The position numbers were made by a program, and so were the translations under genes. The notes under the pieces were generated by a model, which saw nothing but the letters and a program-made list of their open reading frames with translations, ran no database searches and was not told where the DNA came from. DNA of 63,482 nucleotides, counting the filler, from Octopus bimaculoides (Eukaryota): NCBI RefSeq assembly GCF_001194135.2. It is 6 parts of 6 records of this genome, joined end to end, with 100 filler letters (N's around TTAATTAATTAA, not from the genome) between each part and the next. Parts side by side here need not be neighbours in the genome. Positions count along the whole stretch, not along the records: positions 28,549 to 33,479 come from NC_068996.1; 5 more parts are not named here. The stretch is one strand, 5' to 3'. Below are positions 1 to 63,482 of this stretch, piece after piece (position 1 is the stretch's first letter; every line of letters begins with the position of its first letter).

Positions 1-39
1 GGAGATATACAAATGTAAGCAAACACAAACACAAATGTG

Positions 40-101
<62 letters not shown>

Positions 102-139
102 TGAAAATATAAACATGATGAGCTACTTTCAATTTCTTA

Positions 140-358
140 TTTCTTTATTGCCCACAAGGGGCTAAACATAGACAGGACAAACAAGGAGATTAAGTTGATT
201 TCATCGACCCCAGTTTTGTAACTGGTACTTAATTTATCGACCCTGAAAGGATGAAAGGCAAAGTCGACCTCGGCAGAATTTGAACTCAGAACGTAACAGC
301 AGATGAAATACCACTAAGCATTTCGCCTGGCATGCTAACATTTCTGCCAGCTCGCTGC
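140..358 (-). mobile_element. tRNA-derived SINE family A (core GTCGACTTTGCCTTTCATCC...GGGGTCGATAAATTAAGTACC, Nin/Deu-like), representative copy
   Basis: A/B-box-like head (GGCAGAA...GTTAG; GAGTTCAAATTC). Many further copies, e.g. ~17390-17570, 24960-25160 (+), 40370-40570, 45700-45930, 51180-51380, 56476-56686, 61370-61565 (+). Confidence 0.85.
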
Positions 359-1008
359 TACTTTCAATTTGTGTCTCTCAGATCCCATCGCAAGCAAAGG
401 CTATTGTAGAAGACACCCAAGATGCAGCATAGTGTGAGACTGAACCTGAAATCACATGATTCAGAAACAAACCTTTTAATTCCACTGCCACATCTGTACC
501 TCATAAATTAAAATCAATTAGTGAAACAGGAAAAAATTTTAAACGACCCTGAATCTTAAATTGAAACTCAGATTAAAATTCAATAAATTAACAGAAACTT
601 AAAATACTTTTTGAAAGATCTCAATAAATATTATTTTTAAACCAAATATTTTTTTTTCTTTTTATCAGAATCAGATTTCAATTACATATCTTTTCTTCAA
701 CATAATTTTGGTTTATGAAAATGCTTCAGACTTGTAACTAACTAGACATGTCACAAACAAAAAAAAAATTCTATTAATTCAAATTAAAATTGCCATATCT
801 ATAAATTTTATCTAAATGTTTTCTTATTAAAAGCTTCAACAAAAAAGTATAGAATTGAGCTATTTATTGAAAGCTCTGAAATTGTCCACCTTAATCATAT
901 ATATTAGACAAGTAAAACAACACACTGACCGTATTTGCACACATACCTGTACACACGCACCTATACACACACACACGCAGATATATATATATAATCACAA
1001 GAATTTAC

Positions 1009-1114
1009 CTTTAATATATCGAAACATTTCTGTATTTTCCGCATGTCAGCTCCGACATCTAAGACTGCTTCCAAATCAGAATCTTCTAAGTATTGGTTTA
1101 CCAAATCTATACAT
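1009..1114 (-). CDS. KIF6: KIF6 internal exon after the motor domain (CIDLVNQYLEDSDLEAVLDVGADMRKIQKCFDILK)
   Basis: AG/GT boundaries. 106 nt, phase 2 start completes CA|A from the 3847 exon. The GADMRK..CF..LK motif matches KIF6 as I recall it. Confidence 0.9.
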
Positions 1115-1836
1115 CTCAAAAACAAAATGGTTGGATGATTTTAATTACTTTTGAGGTTACTGAAATTAATTGCTTTCCAAAACGAAATTCAGGAGAGAAA
1201 AAAAAAAATAACAAACAAACAAACAATTAAAAATAAACAAATTTATAAATAACTAAAAAATAAAAACGAAATAACAGCCTTAAATCTGCCATATTTTTCA
1301 CAGAGACTCTATAAAATATTTTCCTACCCCCAATATATTGCTTGTAAGGTTGCAGAAGTTAATTAGAACTTCTGAATAAAAACTATAGGTGCGACATAAT
1401 AAATTGGTATAAGATTTCATGAAAATGTATTTAAATTTGTTCAAATTGAAGCAGCATTGCTATAAAATTAACGAGTCTTTTCTGTAACTTGCATTGAAAG
1501 GTATCAACTCCTTTTCTTCTCGTAAATATAGAAGAGAGAAGGGTGAGCTCTTCTATGCTAACTAGCTTGAGGTAAACTTCATGAAGATGGAGTTGTTAGT
1601 AGTGACCTTTTCACCTGCTAAAAACACAGCTTTTGTTTTCTTTTTTTTTAAAATTTTTTTAATACTAACTACGTAAAACTTTTCCAAAAATAACATTCTT
1701 GCGAGGTTGCAGAAGTTAATTAAAATGTTTGACTAAAGACCTAGGTGATGTAATGAATTGGTTTAAGATTCCAGGAAAATGGATCTGAATTTGTTTGGAA
1801 TCTCAACCAAACCAACAAACAAACAAACAAAATGCA

Positions 1837-1868
<32 letters not shown>

Positions 1869-2007
1869 ACATACACAGAGGGGAAGAGAGAGACAGACAG
1901 ACAGAGGAAGAGAAAGGGGGAGATACCTATATATACATCTCTTTTACTCTACCTGTTTCAGTCATATGACTACGGCCACACTAGAGCATCACACACACAC
2001 ACACATA

Positions 2008-2043
<36 letters not shown>

Positions 2044-2255
2044 TGTATGTATGTATGTAGTGAGAGGAAGCTGGAGAGAGAACTTGTCGCAAATATTATA
2101 TTGTGATTTTAAATAGCTGGGGAGAAGAGCAAAATATTCTGGAAGAAGTTTCCAGTAGTACAGATAAGTCAAGCTTTATATATGAAGGAAGGAGTATTTG
2201 TCCAACCCATGCCAGCATGGAAAATAGACGTATGATGATAATGATGATAATGAAG

Positions 2256-2287
<32 letters not shown>

Positions 2288-3846
2288 TCATATGCACACA
2301 TTCATATATGTGTGTGTGTGTGTGTGTGTTTACAAATGAGTGTCACTATCATAAAAGCAGTGTCCTTCATTTCCAATCTACAACGAAAAACATGTGTAGT
2401 CATAGGGAAATATTATTTTGCTTGGAAACATGTGAGAGCTGATAAGAGGAATGGAATCAGTCAGAAGAAAACTGAATTCAATCAGAGAAATGTGCATGGA
2501 TAGATTAAGAAGTTTCCTGAAAGGGAAACCTATGTTTTGTCACCCAGACCTATATGAAAAGAAGAGTTTGATGTATTGTGTTAAATTGGATAGATGAGAT
2601 ATGTAGCTTGCCCCCTGCAGCAAAAACATCAAATACTTCCAGTATTTCAAGCACTGTGCAAGCTCTTTGCCATTTTTATTGAGAATCATGGTAAACTTTT
2701 ATTGGCCCAAGTCAAGTGTTAAGAGATATATATAGAACACCGAGGCCACTCTGCAAAGCACTTGGAATTAGAAAGGGTATCTAGCTGTAAAAACCATGAA
2801 AAGATGGACCTAGTCAGTGCTGGTGCCACATAAAAAGCACTCAGTCCATTCTGTAAAGTGGTTGGTGTTAGGAAGGACATTCAGTCGTAAAAACCATGCC
2901 AAAACAGACAGTGAAGCCTTGTGCAGTCTTCTGGATTGCAAGCTCCTGTCAAGCTGTCCAATCCATGCCATCATGGAAAACAGACATTAGATGATGATGA
3001 TTAGATGATATCATCATCATCATTGTTTAACCTCTGCTTTCCATGCTGGCATGGGTGGGACAGTTTGACAGGCGTCTGCACCAGACTTCTGAGACTGTTT
3101 TGGCAGGATTTTTACAGTGGGATGCCCTTCCTAACACCAACCACTTTACAATGTGGACAAACCACAATATATGTTTTCTATGTTTTTGGTAATACAGGGC
3201 ACATGTTTTTTTTTTAGGTCATTTGTATGAATTTAGAAAAAGATTCATTGCTCATCAAAGAAAAGGTGTATTTGAAAACAAATTGGTATGAATAATCTTT
3301 AGAATCTTCTTATCACAACTATTCAATGAATCCACCATAACCATCAATGGACGCTTCAATCCACTGTTATCATCAATGGTTGCTGCAGTATGGGGTTGGA
3401 AGCATTGACATTCCAATTTTGGACATAGCGCTGATTATGGTGAACTTGGGAGGTTGTATGGTATTATGGAGTGCTGATTAACTTCTGTCTCCCAACTACA
3501 CCCCATACATAGTAATCCATACATAATAATCTTCCTTTTATATGGCACTAGAATGTGATTTAAGGGAAATTTGGTTGCTATTTTTAGTAAATCTAGTGAC
3601 CACAAAGAGAGTCCTTTATTGCCTTGTGTATGCAAAGTTTCTTCAACTGGATATTGAACTCACATATTGCATCTCACATTGCCAGAATTATAACTTTTAC
3701 TCTATGATGTTCACCACAAATGTAGCAATAAAATCAATGACGGAAGAAGAAAGGGAGAGAGAGAGCATGCCAGAGGAGGAGGAGGGAGAGGAGGTAGAAA
3801 GAGAAGGTAAGAGAGATAGGGAGAGTAGAAGTGTGTTTATACTTAC

Positions 3847-4037
3847 TGCTGTATCTCTTCAGATGTAAGTTCGTCCTCCCGTATATCTCCGGTTCGCAGG
3901 GCTAACTCCTCTTTCAGTTGGTTAACTTCTTTCTTTAGTTTGGAAATCATCAACTTTGGATCAAATTCCTCATTTAGAATGGCCTCGTTCTTGATGAGTG
4001 CCACTCTCTGGGCAAAACGGCAAGTAGAGATTGATTC
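3847..4037 (-). CDS. KIF6: KIF6 exon: end of motor domain and neck coil (ESISTCRFAQRVALIKNEAILNEE...)
   Basis: cag|GAA...CA|gtaagt, 191 nt. Kinesin STxxFAQR motif; near-identical to KIF6 ESISTCRFAQRVALIKNEA. Confidence 0.96.
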
Positions 4038-5487
4038 CTGAAGGACAGCAAAATAAATGGACTGATCAATAAGTAACCAAAAATAAAATAAAGACTAAAC
4101 GAAATTAATAATTGTAATGTTATCATTTTCTTGTTTCAGTCATTGAACTACAGCCACGCTGGAGCACCCCCTTGAAGGGTTTAGTTGAATAAATTGTACT
4201 TATTTTTAAGCCTGGTACTTATTCTATCAGTTCCGTTTTCTGAACTCCTAAGTTACAGGGATGAAAACAAACCAACATAGGCTATCAAGTGGTAGTGAGG
4301 GACAAACACACACACACACACACACACATACACGCACACACAAACACACACATATCTATGTGTCTTTCTGTTTGTGTGCTAGCATCACTTGACAACTGGT
4401 GTTGGTTTGTTTATGTCTCTGTAACTTAGTGGTTCAGCAAAAGAAACCAGCAGAATAAGCACCAGGCTTTCAAAAAAAATGTACTGGGTGTCAATTCATT
4501 TGGCTAAAAATTCTTGAAGGTGGTACACCAACATGACTGCAGTCCAGTGATTGACACAAGTAAAAGATGAAAGATAAAATATAAATAGGCATAGGTGTGG
4601 CTGTGTGGTAAGTAGCTTGCTTACAAACCACATGGTTCCAGGTTCAGTCTCACTGTGTGGCACCTTGGGCAAGTGTCTTCTACTACAACCTCAGGTCGAC
4701 CAAAGCCTTGTGAATGGATTTGATAGACGGAAACTGAAAGAAGCCCATCGTATATATGTATATATATATATATGTCTGTGTGTATATGTTTGTGTGTCTG
4801 TGTTTGTCCCCCAATATCGCTTGTCATCCAATGCTGGTGTGTTTTTTGGCTGAACTCTTTCTTCAGGGTGGCTGGATTTCATATCACCACTCCCATATGC
4901 ACTTTTGCCTTGGTGTACGAAGGTGTCACACAGTGAGACTGAACCCGGAACCATGTGGTTGGTAAGCAAGTTACTTACCACACAGCCACTCCTGCACCTA
5001 TATATCGTATTTTATTTTATGTTGTCAAGTCCTTTCTTTTAACTTCACGAAACCTGCTGACAAAACATTCATAGACAAAATTTTCAGTCAAATGTGCATC
5101 TTAACATTAGCATTTGATTCTTTATTATTTAGTTTTTCTCACAACTGGCCCCCATACTAATGGAACCATCTACTAGTCAAGAACAGAGACTGTGGTTTAT
5201 CACCCACATGAGATTTTCTTTGGAATACTAAGACCACCTCCTTTGCATGTTCTTTCTGTCCAACTTATTTTGTTCGAGATTTGGTGAGGAAATTTTAAGT
5301 CTTTCTAGCCATGCAACAACAACCATTCTTGTTGTTTGTTTTTGTTGTTGCTAATCTTACTCTCATCTTTTCCAGCAGCTATAACAGATAGGAGTTGCCT
5401 GGAGACCTTTTTTGCTTCTTCGTTGGGAGTCCATGGCACCAACATCTATAGCAGTGTTGCTGTGTTTCAAGAGAGGTTTTCTCTCTT

Positions 5488-5536
<49 letters not shown>

Positions 5537-5940
5537 CACACACACACATTCTCTCTCTTTCTCTCTCTCTCTCTATCACACACACACACACTCTCTCTCT
5601 TTCTCTCTTTCTCTCTCTCTCTCTGTAAACATACATATGTACATATTTTTAGGAAAAAAAAAGTTAATCTTAATACATAGCAACATAAAATATGCATACA
5701 CAGATGCATCTATGCATACATATATTGTTATATTTGTGCATGTATGCTTATATAAATGCAAGGTTCGCTCTCTCTCTCTTTCTCTCTTTCTCTGTATACA
5801 TACAAATGTACATATTTTTAGGAATAAAGAAAAAATGAATCTAAATACATAGCAACATATAATATACAAGCATCTTTGCATACATATATTGGTATGTTTG
5901 TGCATAAGGTTCTCTCTGTCTCTCTCTCTCTCCAAAAGTG

Positions 5941-5999
<59 letters not shown>

Positions 6000-6092
6000 A
6001 AATGCATCTAAACACATAACATGCACATGTGCAAAATACATAATTGTATGCTTGTATATGTATACAAATATATGCATTGCTCATTCTTCTTT

Positions 6093-6201
<109 letters not shown>

Positions 6202-7550
6202 AAAGTAAAGAGAGACAGGCATACAGACAGAGATAGAAAGAGTAATACGAAATGAGAGAGAGAGGGGAAACGAAAACAAAGAAAAGAAGGAAAAAGAAAT
6301 GCTTATGATAAAGCACGACTCTTCTCTCCATATTAATACACACCCCTACATATACACACATCAAACAAGCACACACGTATCAAACATGCATGCACACACA
6401 TATATACACACAAAGGAATCGACACACACATTAGGAGGTTCTTTTCCACCTTATCCATTCTCTGCATGAAAATGCTAAAAAGACAAAAGGAAGTACTTTT
6501 TTTTTTCCTTAAATCTATTTATATATTGTCAACCTTCTTTTCGTAGAATCTTTTCACAGAAAATAAATAACAAAAAAAAGATGGAAAAATGAGTAACAAA
6601 TACAGTGAAATACATATAAAAATGTAAAAATATATATATATATATGTATATATGTATATATATATATGCAGATGGCTTTATTTAAATTCCAAGTGTTACT
6701 TAAGTTGCAATCAAGAATGTCTTATTGATGCTCTCATACAACAATGCTTTGGGTGAATATTTTGCATATATATATATATGTGTGTGTGTGTATATATATA
6801 TACTCTTTTACTCTTTTACTCTTTTACTTGTTTCAGTCATTTGACTGCGGCCATGCTGGAGCACCGCCTTTAGTCGAGGAAATCGACCCCAGGACTTATT
6901 CTTTGTAAGCCTAGTACTTATTCTATCGGTCTCTTTTTGCCGAACCGCTAAGTTACGGGGACGTAAACACACCAGCATCGGTTGTCAAGCGATGGTGGGG
7001 GGACAAACACAGACACACAAACACACATACATATATATATATACATATATACGACGGGCTTCTTTCAGTTTCCGTCTNNNNNNNNNNNNNNNNNNNNNNN
7101 NNNNNNNNNNNNNNNNNNNNNNNNNNNNNNNNNNNNNNNNNNNNNNNNNNNNNNNNNNNNNNNNNNNNNNNNNNNNNNNNNNNNNNNNNNNNNNNNNNNN
7201 NNNNNNNNNNNNNNNNNNNNNNNNNNNNNNNNNNNNNNNNNNNNNNNNNNNNNNNNNNNNNNNNNNNNNNNNNNNNNNNNNNNNNNNNNNNNNNNNNNNN
7301 NNNNNNNNNNNNNNNNNNNNNNNNNNNNNNNNNNNNNNNNNNNNNNNNNNNNNNNNNNNNNNNNNNNNNNNNNNNNNNNNNNNNNNNNNNNNNNNNNNNN
7401 NNNNNNNNNNNNNNNNNNNNNNNNNNNNNNNNNNNNNNNNNNNNNNNNNNNNNNNNNNNNNNNNNNNNNNNNNNNNNNNNNNNNNNNNNNNNNNNNNNNN
7501 NNNNNNNNNNNNNNNNNNNNNNNNNNNNNNNNNNNNNNNNNNNNNNNNNN

Positions 7551-7605
<55 letters not shown>

Positions 7606-8035
7606 CACACACACATATATATATACATATATATATACAAATACACACACACATATATATATACATATATATATACATACATATAAACATATATGTATAC
7701 ATACATATATGCACATACATATAAATATGTATGTGTATGTGTGTGTGTGTGTACATGAATATTTGTATGTATGTGTGGATAGATAGATAGATAGATATAA
7801 TGTTTTTTGCAAGGTGGGACCCAGTCTTTTTGGAGGGTTGGTATCTCCCTTTTCCCCACTCTTTCCACACATCTCTCCTCCCACTTTTTTTTCTCTTCTG
7901 GAGCGAAAAACAAAAGCAAATGCAAAAACAAAAACAAAATTAAATAAAATAAAACAAGATAAATTTTAAAAAGCACACTAACAAAAATCATAAAAGATAA
8001 AAAAAAAATGAAATAGGAAATAAAAAAATACTTAC

Positions 8036-8179
8036 ATCAATGTTGTTTTTATCGACTGCACATGTAGCAATCATTGAAGTCATGCAGTTGCCACCAAGGC
8101 TGTCCCTCAGCACAGATGTCATCATGGAATTTCTGTAAGGAATATGGGATCGATTTTTTTCCGAAAGTGCAACGATTAC
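8036..8179 (-). CDS. KIF6: KIF6 motor exon ([39 protein letters not shown]...)
   Basis: tag|GTA...GAT|gtaag, 144 nt, phase 0-0. Kinesin HIPYR and LRDSLGGN motifs. Confidence 0.97.
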
Positions 8180-8471
8180 CTAGCAGCAAAAAAAAAACAC
8201 AGCAAAATAAACGAAAAGAAATAAATAAACAAAATAGAAATGTTAAGGTACATTTTTATTTGTATTATAGTATATATCTATATTACGATATATATATATA
8301 TATACATAGATATATATGTATGTATGGATGTATGTACGTTCTTATGTATATATATATATATATGTATATGTGTGTGTGTGTGTATTATATATGTATATAT
8401 ATATGTCTATGTGTATGAAGGCATGCATGTATGTCTACATTCATATATAAATATGTGTCAGTGTGTATATA

Positions 8472-8544
<73 letters not shown>

Positions 8545-9911
8545 NNNNNNNNNNNNNNNNNNNNNNNNNNNNNNNNNNNNNNNNNNNNNNNNNNNNNNNN
8601 NNNNNNNNNNNNNNNNNNNNNNNNNNNNNNNNNNNNNNNNNNNNNNNNNNNNNNNNNNNNNNNNNNNNNNNNNNNNNNNNNNNNNNNNNNNNNNNNNNNN
8701 NNNNNNNNNNNNNNNNNNNNNNNNNNNNNNNNNNNNNNNNNNNNNNNNNNNNNNNNNNNNNNNNNNNNNNNNNNNNNNNNNNNNNNNNNNNNNNNNNNNN
8801 NNNNNNNNNNNNNNNNNNNNNNNNNNNNNNNNNNNNNNNNNNNNNNNNNNNNNNNNNNNNNNNNNNNNNNNNNNNNNNNNNNNNNNNNNNNNNNNNNNNN
8901 NNNNNNNNNNNNNNNNNNNNNNNNNNNNNNNNNNNNNNNNNNNNNNNNNNNNNNNNNNNNNNNNNNNNNNNNNNNNNNNNNNNNNNNNNNNNNNNNNNNN
9001 NNNNNNNNNNNNNNNNNNNNNNNNNNNNNNNNNNNNNNNNNNNNNNNNNNNNNNNNNNNNNNNNNNNNNNNNNNNNNNNNNNNNNNNNNNNNNNNNNNNN
9101 ATATATATACATGAAAACACTTCCTTTCATTGTGCTTATGAGGCACAGTTTTAGCGTTCTTTACTAACATTTTCCTATAGCATTTTTAGGAGATTTTATT
9201 TATTTATTACTATTATTTGTTTCTTTTGTTTTCCTAACTATTAACTCATATCTACCTCTTTTTTTTTTAAGGTCTTTTCTTCCACTTTTTATTAGATGTT
9301 CTGCTTTTTATCAACATTAGTAGTACTATATTTTTTTTTTCACTGTATTTATTTTTGTTCATTTTTTTTTTTCATGCAACCAGCATCGCAATCTCATCCT
9401 CCACCACACACCCCACTCACTTTTTCTTCTTAAAGCAAAAGGTGGGCAAAAAAATTTTATGCTTCCATACACTAACTTGCCATTGATGATGAACACGTTA
9501 GTAGCAGGAAGAATACACACACACACACACAATAATGTGTATGGCGATTTCACAGTGATGCGATTAGCAATTAAGTAGAAAGTGTCCTCAATATTGCTAG
9601 ATAGAGCGGAATAACATTATTTATTCAAAGCTGAAGGTTGAAGGAGTCACTACTGAGAATTTCTTGTTCCAACATACAGGTGATTGTATATGTCTGTGTG
9701 TGTGTAGTACATATAATATATATATAGTGATATGTAAAAATAAGATCCAGGAATCAAGGTGTAGGAAGTTTGAAAGCTTCAAGCAGTCTGTAGAAGGTAT
9801 AAAAAAAACAATTTTCAATTACAATAGTGGTTTATTGACATAGAAGGTTGTACATTTTTCCCATATCAAAGTTTGATAAGATGGGAAAAGTTATTTTATA
9901 GTTCATGACTG

Positions 9912-10272
9912 TCATCATCATCATCGTCGTTTAACGTCCGCTTTCCATGCTAGCATGGGTTGGACGATTTGACTGAGGACTGGTGAAACCAGATGGCTAC
10001 ACCAGGCTCCAATCTGATTTGGCAGAGTTTCTATGGCTGGATGCCCTTCCTAACACCAACCACTCAGAGTGTAGTGGGTGCTTTTACGTGTCACCCAGAC
10101 GAAGGCCAGTCAGGCAGTACTGGCAACAGCCACGCTCAAGATGGTGTATTTTATGTGCCACCTGCACAAGAGCCAGTCAAGGGGCACTGGCAACGATCTC
10201 ACTCGAAAATCCTACGAAGGCCAGTCAGGCGGTACTGGCAACGGCCACGCTCAAAATGGTGTATTTTATGTG
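9912..10272 (-). mobile_element. SINE family C (AGGAAGGGCATCCAGCTGTAGAAAC ... CCATGCTAGCATGGAAAG..(GAT)n tail), representative copy
   Basis: Recurs at ~2800-3130, 18570-18910, 28040-28285, 28550-28745, 33235-33479, 34610-34790, 36430-36660, 39935-40330. Confidence 0.8.
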
Positions 10273-11914
10273 AAATTTAATATATATATTGCGTTGGTAC
10301 ATAATTATTGCAGCATTTTTTCAACAAATTTTATTCAACAAAAACAATAACAATATTTATGAATTCCATTGTGGCCTGGACAACCCACTTATTGTCAACC
10401 CCTGTTCTAGAAACAAGATGACTTAACCTTTTCCTAAGCATACGTATTCCTATTAATTTTTCAAAATAATTAAAAAATTAGAACGGTTTAATAAAAATAG
10501 TTATGACTTCTTGTATTTCCCAGTTACTGTTGTTAACTTAACCCTAGTATACCTGGGACTACATCAGCTGATAAGTCCCCTTTTATTAAAAGATGGTAAT
10601 GTGAGATTTATAAGAGATGTGGTTGCTGTTTTCAATAAGGTGGTATAAACCATATAAACTTCAGATGCTATTTTGTTAATTTAAAAGATCTTTACTTCCA
10701 ATAATGCTGCAATTTTTTAGTTTTCTGAAATCTAACACTATCATCTATGAAACAAACAATATTTTCATGTTCATTGAGATTTTCCTTATAAATAGCATTT
10801 CGTGCAGGTGATTAATGGTGCGGTTGACAAAGTGGAACCCGGTAAAGTCACAGATTGGTTCAGCTTAAAAGAGTTAAGAAGATATATACCTCATAACAAT
10901 CCATCAGAACCTGAGGAAGAGGGAGACCCAGGAACACATGGGATGAGGTGGTAAAGCAAGATCCCCAAATGTTGGGCCTCACAGAGGCAATGACAAGTGA
11001 CCAGGACCTTTGGCGATATGCATGCTTGATATGCTATGCTGGGCCTCATGAAGGGGATAAGTAGCTGAAACTTTTGGTGATATGCCATGCTTGAGAAGAC
11101 TTGTCAAGCCAAGTGAAATCGTAGTTGTGACCGAGGACATGTACAAAGTACCCATTACACTATTGGAGTGGTTGGCATTAGGATGGACATTCAGCTACAA
11201 AAAACCATGCCAAGTCAGATTGGAACCTGGTGCAGCTCTTCAGTATACCAGTTTCGGTCAAACCGTCTAACTCATACCAGCATGGAAAGCAGACACTGAA
11301 TAATGATGATGATGATAATATGCACATTTTCAAAAACATCTCTAATTAGTTACCATCTATGAATACATACACATCTGCGTAGTTAAGAAGTACTCTTGAC
11401 AAAATTGTATTTCCTAGTTCAATCCCACCAGAGGGTATCTTGACCAAGCATCTTCTACCATAATCTTGAGTTGAGCAGTACTTTGCGAGTCAAATGTGGT
11501 CAAAGAAAACATAGCAGAAACTCATTGTGTATCATGATCACTGTCCTCATCATTTAATGTTCACTTTTCCAATCTTACAAGGATCCGACAAAATTTGTTG
11601 CAGCAAATTTTCCTCTGACTGGATGTGCTTCTTGTTACCAATCCTAGCCTGTTTCCAGGCAACATATTTTCCCATCGATAAGCATGTTTTTCAGAGAAGA
11701 CCATAAACGAACAACTTCACTTGTATCAGGATGATGGTCATTACAACCATCACATGATGTCTAGAAAGGCATGCACACATGCACATATATATATATGGTG
11801 CAGGTGTGGCTGCATAGTAAGGAACTTGATACCCAACCACATGGCTCCAGGTTCAGTCCTGTTACATGGCACCTTGTGAGTGGATTTGGGAGATGGAAAC
11901 TGAAAGAAACCTGT

Positions 11915-11949
<35 letters not shown>

Positions 11950-13787
11950 CGGAGATGTACTTGCATAGCAAGTGACCTGATCTGAGATTGTGTGCTGGAA
12001 CGTGCTGCACGGAATTTTGTCAGTGAGCAGTTCGCGGTCTCAAAGTGACAAAAATATTTTGGCAAATTAAATTTAAATGTGAATCTAACGGTTTTTGTGT
12101 GTTTCTTAAATGGCTTATAANNNNNNNNNNATATATATATATATATATACATAACAAATGAACGACAGAAGATAGAATATACATATATATATATGTATAT
12201 ATATATATTTATGTGTGTGTGTCTATGTCTGTGTTTGTTCCCCCCCCCCACCTCTACCATGCTTGACAACTGATGTTGGTGTGTTTACATCCCCATAACT
12301 TAGCGGTTCGGCAGAAGAGACCGCTAGAATAAACACCACGCTTTTCGACTAAAAGGTGGTACTCCAGCATGGCCACAGTCAATTGACTGAAACAAACAAA
12401 AGAATAAAAGAATATATACAACAAGCTTTTTTCAGTTTCCATTCATAAAATCAATTCGCAAAGCTTTGGTCAGCCCAGAGCTAAAGTAGAAATAGTTGCC
12501 CAAGGTGCCATGTTGTGGAACTGAACCCAAGACTATATGATTGGGAAGTAAGTTTCTCATCCATACAGCCACACCCATGCATTTATCTATAGATATACAT
12601 TATCTCTCTATATATAGATATATATATATATAGATATATATATATATATAGATAAATATAGAGAGAGAGAAAGAGATATTCCTATATATTTAGATCTGTA
12701 CATAACTACATCTTCACCATATGTTAATGAAGAAAATAAACACTGGTGAAAAAAAAAAACCCTGAAAGACTAGTGCTTTACAAATAAAGTCTATTGATAT
12801 ATTTGTTCTGTATCATGTTACACAAACTCCCTTGCCACTCTTACCATTACATCTACAGTGAACCAGTGATTGGTCTATTGAAAACATGCAAGCAATGATC
12901 AGAAACTGTGATATATGATGAAGATATTAATAAATCTATCACAAGCTCTTTCTACTATGGACAATTATTCGACATATGGCTGACAAAAAGTGAAAAGACA
13001 CTGGATACAATACAAGCATTTGAATACTATATGGAGCCAAAAGCACTTAGTTATGTTTTATTTGCATCCAAACTTACAACAAAATTTCCATAGTGCAAGA
13101 AATATTCAATATCAAACTTCTTTACCACACATGTTTTTTTTTTTTTTTGTATATAATTCTTTATAAATTAAAGCAAAAATTTTCTATCAAAATACATTAA
13201 CACATATGTGCGTGCTTCGTAAAAATAAATACTTGCCTATAAACATATTCATACGATTTACACAATTCAAAATTGGCAACTGTAATTTATTCCAAGCATG
13301 ATTCTCTATACAATTTCATAATTATTAACTTATTCAACACTGTATAGATGTCAAATATTTACAAATTACACAGTTCATTAACTAGACATCAATTTTTGCA
13401 TAGTCTTTCCTTTTATTTTTATTTATTTTTTTTTTTTTTGCATTTTCATGGTTTTTTTAGCATTTTAGTTTTTTTTCTTGGCATTTTAATTTTTTTTTTC
13501 TTGGCATTTTCATTTTTTTTTTCTTGGCATTTTCATTTTTTATTTTTTATATAATTATTCCTACTTATATTTTTCAAAAAATGAAAACGAAAAAAATCAC
13601 TAAAATTAACATTACAAATGACAGAAAAAATATGGTAAGAAGTAGTGACACAATGAAGGTTACAACAATAACACATTATTAGTGAGTAGAGCTGATACTA
13701 ATCAGAAATTGACATATGGCCATTGACATTCAGGCTTTATACAGGCATGTAGAGCATGCATACATACATACATATATACATATCTAT

Positions 13788-13835
<48 letters not shown>

Positions 13836-15984
13836 GTGTTCATATAGGTGCAGTAGGCTGAACAGTTAAGAAGTTTGCACCACCTAGTCTAGAAATCAAA
13901 CTCAAAGCCTTATGATTGTAAATCAAACACCCTGACCACTAGGCCACATAACTTAGACAGACAAACATAGATAAATATTGATAGATAGATAGATAGATAG
14001 ATAGATACATACATACATACATACATACATACACACACACATACATACACACATACATACATACATACATATGAGTACATATATAGATATATATACATAC
14101 ATAAATATGTGTGTGTGCGTTGTGTGTGTGTATGCACGTGAGGGAGAGAGTGCACGTGTGTGTGTGTGATAGCATTTTGATCACAAGTATTTCTTTTTAC
14201 AAAGTAATTCTACAGACAAAATGAAGAGAACTCTTGTTTTTGTTGGGGTTTTTTTTTGGGGGGGGGGTTGTAATCTAGGGTTCCGGGTTCAGTCCAACTG
14301 CATGGCACCTTGGACAGGTGTCTTCTACTATAGCCTCAGGCCGACCAAAGCCTTCTGAGTGGATTTGGTAGACGAAAACTGAAAGAAGCCCATCGTATAT
14401 ATATATATATATATACATATATGTATGTGTGTGTATATGTTTGTGTGTCTGTGTGTGTCCCCCCAGCATCACTTGACAACCGACTTAATCCATTTGTCTG
14501 TCCTTGTTTGTCCCCTCTATGTTTAGCCCCTTCTGGGCAATAAAGAAATAAGAAGTTATCAACTACTTCTAGAGAACTGAGTATGGATGCTCTTACTGCT
14601 AACCTCTCCATGAGTTTGCTTCTTATCTGATTGCATAACTTGTACATCTATTGAACATACTGTTCAGTATTCCAAATTACTCTTTTTCTGTATACTGAAC
14701 ATAGCCACTTCCTGATAGTAGTTGAGTACTGTCTTCTTTTCTGTTAAATGAAACTTTTGTCGCTGCTTTGTTTACATTAAGACATCTCAACTATTGGCTT
14801 TGCTTTCACATCTGGAATATTTTTCTCTAATTTTACAATAGGTTCAGTTATGAACACTGATCATCAGCATGGAGAAGTTCCTTTGAACACACTGTCTAAA
14901 ACTCATCAGTTATGGCCTGGCAAACAATATGAATAGAAACTGAAGCCATCAGCTTTTGCAATCAAAAAATATAAAAGAAAGAAAGAAAAAGGCATAAATA
15001 ACATAAGAAAAAATTTATTGAATCTATCCTCTGACAGGGATACATTCAATCATGCTTCAGTCTAACAGTGCACAGACTACTTCAAAGAAAAATTATACTA
15101 TGCGGAACAAATCCTTCAAAGAAGTAGAACTCCAAACATACATCATTTGATTGAACACATTTTAAAGCAGGAGAAGCAAGAGTATAACTAGAAATGTCCT
15201 GTCATTCATAAAAACAAAAAAACATTTCCCTACTAACCATAAATATCACAAGTTCTTTAATGAGAAAATGTAAAAGTCAGCTACAGTTACATGTTTAAAA
15301 TATCACAACCAAATATCCAGTTGTAATTGACATTATAAAGCAACAAACATGAAATAATCGCATTGTAGTAGAATTACAACAACAGTATATCTGGACAGTT
15401 TGATACAAAAAGCACCACTAAAGCACCAGTATATAAAGTTAGTATAACATCTCCATAGGGTTTTGAAAAGAACTACACAGGACATATGGAGAATACATTT
15501 AAAAGCAGGCACATTTATTCCTTAATATTCCAAGATAAATAAATTCAACTACACTATACCAATATGCTTGAGAACTGAATTGTTATCATCTCTACAATCC
15601 TGTCAATTGCTGAAATCAGAATACCATATTCCAAGGGATGACAATGAAGCAACATATCTGTAGAAGAACCACTAAATGGATAAATATGTCATTAAAAAAA
15701 TGTATTTTATCTAACCAACTACACTTTACTTATAATATGTTGCAATAACATCAGAGTTAATAGATCCGCTTCATCAACATGAAACCTGGAATTTGCAAAC
15801 CACAAAGCAAATTGCATACAACCAATGTAACACACAACTCAAACTGTTACACTGGACACACATGCACAACATTTTCTCATCGATTGACCATGCATTTATA
15901 ATAAGGAAATAGTGAAACTCATTATAATACAGAGCACAGAATAAAATTAATTAGAAAACCATTAGTTGATAGCACTGCTGTTCT

Positions 15985-16379
15985 TTTATTCTTTTACTTG
16001 TTTCAGTCATTTCACTGCGGCCATGCTGGAGCACCGCCTTTAATTGAGCAAATCAACCCCAGGACTTATTCTTTGGAAACCTAGTACTTATTCTATCGGT
16101 CTCTTTTGCCGAACCACTAAGTTACGGGGACGTAAACACACCACCGTCGGTTGTCAAGTGATGTTGGGGGGACAAACACAGACACACACACATATATATA
16201 TATATACATATATATGACGGGCTTCTTTCAGTTTCCGTCTTCCAAATCCACTCACAAGGCTTTGGTTGGCCCGAGGCTATAGTAGAAGACACTTGCCCAA
16301 GGTGCCACACAGTGGGACTGAACCCAGAACCATGTGGTTCATAAGCAAGACATTTACAACACAGCCATTCCTACGCCTG

Positions 16380-16380
<1 letters not shown>
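15985..16380 (-). mobile_element. tRNA-derived CORE-type SINE family B (GGCACCTTGGGCAAGTGTCTT) with internal (TA/TG)n and 3' GCTCCAGCATGGCCGCAGT, near full-length copy
   Basis: Multi-copy in the window: 4585 (+), 6826-7077, 14280, 17110-17740, 19215-19745 (+), 58490-58860, 58990-59110 and others. Confidence 0.85.
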
Positions 16381-16421
<41 letters not shown>

Positions 16422-16422
16422 T

Positions 16423-16455
<33 letters not shown>

Positions 16456-16802
16456 CACACACAACTGCATGTTCAGTCCCACTGCATAGCATGCACACAC
16501 ACACACACACACACATACATATATATGTATGTATATGTGCACGTATAGACAGAGAAACCAGCAGATAAATAGATGGATGGATAGATGGATGGATGGATGG
16601 ATAGATAGATAGGTAGAGAGAGAGATAGACAGATAGGCATATATATTTATATGTATTTATATATATACACTCACGAAGCTGCAATTGGTCTAGGGCTATA
16701 GGAAAAGAGTTGCCCAAGATGGCATGCAGTGAGACTGAACCTAAAACGATGTAATTGAGAAGCAAACTCCTTAACTACACAGCTATGTGTGCATATATAC
16801 AT

Positions 16803-16859
<57 letters not shown>

Positions 16860-19497
16860 AATATATATACAAATATATATATACATATATATAAAGGTTA
16901 TGAAAGGTAATGGAGTCAACCAGACCCAAATGATACAGGTAATAATGAGTAAGTGCTGTATACCGACTAGTTTCCCTGAAACAGTTGTAAGACATTCTAC
17001 ATAAAATATAAATTTATTTATGCCATTGGTCTCTTTATCTCATTCTTTTTTTATATACATATATATATGTATACGTAGGTATGTATTTACACACACATAT
17101 GTATATATTCTTTTATTCTTTTACTTGTTTCTGTCATTTGACTGTGATCATGCTGGAGCACCACTTTAAAGAGTTTTAGTTGAAGAAATCAACCCCAGGA
17201 CTTATTCTTTGTAAGCTTAGAACTTACTCTATCAGTCTTTTTTACTGAACTGCAAAGTTACAAGGACGTAAATACATCAACATCGGTCATCAAGCGGTGG
17301 TGGGGGAACAAACATAGACACAAAAACACACACATATAAATACATACATACATAGACGATGGACTTCTTTCAGTTTCTTATTTCTGTATTGCCTACAAGG
17401 GGCTACACACAGAGGGGACAAACAAGGACAGACAAACGGATTAAGTCGATTACATCGACCCAGTGTGTAACTGGTACTTAATTTATCGACCCTGAAAGGA
17501 TGAAAAGCAAAGTCGACCTCGGTGGAATTTGAACTCAGAACGTAACGGCAGATGAAATACCGCTAAGCATTCTCCGCCTTCTTTCAGTTCTTTTAGTTTC
17601 CGCCTACCAAATCCACTCACATGACTTTGGTCAGCCTGAAGCTATAGTAGGAGGCACTTGCCCAAGGTGCCACACTGGAATTGAACCCGGAACCATGTGG
17701 TTGGGAAGCAAGCTTCTTACCACACAGCCACACCTGTATATGCGTACATATATATGATGATGATGATGATAAAGCATGCACATAGCTTCATCATCAATGA
17801 TATGAGAGATATGCAATTCCCTGAGGAAATCAATTTAAACTGGTGCATCTGAACAAAGATTCTTTGTAGTATTTATTCGCTGCAAGTTACACAGCTGCAC
17901 ACGCATGTCACTTCCCCCACCCCCATCAGAAAGACAACGAACTAGTGCCTGGCTTGTTGGGAACCTCTAACCAATTATGCTGTCGTCCACAAAAAGTACA
18001 GCCTAACACATAAATAAATAAATAAATAAATGAATGAATGAAGGAATGAAGGAATGAATGAATGAATGAATAAGTGATTGGAATAAATATTCAGAATATG
18101 ATGTAAAAGAAAAAAAAAATGAAGCAGTGAAAACAATTATAAGCCATTGATACACAGCAACAAAGAAACTCATTTCTGTCACTCTCTTGTCTTAGCAAGT
18201 CACAATGAATCTCAACAGACTAAGATAGTTTATGTAACTGACAGACACAGTCGTCTCAGCTGCTAACTACTATTGCTGGTGATGATGGTGATGATGGTGA
18301 TGATGATGATGATGATGATGATGATGACGATGATGATGGTAGTGATGGCAGCAATGATGACAACAGGCACAAGTATGGCTACAGGAACATGTATGGCTGT
18401 GTGGCAAGAGGTTTGTTTCCCAACCACATCATTCCGGGTTCAGTCCCACTGTGTGGCACCCTTGGCAGTTGTCTTCTACTATAGCCCAGGGTTGACAAAA
18501 GCTTTGTGAGTGGATTTGCTAAACAGCAACTAAAAGAAACCCATTGTATATAAATATATATATATCATCATCATCATCGTCATCGTCATCGTCATCGTTT
18601 AACATCCACTTTCCATGCTAGCATGGGTTGGACGATTTGACTGAGGACCGGTGAACCAGAAGGATGCACCAGGCTCCAATCTGATCTAGCAGAGTTTCTA
18701 CAGCTGGATGCCTTTCCTAACGCCAATCACTCAGAGAGTGTAGTGGGTGCTTTTACATGCCACTGGCACAAAGGCCAGTCAGGCAGTACTGGCAACAGCT
18801 ATGCTCAAAATGGTGTATTTTACGTGCCACCTGCACAGGAGCCAGTCCAGCGGCACTGGCAACGACCTCGCTCAAATGTTTTTTCTTTCTTTTTATGGCA
18901 ACGACCTCGCACGAATTAAAAAAAATTTTTTTATATATATGTAATCATAGACAATGAAAAATGGTATATAAGTTAATTAATTATTTATTTAACCATATAT
19001 AATATATATATAGACAATATAAATCTATTATTGTCTTTGCATATTATAGATGGTTGAATAAATAATTAATTTATATACCATTTTCCATTGTCTACTTTGA
19101 TTATTAAATTCTCCGGACCTGAAAGCATTATCTATTAGGGAAAATAATTCATTGGATAACCTGTTTGTTTGTTCTTTGGTCCCCTTATGAGATATACTGG
19201 ACATCTATTTGGACTCAACTCCAACTTTTGCTTACCAACCACATGGTTCCGGGTTCAGTCCCACTATGTGGCACCTTGGGCAAGTGTCTTCGACTATAGC
19301 CTCGGGCTGACCAAAGCTTTGTGAGTGGATTTGGTAGACGGAAACTGAAAGAAGCCCGTCGTATATATGTATATGTATATATATATNNNNNNNNNNCCAA
19401 AGCTTTGTGAGTGGATTTGGTAGACGGAAACTGAAAGAAGCCCGTCGTATATATGTATATGTATATATATATATATGTATGTATGTGTGTGTGTGTG

Positions 19498-19539
<42 letters not shown>

Positions 19540-20149
19540 TGTGTGTGTGTGCGTTTGGCCCCTAACATCGCTTGACAACCGATGCTGGTGTGTTTACCTC
19601 CCCGTAACTTAGCGGTTTGGCAAAAGAGACCGATAGAATATGTACTAGGCTTACAAAGAATAAGTCTTGGGGTCGATTTGCTCAACTAAAGGTGGTGCTC
19701 CAGCATGACCACAGTCAAATAACTGAAACAAGTAAAAGAGTAAAAGAGTATATATATATTCATATATGTATGCTGTGTGTGTCTTTGTGTTTATCCCCCA
19801 CTACTGGTGTCGTTTTGTTTACATCCCTGTAACTTAGCAGTTCAGCAAAAAGGGATAGATAGGATAAGTATGAGACTTAAACAAAAAAAAATTAATACTG
19901 GTATCAGTTTGTTTGTCTAAACCCTTCAAGGAAGTGCTCCAGCATGACAGTTTACTGGCTGAAACAAGTAAAAGATTAAAACATATAAGATGGTTGTGAC
20001 AATGATGGTGATGAGGAAGACGATGAGGAAATATGGCTTGGCAGAAGGAGACAGCAGTTGTCACAAGATTTTGGCAATTATTTTGTTGAGTTTAATGAAG
20101 ACACTGTCTGAGATTAGATGATAACAATAATGATATGATAATAAACGAT

Positions 20150-20371
20150 AAGTAATGATGAAGATGATGATAATGATGATGATGATGATGATGATGATGA
20201 TAGCAGACAAATATAATGAAAATTCTGATAATGATGATGATGATGATGATGATGATGATAATGACTTATGTGAACATTGATAATGTGATGTTAATGATGT
20301 TGACAACAAAAATAATGTGGCTCTTAATAATAACAATAATGATGATGGTGATGATGATGATGATGATGATA

Positions 20372-20423
<52 letters not shown>

Positions 20424-20453
20424 CAAATACCATGTGGACATTAATCATTTTGA

Positions 20454-20480
<27 letters not shown>
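20150..20480. repeat. (GAT)n/(GGT)n trinucleotide tracts
   Basis: Read directly; source of the poly-M/D/I/S pseudo-ORFs. Confidence 0.95.
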
Positions 20481-20486
<6 letters not shown>

Positions 20487-20769
20487 AGGTGGTTTTGGTG
20501 ATGGCGAGAACAAAACAACCATTATGTAAACATCAATCATTTCAGTGATGATAGTGATTATAGTGATGATGATGATAATGATGTTGACAAGGATGCTAAT
20601 CTTCCCAAAACAAAATTAATTTAACAGTTTTGTGATTAAAATTTTATACAAAACACTGGAATTTTGTTTTCTTTCATGTTCTCTTTTCCCATTGTCACTG
20701 GTAATGTAGCTGCTGTTACTGTTTCACCGATTGCTACACTTGAGATTTACCTCCTCATTAATAAGTTTC

Positions 20770-20816
20770 AAAGTGTGTGCGTGTGCGTGTGTGTGTGTGT
20801 ATGTTTGTGTGTGTGT

Positions 20817-20852
<36 letters not shown>

Positions 20853-21245
20853 GTAGGTATCTGTCAATATCTGTCTATTTATCTATCTATCTATGTGTAT
20901 GTGTGTGTGTATCTATCTATTTATCTACCTCTGTATGTATGTATGATGTGTGTGTATGTGTGTGTATGTAGGTAGGTATCTATCAATATCTATCTATGTA
21001 TGTGTGTGTGCATGTGTGTATGTATGTAGGTAGGTATCTATCAATATCTATCTATTTATCTATCTATATATGTATGATGTGCGTCTTTGTGTGTGTATGT
21101 AGGTAGGTATCTATCAATATCTATCTATTTATCATTGTATATATGTATGTATGATGCCTGTGTGTGTATGTGCGTGTGTGTATATGTATGTAGGTATCAA
21201 TATCTATCTATTTATCTATGTATGTATGTGTGTGTGTACATATGT
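20770..21245. repeat. Compound (TG)n / GTAGGTAGGTATCTATCAATATCTATC minisatellite
   Basis: About five copies of the GTAGGTAGGTATCT motif separated by TG/TATG tracts. Confidence 0.8.
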
Positions 21246-24200
21246 ATATTTTATCTTTTACTTGTTTCAGTCATTGGACTGCAGCCATGCTGGAGCAATG
21301 CCTTAAACTGTTTAGTCAAACAAATCAACGCCAATACTTTTTTTTTTTTTATTAAATGTGGTACTTATACTATTGGTCTTTTCTGCTGAACCACTAAGTT
21401 ATGAAGACATAAACAAACCAACATCAGTTGTCAAGCAGTAGTGGGAGACAAATGCAAACACAAACACACACATGTATAAGAAAATTTTTTTATTAATAAA
21501 TTTAGAAGCGCACCAAGTGAATTGCTATTTTACAGAAAATAAAGTAAATCTCAAACACAGAATAGATGTGTAAACAGTTAAGATTAGGTAAATACCCTTA
21601 AAAGATGGAAAAGAAGTGTTCTCTTTCTTGTTAACTCTCTCTCCTTCTCACTCTCTCTCTCTCTCCTTCTCCCCCTCTCTCTCCTTCTCCCCCTCTCTCT
21701 CCTTCTCCCCCTCTCTCTCTCTTTCTCTCTTTGGCCAGGTTGCTAGGTACCTCCTCTACAGCAAGACACCTGTTTCTGCCTCTCTGTCTCTCTGTCACAC
21801 TCTAATCATTCATCGTTTGATACAAGATTACCTCCTGCAGGTTACTTGGTGACTCTGCTGGTGCTGGTGCTGGTACCATGTCAAAAGCGTCCAATCCACA
21901 CTGTAAAATGGTTGGCATTTGGAAGGGCATCCAACTGTAAAAACCTGTGCTGAAACTGACCTCACCTGTACTGGTGCCACATAAAAAGCACCCAGTTCAC
22001 TCTGCAGGGTGGTTGGTGTTAGGAAGGGAATCTAGCCATAAAAACCATGGCAAAACAAACACAGAAGTCCTGTGTCATCTTCTGCTTGAATGGATCCTGT
22101 CAAACTGTCCAACCACGGAAGATAGACATTAAATGATGATAATAAGCGACTACTGAGAATCAAATCCTGTACCTCTTAAATTCTGGTTGAACACTTCTTT
22201 GTAACCATTAATCTAAGCAACCCCTGACAACAAATATCATCTTTTTCTAGTTTTATAAATATATATTTATATCTGAAGATATATATTTATCAAACTAAAG
22301 AAAACAATTATTAAATGCTTGCATTTATATGTTTCTAAATGCATTCATGTTTCTTTTTCAAAGAAAAAATACCACACACTGAAACAATAGTTTGCTAATG
22401 AAATTTGGGAAATGGAAGTATATCAAAGCCAACATGTGTGTAGGTGGTGTACATATTCATGGAATATGGACAGGAGTAATGTATAGTGTGCATATGAACA
22501 GGAGTAATATATAATGTGCAGAGTTCATAGGGTGTTTGTGTGGACATATGATGCGTGGATAATGTCATTTACATTATTTAATACTAACTTAAAAGCCACA
22601 CTCCGTCCAGACCTCTAAGCTAGCTCCTGCGTTGGAGTAATTGGCCCTGCAGCCCAAAATTGAAGAGAGCTAAATAGCATGACTGTAATACATCTATAAT
22701 GGTTATATGTCCCAGGGGTGTTTGATCAGAGATTAAAGACAGATGAGAGTTCTGTTATACAATCATTCTATTGTTCCTGTACCAAGTTTAATTGCAACTA
22801 TTGGCCAATTTGTCCCAAAGTTCTTATCTCGACATAAAATTAATGAAGCGAATGTCATTTATCTCCCCTTGATCTCTGACGTCATCTAACAAATGCCAAC
22901 CAAGATGGCATGAATCAGCCAAGTTTTACCTGCTAGAAATAGCAACTCATATGCTTTTAAATCCCAATGCTGGATGTTCAAGAACCAAATGCAGGGCAGA
23001 TTTTCAATCCCAAGATCATCCTGATTCCAGAAACGTATAATATGTCTATGTAGAACAAATGTAGACTGAGATATAGGGGTCTCGGACAGAATTTCACGTT
23101 TATTATTATTATAGATGGAAAGGTATTCTATATGAAACACTCGGTAGCAGACAGAGACAGACTATAAACTTTCTGTCTCCATCTGCTTAAATGTTAAATG
23201 CTTAAATCCAGTGCATGCATCTGTGCGAATATGTGTACAGACGTGTGTGTGTGATTAAGTGTGTGTGTGTATTTATATCTATCTGTATTGCTGACGTTTT
23301 TACATTTTTCTCTGTATGTATTTATGAATGTGTACACTACAAGCACATATGTCAAAAAATATATTTTTTTGTGAGCAAATACCAATACAATAACACCTCA
23401 ATATATGAATTTGTTCCCAGAGATAACTCCTAAAGCAAAAACTCATAAAGCAGAGCAATAATTTCCCATAGTAACTATGTTATGAATCGTAATTTGTTCC
23501 TCAAAATATATTCTACCAATAAAATTTACAATACTCCTAAACAAATGGCAATAAAACAACAGTAGCATGTAAAGACTATTTTATATAAAGTAAAAAGAAT
23601 GTCAAGATCATTAATAATAAAAGATATTATTATTATAATTGTTTTCTGAATTACTTTCACTCGCACCAGACTTGTGCACACTATTACTTATAGACGTGAT
23701 TGCCGATTCACAAGCACTCATAGACAGACTTGTAGCTTTCGTTTTAAAAAACAAGTCTAGAGTTGTTTGCTTAGAAGAACCTGTTTTTTTTTTTTTATTT
23801 TGTTCTCTATAAATTTCTCAGTAATATGCAGAAGCGTTTGTTATGACAGTAGAGACTTTTGCACTTCATTCAAAATTTGGATCTTGGGCTTGAAAAATAA
23901 AACTTGTAAACCCAAGGTCTCGTAAAGTGGGTCCTCCTAAAGTGAGGTATTATTGTACACATGTTAAATATGACCCACATGTGTGTGTACGTTTAANNNN
24001 NNNNNNNNNNNNNNNNNNNNNNNNNNNNNNNNNNNNNNNNNNNNNNNNNNNNNNNNNNNNNNNNNNNNNNNNNNNNNNNNNNNNNNNNNNNNTATTGAGC
24101 GAAAACACCTAAAGCTACACGAGGCTCCGGCAGGGGATGATGGTGAACCCTGCTGTACTCTTTCCCCACAACTTTCTCTCACTCTTTCTTCCTGTTTCTG

Positions 24201-24474
24201 TTGTACCTGTAATTCAAAAGGGTCAGCCTTGTCACACTGTGTCATGCTGAATCTCCTCCGAGAACTACGTTAAGGGTACACGTGTCTGTGGAGTGCTCAG
24301 CCACTTGCACGTTAATTTCACGAGCAGGCTGTTCCGTTGATCGGATCAACTGGAACCCTCGTCATCATAACCGACGGAGTGCTAAAAGAGAGTGTGTGTG
24401 TGTTTATATATATGTATTTGTAATTTTTAAGCTGATTTCAAAAAGATTTAATTAGTATGACTGCCACAACTCAC

Positions 24475-24562
24475 TTGTTCCAAATAGTGCAAGGACAAAT
24501 TAATATATTTGGCTTCAGTCAACAGCAGGCCATTAGCACCACTTTTAGCAACTCGCTCAGAT
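24475..24562 (-). CDS. KIF6: KIF6 motor exon (SERVAKSGANGLLLTEAKYINLSLHYLEQ)
   Basis: cag|A...CAA|gtgagt, 88 nt. Completes switch II DLAG|SER; EAKYINLSL motif. Followed by a ~16.3 kb intron. Confidence 0.96.
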
Positions 24563-25757
24563 CTGAAATATAACAAAGGCAATCAATTACCAATATTCTT
24601 GCAGACTGCTTTAAAAATAATCCTTTCATCTATTAATACAATTTCTGTTTTATTAATATCATGGAATATGCTTTTCTAAGTTACGATGAAAGAAACAAGA
24701 AGAGGGCATTTCTGATGCCCTGGAGACGGTAAAGTAATCCAACACTTTTGTGTGGGTATTTCCTCAAATAACCCAAGGTAGACGGCTACTGGAGATTCTA
24801 TTTATATATTCTTCTATTCTTTTACTTGTTTCAGTCATTTGACTACAGCCATGCTGGAGCATCGCTTTTAGTCGAGCAAATCGACCCCAGGACTTATACT
24901 TTGTAAGCCTAGTACTTATTCTATCAGTTACTTTTGCTGAACTGCATCATCATCATTAAGACACCGAGCTAGCAGAATCATTAGCACGCCGGGAAAAATG
25001 TTTAATGGCGTTTCATCTGCCTTGATGTTCTGAGTTCAAATTCCACCAAGGTCAACTTTGCTTTTCATCCTTTTGGTGTTGATAAATTAAGTACCAGTGA
25101 AACACTGGGGTTGAAGTAATCGACTAGTCCCCTCCCTCAAATTTCAGGCCTTGTGCCTTTAGTAGAAAGAATTATTGCTATTATTATTATTATACTACTA
25201 GGGTCAATTCATTGGACTAAACCCTTCAAGGTGGTGCCCCAGCATGGCTGTAGTCGAATGGCTGAAACAAATAAACAATTAGAGATAAAAGATATAAACA
25301 TACACAGTCAGATGGACAGACAGACAGACAGACAGATATCCACTCTGACATCTAATTACCTTTATTTTTTATCTCAACCCAGCTCCACTCAATCACTCTC
25401 TACCTCTCTTCTAAAATGTCAGTGGTCATGTAGCCCCTCAACAGCAAGAAACTTGATTCTGGCCCTTTCTCTCATGCAAAAGTATGACCCTTCAGCTCGT
25501 ATCATAAAGTTGTCCCTTCAGGATTTGTAACCTTGCAAATTACTTGGTAACTGAAACCAGTGCTAACGGAAAGGGGAAAAAAGACCCCAGTACATGCTAT
25601 AAAGGGGCATTAGGAAGGCTGTCCAGCTGTAGAAACAATGCCACAGCAGAGATTGGAGCATGATACAGTCCTTGGCCCTTTAGATCCAGCCAACCCATGC
25701 CAGCATAGAACATGGATGATAACTAATGATGATCATGATATGGATATATATACATAC

Positions 25758-25876
25758 CCTGCAAGGTCAACAAGATGAAGTTTAGATTTTCGGAGAGAAG
25801 TTGAACCAATCTGTCGAGAAGTGAGATGAATTGTGAATATACAGTGTGAACGAGTAGAAGCCTGATTCATCGGAGT
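25758..25876 (-). CDS. KIF6: KIF6 motor exon (TPMNQASTRSHCIFTIHL...SKLHLVDLAG)
   Basis: cag|ACT...GG|gtatgt, 119 nt. Switch I STRSH and switch II LVDLAG. Earlier exons not found before the linker at 28449. Confidence 0.96.
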
Positions 25877-28283
25877 CTGAAAATGTAAGAAAAGTAGATA
25901 TAATTTTGCTGAGACAAAGATATCATGATAAAAATGATAACAAATAATGTAATGACAGATATTATTTATCTGATTACTATGAAATTGTTAAGAGTCGATG
26001 AGAGTACCTCTATACGTGCATTTATTGCAATGAAAATGGCAGCCAAACGGTCCTCAAATCATACTCTACAATCTTTAAAACATGACACAGACACAGAGTG
26101 TGGGAAAAAAAAGGGAGTAAAAAAGGGTGTTAGTCATATGTGGGATCTCATGGTTCATAGGTTTGCTCAATTATGGCTAAACTGAGGCTAAACATCAGCT
26201 GATATAAATAGCAGTCAAATCTCCTCAAATCACACACCATTGCCTTCGGTATGGGATTTTATATCTTTTACTTGTTTCAGCCATCAGACTACGGCCATGC
26301 TGGAACAATGCCTTGAATAATTTTAGTTAAATAAACTGACCCCAGTACTTATTTTTTTAAGCCTGGGACTTATTTTATCAATCATTTTTACCAAAGCATT
26401 AAGTTACAGGGGTGTGAATCCACCAACACTGCTTGTCAAGTGGTGAGAGGACAAACACAGACAGACACACACACACACACACACAAGTCACATATCTATG
26501 TATGTATGTATCCACATGTATCTACGTGTATAGCTAAACCATGATCTATACATATGCAGACCAAGGTCCAATCAAATGAGATATATATATATTGTGTACT
26601 GTTCCATGATGGAAAGATCAGCAAAAAAAGTACTCCATCTGGTGAGTGATAAATAGTATTTAATAGACATAATACATGCTTTTATGTGGTAGTAATAGAT
26701 TCTTGTGCTGAGAACATGCCAAAACGATGCATACCTTGTGAGCACATAAATTCTTTCGCAAAAAATCTGCACAGTCAAACCATTTTGATTCACCTGTCCA
26801 CCAGTTTTGACGATAATCAAACTAAATTTCCATCATTTTGAACTACTTACCCAATGAGTATTTCTGGCAAATTTGGTGAAAATCTGTTCAGCCATTTTCC
26901 AGTAATTTTGCAAACACACAGACAATAAGTGACTAGAATACTCTGCTTTCACTTATGTGAGCAGGATAATAATGGAATTGGATGGTGACAGAGAGTCATG
27001 GGAATCAACAAAAAGAGAAAAAAAAATGTCTTTCATATCATCAGTTCTTTTGTTCATGGAAGACCAGCAGTCGCCCATGCATATCATGCCTCTCCTCTCC
27101 ATGCCACTGATGTTATCCAAGAGGAAGGTAAAGGCTGATACAGCCTGGCACCAGTAACATCGCAACTCATTTCTACAGCTGTGTGAACTGGAGCAATGTG
27201 AAATAACATGTTTTGCTCAAGAACACAACACACCCCAGTCTGGGAATCAAACTCACAACGTCACGGTGGCACAGATATGCACAACATCATTTTTAAAACA
27301 CCAATTTTCCATGCTCGCATGGGTGTGACAATATTTATTGAAGCATATTTTCTATGGATGGATGCCCTTCCTGCCACCAACCCTCACCTATTTCTGAGTG
27401 GTGTATATGTTTCCCCATGTCTACAAGCATCTTAACAAAAGATTTGAAATGAAGGATACTGCTTGCATGATGATGACACTCACAACAATCACACAATGAG
27501 ACAGTAACACACTCACACATATACATGACAGACTTCTTTCAGTTTCTGTCTAACAAATTCCCTCTCAAAGTTTGGGTCAGCTTGAGGCAATAAGAGAAGA
27601 CACTTGCTCAAGATGCTATGCAGTGGGATTGAACCTGAAACCGCGTCGTTGAGAAACAACCTTCTTATCACATAGCCATGTTTCCTTTATTTTCTCTCCT
27701 TGTTTCTTTCTGTATTCCTTTCTGTGGAAGAGCATAGGCTTAAAACGTTAAAGACTTTTTCACTTCTCAAGCATTAAACTAATACATTTGTTTGTTGTCT
27801 GCACTACCTGTCATCGTCTGTTGGTTTTTTGTGAATTCTCCCTATATATATATATGTGTGTGTGTGTGTGTATGTGTGTACATATATATAAGGCCTAGGC
27901 CAGTGTTGCGTAACCAGCCCATTTAAGAGTACCCTTCAATTGTCAAGCAATATGCTATGCTTCCAAAGACCTGTTGAGTCAAGTGAAATCATTGTCATGA
28001 CCGTTGCCAGTGCCGCCTGACTGGCTACCATGCCAGTGACATGTAAAAAGCATCATTCGAGCGTGGTCGATGCCAGTACCGCCTGACTGACTCACGTGCT
28101 GGTGGGATGTAAAAAACACCCACTACACTCTCAGAGTGATTGGTTGGCATTAGGAAAGGCATCCAGTTGTAGAAACCTTGCCAGATTAGACAGAAGCCTG
28201 GTGCAGCCTTTTGGCTCACCAGTCCTCGGTCAAACCATCCAACCCATGCCAGCATGGAAAGCAAACATTAAACGATGATGATG

Positions 28284-28321
<38 letters not shown>

Positions 28322-28448
28322 TAATATTTCTAAATCTCTCAGAGAGATTTAAGCAGTAGTGGAGCGACAAAGTTGTAGTATATTGTCAACTTAATGTGAC
28401 AATCCCAATAAGGGAATACACTACTGCTGTTTAGCCCTAGGAAGCTGG

Positions 28449-28548
28449 NNNNNNNNNNNNNNNNNNNNNNNNNNNNNNNNNNNNNNNNNNNNTTAATTAA
28501 TTAANNNNNNNNNNNNNNNNNNNNNNNNNNNNNNNNNNNNNNNNNNNN
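28449..28548. other. Artificial scaffold linker N44-TTAATTAATTAA-N44 (also 33480-33579, 52665-52764, 57603-57702, 61270-61369)
   Basis: Five identical 100-bp spacers. TTAATTAATTAA places stops in all six frames. Confidence 0.97.
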
Positions 28549-28840
28549 GTTCACCAGTCCTCAGTCAAACCGTCCAACAAAGCACCCACTACACTCTCGG
28601 AGTGGTTGGCGTTAGGAAGGGCCTCCAGCTGTAGAAACTCTGCCGAATCAGATCGGTGTCTGGTGTCGCCTCCTGGTCCACCAGTCCTCAGTCAAATCGT
28701 CCAACGCATGCTAGCGTGGAAAGCGGACGTCAAACGATGATTATGATGATGTGTCCGAGGAATACTCAACCACTTCACTTGCTAGCACTATTTAAGAGGC
28801 AATCACACACACAGAAAGAAATAAAAACCTTTTTACTAAC

Positions 28841-28981
28841 CATTTTAGTGTATAACTTGCTCTTCTTCAAGTGTTTCTGTAATTCAAGTAACGACGAGAC
28901 CCACCTCTGGCGCTCATTCTCGTTGTCGGCGAGAATCAACACAGAGTGAGGAAATGCAGGGTTCAGTCCTCGCGTTGTCAC
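28841..28981 (-). CDS. CDC42BPA: MRCK/CDC42BP (genghis khan)-like kinase exon, PH domain C-terminus (VTTRGLNPAFPHSVLILADNENERQRWVSSLLELQKHLKKSKLYTKM)
   Basis: tag|GTG...ATG|gttagt, 141 nt, phase 0-0. Resembles MRCK 'ILMLADTENEKNKWVGVLSELHKILKK'. The symbol denotes the family, not strict orthology. Confidence 0.88.
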
Positions 28982-29035
28982 CTATTAAAACGAGAAATCA
29001 AGTCAAACATAAGCAAGATATTACAAAAGTTGCCT

Positions 29036-30085
29036 AAAACCTAACCAAAACACCCAAACCCTGATCCTAAAACCTGAACCCTAACCCTGACCCTAAAACC
29101 CTATCTCTAGCCCTGACCCCAAAACCTATACCCTAGCTCAAAAACCCTATCCCTAACCTTAACTCTAATACTAAAACCCTATCCCTAACTCTAATACTAA
29201 ACCCCTAAAACCCTAACCCTAACCCTAACCCTAACCCTAAAACCCTATCCCTAACCCTGACTCCAAAACCCATACTCTAACCCTAATACTAAAACCCTAA
29301 CCCCAAAACCCATACCCTAACTCTAATACTAAAACCCTAACCCTAACACCCTAACCCTGACCCCAAAACCCATACCCTAACTCAAAAACCCTATCCCTAA
29401 AAATAAACCTTAACCCTGCATCTAAATCCCAAACCCTAACACGAAATAACTTCTAAAAGATAAATTTTTCTCAAACAGCACCCTAACCTTGACCCTAAAA
29501 CCTTAATCCTAACACCCCAACAATAACCCTAAATCCCTAACTCTAAAACCCTAAAATCCTATCCCTAACCCTGACCCTAAAACCCTAACACTAAAAACCT
29601 ATCCCTAACCCCGACCCTAAAACTAACCCTAACTCTAATACTAAAACCCTAGCCCTGACCCTAAAAACCCTATCCCTAACCCCAAAACCCATACCCTATC
29701 CCTAACCCCGACCCTAAAACCCTAACCCTAACTTTAACCCGAAATAACTTCTAAAAGACAAATTTTTCTCAAACAGCACCCTAACCTTGACCCTAAAACC
29801 CCAACTGTAACCCTAAAACCCTAAAATCCTATTCCTAACCATGACCCTAAAACCCTAACACTAAAAAACTAAAAACCTATCCCTAACTCCGACCCTAAAA
29901 CCCTAACCCTAACTCTAATACTAAAACCCTATCCCTAACCCCGACCCCAAAACCCATACCCTAACTCTAAGACCCTATCCCTAATCCCGACCTTAAAACT
30001 AACCCTAAAACCCTAACTCTAAAACCCGAACCCTAACTTTAATACGAAATAACTTCTAAAAGACAAATTTTTACTCACACAGCAC
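29036..30085 (+). repeat. Degenerate (CCCTAA)n telomere-like array with ~300 bp higher-order unit
   Basis: CCCTAA, CCCTGA, CTCTAA and CCCTAT variants. The non-telomeric tag CGAAATAACTTCTAAAAGA occurs at ~29442, ~29740 and ~30046. Confidence 0.92.
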
Positions 30086-30155
30086 CAAGTGCAATAGATT
30101 AAGTCCTCAATCTGCCCTTAAAAGGGTCAAAGAACCCTAATATATATCTACTTAC

Positions 30156-30237
30156 CCGAAATATGCAGGGGATGTCCTTTTTGTTTGCATGTATAACATC
30201 TGAGGGTAATACAGCGCTAACAGAAAAGTCTTCATCG
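30156..30237 (-). CDS. CDC42BPA: MRCK-like PH domain exon ([27 protein letters not shown])
   Basis: cag|C...CGG|gtaagt, 82 nt, phase fits both neighbours. Diagnostic [14 protein letters not shown]. Confidence 0.93.
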
Positions 30238-30382
30238 CTGTAAAGGAATTGAGAAAGAACTACATTTAGTTAAATACGAGGGGCTCAACATAGAAGGGGA
30301 CAAACAAGGACAGACAAAGGGATTAAGTCGATAATGTCGACCCCTGTGCGTAACTGGTACTTAATTTATCGACCCCAAAAGG

Positions 30383-31382
30383 TTGTAGTATTAGGGTAAG
30401 GGTTAGTGATAGGGTTTTAGTGTCAGGGTTAGGGATAGGGCTTTAGGGTCAGGGTTAGGGATAGGGTTTTAGGGTTAGGGTCAGGGTTAGGGATAGGATT
30501 TTAGAGTTAGGGTTAGGGATAGGGTTTTAGAGTTAGGGTTAGGGATAGGGTTTTAGGGATAGGGTTTTAGAGTTAGGTTAGTGTTTTAGGGTCAGGGTTA
30601 GGGATAGGATTTTAGAGTTAGGGTTAGGGATAGGGTTTTAGAGTTAGGGTTAGGGATAGGGTTTTAGGGATAGGTTAGTGTTTTAGGGTCAGGGTTAGGG
30701 TTTACTATTAGGGTTTTGGTTTTGGTTTTAGAGTTAGGGTTAGGGTTTTAGGGTCAAGGTTAGGGTTAGGGTCAGGGTTTTAGAGTTAGAGTTAGGGTTT
30801 TAAAGTTAGAGTTTGGGATAGGGTTTTAGAGTTAGATTTAGGGTTAGGGTTTTAGGGTCAGGGTTAGGGATAGGGTTTTAGAGTTAGGTTTAGGGTTCGG
30901 GTTTTAGAGTCAGGTTAGTGTTTTAGTATTAGGGTTAGGGTTCTAGGGTCATGGTTAGGGTTTACTATTAAGGTTCGGGAGTTAGGGTTAGGGTTTTAGG
31001 GTCAGGGTTTTAGAGTTAGGGTTTTAGTATTAGGGTCAGGGTTAGTGTTTTAGGAAAAGTCGACCTCGGCGGAATTTGAACTCAGAGCATAAAGACAGAT
31101 GAAACACCAATTTCTTTATTGCCCACAAGGGGCTAAACATAGAGGGGACAAACAAGGACAGACAAAGGGATTAAGTCGATTACGTCAACCACAGTGCGTA
31201 ACTGGTACTTAATTTATTGACCCCGAAAGGTTGTAGTATTAGGGTCAGGGTTAGGGATAGGGTTTTAGAGTTAGGGTTCGGGTTTTAGAGTTAGGTTAGT
31301 GTTTTAGTATTAGGGTTAGGGTTAGGGTTTTAGGGTTTTAGTATTAGGGTTAGGATTTTAGGGTCAGGGTTAGTGTTTTAGG
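30383..31382 (+). repeat. Degenerate (TTAGGG)n telomere-like arrays (30383-31054 and 31231-31382) inside two SINE-A copies
   Basis: Read directly from the sequence; SINE sequence resumes on both sides of each array. Confidence 0.92.
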
Positions 31383-31659
31383 CAAAGTCGACCTTGGCGG
31401 AATTTGAACTCAGAACGTAACGGCAGACGAAATACCGCTAAGCATTTCGCCCGGCGCGCTAATGATTCTGCCAGTTCGACGAAATTCTTCTTCCCCCTGG
31501 TGTCGCCACCTGGTCCACCAGTCCTCAATAAAATCCTCCAACCCATGCTAGCATGGAAAGTGGACGTTAAATGATGATGATGATGATGAAGATGACGTTG
31601 AAATATAACGGCTGGTTAGTTGAACAGGGCACAAAAACAAGATGTAGGACGAGCTAGAA

Positions 31660-32106
31660 ATAGGGGTTTTAGTATTAGGGTTAGGGTTTCCTATTAGGGT
31701 TAGGGTTTCCTATTAGGGTTTGGGTTTTAGAGTAAGGGTTAGGGTGTTAGAGTCAGGGTTAGGGTTTCCTATTAGGGTTTGGGTTTTAGAGTAAGGGTCA
31801 GGGTTAGGGTTAGGGTTTCCTATTAGGGTTTGGGTTTTAGAGTAAGGGTCAGGGTTAGGGTTAGGGTTTTAGGTTCAGAGTTTTAGAGTTAGAGTTAGAG
31901 TTAGGGTTTTAGTATTAGGGTTAGGGTTAGTGTTTTAGGGTTACGGTTAGGGTTAGAGTTAGGGTTTTAGTATAAGGGTCATGGTTAGTGTTTTAGGGTT
32001 AGGGTTAGGGTTTAGGTTTTAGAGTTAGAGTTAGGGTTTTAGGGTCAGGGTTAGGGTTAGAGTTTTAGGGTCAGGGTTTTAGAGTTAGAGTTAGGGTTTT
32101 AGGGTC
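31660..32106 (+). repeat. Degenerate (TTAGGG)n telomere-like array
   Basis: TTAGGG, TTAGAG, TCAGGG and TTTTAG variants. Confidence 0.92.
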
Positions 32107-32158
32107 CTAATAATAATGGGCCCTAATAAGGGAACAAAAAAAAACTGGACGTACTTAC

Positions 32159-32286
32159 CGCATATCCAAGACTTGATGCGTAATGTGAGCGACGTCGTGT
32201 GTTGCGTCGAATAAGAATAATTTAAAGTCGCACACAACGATAAATTGTCGAAGCCAGCCTTTTTTGATCCCTCCGGGTCGCGGAAT
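32159..32286 (-). CDS. CDC42BPA: MRCK-like PH domain exon (IPRPGGIKKGWLRQFIVVCDFKLFLFD...QVLDMR)
   Basis: cag|ATT...CG|gtaagt, 128 nt. Diagnostic KKGW...VCDFKLFL and DMR. Confidence 0.93.
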
Positions 32287-32361
32287 CTGTAAAAAAAGGG
32301 GACAAAGAAAATGCAGTTTTATTATTCATCGAAGTGAGGGGCAGCAGAATCGAAGGAAGGT

Positions 32362-33003
32362 TAACCCTAACCCTAACCATAATCCTAAGACCCTAACCCT
32401 AAAACCCTAACTCTAAAACCCTATACCTAACCCCGGCGCTAAAACCCTAACCCTAACTCTAAAACCCTATACCTAACCCTGACCCCAAAACCCATACCCT
32501 AACTCAAAACCCTATACCTAACCTCGGCCCTTAAACCCTAACCCTAATTCTAAATCCCTAATCCTAACTCTAAAACCCTATACCTAACCCCGGCCCTAAA
32601 ACCCTAACCTTAACTCTAAAACCGTATATCTAACCCTAATTCTGAATCCCTAACCCTAACTCTAAAACCCTATACCTAACCCTAATTCTGAATCGCTAAC
32701 CCTAACTCTAAAACCCTATACCTAACCCTAATTCTGAATCCCTAATCCTAACTCTAAAACCCTATTCCTAACCCTAATTCTAAATCCCTAACCCTAACTC
32801 TAAAACCCTATACCTAACCCTAATTCTAAATCCCTAACCCTAACTCTAAAACCCTATACCTAACCTTCACTCAATAAACACTCACAACGCTCGGTCTGGG
32901 AATCGAAACCCTATATCTAACCCTGACCCTAAAATCCTATTCCTAACCGTAACACTAATAAACTAAAAATCTATCCCTAACCCTAAAACTAACTCTGACC
33001 CTT
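32362..33003 (+). repeat. Degenerate (CCCTAA)n telomere-like array with ~40 bp sub-unit (ACCCTAACTCTAAAACCCTATACCTAACCCTAATTCTAAAT)
   Basis: Tandem units read directly from the sequence. Confidence 0.92.
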
Positions 33004-33025
33004 AATTAATGTACAGGTAACTTAC

Positions 33026-33093
33026 CTTCGCAAAGTACTCGAAGGCTGTTCCGATCCCCTTGTCGAGACGTATGCCAGGGTAAGAGTGCGTAG
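33026..33093 (-). CDS. CDC42BPA: MRCK-like exon between C1 and PH domains (THSYPGIRLDKGIGTAFEYFAK)
   Basis: aag|CT...AAG|gtaagt, 68 nt. KGIGTA(Y/F)E motif. Ends in phase 0 into IPRP. Confidence 0.82.
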
Positions 33094-34181
33094 CTTAAAA
33101 TGAAAAAAGGTTACAGCTGTTTCATAGCGTTTTTTTAAAATGTGGAAACAGAAAACACAGATTAGATTTAAGGGATAGATAGAAGCCCTTCCCCCACGCC
33201 AGGAATCTGTCCTCAGATGCTGGAAGGTCACACAACAGCATCGTCGTTTAACATCCACTGTCCATGCTGGGATGGGTCGGACGTTTTGACTAAGGACTGG
33301 TGAAACCAGATGGCTACACCAGGCTCCAATCTGATCTGGCAGGGTTTCTACAGCTGGATGCCCTTCCTAATGCCAACCACTCAGAGAGTGTAGTGGGTGC
33401 TTTGTTGGATGTTTTGACTAAGGACTGGTGAAGCAGATGGCTGCACCAGGCTCCAATCTGATTTGGCAGAGTTTCTACANNNNNNNNNNNNNNNNNNNNN
33501 NNNNNNNNNNNNNNNNNNNNNNNTTAATTAATTAANNNNNNNNNNNNNNNNNNNNNNNNNNNNNNNNNNNNNNNNNNNNTTTTATTGTATTTTTAATTCC
33601 ATTCCCATGCTTATCCAAAACTAGCCATCCCTACTTCAAGTCATACCAATTACATCCTTGCTACATAATATAATATCTACTAGTATTTACTTCATTAATT
33701 ATAGTATGATTTTCAATTATAAATTATAAATTTTAAATTTTAGATTTTAAATTATTATTTTTATACTTATTTCTAGTTCGTATTACAACTTTTCTTTATT
33801 AATGCTCTTATTCTTATTCTTATTTTTATTTTTAAACTTGCTCAAAAATGTCGAGTTGATCTTTATGCGTGCAAGCTGGAATTTGCATCAGTAAAGATTT
33901 CAAGTTACAACACAAAGCGTGTGGAAAGTAGAAAGTCAGACATAAATCTAAAATCTATGCTAGCAAGGAAAGTGGACATTAAATAATGATGACAATGATG
34001 ATGATGATGTAAATGGAGAAAATGAAGAAAATGAATGGGAACAGAAACGACAATCCTGACTTGAGAATGGTGGAGAAAAGCTGTTGATAATTTGTGCTCT
34101 GTAGGGAGCAAAGGGGTCGAGAAGAAGAGGAGGTTAAAAAAAAACACTTGTGAAACAGTGCAGTCTTTAAAAGATTCTCAC

Positions 34182-34296
34182 CTGAAGTCGAGTTCTCGTA
34201 ACTGTGGGTAGAATACAGCATCAAGGTAGATGGACAACAAGTTCTTGAAGTCTTGCTGGTTCTGGGTTGAAAATGGATATATTGTCCAGTCACTTG
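34182..34296 (-). CDS. PITRM1: PITRM1 coding exon 5 ([38 protein letters not shown])
   Basis: tag|CA...AG|gtgaga, 115 nt. Conserved YPFSTQN..DF.NLLS.YLDA. Later exons absent before the linker. Confidence 0.96.
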
Positions 34297-34960
34297 CTAC
34301 ACATGTCCAATAGTTATACAAATGAATAAACAGTTAATTAAATACAGGAATGATTAAAGTAATAATGAAATAAATAAATCATCATCATTCTCTTCATCAT
34401 CATCCTCTTCCTCTTCCTATACAAAAGTCCTAATTCAGCCATGAAACGCACGTAGTCGATGTACAAGTACTTACTTTTATACATTATATTATTGTATTAA
34501 TTTCTATTGTTCAATTTATACTTTATTTGATTTCTAGATTAATATTTTTATGATGAATGTTTCTTTGTATGGTATTCGCTGTGATTTTAAAAGTATTTGC
34601 TCTTATACATCATCATCATCATTTAACGTCCACTTTCTATGCTAGCATGGGTTGGACGATTTGACTGAGGACTGGTGAACCAGATGGCTGCACCAGGCTA
34701 CAATCTGATCTGGCAGAGTTTCTACAGCTGGATGCCCTTCCTAATGCCAACCACTCCGAGAGTGTAGTGGGTGCTCTTACATGCCACCGGCGATTGTAAT
34801 AATCTTACTGTTCACTATTTAGATTAGCATTTTGTATGGTATATGTCTCACAGTATGGTTTTGGATGGGTTCTTATATGCTAGGCCAATTGGTTTTAATG
34901 CTCCTAGGCCAATTGGTTTTAAATTGATGTTAATTGAATGAATATTCAATTTATCACCCT

Positions 34961-35005
<45 letters not shown>

Positions 35006-35241
35006 TATATATATACACACATATANNNNNNNNNNATATATACACACACACATATATATATACACACATATATATATATACGCATATATATATATATAAA
35101 TAATATGGGTGGCTTATTAGCAATTTAGAGACGTAAAGGCAACTTTATAAATGTCACTAAAGTAACAGAGAGTACTAAGTGGTACCAGCATTGCTAAAAA
35201 TAAGAGTCAAACCGTATGTATGCAAGTGACATATAACATAC

Positions 35242-35393
35242 CTGTCATAGCATTCATGAAAGTAGCCAGCGATCTATTGAGCATCTTGAAGAATGGGTCT
35301 CTCACAGGAAATTTCCTAGAACCACACAGGACCGTGTGCTCAAGAATGTGTGGGACTCCGGTGCTGTCCATTGGAGTTGTACGGAACATAACA
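35242..35393 (-). CDS. PITRM1: PITRM1 coding exon 4 with inverted zinc-binding HxxEH motif (HILEH)
   Basis: cag|T...G|gtatgt, 152 nt. Encodes [50 protein letters not shown]. Confidence 0.97.
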
Positions 35394-36249
35394 CTGCAAA
35401 TTAGGAGAAGAAAACAAAGCAATAATCAGACATTGTTGAATGTTAGAATGATCGGCTGGGGGTTGCTGTTTTAACAGCATTACTCTTTTAAACTCTTTTA
35501 CTTGTTNNNNNNNNNNNNNNNNNNNNNNNNNNNNNNNNNNNNNNNNNNNNNNNNNNNNNNNNNNNNNNNNNNNNNNNNNNNNNNNNNNNNNNNNNNNNNN
35601 NNNNNNNNNNNNNNNNNNNNNNNNNNNNNNNNNNNNNNNNNNNNNNNNNNNNNNNNNNNNNNNNNNNNNNNNNNNNNNNNNNNNNNNNNNNNNNNNNNNN
35701 NNNNNNNNNNNNNNNNNNNNNNNNNNNNNNNNNNNNNNNNNNNNNNNNNNNNNNNNNNNNNNNNNNNNNNNNNNNNNNNNNNNNNNNNNNNNNNNNNNNN
35801 NNNNNNNNNNNNNNNNNNNNNNNNNNNNNNNNNNNNNNNNNNNNNNNNNNNNNNNNNNNNNNNNNNNNNNNNNNNNNNNCTTAAAAGAGTACATTTCATC
35901 ATCATCATCATCATCATCTGCATGAGTCAGAGAAGATGCAACAAGGCAGGTTTTCTATGGCTGGATTTCCTTCCTGTCACCTGCCCTCACCTGTTTCCAA
36001 GCAAGGTAATATTTCTTCATGACCAGTTTGGTCAGGTGAGGCAGATGGTTGCCAACGGCTCCATTAAGAAGTGCCGATCTCTCAAACCTTGATGGAACAC
36101 ATGGAAGTGGGAGACTTGGGATGAAGGACTGAAGAACAATCTCAGGAAGCTGGACCTTTCAGGTGAGATAACAAAAGACTGAGATACCTGGCACCTTGTT
36201 GTACCCAAGAAAACCCATACCCCACAGCAGAAGTGTTAAGACTGATCTT

Positions 36250-36440
36250 TCTGGTTGCAGTGCCACACAAAAGCATTCATGGCAATGCCCATGTAAAAGC
36301 GCTCATGTGGCTACACAAAGAAGTACCTGTGTGATGCCCGTAAAAGAGCACATGCGGTACCATGTAAAAATGTGTGTGCAGTGCCACATAAAAGCGCACA
36401 TGGAGCACCACCTAAAATTACCTGGGCAATGCCACATAAA
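36250..36440 (+). repeat. ~22 bp degenerate minisatellite (GCAGTGCCACATAAAAGCGCAC-like) at the head of a SINE-C copy
   Basis: Roughly eight diverged tandem units. Confidence 0.65.
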
Positions 36441-36908
36441 AGCGCCCGGCACACTCTGTAGAGCGGTTGGCGTTANNNNNNNNNNGCCCGGCACACTCTG
36501 TAGAGCGGTTGGCGTTAGGAAGGGCATCCAGCTGTAGAAACCCTGCCAAATCAGACAGGGACCTGGTGCAGCTCCCCAGCTGGCCAGCCCTGGTCAGACC
36601 TTCCAACCCATGCCAGCATGGACAATGGACATTAAATGATGATGATGATGATGATGATGATGACGACCAGATGTTTCCTTGAAAAACTGGAAACTAAGGA
36701 CTTCACTTGCATGAGAGTGGCACTCATTTCTAACTACCACATGGTGCCAATAACACACACACACACATATATACATATAGAAGAGGTTTCTTTCAGTTTC
36801 CCTCTGCCAAATCCACACACATGGCTTTGGTCAGCCAGGGCTATAGGAGAAGACACCCAAAGTATCACCCAGTGGGTCTCAACCTAAGACCATGTGACTG
36901 TGCCTCTC

Positions 36909-36948
<40 letters not shown>

Positions 36949-37173
36949 GATTCTTTTCAGATTCTGTCTACGAAATTCATTCACAAGGCTTCGGTTGACC
37001 CAGAACTATGATAGAAGACACTTGTCCAAGGTGTCATACAGTGGGATTGAACCTGAAATTACAAGGGCCGTGGAGCAAGCTTCTTAACCACGCTGCCATG
37101 CCTGGGACTATTTCTCAAAAATAAGATATTTACAGAAAAAAAGAAGAGAAAAAAATGAAAAAATATTGCTAAC

Positions 37174-37280
37174 CTGAAAGCATTGTTGTTGTCATCTCGG
37201 TCAAGATGGAGATGCTGTGCTCCAGTCTGGTCATGACGTAGTGATATGGTTGAAATAAATAATTCTGGAATAGCAGAAAT
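37174..37280 (-). CDS. PITRM1: PITRM1 coding exon 3 ([36 protein letters not shown])
   Basis: tag|ATT...AG|gttagc, 107 nt, phase 0-2. PEL..H..TGA..LH motif. Confidence 0.94.
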
Positions 37281-37846
37281 CTATAACAGCAATAAAAACA
37301 GCATAATAATAATAATAATAATAATAATAATGCAGTACCAGGCAGTGGCTCTCATGGCTTCTGATCTTAATTGATTGGAAGTGTTATCATGTACATTGTC
37401 TTGTCTTGGTATAAAAGATGGGCTACAGCAAATATNNNNNNNNNNNNNNNNNNNNNNNNNNNNNNNNNNNNNNNNNNNNNNNNNNNNNNNNNNNNNNNNN
37501 NNNNNNNNNNNNNNNNNNNNNNNNNNNNNNNNNNNNNNNNNNNNNNNNNNNNNNNNNNNNNNNNNNNNNNTGGAAACATGGGTGTTTTGCTCAACATCCT
37601 TAAACAAACCTTATTCAGGGACCTTTTGAGCGGGATGGGCTACTCGACCTGGAGAGAATTCTAACAGGGCCCTACCTGCGAGGTCATGCGCTGTTTATCT
37701 TGATATGAGGTCGCCATGTCGTGCACATATGGTTGTGATGCATGTGCCTGGTGTACCCTCATCAGACGGGTGGTCATGATGGGTATAATGGGCTTTGTAT
37801 ATTTTACCCCAGTGTCACTTTGATGGCATGCACTGCTCCCTCACTC

Positions 37847-37885
<39 letters not shown>

Positions 37886-38029
37886 AGCACTCAGAGAGCG
37901 CAGACCTCTGCCAAGGCAACACCAACGTCCTCTCAACGATTAGCCACAGATGATTTTTGAAATGAGAATATCTGAAATAATCTCAACTGCTCTCACAAAT
38001 GAGAATACTAAAAATTAACCTGTCCGCTC

Positions 38030-38260
38030 TCAAAAATTAAGTAAAAAAAATAAGACAGGAAAAATAATCCAGAATCCTTGTCCATTACCAGATTGATCCC
38101 AAAATCTAATCAGTTTGTGCCAGTCATGAGGCCAAACATCCCTGAAAGTTTCATTCAAATCCATCAGAGTGGTTCTTGAGATATCTTGTCCACAGACAAA
38201 CAAACGAACAAATACCACTGAAAACAATACCTCTGCCTTCGCTAAGTCAGAGGTAATAAT
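38030..38260 (+). mobile_element. Helentron/DINE-like non-autonomous element with a 3' hairpin
   Basis: Ends GAAAACAATA-CCTCTG..CAGAGG-TAATAA. Related ends at ~26790-26970 (+) and 39378-39430 (-). Confidence 0.5.
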
Positions 38261-38679
38261 AATCCTTGCTTCTAAAGGCTCAAGGCCTGAAATTTTGACA
38301 GAAGGGTCTTGTCATTAACCCCAGCACCCAACTGTACTTATTCTATCAATCCTGAAAGGATGAAAGGCAAACTCAGGCCTGATCAAAGGCATTCCAGCCA
38401 TGACTATGCCATCTTTTTATCCAAATGAAGGGAATCCAGGATCACCTTGTCAGACAGGTCCTTTCCTGAAAATGTTGGTGGAGGGCTGATTCCTAGGAGA
38501 TTTGACTGCTATTCCTAATAGGTCAAGCAGCCCAATGGGGGCTCCGTCACTTGTAAACATTGTATGTGCGCATGAGAGAGAGAGGGAGAGGGAGAGAGAG
38601 AAAGAGGGAGAGAGAGGAAGGAGACAGCTACACATTCAAGACATGTTAACAAATGCTGTAATGTACAAAGAGCAAAAAT

Positions 38680-39080
38680 CAAAACCAGTGGTGATGGAAA
38701 TGATGATGATGAGTGGTATGGTAGTGGTGGTGATGCTGGTGTTGATGGTGGTAGTGGTGGTGGTGGTGGTTGTGGTGACGGTGTTAGTGGTGGTGGTTGT
38801 TGTGGTGATGCTGGTATTGATGGTGGGTGGTGATAATGGTGGTAGTGGTGGTGCTAGTGATGGTGGTTGTGGTTGTGGTGATGCTGGTAATAATAATGCT
38901 GATGGTAATGATGATGGTGATGGCAATAATGATGATGACGATGATGATGATGGTGGTGGTGGTGGTGGTGGTACTGGTGATGACTGGTGACGGGAACAGT
39001 GATACTAGCAGTGGAGGTGGTAGTGGCAACAATGGTAACAGAGGCAGTGGTGGTGGTGGTGGTGGTGGTGGTGGTGGTGC
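38680..39080. repeat. (GGT)n/(GAT)n degenerate trinucleotide array abutting the PITRM1 exon 2 donor
   Basis: Read directly from the sequence. Confidence 0.92.
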
Positions 39081-39097
39081 GTGCTTGTAATGCTTAC

Positions 39098-39176
39098 CTT
39101 CTCAACAGTGTAGCCATGAATCTTGTCCCCTTCCTTGACCCTCTGCACCGACGCAGCACTGAGTGTGTTGATACAG
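39098..39176 (-). CDS. PITRM1: PITRM1 coding exon 2 (CINTLSAASVQRVKEGDKIHGYTVEK)
   Basis: cag|C...AAG|gtaagc, 79 nt. GDKIHG(F/Y)TV motif. Phase joins exon 1 (CG|C). Confidence 0.92.
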
Positions 39177-41915
39177 CTGTAAAGAGAAACCAAATGCAAC
39201 AGACATGTCACAAGTTCAAGCAGAGTTCCTCAAGGCACAACATTCATCCCCACCAGTGGGGCCTTAAGATCTTTTTACAGCGAAGAAGGCAGAGCTAAGC
39301 ACTGGGGTGGATGTAATTACCTTACCTACTCCCATGAAATTGCTGGCCTTGTGCCACAATTTGAAACTATTATTATTATCCCCGCCTTAGTGAAAGCAGA
39401 GGTATTGTTTTCAGTTGTGTTTGTTTGTTCTGGCATAGTTTTCTACTGCTGGATGCCCTTCCTAATGCCAACCACTCCGAGAGCATAACGGGTGCTTTTA
39501 CATGCCATCAGCACAGGTGCCATTTGCATGACATTGGGGTGCTTTCATGTGCCACTGGCAGGGGTGCCATATTGCGTGACACCAGTATCTGTCACAACTG
39601 TGATTATGCTCGGCTTGAGGGGTCTTCTTCTCAAGCATGGCATAATGCCAAAAGTCTTGGTCATTGCCTCCGTGAGGCGCAACACTTGAAAGGAACTCAG
39701 CCCTACTAAAGACACAAGGCCTGAAATTTGGGGGAGGGGGATAGTCGATTTTACACCGACCCCAATACTCAACTGGTGCTTATTTCATCAACTCCAAAAG
39801 GATGACAGGCAAAGTTGACCTTGGCAGTATTTGAACTCAGAACATAGCAATTGGCGAAATACCAGAAAGCATTTTGCCTGGCATGCTAACAATTCTGCCA
39901 GCTCACCACCTTAATTATAATAATAATAATAATAATAATCGTTTAACGTCAGCTTTCCATGCTGGCATGGGTTGGACGGTTTGACTGAGGACTGGTGAGT
40001 CAGAGGCTGCACCAGACTCCAATCTGATCTGGCAGAGTTTCTACAGCTGGATGCCCTTCCTAACTGCAACCACTCCATGAGTGTAGTGGGTGCTTTTATG
40101 AGCCACCGGCACAAGGGCCAGTCAGGAGGTTCTGGCAACGACCACGCTCAAAAGGTATTTTTTACGTGCTACCTGCATGGGAGCCAATCTGGCGGCACTG
40201 GCAATGACCACACTCGAATGCTGTTTTACACATGCCACCAGCACATGTGCCAGTAAGGCAACACTAGCACAGGAGCCAATCTGTGGCCCTAGAACAATCA
40301 CACTCGGATGTGCTTTCAATGCTCCACTGGCACGAGTGCCAATCAGGTGGTACTGTCTTTTCTACTAAAGGCACAAGGTCTGAAATTTGGGGGAGGGGGA
40401 AAGCCGATTACATCAACCCCAGTGTTTCACTGGTACTTAATTTATCGACATCCAAAAGGATAAAGGTTAAGTCGACCTCGGCAGAATTTGAACTCAGAAC
40501 ATAGTAGCAGATGAAATACCGCTAAACACTTCACCCGATGTGCTAATGATTTTGCCAGCTCACTGGCTTAATAATAATAATAAGAAGAAGAAGAAGAAGA
40601 AGAAGAATGCTTTCTACAATTTGGGGAAGGGGTTTAGTCGACTCCAGCGTTTCTTAATTTATCGACCCTGAAAGGATGAAAGGCAAAGTTGGTGCTGGCG
40701 GAATTCGAACTCAGAAAGTAAGGGCGGACGAAATGCCGTTAAGTATTTCGTCCAGCTCCCTAACGATTCAGCCAGCTCACCGCTTTAATAATAGTAATAA
40801 TACTTTCTGGTTTAGACACAAATTCAGAAATAAAGCGTTTGACCTGAGCAAAAAAAAAACAAAACAAAAGAAAAATAGTGTAATAGATGTAACACAACTT
40901 GCACTAAACGAATATGAAAAAAAGAATGCGCGCTCGCGAACGGCGAGGTGGGAGGAGAGGACTCGGAACATTCACCGGGTCAAACGTTTTAGTTTAACCG
41001 GGGAAATAGCTGATGCTTTCAACCACAATACTAAACAGGTATATACTTTACCAACCCTGGAGAAAAGAACGATACCCCATCACCACCACCAACAACAACT
41101 TTCTTGAAAACGTATAATTTCTAATGAAACTTTCCACAGAAACATTTTAGCTAGTGGAGATCACGATTATTAGAGGTAATCTTTTTCCTTTCTCTTTTTT
41201 TTTAGACGGGAAGACGATTCGGTTTAAGCACCCCATATAACCAGGCGATCTTATCAAAGAATGTTCCAAACACATTTTCGAGTGTAGATTACGATACAGA
41301 TTTCTTTTTCAAATTTGATCACGGTAATTATACTCTACAGCCTCGTAAACGTATCTATGGAAATTTTCGTTAAAGTATTTGCATATAACCAAGTCCGGTA
41401 ATATTTATTTTTCTCAATTTTCTACATACACAATTGCAATTCTACGCCATCTAAAATCTCTCTGTGGAAAATTTCATTAAAAAACACGCATTTTAAAGAA
41501 AGTTATGGGAGAAACAAAGTTGAAGGTGGGGTACGCTTCTGTAGTTATGGCGGTGAGACAAAGTCGACCTTGGCGTCATTTGAACTTAGGACGTAAAAAG
41601 ACAGAACAGGTACCACAAGGACATTTCCAATACTCTAACAATTCTCCCAGTTCGCAGCCAATTCTAATAAAAGATTATATTTGCCCTTGAAGAACAATCT
41701 GGAAGTCATCAAACTCGAAAAGGTTTCAAGCAGTTTATTTAACTGCTTGGAAATAAAACATTCTATATCTTCGATCATCACCTAAGAGACGAACAGATGT
41801 GAAACGAGATCGAGTGGTGTTTATTGCTCTTGGTCCGTGCTCAAAACTCTAAATTACTCACATATTTTTTTATAATTACGACGCTTGAAACATAACTTAA
41901 TAAATTCCCACTTAC

Positions 41916-41974
41916 CGTTTCTTCAGTAAATGCCTGTGGCTACACAGAACAGGCCTTCCTATAACCCGGAACAT
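41916..41974 (-). CDS. PITRM1: PITRM1 coding exon 1, probable mitochondrial presequence (MFRVIGRPVLCSHRHLLKKR)
   Basis: ATG at 41974, donor CG|gtaagt, phase 2 matches exon 2. Arg/Lys-rich with no acidic residues. CpG-retaining flanks. Assignment is by phase and composition, not homology. Confidence 0.78.
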
Positions 41975-42528
41975 GCCTTGGATCAAAGGATCGAACAGAA
42001 AATAATAAAGAACAAGATTTAACAATTACGGACAACCGTGAGGAATGTACATATGCTGGTTAGAGATGATGTAAGGGGTCTTAATAAGAAGAACGAGGGG
42101 AGGCTACTCACGGCAACCATAATATGTATATTTATTTATTCTTTGCTAATCTAGGCTTAAAGGCCCGAAATTTTGGGAGAGGGGACCAGTCGATTAGATC
42201 GGCTCCGGTACGCAACTGGTACTTAACTTATCGACCCCGAAAGGATGAAAGACAAAGTCGACCTCGGCAGAATTTGAATTATATATATATATATTAACGG
42301 AGCAATCAACTAACCTAAATTCCGATCATATATATATATATATATATATTAACATCCACCCCTAGGGGTCAGCCACATTTAAGTGGCAATATACTTCACT
42401 TTATATATATATATATATATATATATTTACATTCACGTTATATTATATTATATTATTTGTGTGGGGTGGGGTGTACATATATGTGTAATAGTATAAAAAT
42501 TATATATGTCTATTTTTATATAAATATA

Positions 42529-43498
42529 CATAGGGTGGGTAAAACAGGTAAACGGGGCAAAATGAGTAATTTCTGTATTTTTGTTATTTCTTTGTTTTCT
42601 ACCTGTTTGAAAACATTAGATTGCAGGTATTGCATCATCTTTAGGAATTGAAATTGGTCAGCATAGTGGTTGTTATAATTGTTGTTGTTGTTGCTGCTAC
42701 TGTTGTTGATGTTGTTGTTGCTGGAATTAAGAGAGTTTGAAACATAGCCAGGTGACAAGATACCTTTCTTTCAAGAAATTCTTCCTCAATTCTCACCTGA
42801 TTGTAATTGAGGTTGCTAATAAAATATCTGGATAATTCTTGGTATCTAACAATCAATATTATTTTCTCTATTAGATTCCAAGTCAATTTTTTTTTTTCCT
42901 ACACTAGACTAATTTGAGAATTTTCAAGTTTCCAAAAATTTATGTCTAAATCGGGGCAGAATGAGTTAGGATTAATTTCAATAACTTCTTCCCTTTAACT
43001 GCACGATGGGTAAATATTTCGGGAAAAGGGTCACTCCAACAGATCGTGAAGAGGTTATGGAGAATATTTTATTTTGAGCTTTTAGGTTTAGTCGACTTTT
43101 GTTAACTTTATATTATGTGCTATTTTTCCATGATCCTCTTTCATTTGACCATATTAAATAAATTTTTGTTGCATTTCTGATCTTTCTGACGCCTAAGGAT
43201 GAATACTGATGTATATGAACCTTTTTTCAAATATAATTCTGGAGGATGGAAGAGGCATATTTACTTTACTTTGGTTTACTCGTTTTGCCCCGCTGAATTT
43301 GTTTTTTCTATGCTCACAAAGAACGATGCTAATGTTTTATAATAGAGTTCTGAATATGTTATAGTATTTTTTTATGCATTTAGAAAAGGTCATTTGCTAA
43401 GCTGAAATAGTTCTTGTGAGGTAATGAGCATTTGTACAAAATATATTTTATCTCAAATTAAAAAATGCAGTAAATTTTACTGATTTTGCCCCACCATG
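42529..43498. mobile_element. Non-autonomous DNA transposon (MITE-like), imperfect TIRs, TA at both ends
   Basis: TA|CATAGGGTGGG..GGGGCAAAATGAGTAA at left; TTACTGATTTTGCCCCACCATG|TA at right; a further internal GGGGCAAAACGAGTAA copy on the minus strand. Confidence 0.6.
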
Positions 43499-43584
43499 TA
43501 TATGTATATACATTTATCTATCTGGGGGTGGGGTGGCCGCGCGCGTGTATAATCCGAAGTGTACTACATTATATATCCGTTACG

Positions 43585-43680
43585 GCCGATTTTACCAATC
43601 AGTTTCGCGCTAGGGATTCAATGGAGTGTTACATAACAAACCGATTGTGTAACCCTGCACCCATCAGAGATAATTGTTAT
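43585..43680 (-). ncRNA. Degenerate hammerhead ribozyme copy in the 3' terminal repeat
   Basis: CTGATGG (A9>G) ... GAAAC-TGATTG-GTA. Stem II covaries with the other copy. Confidence 0.45.
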
Positions 43681-45422
43681 CGAATGAAATATAGTGACTG
43701 CTCTCTATTGTTAGAGGTAAATAGACACATCCGGTTTGTGGTTGTTGTGAAAAAGATGATGAAATGAAATGTGTAGGGGATGGAGTTAAGAGTTATGCCC
43801 CTTGGTACCGAAACATCTCCACAGGGATTGGCTATGTTGCAAGTCGCTAAGAGTTTTCTGGAAAAGTTTGTGGAAAATGTGTGCATCCTTAAGGTTGGTG
43901 TTCTTGTGGAAATGGAATATGCGTAGCGGCACTATATGTGTGACGTTTGCAGGGGGTGTGGGCATACACATCTGTATTCGTTAGTGTGTTCTCTTTTTTT
44001 TTAATATACTAGTTAATTTCGTGAGGCATGCAGTGTGTGTAGGGGGTACAATGTCTGTAGGAATTTATTTTGGAAAACAGCCTATTGGGTAGGTGTCCAC
44101 CGTGTTGGGGTGCGCGTGTTTGTGAATGCATTGGTGTATGCTCTGGTCAAACTCTTTGCCGGGCTCCAGGGTATTAATGGAGGGCCGAGGGTGGGGGATT
44201 GGTGATTATGTGTCATGGTGGGGCATGCATGTATGATAGGATGTACTTCCTTTCATGTGGGCAAGGATTAAAAATTCCACTTCTGCTATTCAAGTAAATG
44301 CCTGGGCGCTCGGAGCTCTTTAAAATCGCTCTTTTCTCAGCCAAGCATAATCTACACCTCCTTTTGCTATTGAAGTACGCTTTACATTTCTGTAGAATCT
44401 TCCACTTTATGCTGTACTCGGTGGTGCTTTCTTTTAACGATCATAGTGCTTGGCCAGGGTTGTGGAGTTACGTCTCTCTAGGATCTTGAAAGAGGACTTG
44501 TGGTTGCTATAGCGGGTTCTGAAAGGGCCTTCAGTTGCTCCCACGTACTTCCGCACGTTTGGTTGCCCATTTGGTCCTGTGGCTGTCACATCTGCCTCGT
44601 ATATGATGGTCTCCGTGTTACAATGGCCGTTCAGTGGACATGTTGTGTAAGCCCAACATGTGCATCCTGCCTCTGTCTCTACCAACTAAAATCATTTTTA
44701 CACTGATACACAGCTAAAGGAAATTCTCAGGATATGTTTATTGAATATTTTGTTGAACCTATTTGTACGGGGGAAGTGATTATCTACTAAGTTAAGAAAA
44801 ATCTTACCTACTCGGGTTTTAACACTTAAAGAAAAGGGTGGTGTGAACCACAACACTTTCCGATGACGCTTTCTCTTGGGTCTGGAGTATGACTAATTCT
44901 ATCCTTGGAACCGCTGGTGACCAGAGCCTCATTGTAGTATGGGGCGGTAGCATAACAAATCTCTTAGCTTGAAGATAAGGTGGAGATTCTTCTGCTGGCG
45001 CCCTTTATCAGGTTCTTGAAAACTATGGCTGAATGATAGGAACCTGTGTTAATGTATGATAACTTCTTGTTTGGCTTCCTAAAGGGTCTATAGGCACCGG
45101 ACTCTAAGCCCAGGGCCACATCAAGCAAATCCACCGTTTTCAGGTTGGTCTCTATTGTATATATTAGAAGTGTATAAGAAAATATAATACAACACAATAC
45201 AATTTGGTCAGGCGTTAAGTTACAGGACTGTAACGTGGAAGACATGAAGCTAAGCAAAATGGTTTGGAAAATTTTTATTTTAAAATGAAAAGGAAAATGG
45301 TAAGTGAATTAGAAGTGTATAAGATTCTGTATATTGCTATCTCGGTGTCTGGATATGTCTACGATTATTTCTACATCATGTGGTAGGTAATATGTATGTA
45401 TATATGTATGTATGTATGTATG

Positions 45423-45458
<36 letters not shown>

Positions 45459-46807
45459 TGTATGTATTTATATATATACTCTTTTCTAATCAGTCGCCAC
45501 GCTTGACTGCTAAATCCACAAGTTTTTTTTTCTATTTTCTCTCTGTTTATTTTCTCTCATCCTTCATTTATGTTGAAGAGCGTAGACTCGAAATGTAAAA
45601 GACTTTCTCACTTTCCCCGACGTCAAACTAATNNNNNNNNNNTTTAAACATGTAATGACCTCGTTGGTGTTACGCCATAAGGGTGAGGTCAGGTGTTTCT
45701 TATTTCTTTGCTGCCTACAAGGGGCTAAACATAGAGGGGACAAACAAGGACAGAAAAACGGATTAAGTCGATTACATCGACCCCAGTGCGTAACTGGTAC
45801 TTATTTAATCGCCGCCGAAAGGATGAAAGACAAAGTCGACCTCGGCGGAATTTGAACTCAGAACGTAGCGGCAGACGAAATACCGCTAAGCATTTCGCCC
45901 GGCGTCCTAACGTTTCTGCCAGCTGGCCTCCTCAGATGTTTCTAACGCCGTTACTGACCTTCCTGGTGAGCTGTTTGCTCACCTGTCCGATCTCAGATTT
46001 CGCGGGTTTTACCAGCCTGCATTTGGAGTTAGAAGCAAAGTTTGGTTTATGATCCTTGATCGTTATGAAGGCTTCTTTCTTCGCAGGTGTCTCTATCCTA
46101 TCTTCTATGCCTAGTTTAATCACTGGCCACATGGTTAATGCTATCATAATCTTGAGGGGCAGCCCTCCTGTGCGTTTATGTAATGGTGTTGTTAAGAAGC
46201 TGTGCGTATGTGTCGTTATTTACTTGAAATAAATTTTTTTGTCTTATTAGAGAATAGAATGGTCCTATCAGAAGATCTAAGTCTACGGGTGTCTGCTCTA
46301 AGCTTACGTTGGAAAACGTTTGAGGACTTACGGAATTTCAAGCAGGGTATAATGTCCAAAAGGTCATTCTCGAGGGCCTCCAGCTCCTTCATCTTTAGCG
46401 GGAACTTTCTGAATTTTGGCCCAAAATGTTCCGTTTCTGTTGGTGACATGGGCTGGCCAAAGTAAAAGGCCTTCCATCTCATCTGTCTGATCAAGTTGAT
46501 TACCTTCTCTAGCAGCAACCTTCAATTTAGTTCCTTCGGTGGAGTTGGGATATTCTTCACAGGCCATACAATTCCAAATCCATTGTAGAGGATGTATAAT
46601 ATATGTGGTGAGATTTTGGTGACTATGTAGAGCTCACTGCTGGGAAGCGCAGACAACCTATTGTAATATACTCTTCGATGTGCAGCAGCGCATGCGTACA
46701 TTCGTAAGTCATCTAAAAGTCCATAAGTCAGGGGAAAGAGGCACTCGTTTATCTATCAATAGAGTGGGTATACTATCGAAAGTGTACAGTTATATATATC
46801 CATCATA

Positions 46808-46900
46808 GTCGATCTTACCAATTAGTTTCACGTTAGGGGTTACAACGGAGTGTTAGATAACAATCCGATTACATAAACCTATGTTCATCAGAGGTAACCG
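46808..46900 (-). ncRNA. Putative hammerhead ribozyme in the 5' terminal repeat of the Penelope-like element
   Basis: Minus strand CTGATGA-stemII-GAAAC-TAATTG-GTA with intact core. Stem I is weak in this copy. Confidence 0.6.
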
Positions 46901-48515
46901 ATATGGAATGAATTATGACGACTACTCTTTATTGTTGGAGGTGAATGGACATACATGGCTTACGGTTGCTGTGAAAAGAGGATATATATATATATATANN
47001 NNNNNNNNNNNNNNNNNNNNNNNNNNNNNNNNNNNNNNNNNNNNNNNNNNNNNNNNNNNNNNNNNNNNNNNNNNNNNNNNNNNNNNNNNNNNNNNNNNNN
47101 NNNNNNNNNNNNNNNNNNNNNNNNNNNNNNNNNNNNNNNNNNNNNNNNNNNNNNNNNNNNNNNNNNNNNNNNNNNNNNNNNNNNNNNNNNNNNNNNNNNN
47201 NNNNNNNNNNNNNNNNNNNNNNNNNNNNNNNNNNNNNNNNNNNNNNNNNNNNNNNNNNNNNNNNNNNNNNNNNNNNNNNNNNNNNNNNNNNNNNNNNNNN
47301 NNNNNNNNNNNNNNNNNNNNNNNNNNNNNNNNNNNNNNNNNNNNNNNNNNNNNNNNNNNNNNNNNNNNNNNNNNNNNNNNNNNNNNNNNNNNNNNNNNNN
47401 NNNNNNNNNNNNNNNNNNNNNNNNNNNNNNNNNNNNNNNNNNNNNNNNNNNNNNNNNNNNNNNNNNNNNNNNNNNNNNNNNNNNNNNNNNNNNNNNNNNN
47501 NNNNNNNNNNNNNNNNNNNNNNNNNNNNNNNNNNNNNNNNNNNNNNNNNNNNNNNNNNNNNNNNNNNNNNNNNNNNNNNNNNNNNNNNNNNNNNNNNNNN
47601 NNNNNNNNNNNNNNNNNNNNNNNNNNNNNNNNNNNNNNNNNNNNNNNNNNNNNNNNNNNNNNNNNNNNNNNNNNNNNNNNNNNNNNNNNNNNNNNNNNNN
47701 TTTCAAAGTGTTTAGTTAAGAAAAAATAATTGAAAAATCTGTCGGTCAGATTGAAAAGATCCATAAGAATAACAAGAAGTAACAAGAAGTAAATAACATA
47801 TAACAAAAGCAATGTTTTTTGGTGAATTAAAATTTCAAATAAAAAAAATTTATTAAGACACGTTAGTAGTTTCTCATTTTTTTGTTCTTTTTTTTCTCCG
47901 TTTCTGTTCGTTTTAGATTTTTTTTTTTTCTGCTTGGATTTTCTTTTCGTTTATTTTACTTTTTCTTTTTGTCTTCAGCATTTTGAATGAAGAGTTGTTG
48001 TTTTTTTTTTAAATTATAAATCGAAAAAATAGAATTAATAAAATTAGTAAATCGTCTTTTGTTCATTTTGTTTGTAAAAGGGTCCGGAAAAAAATGTCAA
48101 CAGCATTTAAACATTATCGACAACCTTCCGCCATATTTTCACATCTATTTTATCAAGACACAACAGTAAAAATAAAGGAAAGGCTACTTTAACCTGTATC
48201 TTTTCGTGTTGTGAACGTTAAAATCAAAGGCATTGAACAAAATTCAATGAAATTAAAAAGCAAGCGCAATGATTTAATAACGCCAGTTTATAAAAATAAA
48301 AAATAAATTGTACAAAAGTACGTTGGAGAAGTGAGGAGAGGGGAGAAATGGGAAATAACTCTGTTAGTAAAATTGTTCAAAATGCCTTCATATGCCACAG
48401 CTATGTATGTTTATATGTATATATGTATATGTATGTATGTACGTATGTATGTATGTATGAGTGTATGCATATATCTACGTATGTGTGTATGTGTGTGTGT
48501 GTATATATATATATA

Positions 48516-48546
<31 letters not shown>

Positions 48547-48663
48547 ATGTATATATATAAATATATGAATGTATATACGTAGTTGAAGCCGCTTACTGTG
48601 ATCACTTTGTATGTACGTATGTATGTATGTATGAGTGTATGCATATATCTACGTGTGTGTATA

Positions 48664-48730
<67 letters not shown>

Positions 48731-49089
48731 ATATATAAATATATGAATGTATATACGTAGTTGAAGCCGCTTACTGTGATCACTTTGGGACGGATCTTTT
48801 TAGGCTATATTAACGTCTTGATAGCATTACGCAGAGAATATAACAATGTAACCGTTTGATAACATTATCAATGATCATAACAGGCCGTATCTACCACGTA
48901 CATACATGCATATATGTTTGTGTGTGTATGTGTGTGTGAGTGGTCAAACAATAGAAAACGTACTCAACACATTTAATAAGAGTTGCATATATAATTCAAA
49001 ATAGTTTGATAAACACACACAATATATATGTGTGTATATATACGTACATGCACACACACATACTCACACACACACACGCGCGCATATAC

Positions 49090-49120
<31 letters not shown>

Positions 49121-49995
49121 TATATACATATAATAGCTGGCTTTTGTGTCTGGCAGAATTNNNNNNNNNNNNNNNNNNNNNNNNNNNNNNNNNNNNNNNN
49201 NNNNNNNNNNNNNNNNNNNNNNNNNNNNNNNNNNNNNNNNNNNNNNNNNNNNNNNNNNNNNNNNNNNNNNNNNNNNNNNNNNNNNNNNNNNNNNNNNNNN
49301 NNNNNNNNNNNNNNNNNNNNNNNNNNNNNNNNNNNNNNNNNNNNNNNNNNNNNNNNNNNNNNNNNNNNNNNNNNNNNNNNNNNNNNNNNNNNNNNNNNNN
49401 NNNNNNNNNNNNNNNNNNNNNNNNNNNNNNNNNNNNNNNNNNNNNNNNNNNNNNNNNNNNNNNNNNNNNNNNNNNNNNNNNNNNNNNNNNNNNNNNNNNN
49501 NNNNNNNNNNNNNNNNNNNNNNNNNNNNNNNNNNNNNNNNNNNNNNNNNNNNNNNNNNNNNNNNNNNNATTCTTTCTTTTTTTTTTTTATTTATATATTT
49601 TTCTCTTTATTCCTCAGTTTCGAATTTCATAAAACATCTTGGAAAAGTTTTCTTTTTCCTGTAAAATCCCCCCTTCCTCTCTCTCTCTTTCTCTTTCTTT
49701 CTCTCTCTCTCTCTCTCTGCCTTTCCTAATATTGTCTCATTCTTTCTTTCTCTCTCTTCCTCTCTTTTTCTCTCTCTCTCTCTTTCTTTCTATCTTTCTC
49801 TGCCTAACTCCCCTAACATTCTCTCACCCTCTCTATTTTCTCTCTCTCTCTCTCTCTTTATCTATCTTTCTCTCTCTCACACACTCACACTCACACTCAC
49901 ATCTCAAGCCTTTTGTTTTATTGTTGTTACATCGCTGTTTTTCTTTATTCCTTTTTCTTCTTTCTTATTTTCTTTTTCTCTCCTATTCTTCCAGT

Positions 49996-50174
49996 TCAGA
50001 CCAGCATACCCTGGTTGATACGTATATATTTATCAAGTATAACACCACACAAACAACCCAAGAAGGGTCCTGCCCAGTAGACTAAGATGTGCTCCCACAT
50101 TTCGGTTCCTTTGCATCCGAGCATGTGACCAGTTGCCATAGCGGGGTTGAAGTACATTCCAGTTAAACTGACCC
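49996..50174 (-). CDS. Terminal exon of an unorthodox aquaporin, AQP11/AQP12-like (GVSLTGMYFNPAMATGHMLGC...VYWAGPFLG...stop)
   Basis: tttcag|GG acceptor, second NPA box, loop E Cys, VYW.GP..G helix 6 motif, TGA at 49996-49998. Upstream exons not found in this segment. Confidence 0.85.
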
Positions 50175-50211
50175 CTGAAATATAAATATAAAAATATATA
50201 TTACATATATA

Positions 50212-51118
50212 CAGGGTGTGTAACATATTTGAGGGCAGATTTAGTGTTATAAAAAGACAGATATATAATAACAGGATAAAAATAAACCTTCTTTTCTATA
50301 ATGTTATTCGATAAAGCCACCTTCAGCTTCAACAACTGCTTCTATATGAGATCTAAATCATCTCCATGCTCGAATCAAGTGGTCCTGGTTCATTTTGGAC
50401 ACTATTTTGACTATGGCAGCTTTCAAAGAAATCTTTGGTGTTGTGGGCGTGTTCATTGACCTCTCTCTCAACAATGCTCCACATGTAGTAGTCTGATGGA
50501 TTGAGATCTGGGGAATTAGGAGGCCAAATGTTAGGGGTTATGTGATCATGAAAATTTTCTACCATCCATTCCTGTGTTACTAGAGCCATGTGTGATGGTG
50601 CAGAGTCTTACTGGAACACATATGGCCTTCCATTGCATACACTGTCTATCCAGGGCTTAACAATTATTTCCAGAATCTCAATGCAGACGGCAGAGTTAAT
50701 TCTAAAGCCTTGTGGAAAGAAGTAAGGAGGCATCACATGTCCTTCATTGCTGACAACCCCTAAAACCATGACAGTTGCAGGAAATTTTGTGTGCATAACA
50801 CTTGGAACTTCAGAAGGGTTTGCCCATAATCATTTGTTATTTCTTCTGTTAACTTTTTGATCTTGATCGAAGTTTTTCTCGTTTGAGAAAAACCAAATCA
50901 AATCTTCACCTGCTGGATTTTTCAACTTGTTTAAAAACCTTTTAGATCTGATGTAGTAATTTTCTTTTGCTTTTTCTGACAAATTGACCTTTCCTCATCA
51001 TAAAAGACTTATAGCTGTTATCTTCATGGACAACATTTCTGACTGTTCCTTCTGACACATTGAGATCTTTTGCAATTGACCTCATGGACTTTCTGGGATT
51101 GTAATCGATGGTATTTTG
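50212..51118 (-). mobile_element. Decayed Tc1/mariner transposon, DD37D (maT-type) transposase
   Basis: Fragments WFFSNEK, VMVLGVVS.EG...P.FF, FQ*DSAPSH, WPPNSPDLNPSDY. 37 residues between 2nd and 3rd D, counted by hand. TA|CAGGGTG end at 50212; the other end is lost at a (TAA)n tract. Confidence 0.88.
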
Positions 51119-51119
51119 C

Positions 51120-51174
<55 letters not shown>

Positions 51175-51405
51175 CCTTTCTACTAAAGACACAATGCCTG
51201 ACCTTTCGTGGGAGGTACTAGTCGATTACATCGAAACCAATGTTTTACTGGTACTTAATTTATCGACCCAAAAGGATGAAAGGCAAAGTCAACCACAGCT
51301 GAATTTGAACTCAGAACGTAAAGGCATACGAAATGCCGCTAAGCATTTCGCCCAGCATGCAACGATTCTGCCGGCTCACCGTCTAATAATAATAATAATA
51401 ATAAT

Positions 51406-52446
51406 CCGAAACCTGATGTCAACCGGCTGTACTTGAGGAAAGACTAGGGTGGAAGAGGCTTAATGACAGTAGAAGAATGTGTACAGATGGAAAGAAAAAG
51501 TCTAGTAGAATAGTTACAGAGCAGCACAGAAAAATCTACCAATGACAGTTAATAAAGAAAAGGTGATGTAATGGGAGAAAAAGGCAAGAATGAAATACAA
51601 AGAGAGCATGTCAGAGAGATGGAAGAGAAACTTCTGCATGGCCAATTTTAGGGAGCCACTGAAGATGTATGTGGAACAAAATCCTGGGCTTGGTTAAAAG
51701 AATGGCAATTAAAAATAAAATAAAAACAGAAAGCCTAATTGTAGCAGCCTAAGCGATAAAGAAAGCAACTTGTGAAAAAATATATATGGAGAGCCTGTGG
51801 AACTTGGAACGACACACTTTGTAGGAAAAGGCTCCAAGCTGGTACAAGAAGAATATAAGAAATGGAGGCACGACCAGGTTGTAAGAGTTTTACACTGGAA
51901 ACTGTGCCAGAAATGGGGATTTGTAGCTGGAAACACATGGTACAATCATTGAGTCGAAAGAGTACTGGAATCGGAGAAATGTGAGATTTTGTGGGACTTT
52001 CCTATTCAAACGGACAAGAAGTTAGAAAATAACAGACCGGACATAATGATAATAGATAAGGAAAAACGAAGTTATTTACTAATCGACCCATCATGTCCGT
52101 TTGATTCTAGGATCGTAAATACAGGACAAAAAGCAAAAAATACAATCACTTAAGATTTGAAATAAGAAGAATTTGGAGCATGAGAACAGTAAAGGTTGAG
52201 CCTATAATAATTGGTATGTTGGGAACACTAAGGAAAGATATAGACAAAAGGTTGAAGGAGATTGGAATAGAATACTCAGTAGAGCTCCTACAGTAAGTTT
52301 GTCTTTTAAGGACAACATGGATTATCAGGAGGGATCTAAGCACTTGAAAGACAGCTGAAAACTTGTGGACAACTAAGGTTTCAGGTAGTAACCCGCTACC
52401 TACATAAATCCTACCAGGAATAAGACCGAAGTTGAGCCAAACCCAA
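51406..52446 (+). mobile_element. 5'-truncated RLE-type non-LTR retrotransposon (R4/Dong-like), C-terminal region and 3' end
   Basis: Frameshifted EYKKWRHDQVVRVLHWKLC, ILWDFPIQTD...NRPDI..ID, IIIGMLG: a PD-(D/E)xK restriction-like endonuclease. Flanked by TAA-type repeats. Confidence 0.82.
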
Positions 52447-52764
52447 ATAAGAATAATAATGGTGATGATGATGATGATGATGATGACAATTTCTTTGCCA
52501 CAGAGGGTGAAGGGTGAGGCAGGACAATACAAAGGCAGACATAAAGTGTGGAGGTTTACATAAAACGAAATGACTTTTTAAAAACTTTAAAGTAAAATAA
52601 AAAAATTTTAAATGTAAACACGGTTTACAATAAAACAAAGGTGAGTATACATAGTATACAACAGNNNNNNNNNNNNNNNNNNNNNNNNNNNNNNNNNNNN
52701 NNNNNNNNTTAATTAATTAANNNNNNNNNNNNNNNNNNNNNNNNNNNNNNNNNNNNNNNNNNNN

Positions 52765-52795
<31 letters not shown>

Positions 52796-53236
52796 TATAT
52801 CTTTATTTATTCATTTATTTATTACGTATATGTGTGTGTATGAGAGTAGATATGTATGCTTCGGATATGTGTGTATGAGAATATGTATGTATGCTTCGGG
52901 TATGTGTGTGTGTGTGTGTGTATATGTTACATATATCTGTACATCGAACACACCACACCACATGCATATGTATACACAGTCATAAGTAGAGCTTTCGGTT
53001 GTTGGTTTGAGCCTGCCTCGCCTTTTATCACGGATGAATGTACTGTAACGCTGTTCCAATCTCTGTCGTTGAAACTCGTCCCATACAAGTCTTATTAATC
53101 TCCCTCCAACTATCACATTTGTGGACATTTCTTTGGCAAGACCAAGAGAGTTTTCTCGCAACAACACAGATATTTGAAAGAAGTAGTGAAACCGTGGTAC
53201 ATGTTACAGACTGAAATATTTCTCTATGTGTGTGAG

Positions 53237-53322
<86 letters not shown>

Positions 53323-54179
53323 TATTTAAATGTCTTGGGTATGACAATCAGTAGCTGTAATGAGGCTCCAATTCAGGAGTACTGGAGTTGTAGGGAGCTT
53401 GGAATCACTCCTTAGTTACCATTTACTTCCTGCTCTGTTCTGAATTAGACGAGTAGTAGCTGTCCAGATCCCACATATGGATTAAATACCTATCCCAGGC
53501 TGTAGAGGAGAGTCCCTTTATTTTCAATAAAGCCTTAGGGAGTCTATCTCTTTAAGGAGAAGGATACTCTGACAAAAGACTGGCTGTGAAAATAATTCCA
53601 GTCATCTTGTAATGCTCATCACTAGAACCTATACCAAGAGAATGACAAAAGTGTTGTACAAGCTTTTGTCACTTAAATCCAATGACGTACAAATGTCTTG
53701 CTATTATTTGATTTCTTGATCCTTTTTGAATCTTATTGTTATGGCGATGGATGTCTGATGTGAAAGATCATATCTGTACACATACATGCAAGGATGAAAG
53801 TAAATCAGAACAATCAGGCTGGATATGAGATGACTATCATCTGACAAAGTGAAGCAATCATTATATATATGTACATGTATATTGATATGTATGTATGTAT
53901 GTATGTGTGTATGTATGTATGTATGTATGTATGTATGTATAACTGTTAATTCCTACACACTTTCTCTCTCTCCGATTTTATTTTCGTTCTCTCTCCATTT
54001 TCTCCAGCCAACCTTTTCAGTCGAAGAGCGTAGGCTCGAAACGGCAAAGACTTTTCCATTCTTCCCGAACGTCAAACTAATATACCTGCTTGTTGTTCCA
54101 TCACCTGTCTTCGTCTTTTGTTTTCTGTAAATTTGAACTATATGTATGTATGTTATTGTTCAATTTTATTTCAAGATTC

Positions 54180-54632
54180 CTGGCCAATAGGTAAAGAGTC
54201 GGTTCCTAACCTAGATCCAAAGCTCCTTCATTGCGATTTCAACATCAACAACAGACTGTTTGCTTGTATGTATGTATGTATGTATGTATGTATGTATATG
54301 TGCAGTTTTTGTATATTTTGCTTTATGCATGTATTCTCATGCATATGGTTGCATGTCTAGACGTGCTCATATATATCTAAATGATAAACTTCTGGAAACT
54401 TTTACAAATTTTTAGAGTTCCAGCGATGGATTGGATCTGCTGTTTTCGAATTAGCTTTCTCCTTTCTGGTTTTGAGAAGCCTAATTTCTCAAGATTGGTA
54501 TTTAAGCAGTGTGTTACATATTCCAGGTCCCCAATAATTGAAGGTATAAACCTGAACTTGTTATCTGGATAGAGTAACTGCAGATTTCTCAATAGTTCAG
54601 CATAAGTATTCTCTTTTTCTTTGATCTTCAGC
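54180..54632 (-). mobile_element. 3' fragment of a second RLE-type LINE within (TACA)n repeats
   Basis: ORF YAELLRNLQLLYP...FIPSIIGDL...IAGTLKICK resembles an RLE C-terminus (KY..L...IPI.IGALG...GT..I). Confidence 0.65.
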
Positions 54633-54643
54633 ATGTATGTATG

Positions 54644-54677
<34 letters not shown>

Positions 54678-55685
54678 TGTATGTATGCATGTATGTATGT
54701 ATGCATGTATGTATGTATGCATTCTTGTATGTATGCATGCATGCATGCATGCATACATGTATGTATATGCCTGTGTGTCGTGTACGTGCACACAATTGTA
54801 CATATGAGTATGTATGTTCTCTTTTTAATTTAGAATAAAGCTTGATCGCCCACCTGATTGGTACCAACAAGGTTGTGTAAGAAAGCATCATGTGTTGTGT
54901 TATGTCTCAAGCTACTGCTATCTAGCACATTCGGATGATCTCTACACGACTGCTACTCAACAGCTACTCAACCCCTACCACGGCCAGACTACCTCTATTT
55001 ATATGTCTTGGGCGATCCTACTTCTTCGTTTGGGGGCGTCGACACAACATGTTGTTTATCAATCTTTAAAACTTAAGAAAGTCTTGCAGAGTTTTATAGT
55101 CTTTGTAGTGTATCAATTAAAGATTTAGATTCTCTCCCCAAGAACCCAAGTTCAGTATACTTTACTCCAGATGGGTTGGTACATATCTTGTTACTCCAAT
55201 TATAAAGTGTAACTTGGGTAATGGATTTGCACACTCCTGAATGGTGTGTAGATGTCCTCTTGTATTTTTCAAAAAACGTTGTTGACCAGAGGGCAAGCTG
55301 ATTTCTACACCAGAACGTATCTTTTCCTTGTGGTTCCATTTGTATGTATATATGTATGTATGTATGTATGGTGAGGTTGCGTACGGTGACGTAAGGGCAT
55401 TGACAGACAACTGATTGGTGGTCTAAGTGACTAATTAAACAAGTGATCGATAAGTTCTATCGTTAAATAACTAACCAATTGAGTGATAATAAATAATTGA
55501 AAAGGAACAAGTGTGTATTTGTTATTGGCATAATAATCCTTTAAAGAAACAACAAAATGTTTCAACAAACGAGTTCTCATCAAGAATCTCGAAAACCATA
55601 TACAGGAATGATATACACAAACATGTATACATACAAAAATACACACAAACATGTATACATACAAAAATACACACACACACATACA

Positions 55686-55719
<34 letters not shown>

Positions 55720-55837
55720 AATTTAGGTATTCATATATATATCTTTACATATGTATATATGTGAGTATACATATGTACATAATAGATATAATACACTCAC
55801 ATGCGTTTATAATGTAATATACATACACATTTTAATA

Positions 55838-55906
<69 letters not shown>

Positions 55907-56425
55907 TGTAGGCATGTGTGTGTGCCTCTGTGTATGTGTGTGTGTCTGTGTATGTGCACACACACATACACACACACACACACAAACATACGGAAAGAGG
56001 GAGACAGAGTGACACTATGAGGGTGCGTTCTAATGCAATACAATTCTGGGCATATTGTATTTGTCTTGGGAACATACCTGTTCTCTGTTCTCTGCATAAG
56101 CAACCTTTTCGACAATTTAAATAAACAGTTTTTTAAGCAAAACTTTTAAATTCTTCTAAATGCATAATACTACATCTGCTAAATGCATAACCTTACATAT
56201 GTGTGTATGTGTGTGCGTGCGCAGCTGCGCACGTGTTTATACATAGTGAGATGGAAAGGTAGAGATGGAAAGGTAGTTCATTCTTCCCATTTATTTTACA
56301 TAAATATTGTAAAGTTTAAAATGAACGAAGAGTAATTTTTAATTTGTTCTTGCGCACTTTCGGAGAATAGATAACCCATCTAGACAAATCCACACAATTA
56401 ACCTACAAAGGTGCAGTCAGCATAA

Positions 56426-56463
<38 letters not shown>

Positions 56464-56696
56464 TAATAATAATAATCCTTTCTTCTGAAGGCACAAGGCC
56501 TGGCATTTTGGGAGAGGAGACCAGTCGATTACATAGACCCCAGTGCATAACTGGTACTTATTTCATCGACCCCGAAAGGATGAAAGACTAAGTCGACCTC
56601 GGCGGAGTTTGAACTCAGAACGTAGTGGCAGACGAAATACCGCTAAGCATTTCGCCCGACGTTCTAACGATTCTGCCGGCTCGCCATCGGGAAATA

Positions 56697-57565
56697 GCGT
56701 TTCACCATTGCTGTTTGTGATTTGTATGATACGCTCACACAGATTCTGCAGACAGTGACATCAGAGTACACCTTGAAAAGTGGAGAAAGATTATATCTTC
56801 TGTTATATATGGATGACTTAAAGATTTCGGGAAAACTGAACGTGAAATAAATGGCCTGATCTCAACACTAGATATTCTGAAAGCATATTCTGTAAGTGTA
56901 GTGTTCTTATACAAAGAGGCAAAGTAACACCATCGAATGGTGTAGAACTACCTAACGGTGAGAAAATTTAGGATGTTGAAACTGATGGATATAAATAACT
57001 GGGTATCTTGGAGTATGACAAAATCAAGGCGAAGGAGACGAAGTAAACCTTTAGATGAGAATATTTCAGAAGACCCAAATTAATTATGGGAAGTAGACTC
57101 AATGGAAAGAACAAGATCAGGGCAATGGACACGTGGGTTGTTTCCTTAATGTGAGACGGTGCAGGTGTCATTAGGTGGACAAAGAACGAGCTTGAGGAAA
57201 TGAATAGAAAACCAGGGAAGTGATGACTATTAACAAGGAACTGACCTCAAAAACGATATTGATAGACTGTATGTGCTTAGGAACAATGGAGGAAGAGACT
57301 ATATAGGATGCAAGATCTGTGAGAAGAACAGTCTGGGATGGTACATCAAACAGCGAAGTGAATCCTTCCCTACCGCTGTTAGAATTAACAATACCGACCG
57401 AAAATGTGACGCATCCAAAATCATTTAAGAAACAAGATGAACAAAGAATAAACAATTGTAAACTGAAAACAAGGCATAGGCAATACGTCAGAGAAATCAA
57501 AGGGAAAGTCAAGACCAACACACGGAGATGACTAAGAAAAAGTGATATGAATGGATGCACTGATA
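56697..57565 (+). mobile_element. Decayed reverse-transcriptase fragment of an R4/Dong-like LINE
   Basis: SPLLFVICM, LLYMDDLK, YKYLGILE, LNGKNKI.A..TW, DIDRLYV.R..GGR motifs with stops and frameshifts. Confidence 0.82.
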
Positions 57566-57569
57566 TGGA

Positions 57570-57602
<33 letters not shown>

Positions 57603-57702
57603 NNNNNNNNNNNNNNNNNNNNNNNNNNNNNNNNNNNNNNNNNNNNTTAATTAATTAANNNNNNNNNNNNNNNNNNNNNNNNNNNNNNNNNNNNNNNNNN
57701 NN

Positions 57703-57751
<49 letters not shown>

Positions 57752-57823
57752 TATATACACTATTACCAGAGTAACAACATTGCAAAATCCACTGAAAAAA
57801 AGAAATGAGGTTGGTATTGTTAC

Positions 57824-58087
57824 CTGTAAAGCCAGGTTGCCACATGGAGTGTGAGGTTTGATGAAACCAATCTCAGCCATTTTAACACCCTTGATATTGG
57901 TTGGTAATTCCTGGTCATTTAAGTCAAGTCCATAGATGAACTGAATGGTCAGTAGAACTTCTGCATAAATCACAATCATTGGGGAGACTACGAGACACGC
58001 ACGACGTGATTTGGGCACCATCCAAATAAGACAAGCTCCCAGCAAAAACACAAAAGTCAACCAGCTATGGAAAGTAATGCTCCAAGC
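57824..58087 (-). CDS. Piezo: Piezo mechanosensitive channel exon (AWSITFHSWLTFVFLLGACLIWMVPK...PCGNLALQ)
   Basis: cag|GCT...CAG|gtaaca, 264 nt, phase 0-0. Diagnostic WSIT(Y/F)HSWLTFV. Confidence 0.95.
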
Positions 58088-58684
58088 CTGCAGATAAAAT
58101 ATAAGATATTACAGTTTTCACAGATAGTTTTGACAGTGAAGAAAAGAAGCAAAATATAAATTTATTAAACAAGAATCTGAGGAGAAAGACAATATTTTGA
58201 GTGTTTTTAGGGCTTCTAGAGCAGAAAATATATATGTTGTTCATGCTATAAGAATTTATAAACATTCGAGAGAAAATGAAATAATTCTTTTTTGGAACAG
58301 TGGATCTTGAAGCACACATAGAGCTATAAATAATAGCATTGAGTTGAAAAACCCTTTTAGATAGAGAATGTTGAAGGCAGCCTTCAAGATTCTCTATCCA
58401 AAATGACTTTTCAACTCAATATTTACATGTTATTACTTATAACTTCAATGTTCTTCAATATATATATATACATATATATATATATACTTTTATTTGTTTC
58501 AGTCATTTAACTGCGGCCATGCTGGAGCACCGTCTTTAGTTGAACTCATTGACCCCAGGACTTATTCTTTTTAAGCCCAGTACTTATTCTATTGGTCTCT
58601 TTCGCCAAACTGCTAAGCTATGGGGACGTAAACACACCAACATCAGTTGTCAAGTGATGGTGGGGGGAGAAACACAGACACACA

Positions 58685-58725
<41 letters not shown>

Positions 58726-59150
58726 CGATGGGCTTCTTTGAGTTTCTATCTACCAAATCCACTCACAAGGCATTGGTCAGCCTGAGGCTATAGAAGACAG
58801 CTTGCCCAAGGTGCCACCATGTAGGTGGAAAGAAAGCTTCTTACCACACAGCCACACACACACCTGAGGAAAAATAAATGAGATACATAAATTTTCACAC
58901 AATTTCTGTAATAACTATTTTATTATATATTAAAACACACACACACACAGAGTCTCTGACACTGTTTCCATCAACCAAATTCACTCATGAGACATTGGTC
59001 AACCCAGGGCTATAACAGAAGGCACCTGCCTAAGGTGCTATGCAGTGGGACTGAACTGAGAACCGTGTGGTTACCAAGCAAGCTTCTTAACCACACGGCC
59101 ATGCCGGCACCTATTAGTTTCAACCACAGAAAGAAATCAAAATCACTCAC

Positions 59151-59387
59151 CATCATAGCAATAAGAGTCAATACATAGCTTTGGTTCATGATGTAGATTA
59201 AAACAGAGGCAATGACAGACCTCTTCTCGCTGAGGGCACTCCGAGAATGGCTTGCCTTACTGCCGTGTAATTCTTCTTCAGATTCTTCGCTGGCTTCGAT
59301 GTCGGAGGCTTTTGGCACGGAGGAGTTACTTGGAGGTAACGCATCCAAACTACTGTAATGCATATTCTCACCAGTCTCCACAAGACC
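59151..59387 (-). CDS. Piezo: Piezo exon: cytoplasmic loop ending IMNQSYVLTLIAMM
   Basis: cag|GGT...ATG|gtgagt, 237 nt, phase 0-0. QSY...LIAMM joins directly to AWSIT as in vertebrate PIEZO. Confidence 0.92.
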
Positions 59388-59565
59388 CTGAGACAAAAAA
59401 AATCCAGTGAAGGAGTGTTGGGGGGGAGGAGAAAAAAAAGAGAGAGAGAGAAAAATCATGGGTTATTAAAAGTTGTTGGAAACAATAAGGTATCGTATTT
59501 AGAGGAAGCCGAACAACAAGCTTTTATCGAAACATGCTGACATGCCATTCGTATTTTATTTGTTA

Positions 59566-59597
<32 letters not shown>

Positions 59598-60147
59598 TTA
59601 CTAGTCATTGTCTTGCCATGGTTATTTTTCATTAGAGGGGGACAGGCTCTACAACAACAACAACAACAACAGCAACAATAACAGTAACAATAATAATACT
59701 AAAATTTACATGTGTGACCTCCTTAAAATTACGAAGATCCCTCAGCAAGTGTTAGGTTAATTAATTGTGTCATAAACAACAACAACAAAAACAACAGCAG
59801 AAGCAAAATCCTCATCTACACCAGTGGTTCTCAACCAGGGTCTATATGGCCCTTGAGGGTCCATATAAGATTGGGGATCATATCCATAAACATACTAACA
59901 ACTGTTCCAACATAACACAATGCTTCAGTAAAGGGCAATATTGAGCTAACTTGATCACAGACCTCTGTATTCTGTTAAGAGCAAAGCAAGACCCAATAAG
60001 GTTGTGAAATTGTTAGAATGTAGGACAAGATGCTTTGCAGTATTTGTTCCACCTCTTTGTATTCTGATAGCAATACCTGTGATGGCAGTTGTCCCAGCCT
60101 TACCTTTTCTGTGGACAATATCAGTGATATAGAGAGAAGAAACTTAC

Positions 60148-60198
60148 ATGTACAAGTAACTGTTGGTCTTCCATAAAACTGCTTTGCCTGGCCGGTAC
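60148..60198 (-). CDS. Candidate 51-nt Piezo microexon (VPARQSSFMEDQQLLVH)
   Basis: tcctctgtag|GTA...CAT|gtaagt, open, phase 0-0, compatible with the next Piezo exon. No homology support. Confidence 0.5.
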
Positions 60199-60885
60199 CT
60201 ACAGAGGACCATTCTAAATACAGATCCAGTCTCACAAGACATAAATGGTCCTGGATCACAGTAAATCACAATTCTTCATTTACCTCATAACAGCCACAAC
60301 TCATCACCTCGCTATCAATAGTCCAGTAACTTAAACTCATAGTCATTCTACATAAATGGTATTTCTTTTTCTTTTCATTTCATACTTTTGAAAGTATTGG
60401 ACCTGCTATGTCTTTACTTATCACCACCTTATTACGACAATTAAAATATCATGGCATTAGAAGGGGCAAAATCATATTTTCATTCAGTCTAATGGTGTTG
60501 CTGTAAGTGGGGGGAAATGGGGATAACTGTATAGTGCTGTAGTGTTCGAAAGAGCATTGTGAACTACTGACACAACATGACTTAATACTATAGAGTTAGA
60601 TGTCACGGTGAAGTGGTATGGTGACATTTTGGTGGTATGTTTTGAAGCAGTAAAACAGTGTGATGTTTTAATAGTACTGAACTGTTGTGTAGTGAAATCA
60701 GTGTTGTAAGGAAGAGGTGCCGTGTGATCTTGTGGAGTTGTGAGTGCTGTAAATATTACTGTGTTAGTCTACTTGTGTTGTGATTTGGCAATATTGTAAT
60801 CTAACGTAATCTCACTATGACAACAATGTTGCAGGTGCACCCTCGCTATCTTACTAATAACGAAGCCAGTCAGCTAATTACTCAC

Positions 60886-60921
60886 AACTTGAAACGCCAG
60901 CAAGGATTTGCGTTCTATGAT
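60886..60921 (-). CDS. Candidate 36-nt Piezo microexon (IIERKSLLAFQV)
   Basis: tttattttactcttgcag|ATC...GTT|gtgagt, strong pyrimidine tract, phase 0-0. No homology support. Confidence 0.45.
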
Positions 60922-61568
60922 CTGCAAGAGTAAAATAAAGATTTTTTTTTTTCTCTCTCTCTGGAGGATTAGAAGGTAAGAGGGGAAGACATCATGCTGT
61001 CTTGCAGTTTCAATTAACGGAGCTGACAACAACAATAAAAATGCAAAGAAATACAAAAACAAATATATTAATAGGCAAACATTTCCAGAAACATCAACAA
61101 GTTTCATTAATAGGCAAAAAACAAAACAGGTTGGGTTTTTTTTTTGTTTCATACATTAATTTCCCAGATTTGTAAAATTATTGCTCTTACCAACAACCTG
61201 CTACAAACAAACAAAAACACGCACGCACGCACGCACGCATGCACACGCGCACACGCACACACGCACACANNNNNNNNNNNNNNNNNNNNNNNNNNNNNNN
61301 NNNNNNNNNNNNNTTAATTAATTAANNNNNNNNNNNNNNNNNNNNNNNNNNNNNNNNNNNNNNNNNNNNAAATCATTAGCATGCTGCCGGGCAATGTGGT
61401 TAGCAGTATTTCGTCCGCTTCTATGTTCTGAGTTCAAACTCCGCCAAGGTCGACTTTGCCTTTCATCCATTCGGGGTCGATAAATTAAGTACTAGTGAAG
61501 CACTGGGGTCGATGTAATCGACTGTCCCCTTCCGCAGAATTTCAGGCTTTGTGCCTATAGTAGAAAAG

Positions 61569-61604
<36 letters not shown>

Positions 61605-62160
61605 GAGTAAGAGAGTAGTGTATGCCATCAAAGTGACAGTGGGGTACAAATATACGAAGCCTAATGTACCCATACGAAACCCAATATACCCAATGATTAC
61701 CGATATGATAAGGATATACCAGGCACATGCATCACAACCATATGTGTGCGACAAGGTGATCTCATATCAAAATAAACAGTGCATGACCTTGTAGGTGGGG
61801 GCCCAGTTAGAATTTTCTTCAGGTTGAGTAGCCCATCCCACTTAAAAGGGTTATTTAAGGGGCACCCATGTTTCCAGAGGTGAATTATTCAAACCCCAAA
61901 GAATTCATCTCAACACAAGGCTACGATGCTCCCCCACTACTTCTGCTCATGATCAGAGATGCACATATCGTCAGCCACCAAGGGACATGATCAACTGGTT
62001 AAGGTCAAACAACTGACAAGCAAATCTGTGGTATTGAGCAGAATATTTGCTGTAGCCCATCTTTTATACCAAGACAAAACAACGTACATGATAACACTTC
62101 CAATCAATTAAGATCTGAAGCCATGAGAGCCACTGCCTGGTACTGCATCAGGGCATTTAT
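61605..62160 (+). mobile_element. Interspersed repeat with a (TTA)n tail, probably a LINE 3' UTR
   Basis: Second copy on the minus strand at ~37331-37853, split by an N gap. No ORF. Confidence 0.65.
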
Positions 62161-63482
62161 TACTATTATTATTATTATTGTCTTTGCACAGCTTCTAACG
62201 CTGGAGATGTACTACAATGTCAGCTGTTCACTCCCAGTGAACTAAGGTAACACATCTTATTTTTCAAGCACCTTCCGGAGTTCTATCGCTATTCCTAAAC
62301 TCGTAAAAGACTAACCTTAATCTAACTTGGTTTCATTACGCTAAAAATTACAATTACGACTTCTGTTTCGTTCCATCCTTATCCATATCGAAAACGTATC
62401 ACATATCGTTCTAAGAATAATAACATTATAGATAGTAATTGTACCCGAGAAAATAACCATAGAATATGGAAGGGTTAACCTAGCAGTAGAGTGGTGGGTG
62501 AGCAGGGACTTTGTATCTATTCTACACTTTAAACTCAAATATCGACATTACTGATACATTCAATCATATCATCCACAGATCGATGCGAGAAGTACTTGGA
62601 ATTTGATAATCAATAACCATGCTTTTCCCTCAAAAGTGTGACCATTATTGGAACTGGTGTGCAAGAGAGACATACAGATGGTAGGGACCCAGAAAAACAA
62701 AACAAAAAAAGCCTTGCCGTAATGCGTTGCCGCATAACATTCTGCGTTCAAATACAACGAAAATATATTCATTTAGGAATTTTATCTTTCGATGATCGAT
62801 AGTCAAGTATTGATATTGACGAAATCAACTATTCTCATTGAAAATGTGCTGCCTTGCTTCAACTAACTTAGACAGCATTATTATTGGTGAAGTCCCTTCG
62901 AAGATTCGGTTTCCATTCCCAATTGTCCCCACTTCTCTTAACTGACGTCGTTATGCTTTCTTGCGTTAGATGTAAACATCTAATACATACGTTTTGCTTA
63001 TTTCATATGCACGAAGTCATGTATACGTAATGAATCAATATACATTACCGTTGGAGGGGGCATAACAACTATGCATTGTCTTTAGGTTGGGTGATGTACA
63101 ATTCTCATTGATTTTTTTAGTTCATTTGTGCAATCGATTGTTTATACACTACAGATTTGAGAAGTCGAACATTCACACATACGGACAAACGAATGTACAT
63201 ATATGCATGCATGGATGTTATATGTGTGTGTATGTATGGCGACATATATATGCATATATAGATATATGAAATATATGTAAATAAACATGTATACATATAA
63301 ATTATATGTACACACATACACATGAACATATGTATATGCTTAGATACCTACACATACATAATTACACATTCATCTATTACTAATTCTATAATTCTATATA
63401 GAGAAATATCTATCCTAACACTACACATTCATATGCACAAGCATGTATATATGTATAAATAAATAAATAAATATATATATAT

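Follow-up and report, generated by a model that had tools for sequence, protein, structure and literature searches.

Growth of a degenerate telomere-like minisatellite in place as the probable cause of intron enlargement in an octopus MRCK gene

Three consecutive introns in the PH-domain region of an MRCK gene of Octopus bimaculoides consist largely of degenerate telomere-like repeat. We consider it probable that these are ancient introns that were inflated by the in-place growth of one degenerate telomere-like minisatellite family. The introns would originally have been short, and the arrays would have come or been seeded separately, in either orientation, with at least one of them coming with, or landing in, a SINE-like element. 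Unequal exchange or slippage would then have expanded the arrays and produced the homogenised variants specific to each intron, and the alternating polarity would be a by-product of the independent orientations. The pre-mRNA may form two long imperfect duplexes (i1:i2c and i2a:i3), and in each of them a small PH-domain exon would be looped out. All positions given are those of the window, that is, the whole joined stretch of 63,482 nucleotides that was analysed (assembly GCF_001194135.2), in which the piece at 28,549 to 33,479 comes from NC_068996.1.

The gene is an MRCK (CDC42BP-type) kinase, seen here in its PH-domain region. Four minus-strand exons (A to D) carry MRCK PH-domain code, have AG/GT boundaries and give a single reading frame when joined. 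In a Pfam profile search the joined peptide matched PF25346 (PH_MRCK) with E=2.9e-48 and 163.7 bits (cut-off 27), covering profile positions 3-127 of 128, and the same family was found in 144/144 homologs from the protein search. That search returned no homolog above 59% identity, and no exact match was found for the exon D ORF. Exon A (33026-33093, 68 nt) encodes the linker immediately before the PH domain; it has an AG acceptor, with an in-frame stop immediately upstream, and a GT donor, and the position of its acceptor is the same in the invertebrate contig L008. The PH domain begins in exon B (32159-32286, 128 nt), whose frog ortholog is at 590-729 of the Engystomops MRCK sequence (L010), and continues in exon C (30156-30237), which has 82 nt in octopus and frog alike. 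It ends in exon D (28841-28981), whose acceptor agrees with the frog ccaag/GTGACG and whose 3' limit is put provisionally at 28841. The combined length of exons B and C is 210 nt, so that the frame is kept if both are skipped and shifted if either is skipped alone.

The initial annotation described four intact MRCK-like exons separated by three introns made mostly of degenerate telomeric repeat. This holds, with intact splice sites and an array share of 66-80%. On the minus strand, intron 1 (32287-33025, 739 nt) is 80% array, 7% foreign insert and 13% unique sequence; intron 2 (30238-32158, 1921 nt) is 66% array, 26% SINE-like and 8% unique; and intron 3 (28982-30155, 1174 nt) is 77% array, 12% higher-order spacer and 11% unique. 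The unique sequence, 8-13% of each intron, lies close against the splice sites.

All three introns have identical positions and phases in the frog gene. Intron 1 shares both with frog (acceptor ttccag/GTT), as does intron 2, which is in phase 2 (GATATGAG/gt versus GATATGCG/gt), and the position and phase of intron 3 (phase 0, after ...CIFR) are common to frog, L007 and L008. The two frog introns measured are 279 and about 740 nt long, and no telomere hexamers were found in the frog gene. Because frog has the same positions and phases and lacks telomere hexamers, the three introns are of ancient origin and their inflation by repeats came afterwards. In the invertebrate contigs L007 and L008, intron 3 is as short as 77 nt and about 52 nt, respectively. 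Introns 1 and 2 are missing from three invertebrate contigs (L007, L008 and L011), which is best read as loss. These three contigs had also suggested an introner-like gain, in which repeats generate new introns; this is ruled out by the frog sharing all three positions and phases.

Hexamer counts on the plus strand are close to strand-exclusive. Intron 3 has 54 CCCTAA and no TTAGGG (12.2±3.1 in shuffles), intron 2 has 78 TTAGGG and 1 CCCTAA (11.9±2.9), and intron 1 has 29 CCCTAA and no TTAGGG (6.7±2.2). The null was made of dinucleotide shuffles, none of which reached the observed count in any intron. No telomere hexamers occur in the exons and outer flanks. Exact rotations of TTAGGG account for 41-49% of each intron, the longest perfect run being of 5 units (29211-29240). 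Tandem Repeats Finder (TRF) placed arrays at 29033-30037, 30387-31049, 31239-31382, 31664-32102 and 32363-32865, with a period-6 consensus of TTAGGG / ACCCTA. In pre-mRNA sense introns 1, 2 and 3 are G-rich, C-rich and G-rich, so that orientation switches at each exon, and GC skew passes from about -0.9 through +0.9 to -0.8, switching at the limits first drawn for the repeat blocks (33003-32362, 32106-30383 and 30085-29036). The reversal of strand polarity at each exon, reported earlier from inspection, is therefore confirmed by the hexamer, apart from the one CCCTAA in intron 2, and by the skew. That said, a flip at every exon is statistically unremarkable, because two of the eight orientation sets of three independent arrays alternate (25% expected).

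Five arrays, all given here on the minus strand, make up the repeat. Array i1 (32362-33003), UUAGGG-rich in the pre-mRNA, begins 22 nt from the 5' splice site and has a 46-nt higher-order unit in 9.2 copies with 86% match; it is broken by a 52-nt non-array insert at 32862-32913. The middle array had been taken as a single block from 32106 to 30383. It is indeed CCCUAA-rich in the pre-mRNA, but it resolves into three arrays with about 480 nt of SINE-like sequence between them: i2c (31664-32106), without a SINE-like flank; i2b (31236-31383, 148 nt), within an upstream SINE-like copy; and i2a (30387-31055, 669 nt, a 26-nt unit repeated 19.6 times), within a downstream one. Array i3 (29036-30085), again UUAGGG-rich, is a threefold tandem repeat of a unit of about 298 nt, in which a 40-57-nt spacer is joined to about 255 nt of array; the spacers are 87-96% identical, and this array has the sole perfect (CCCTAA)5 run.

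The arrays share a vocabulary (TTAGGG, ATAGGG, TCAGGG and TTTTAGGG) and a spacing of 20/26/46 nt. Certain variants are private: TATAGGGTTTTAGAG to i1 (n=7) and TTTCCTATTAGGG to i2c (n=4), while TTAGTGTTTTAG is restricted to i2a, i2b and i2c and GGGTATGGGTTTTGGGG is confined to i1 and i3. Among the 16-mers of i2b, 67% recur in i2a. The private variants split the arrays into two lineages that follow orientation; therefore the arrays of opposite polarity are not inverted copies and each was amplified locally. Derivation of the i2 arrays as inverted duplicates of i1 or i3 is ruled out on the same grounds, the private variants staying within one orientation. If the family were rare, its presence in three neighbouring introns would be unlikely, and local spreading or selection would then be suggested. 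TTAGGG is the sole cephalopod telomere motif determined experimentally (PMC13218726, PMC6160780). The arrays are thus tandem arrays built on the telomere hexamer of the lineage, with exons of one gene on both sides, as in an interstitial telomere-like minisatellite.

Inspection of intron 2 revealed two neighbouring SINE-like copies, with i2a in one and i2b in the other at an identical internal point, the arrays being 669 and 148 nt long, respectively. The 5' part (head) of the upstream copy (31384-31480, minus strand) adjoins i2b and is 83-87% identical to 31056-31108 over the array junction. At 31056-31235 (minus strand) lies the 3' part (tail) of the upstream copy and then, directly, the 5'-shortened head of the downstream copy. 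The tail of the latter (30275-30386, minus strand), 91% identical to 31125-31238, stops 37 nt short of the exon C acceptor. Ungapped homology spans both junctions of i2a and i2b, at 88% and 83%, and the junctions between SINE-like sequence and array read ...GTCGACTTTGCC/TAAAACACTAACCC... and ...CCCTAATACTACAA/CCTTTCGGGG.... The array-bearing element is a putative SINE, named so from its two adjacent copies and by comparison with octopus repeats; the pair could have arisen by local duplication. ARAGORN found 0 tRNA genes, and Rfam gave no match at E<=10 for 31370-31520 (the SINE-like head) or 32840-32940 (the intron 1 insert), so that neither tool supports a tRNA ancestry for the head or for the 52-nt insert, and we keep to the term SINE-like. 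Over the whole piece Rfam yielded only a sub-threshold chance match (RyhB at 23 bits, where the gathering score is 55). By eye alone, a B-box-like GTTCAAATTCC motif can be seen in the SINE-like element. A search with an ORF across the SINE-like head and array junction returned no candidates, and six metagenome matches to the array/SINE junction were set aside as chance matches to unrelated sequence without arrays. The literature search gave nothing specific on octopus telomere-like or intronic repeats, nor on the SINE-like sequence strings. Lineage-specific SINE expansions dominate octopus genomes (PMC8967140).

A different, interspersed retroposon-like repeat ending in (ATG)n is found at 31489-31595 on the plus strand (89% identical to 28660-28751; TRF ATG x8.3). 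A copy with an (ATG)n-type tail lies at 28549-28751 (plus strand), in the intron downstream of exon D. An inverted copy, truncated where the piece ends, lies at 33226-33479 (minus strand) in the intron upstream of exon A; over 128-208 nt it has 84-88% complementarity to 28550-28756. This inverted pair brackets the whole block, so complementary intronic repeats arise here from other elements too.

The initial annotation also proposed that the middle intron is complementary to both of its neighbours, and in silico this is well supported, the duplex energies lying far past the shuffled controls. The best duplex of i1 with i2 is -757 kcal/mol, against -470±8 with a shuffled partner, and that of i2 with i3 is -1187 kcal/mol, against -746±23; the energy of the i1:i3 duplex shows no excess above shuffled. 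Inverted repeats between the introns are 71-79% complementary, ungapped, over 143-192 nt. In the MFE fold of the 4253-nt pre-mRNA, exon B is enclosed by a 345-bp pairing of i1 with i2c and exon C by a 560-bp pairing of i2a with i3, the loops that contain them measuring 256 and 193 nt; uninterrupted helices reach 29 and 28 bp. The further proposal that the two structures are mutually exclusive fails, because both duplexes coexist in this fold and the array of intron 2, about 1260 nt in three blocks, is long enough for both neighbours. In RNA sense, intron 1 has 38 UAGGG(A/U) motifs and a single canonical G4 motif, and intron 3 has 64 and 10 of them, respectively. Complementary flanking introns favour back-splicing, and UAG is the preferred triplet of ADAR, its A being the paired A of each UUAGGG unit. 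With these predicted duplexes and motifs, the locus could plausibly be edited by ADAR and now and then undergo back-splicing or exon skipping; there is no sign of selection for RNA-level effects. We would class it as an ordinary repeat-inflated locus that is a candidate for dsRNA-dependent effects.

Are the arrays instead parts of a mobile element, or kept for what they do to the RNA? A SINE-VNTR-type retroposon (SINE-like sequence with an internal telomere-like VNTR) could have spread through the genome, with i1, i3 and i2c as older copies stripped of their flanks by erosion. The array sits at one and the same internal site in two copies but differs in length (669 and 148 nt), as a VNTR would, the 5'-shortened downstream copy adjoins the 3' end of the upstream one as in nested retroposition, i2c has the i2-specific TTAGTGTTTTAG, and octopus genomes are SINE-rich. 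However, the copies are adjacent and could just as well come from one local duplication, i1, i2c and i3 have no SINE-like flanks, no target-site duplications were seen and no tRNA-like head was detected, all of which makes such an origin unlikely. It is decidedly unlikely that the arrays of opposite polarity have been kept because pairing between introns puts exons B and/or C into loops, with controlled inclusion, an in-frame PH-truncated isoform (B+C = 210 nt), circRNA or ADAR recruitment as the output. The complementarity is strong and specific, the loops of the MFE fold (256 and 193 nt) would enclose exons B and C, and a joint skip of the two stays in frame. Against this, the orientation pattern is met 25% of the time by chance, the two duplexes do not exclude one another, the arrays are fast-evolving, locally homogenised minisatellites and not conserved elements, and exons B and C are the core of a conserved PH domain in which a single skip shifts the frame. 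Exons of 128 and 82 nt are, moreover, short for efficient single-exon circles.

It is very improbable, too, that the gene sits next to the end of a chromosome or to an old fusion site and that the arrays are decayed telomeric DNA. The base hexamer is the cephalopod telomere motif and there is one perfect (CCCTAA)5 run, but both orientations occur within 4 kb among correctly ordered exons of one gene, the introns have in common a 20/26/46-nt higher-order structure unlike that of independently decayed hexamer arrays, two arrays are embedded in a SINE-like element, and a fusion would leave a single head-to-head array, whereas the three introns here contain five. True telomeres have long, near-perfect hexamer arrays in one orientation; here the longest run is 5 units and the cover 41-49%. 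A subtelomeric position with neutral arrays had been offered earlier as the alternative to an RNA-level role; its neutral half survives as the best reading, repeat growth whose neutrality we infer, whereas the arrays are unlike telomere remnants and a subtelomeric site is not needed. Repeat-rich cephalopod genomes are difficult to assemble (PMC13218726), and arrays or orientations might come from misassembled repeats. This is barely conceivable here, as the variant pattern differs from array to array, the junctions to the exons are unique, the splice sites of these exons are intact, and exon order, phases and sizes match frog exactly.

If in-place growth is correct, the locus is a clean example of repeat growth inflating ancient short introns about ten-fold (from an inferred 100-150 nt or so before the repeats to 0.7-1.9 kb at present), while exon sizes, phases and splice sites have stayed as they were in the common ancestor of octopus and vertebrates. 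Telomere-type sequence within genes is then no sure sign of a chromosome end or of a fusion. The locus would also be a useful one in which to test minisatellite dsRNA in cephalopods, since the predicted duplexes are long and near splice sites and have UAG in every unit. Octopus is an animal noted for extreme RNA editing. A bolder scheme, which we regard as a long shot, is that an octopus SINE-like retroposon with a telomere-like VNTR seeds intronic arrays; here those of opposite polarity would give 350-560-bp intramolecular dsRNA on either side of the two PH-domain exons, to be used for heavy ADAR editing, for exon B/C circles or for an in-frame MRCK isoform with 70 residues of the PH domain deleted.

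Several known systems resemble parts of this locus. Were the SINE-VNTR reading true, the element would be an invertebrate analogue of the hominid SVA (SINE-VNTR-Alu) elements, which likewise join SINE-like sequence to an internal G/C-rich, G-quadruplex-prone VNTR of copy-variable length (here 669 versus 148 nt); unlike SVA, it has two adjacent copies only, its mobility is putative and its VNTR unit is telomere-like. The EN-minus Penelope-like elements Athena and Coprina attach to chromosome ends via telomere repeats and have hammerhead ribozymes, whereas the present arrays are long, internal, intronic and degenerate, with no ribozyme or reverse-transcriptase signal found. As with the hnRNP A1 and G-triplet intronic splicing elements, introns 1 and 3 bear many UAGGG(A/U) and G4 motifs; these are predicted motifs, and their density here follows from the repeat unit itself. 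Inverted Alu pairs (IRAlus) of primate genes, the classic setting for back-splicing and ADAR editing, also place reverse-complementary repeats on either side of an exon that the predicted dsRNA loops out, but they are dispersed elements of about 300 nt, in contrast to the 0.4-1-kb minisatellite arrays with many pairing registers predicted here. Interstitial telomeric sequences (ITS) are, like these arrays, tandem, degenerate telomere-hexamer arrays inside a chromosome arm and subject to unequal exchange. The octopus case is intragenic, and in place of a single fusion or repair scar it has five arrays of one 20/26/46-nt family in three consecutive introns and in both orientations, two of them inside a SINE-like element.

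The four exons encoding the PH-domain region of an MRCK gene lie on the minus strand of the piece at 28549-33479, at 33026-33093 (exon A, 68 nt), 32159-32286 (exon B, 128 nt), 30156-30237 (exon C, 82 nt) and 28841-28981 (exon D, whose 3' end is provisional). They are separated by introns 1, 2 and 3, at 32287-33025 (739 nt), 30238-32158 (1921 nt) and 28982-30155 (1174 nt) of the same strand. The initial annotation regarded all splice sites and phases as intact, and they are: AG acceptors and GTAAGT- or GTTAGT-type donors flank all four exons, and joining the exons gives a single open frame. The resulting peptide matches the MRCK-specific PH domain (Pfam PF25346, E=2.9e-48), a family found in 144 of 144 database homologs. 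Exons B and C total 210 nt; skipping both would remove exactly 70 PH-domain residues and keep the frame, and skipping either one singly would shift it.

Plus-strand counts of telomere hexamers change sense from intron to intron. CCCTAA occurs 54 times and TTAGGG never in intron 3, TTAGGG 78 times and CCCTAA once in intron 2, and CCCTAA 29 times and TTAGGG never in intron 1; the same count gave zero in exons A-D and the outer flanks. Dinucleotide-shuffled introns 3, 2 and 1 contained 12.2±3.1, 11.9±2.9 and 6.7±2.2 hexamers, and no shuffle reached the observed counts. GC skew goes from about -0.9 to +0.9 to -0.8, changing at the array borders drawn in the initial annotation, whose polarity order on the pre-mRNA (UUAGGG-rich, CCCUAA-rich, UUAGGG-rich) is thus borne out. 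Its description of the introns as largely degenerate telomeric repeat holds for their richness in hexamers, but the array of intron 2 is not single: there are three (i2a, 30387-31055; i2b, 31236-31383; i2c, 31664-32106), with about 480 nt of other repeats between them. Degeneration is heavy, exact hexamer rotations making up 41-49% of each intron. The longest perfect run, and the sole one amid the degenerate arrays, is (CCCTAA)5 at 29211-29240, which may have expanded recently by slippage or may be the core that has decayed least.

Are these decayed telomeres? Tandem Repeats Finder detected periods of 20, 26 and 46 nt besides 6 in all three introns, the marker TTTTAG is spaced at 20, 26 or 46 nt, and one set of words (TTAGGG, ATAGGG, TCAGGG, TTTTAGGG and TTTTAGAGTTAGGG) is common to all arrays. 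Such shared higher-order structure is not expected from independent decay of plain hexamer arrays, which argues against that origin and makes the arrays one minisatellite family. The units differ in size: 46 nt in intron 1 (9.2 copies, 86% match), 26 nt in i2a (19.6 copies) and 298 nt in intron 3 (three copies). The last contains a non-telomeric spacer of 40-57 nt (…GAAATAACTTCTAAAAGACAAATTTTTCTCAAACAGCAC…) that is 87-96% identical across its copies at 29429-29485, 29745-29783 and 30041-30085, spaced at about 298 nt. Amplification has occurred in place within each intron. The third spacer copy is at the array edge and adjoins unique sequence, as if the flank had been co-amplified. The array of intron 1 (32362-33003) is itself broken by a 52-nt non-array insert (32862-32913) whose minus strand has GGTTTCGATTCCCAGACCGAG, resembling a tRNA T-arm or B box; a search of the insert against Rfam gave no match, and a different SINE may have left it behind as a fragment.

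Some variants of the repeat are private. GGGTATGGGTTTTGGGG is confined to introns 1 and 3 (n=5), TTAGTGTTTTAG to the three intron 2 arrays (n=8), TATAGGGTTTTAGAG to intron 1 (n=7) and TTTCCTATTAGGG to i2c (n=4). Since these variants follow orientation, the opposite-polarity arrays are not inverted copies of each other; they are instead two lineages of one family, each with its own local homogenisation.

Within intron 2, i2a and i2b are each flanked by one common pair of sequence blocks, the head (5' part) and tail (3' part) of a SINE-like element. Read along the sense strand of the gene, one head-array-tail directly adjoins a second, 5'-shortened one downstream. Ungapped homology extends across both array/flank junctions (88% and 83%), indicating that the two copies parted only after the array was in this internal position; the array lengths have since diverged (669 nt in i2a, 148 nt in i2b). 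As the copies are adjacent, local duplication is indistinguishable from two retropositions. The flanks resemble an abundant octopus SINE; neither ARAGORN nor Rfam detected tRNA-like structure in them. Only 37 nt lie between the end of the tail and the exon C acceptor downstream (30275 vs 30237), so the branch point of intron 2 is probably in repeat-derived sequence or at its edge. Another, unrelated retroposon-like repeat, with an (ATG)n tail, has copies at 28549-28751, 31489-31595 and, inverted, 33226-33479. The outer copies (28550-28756 and 33226-33479) are inverted relative to each other, with 84-88% complementarity across 128-208 nt, so exon-flanking inverted repeats here come from other elements too. 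This pair brackets the whole exon A-D block, and the intron 2 copy is complementary to the upstream one. Lineage-specific SINE expansions dominate octopus genomes (PMC8967140; PMC13218726).

The polarity flip is statistically unremarkable. Given one independently oriented array in each of three introns, alternation is expected in 2 of 8 cases, and although all three intron 2 arrays share an orientation, two of them stem from one event. Harder to account for is the presence of one family in three adjacent, originally short introns, a pattern to be expected only from a family that is very common genome-wide or that spreads locally.

Did the repeats create the introns? Unique sequence is confined to the vicinity of the splice sites (97 nt in intron 1, 157 nt in intron 2 and 124 nt in intron 3), which suggests the idea, and the array of intron 1 comes to within 22 nt of the 5' splice site. 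No intron interrupts the A/B and B/C junctions in three compact invertebrate contigs (L007, L008 and L011). Homolog ORFs that start at the A/B junction were dismissed as intron marks, being start codons picked by the gene caller. The annotated MRCK fragment of the frog Engystomops pustulosus (GCA_019512145.1, contig L010, 590-2060) nevertheless has all three introns at identical positions and phases, and intron gain by repeats was rejected. Frog and octopus read, respectively, ttccag/GTTCCT and ttacag/ATTCCG at the intron 1 acceptor, GATATGAG/gtgagt and GATATGCG/gtaagt at the intron 2 donor, TTCAGA/gtaagt and TTTCGG/gtaagt at the intron 3 donor, and ccaag/GTGACG and aatag/GTGACA at the intron 3 acceptor; exon C is 82 nt in both. 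The introns are thus older than the protostome-deuterostome split and were inflated later by the arrays. The invertebrate contigs have presumably lost introns 1 and 2, and L011 intron 3 as well; L007 keeps a 77-nt intron 3, and L008 one of about 52 nt. In the frog, introns 2 and 3 measure 279 and about 740 nt, and telomere hexamers were absent throughout the L010 sequence checked.

Complementary flanking introns favour back-splicing. The best computed duplex was -757 kcal/mol for introns 1 and 2 (-470±8 with a shuffled partner) and -1187 kcal/mol for introns 2 and 3 (-746±23); introns 1 and 3 showed no complementarity (-201 vs -220 shuffled). The initial annotation proposed mutually exclusive structures, but these are not required, since the array content of intron 2 suffices for both neighbours, and the two pairings coexist when the 4253-nt pre-mRNA is folded to minimum energy (-1908.8 kcal/mol). 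In this predicted fold the intron 1 array pairs with i2c (345 bp) and i2b (60 bp), leaving exon B in a 256-nt loop, and i2a pairs with intron 3 (560 bp), leaving exon C in a 193-nt loop. The inter-intron helices are imperfect, averaging 7.6-8.4 bp and reaching at most 29 and 28 bp. The hnRNP A1 consensus is UAGGG(A/U), and in RNA sense such motifs number 38 in intron 1, 64 in intron 3 and none in intron 2; canonical G-quadruplex motifs number 1, 10 and none. In vertebrates, G triplets close to 5' splice sites function as intronic enhancers. UAG, the triplet preferred by ADAR, presumably contains the adenosine that is paired in each repeat unit. These pairing and motif features are properties of the repeat unit; as modelled, the locus is a reasonable candidate for dsRNA-dependent effects.

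We consider it likely that three ancient MRCK introns were inflated in place, neutrally, by a telomere-like minisatellite family tied at least partly to the SINE-like element, the opposite orientations arising as a by-product. The placement of i2a and i2b inside that element could also mean that a mobile SINE-VNTR composite was the source of all arrays; this is compatible with neutral expansion, and we think it improbable. Slightly less credence goes to selection for a role as an RNA-structure switch or in producing circRNA. TTAGGG is the sole cephalopod telomere motif determined by experiment (PMC13218726, PMC6160780), but beside the 20/26/46-nt structure a subtelomere or fusion relic seems very unlikely, and misassembly, in a block whose exons join in one frame, unlikelier still.

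Among known kinds, the MRCK intron arrays are a further member both of the interstitial telomere-like minisatellites and of the inverted intronic repeats.
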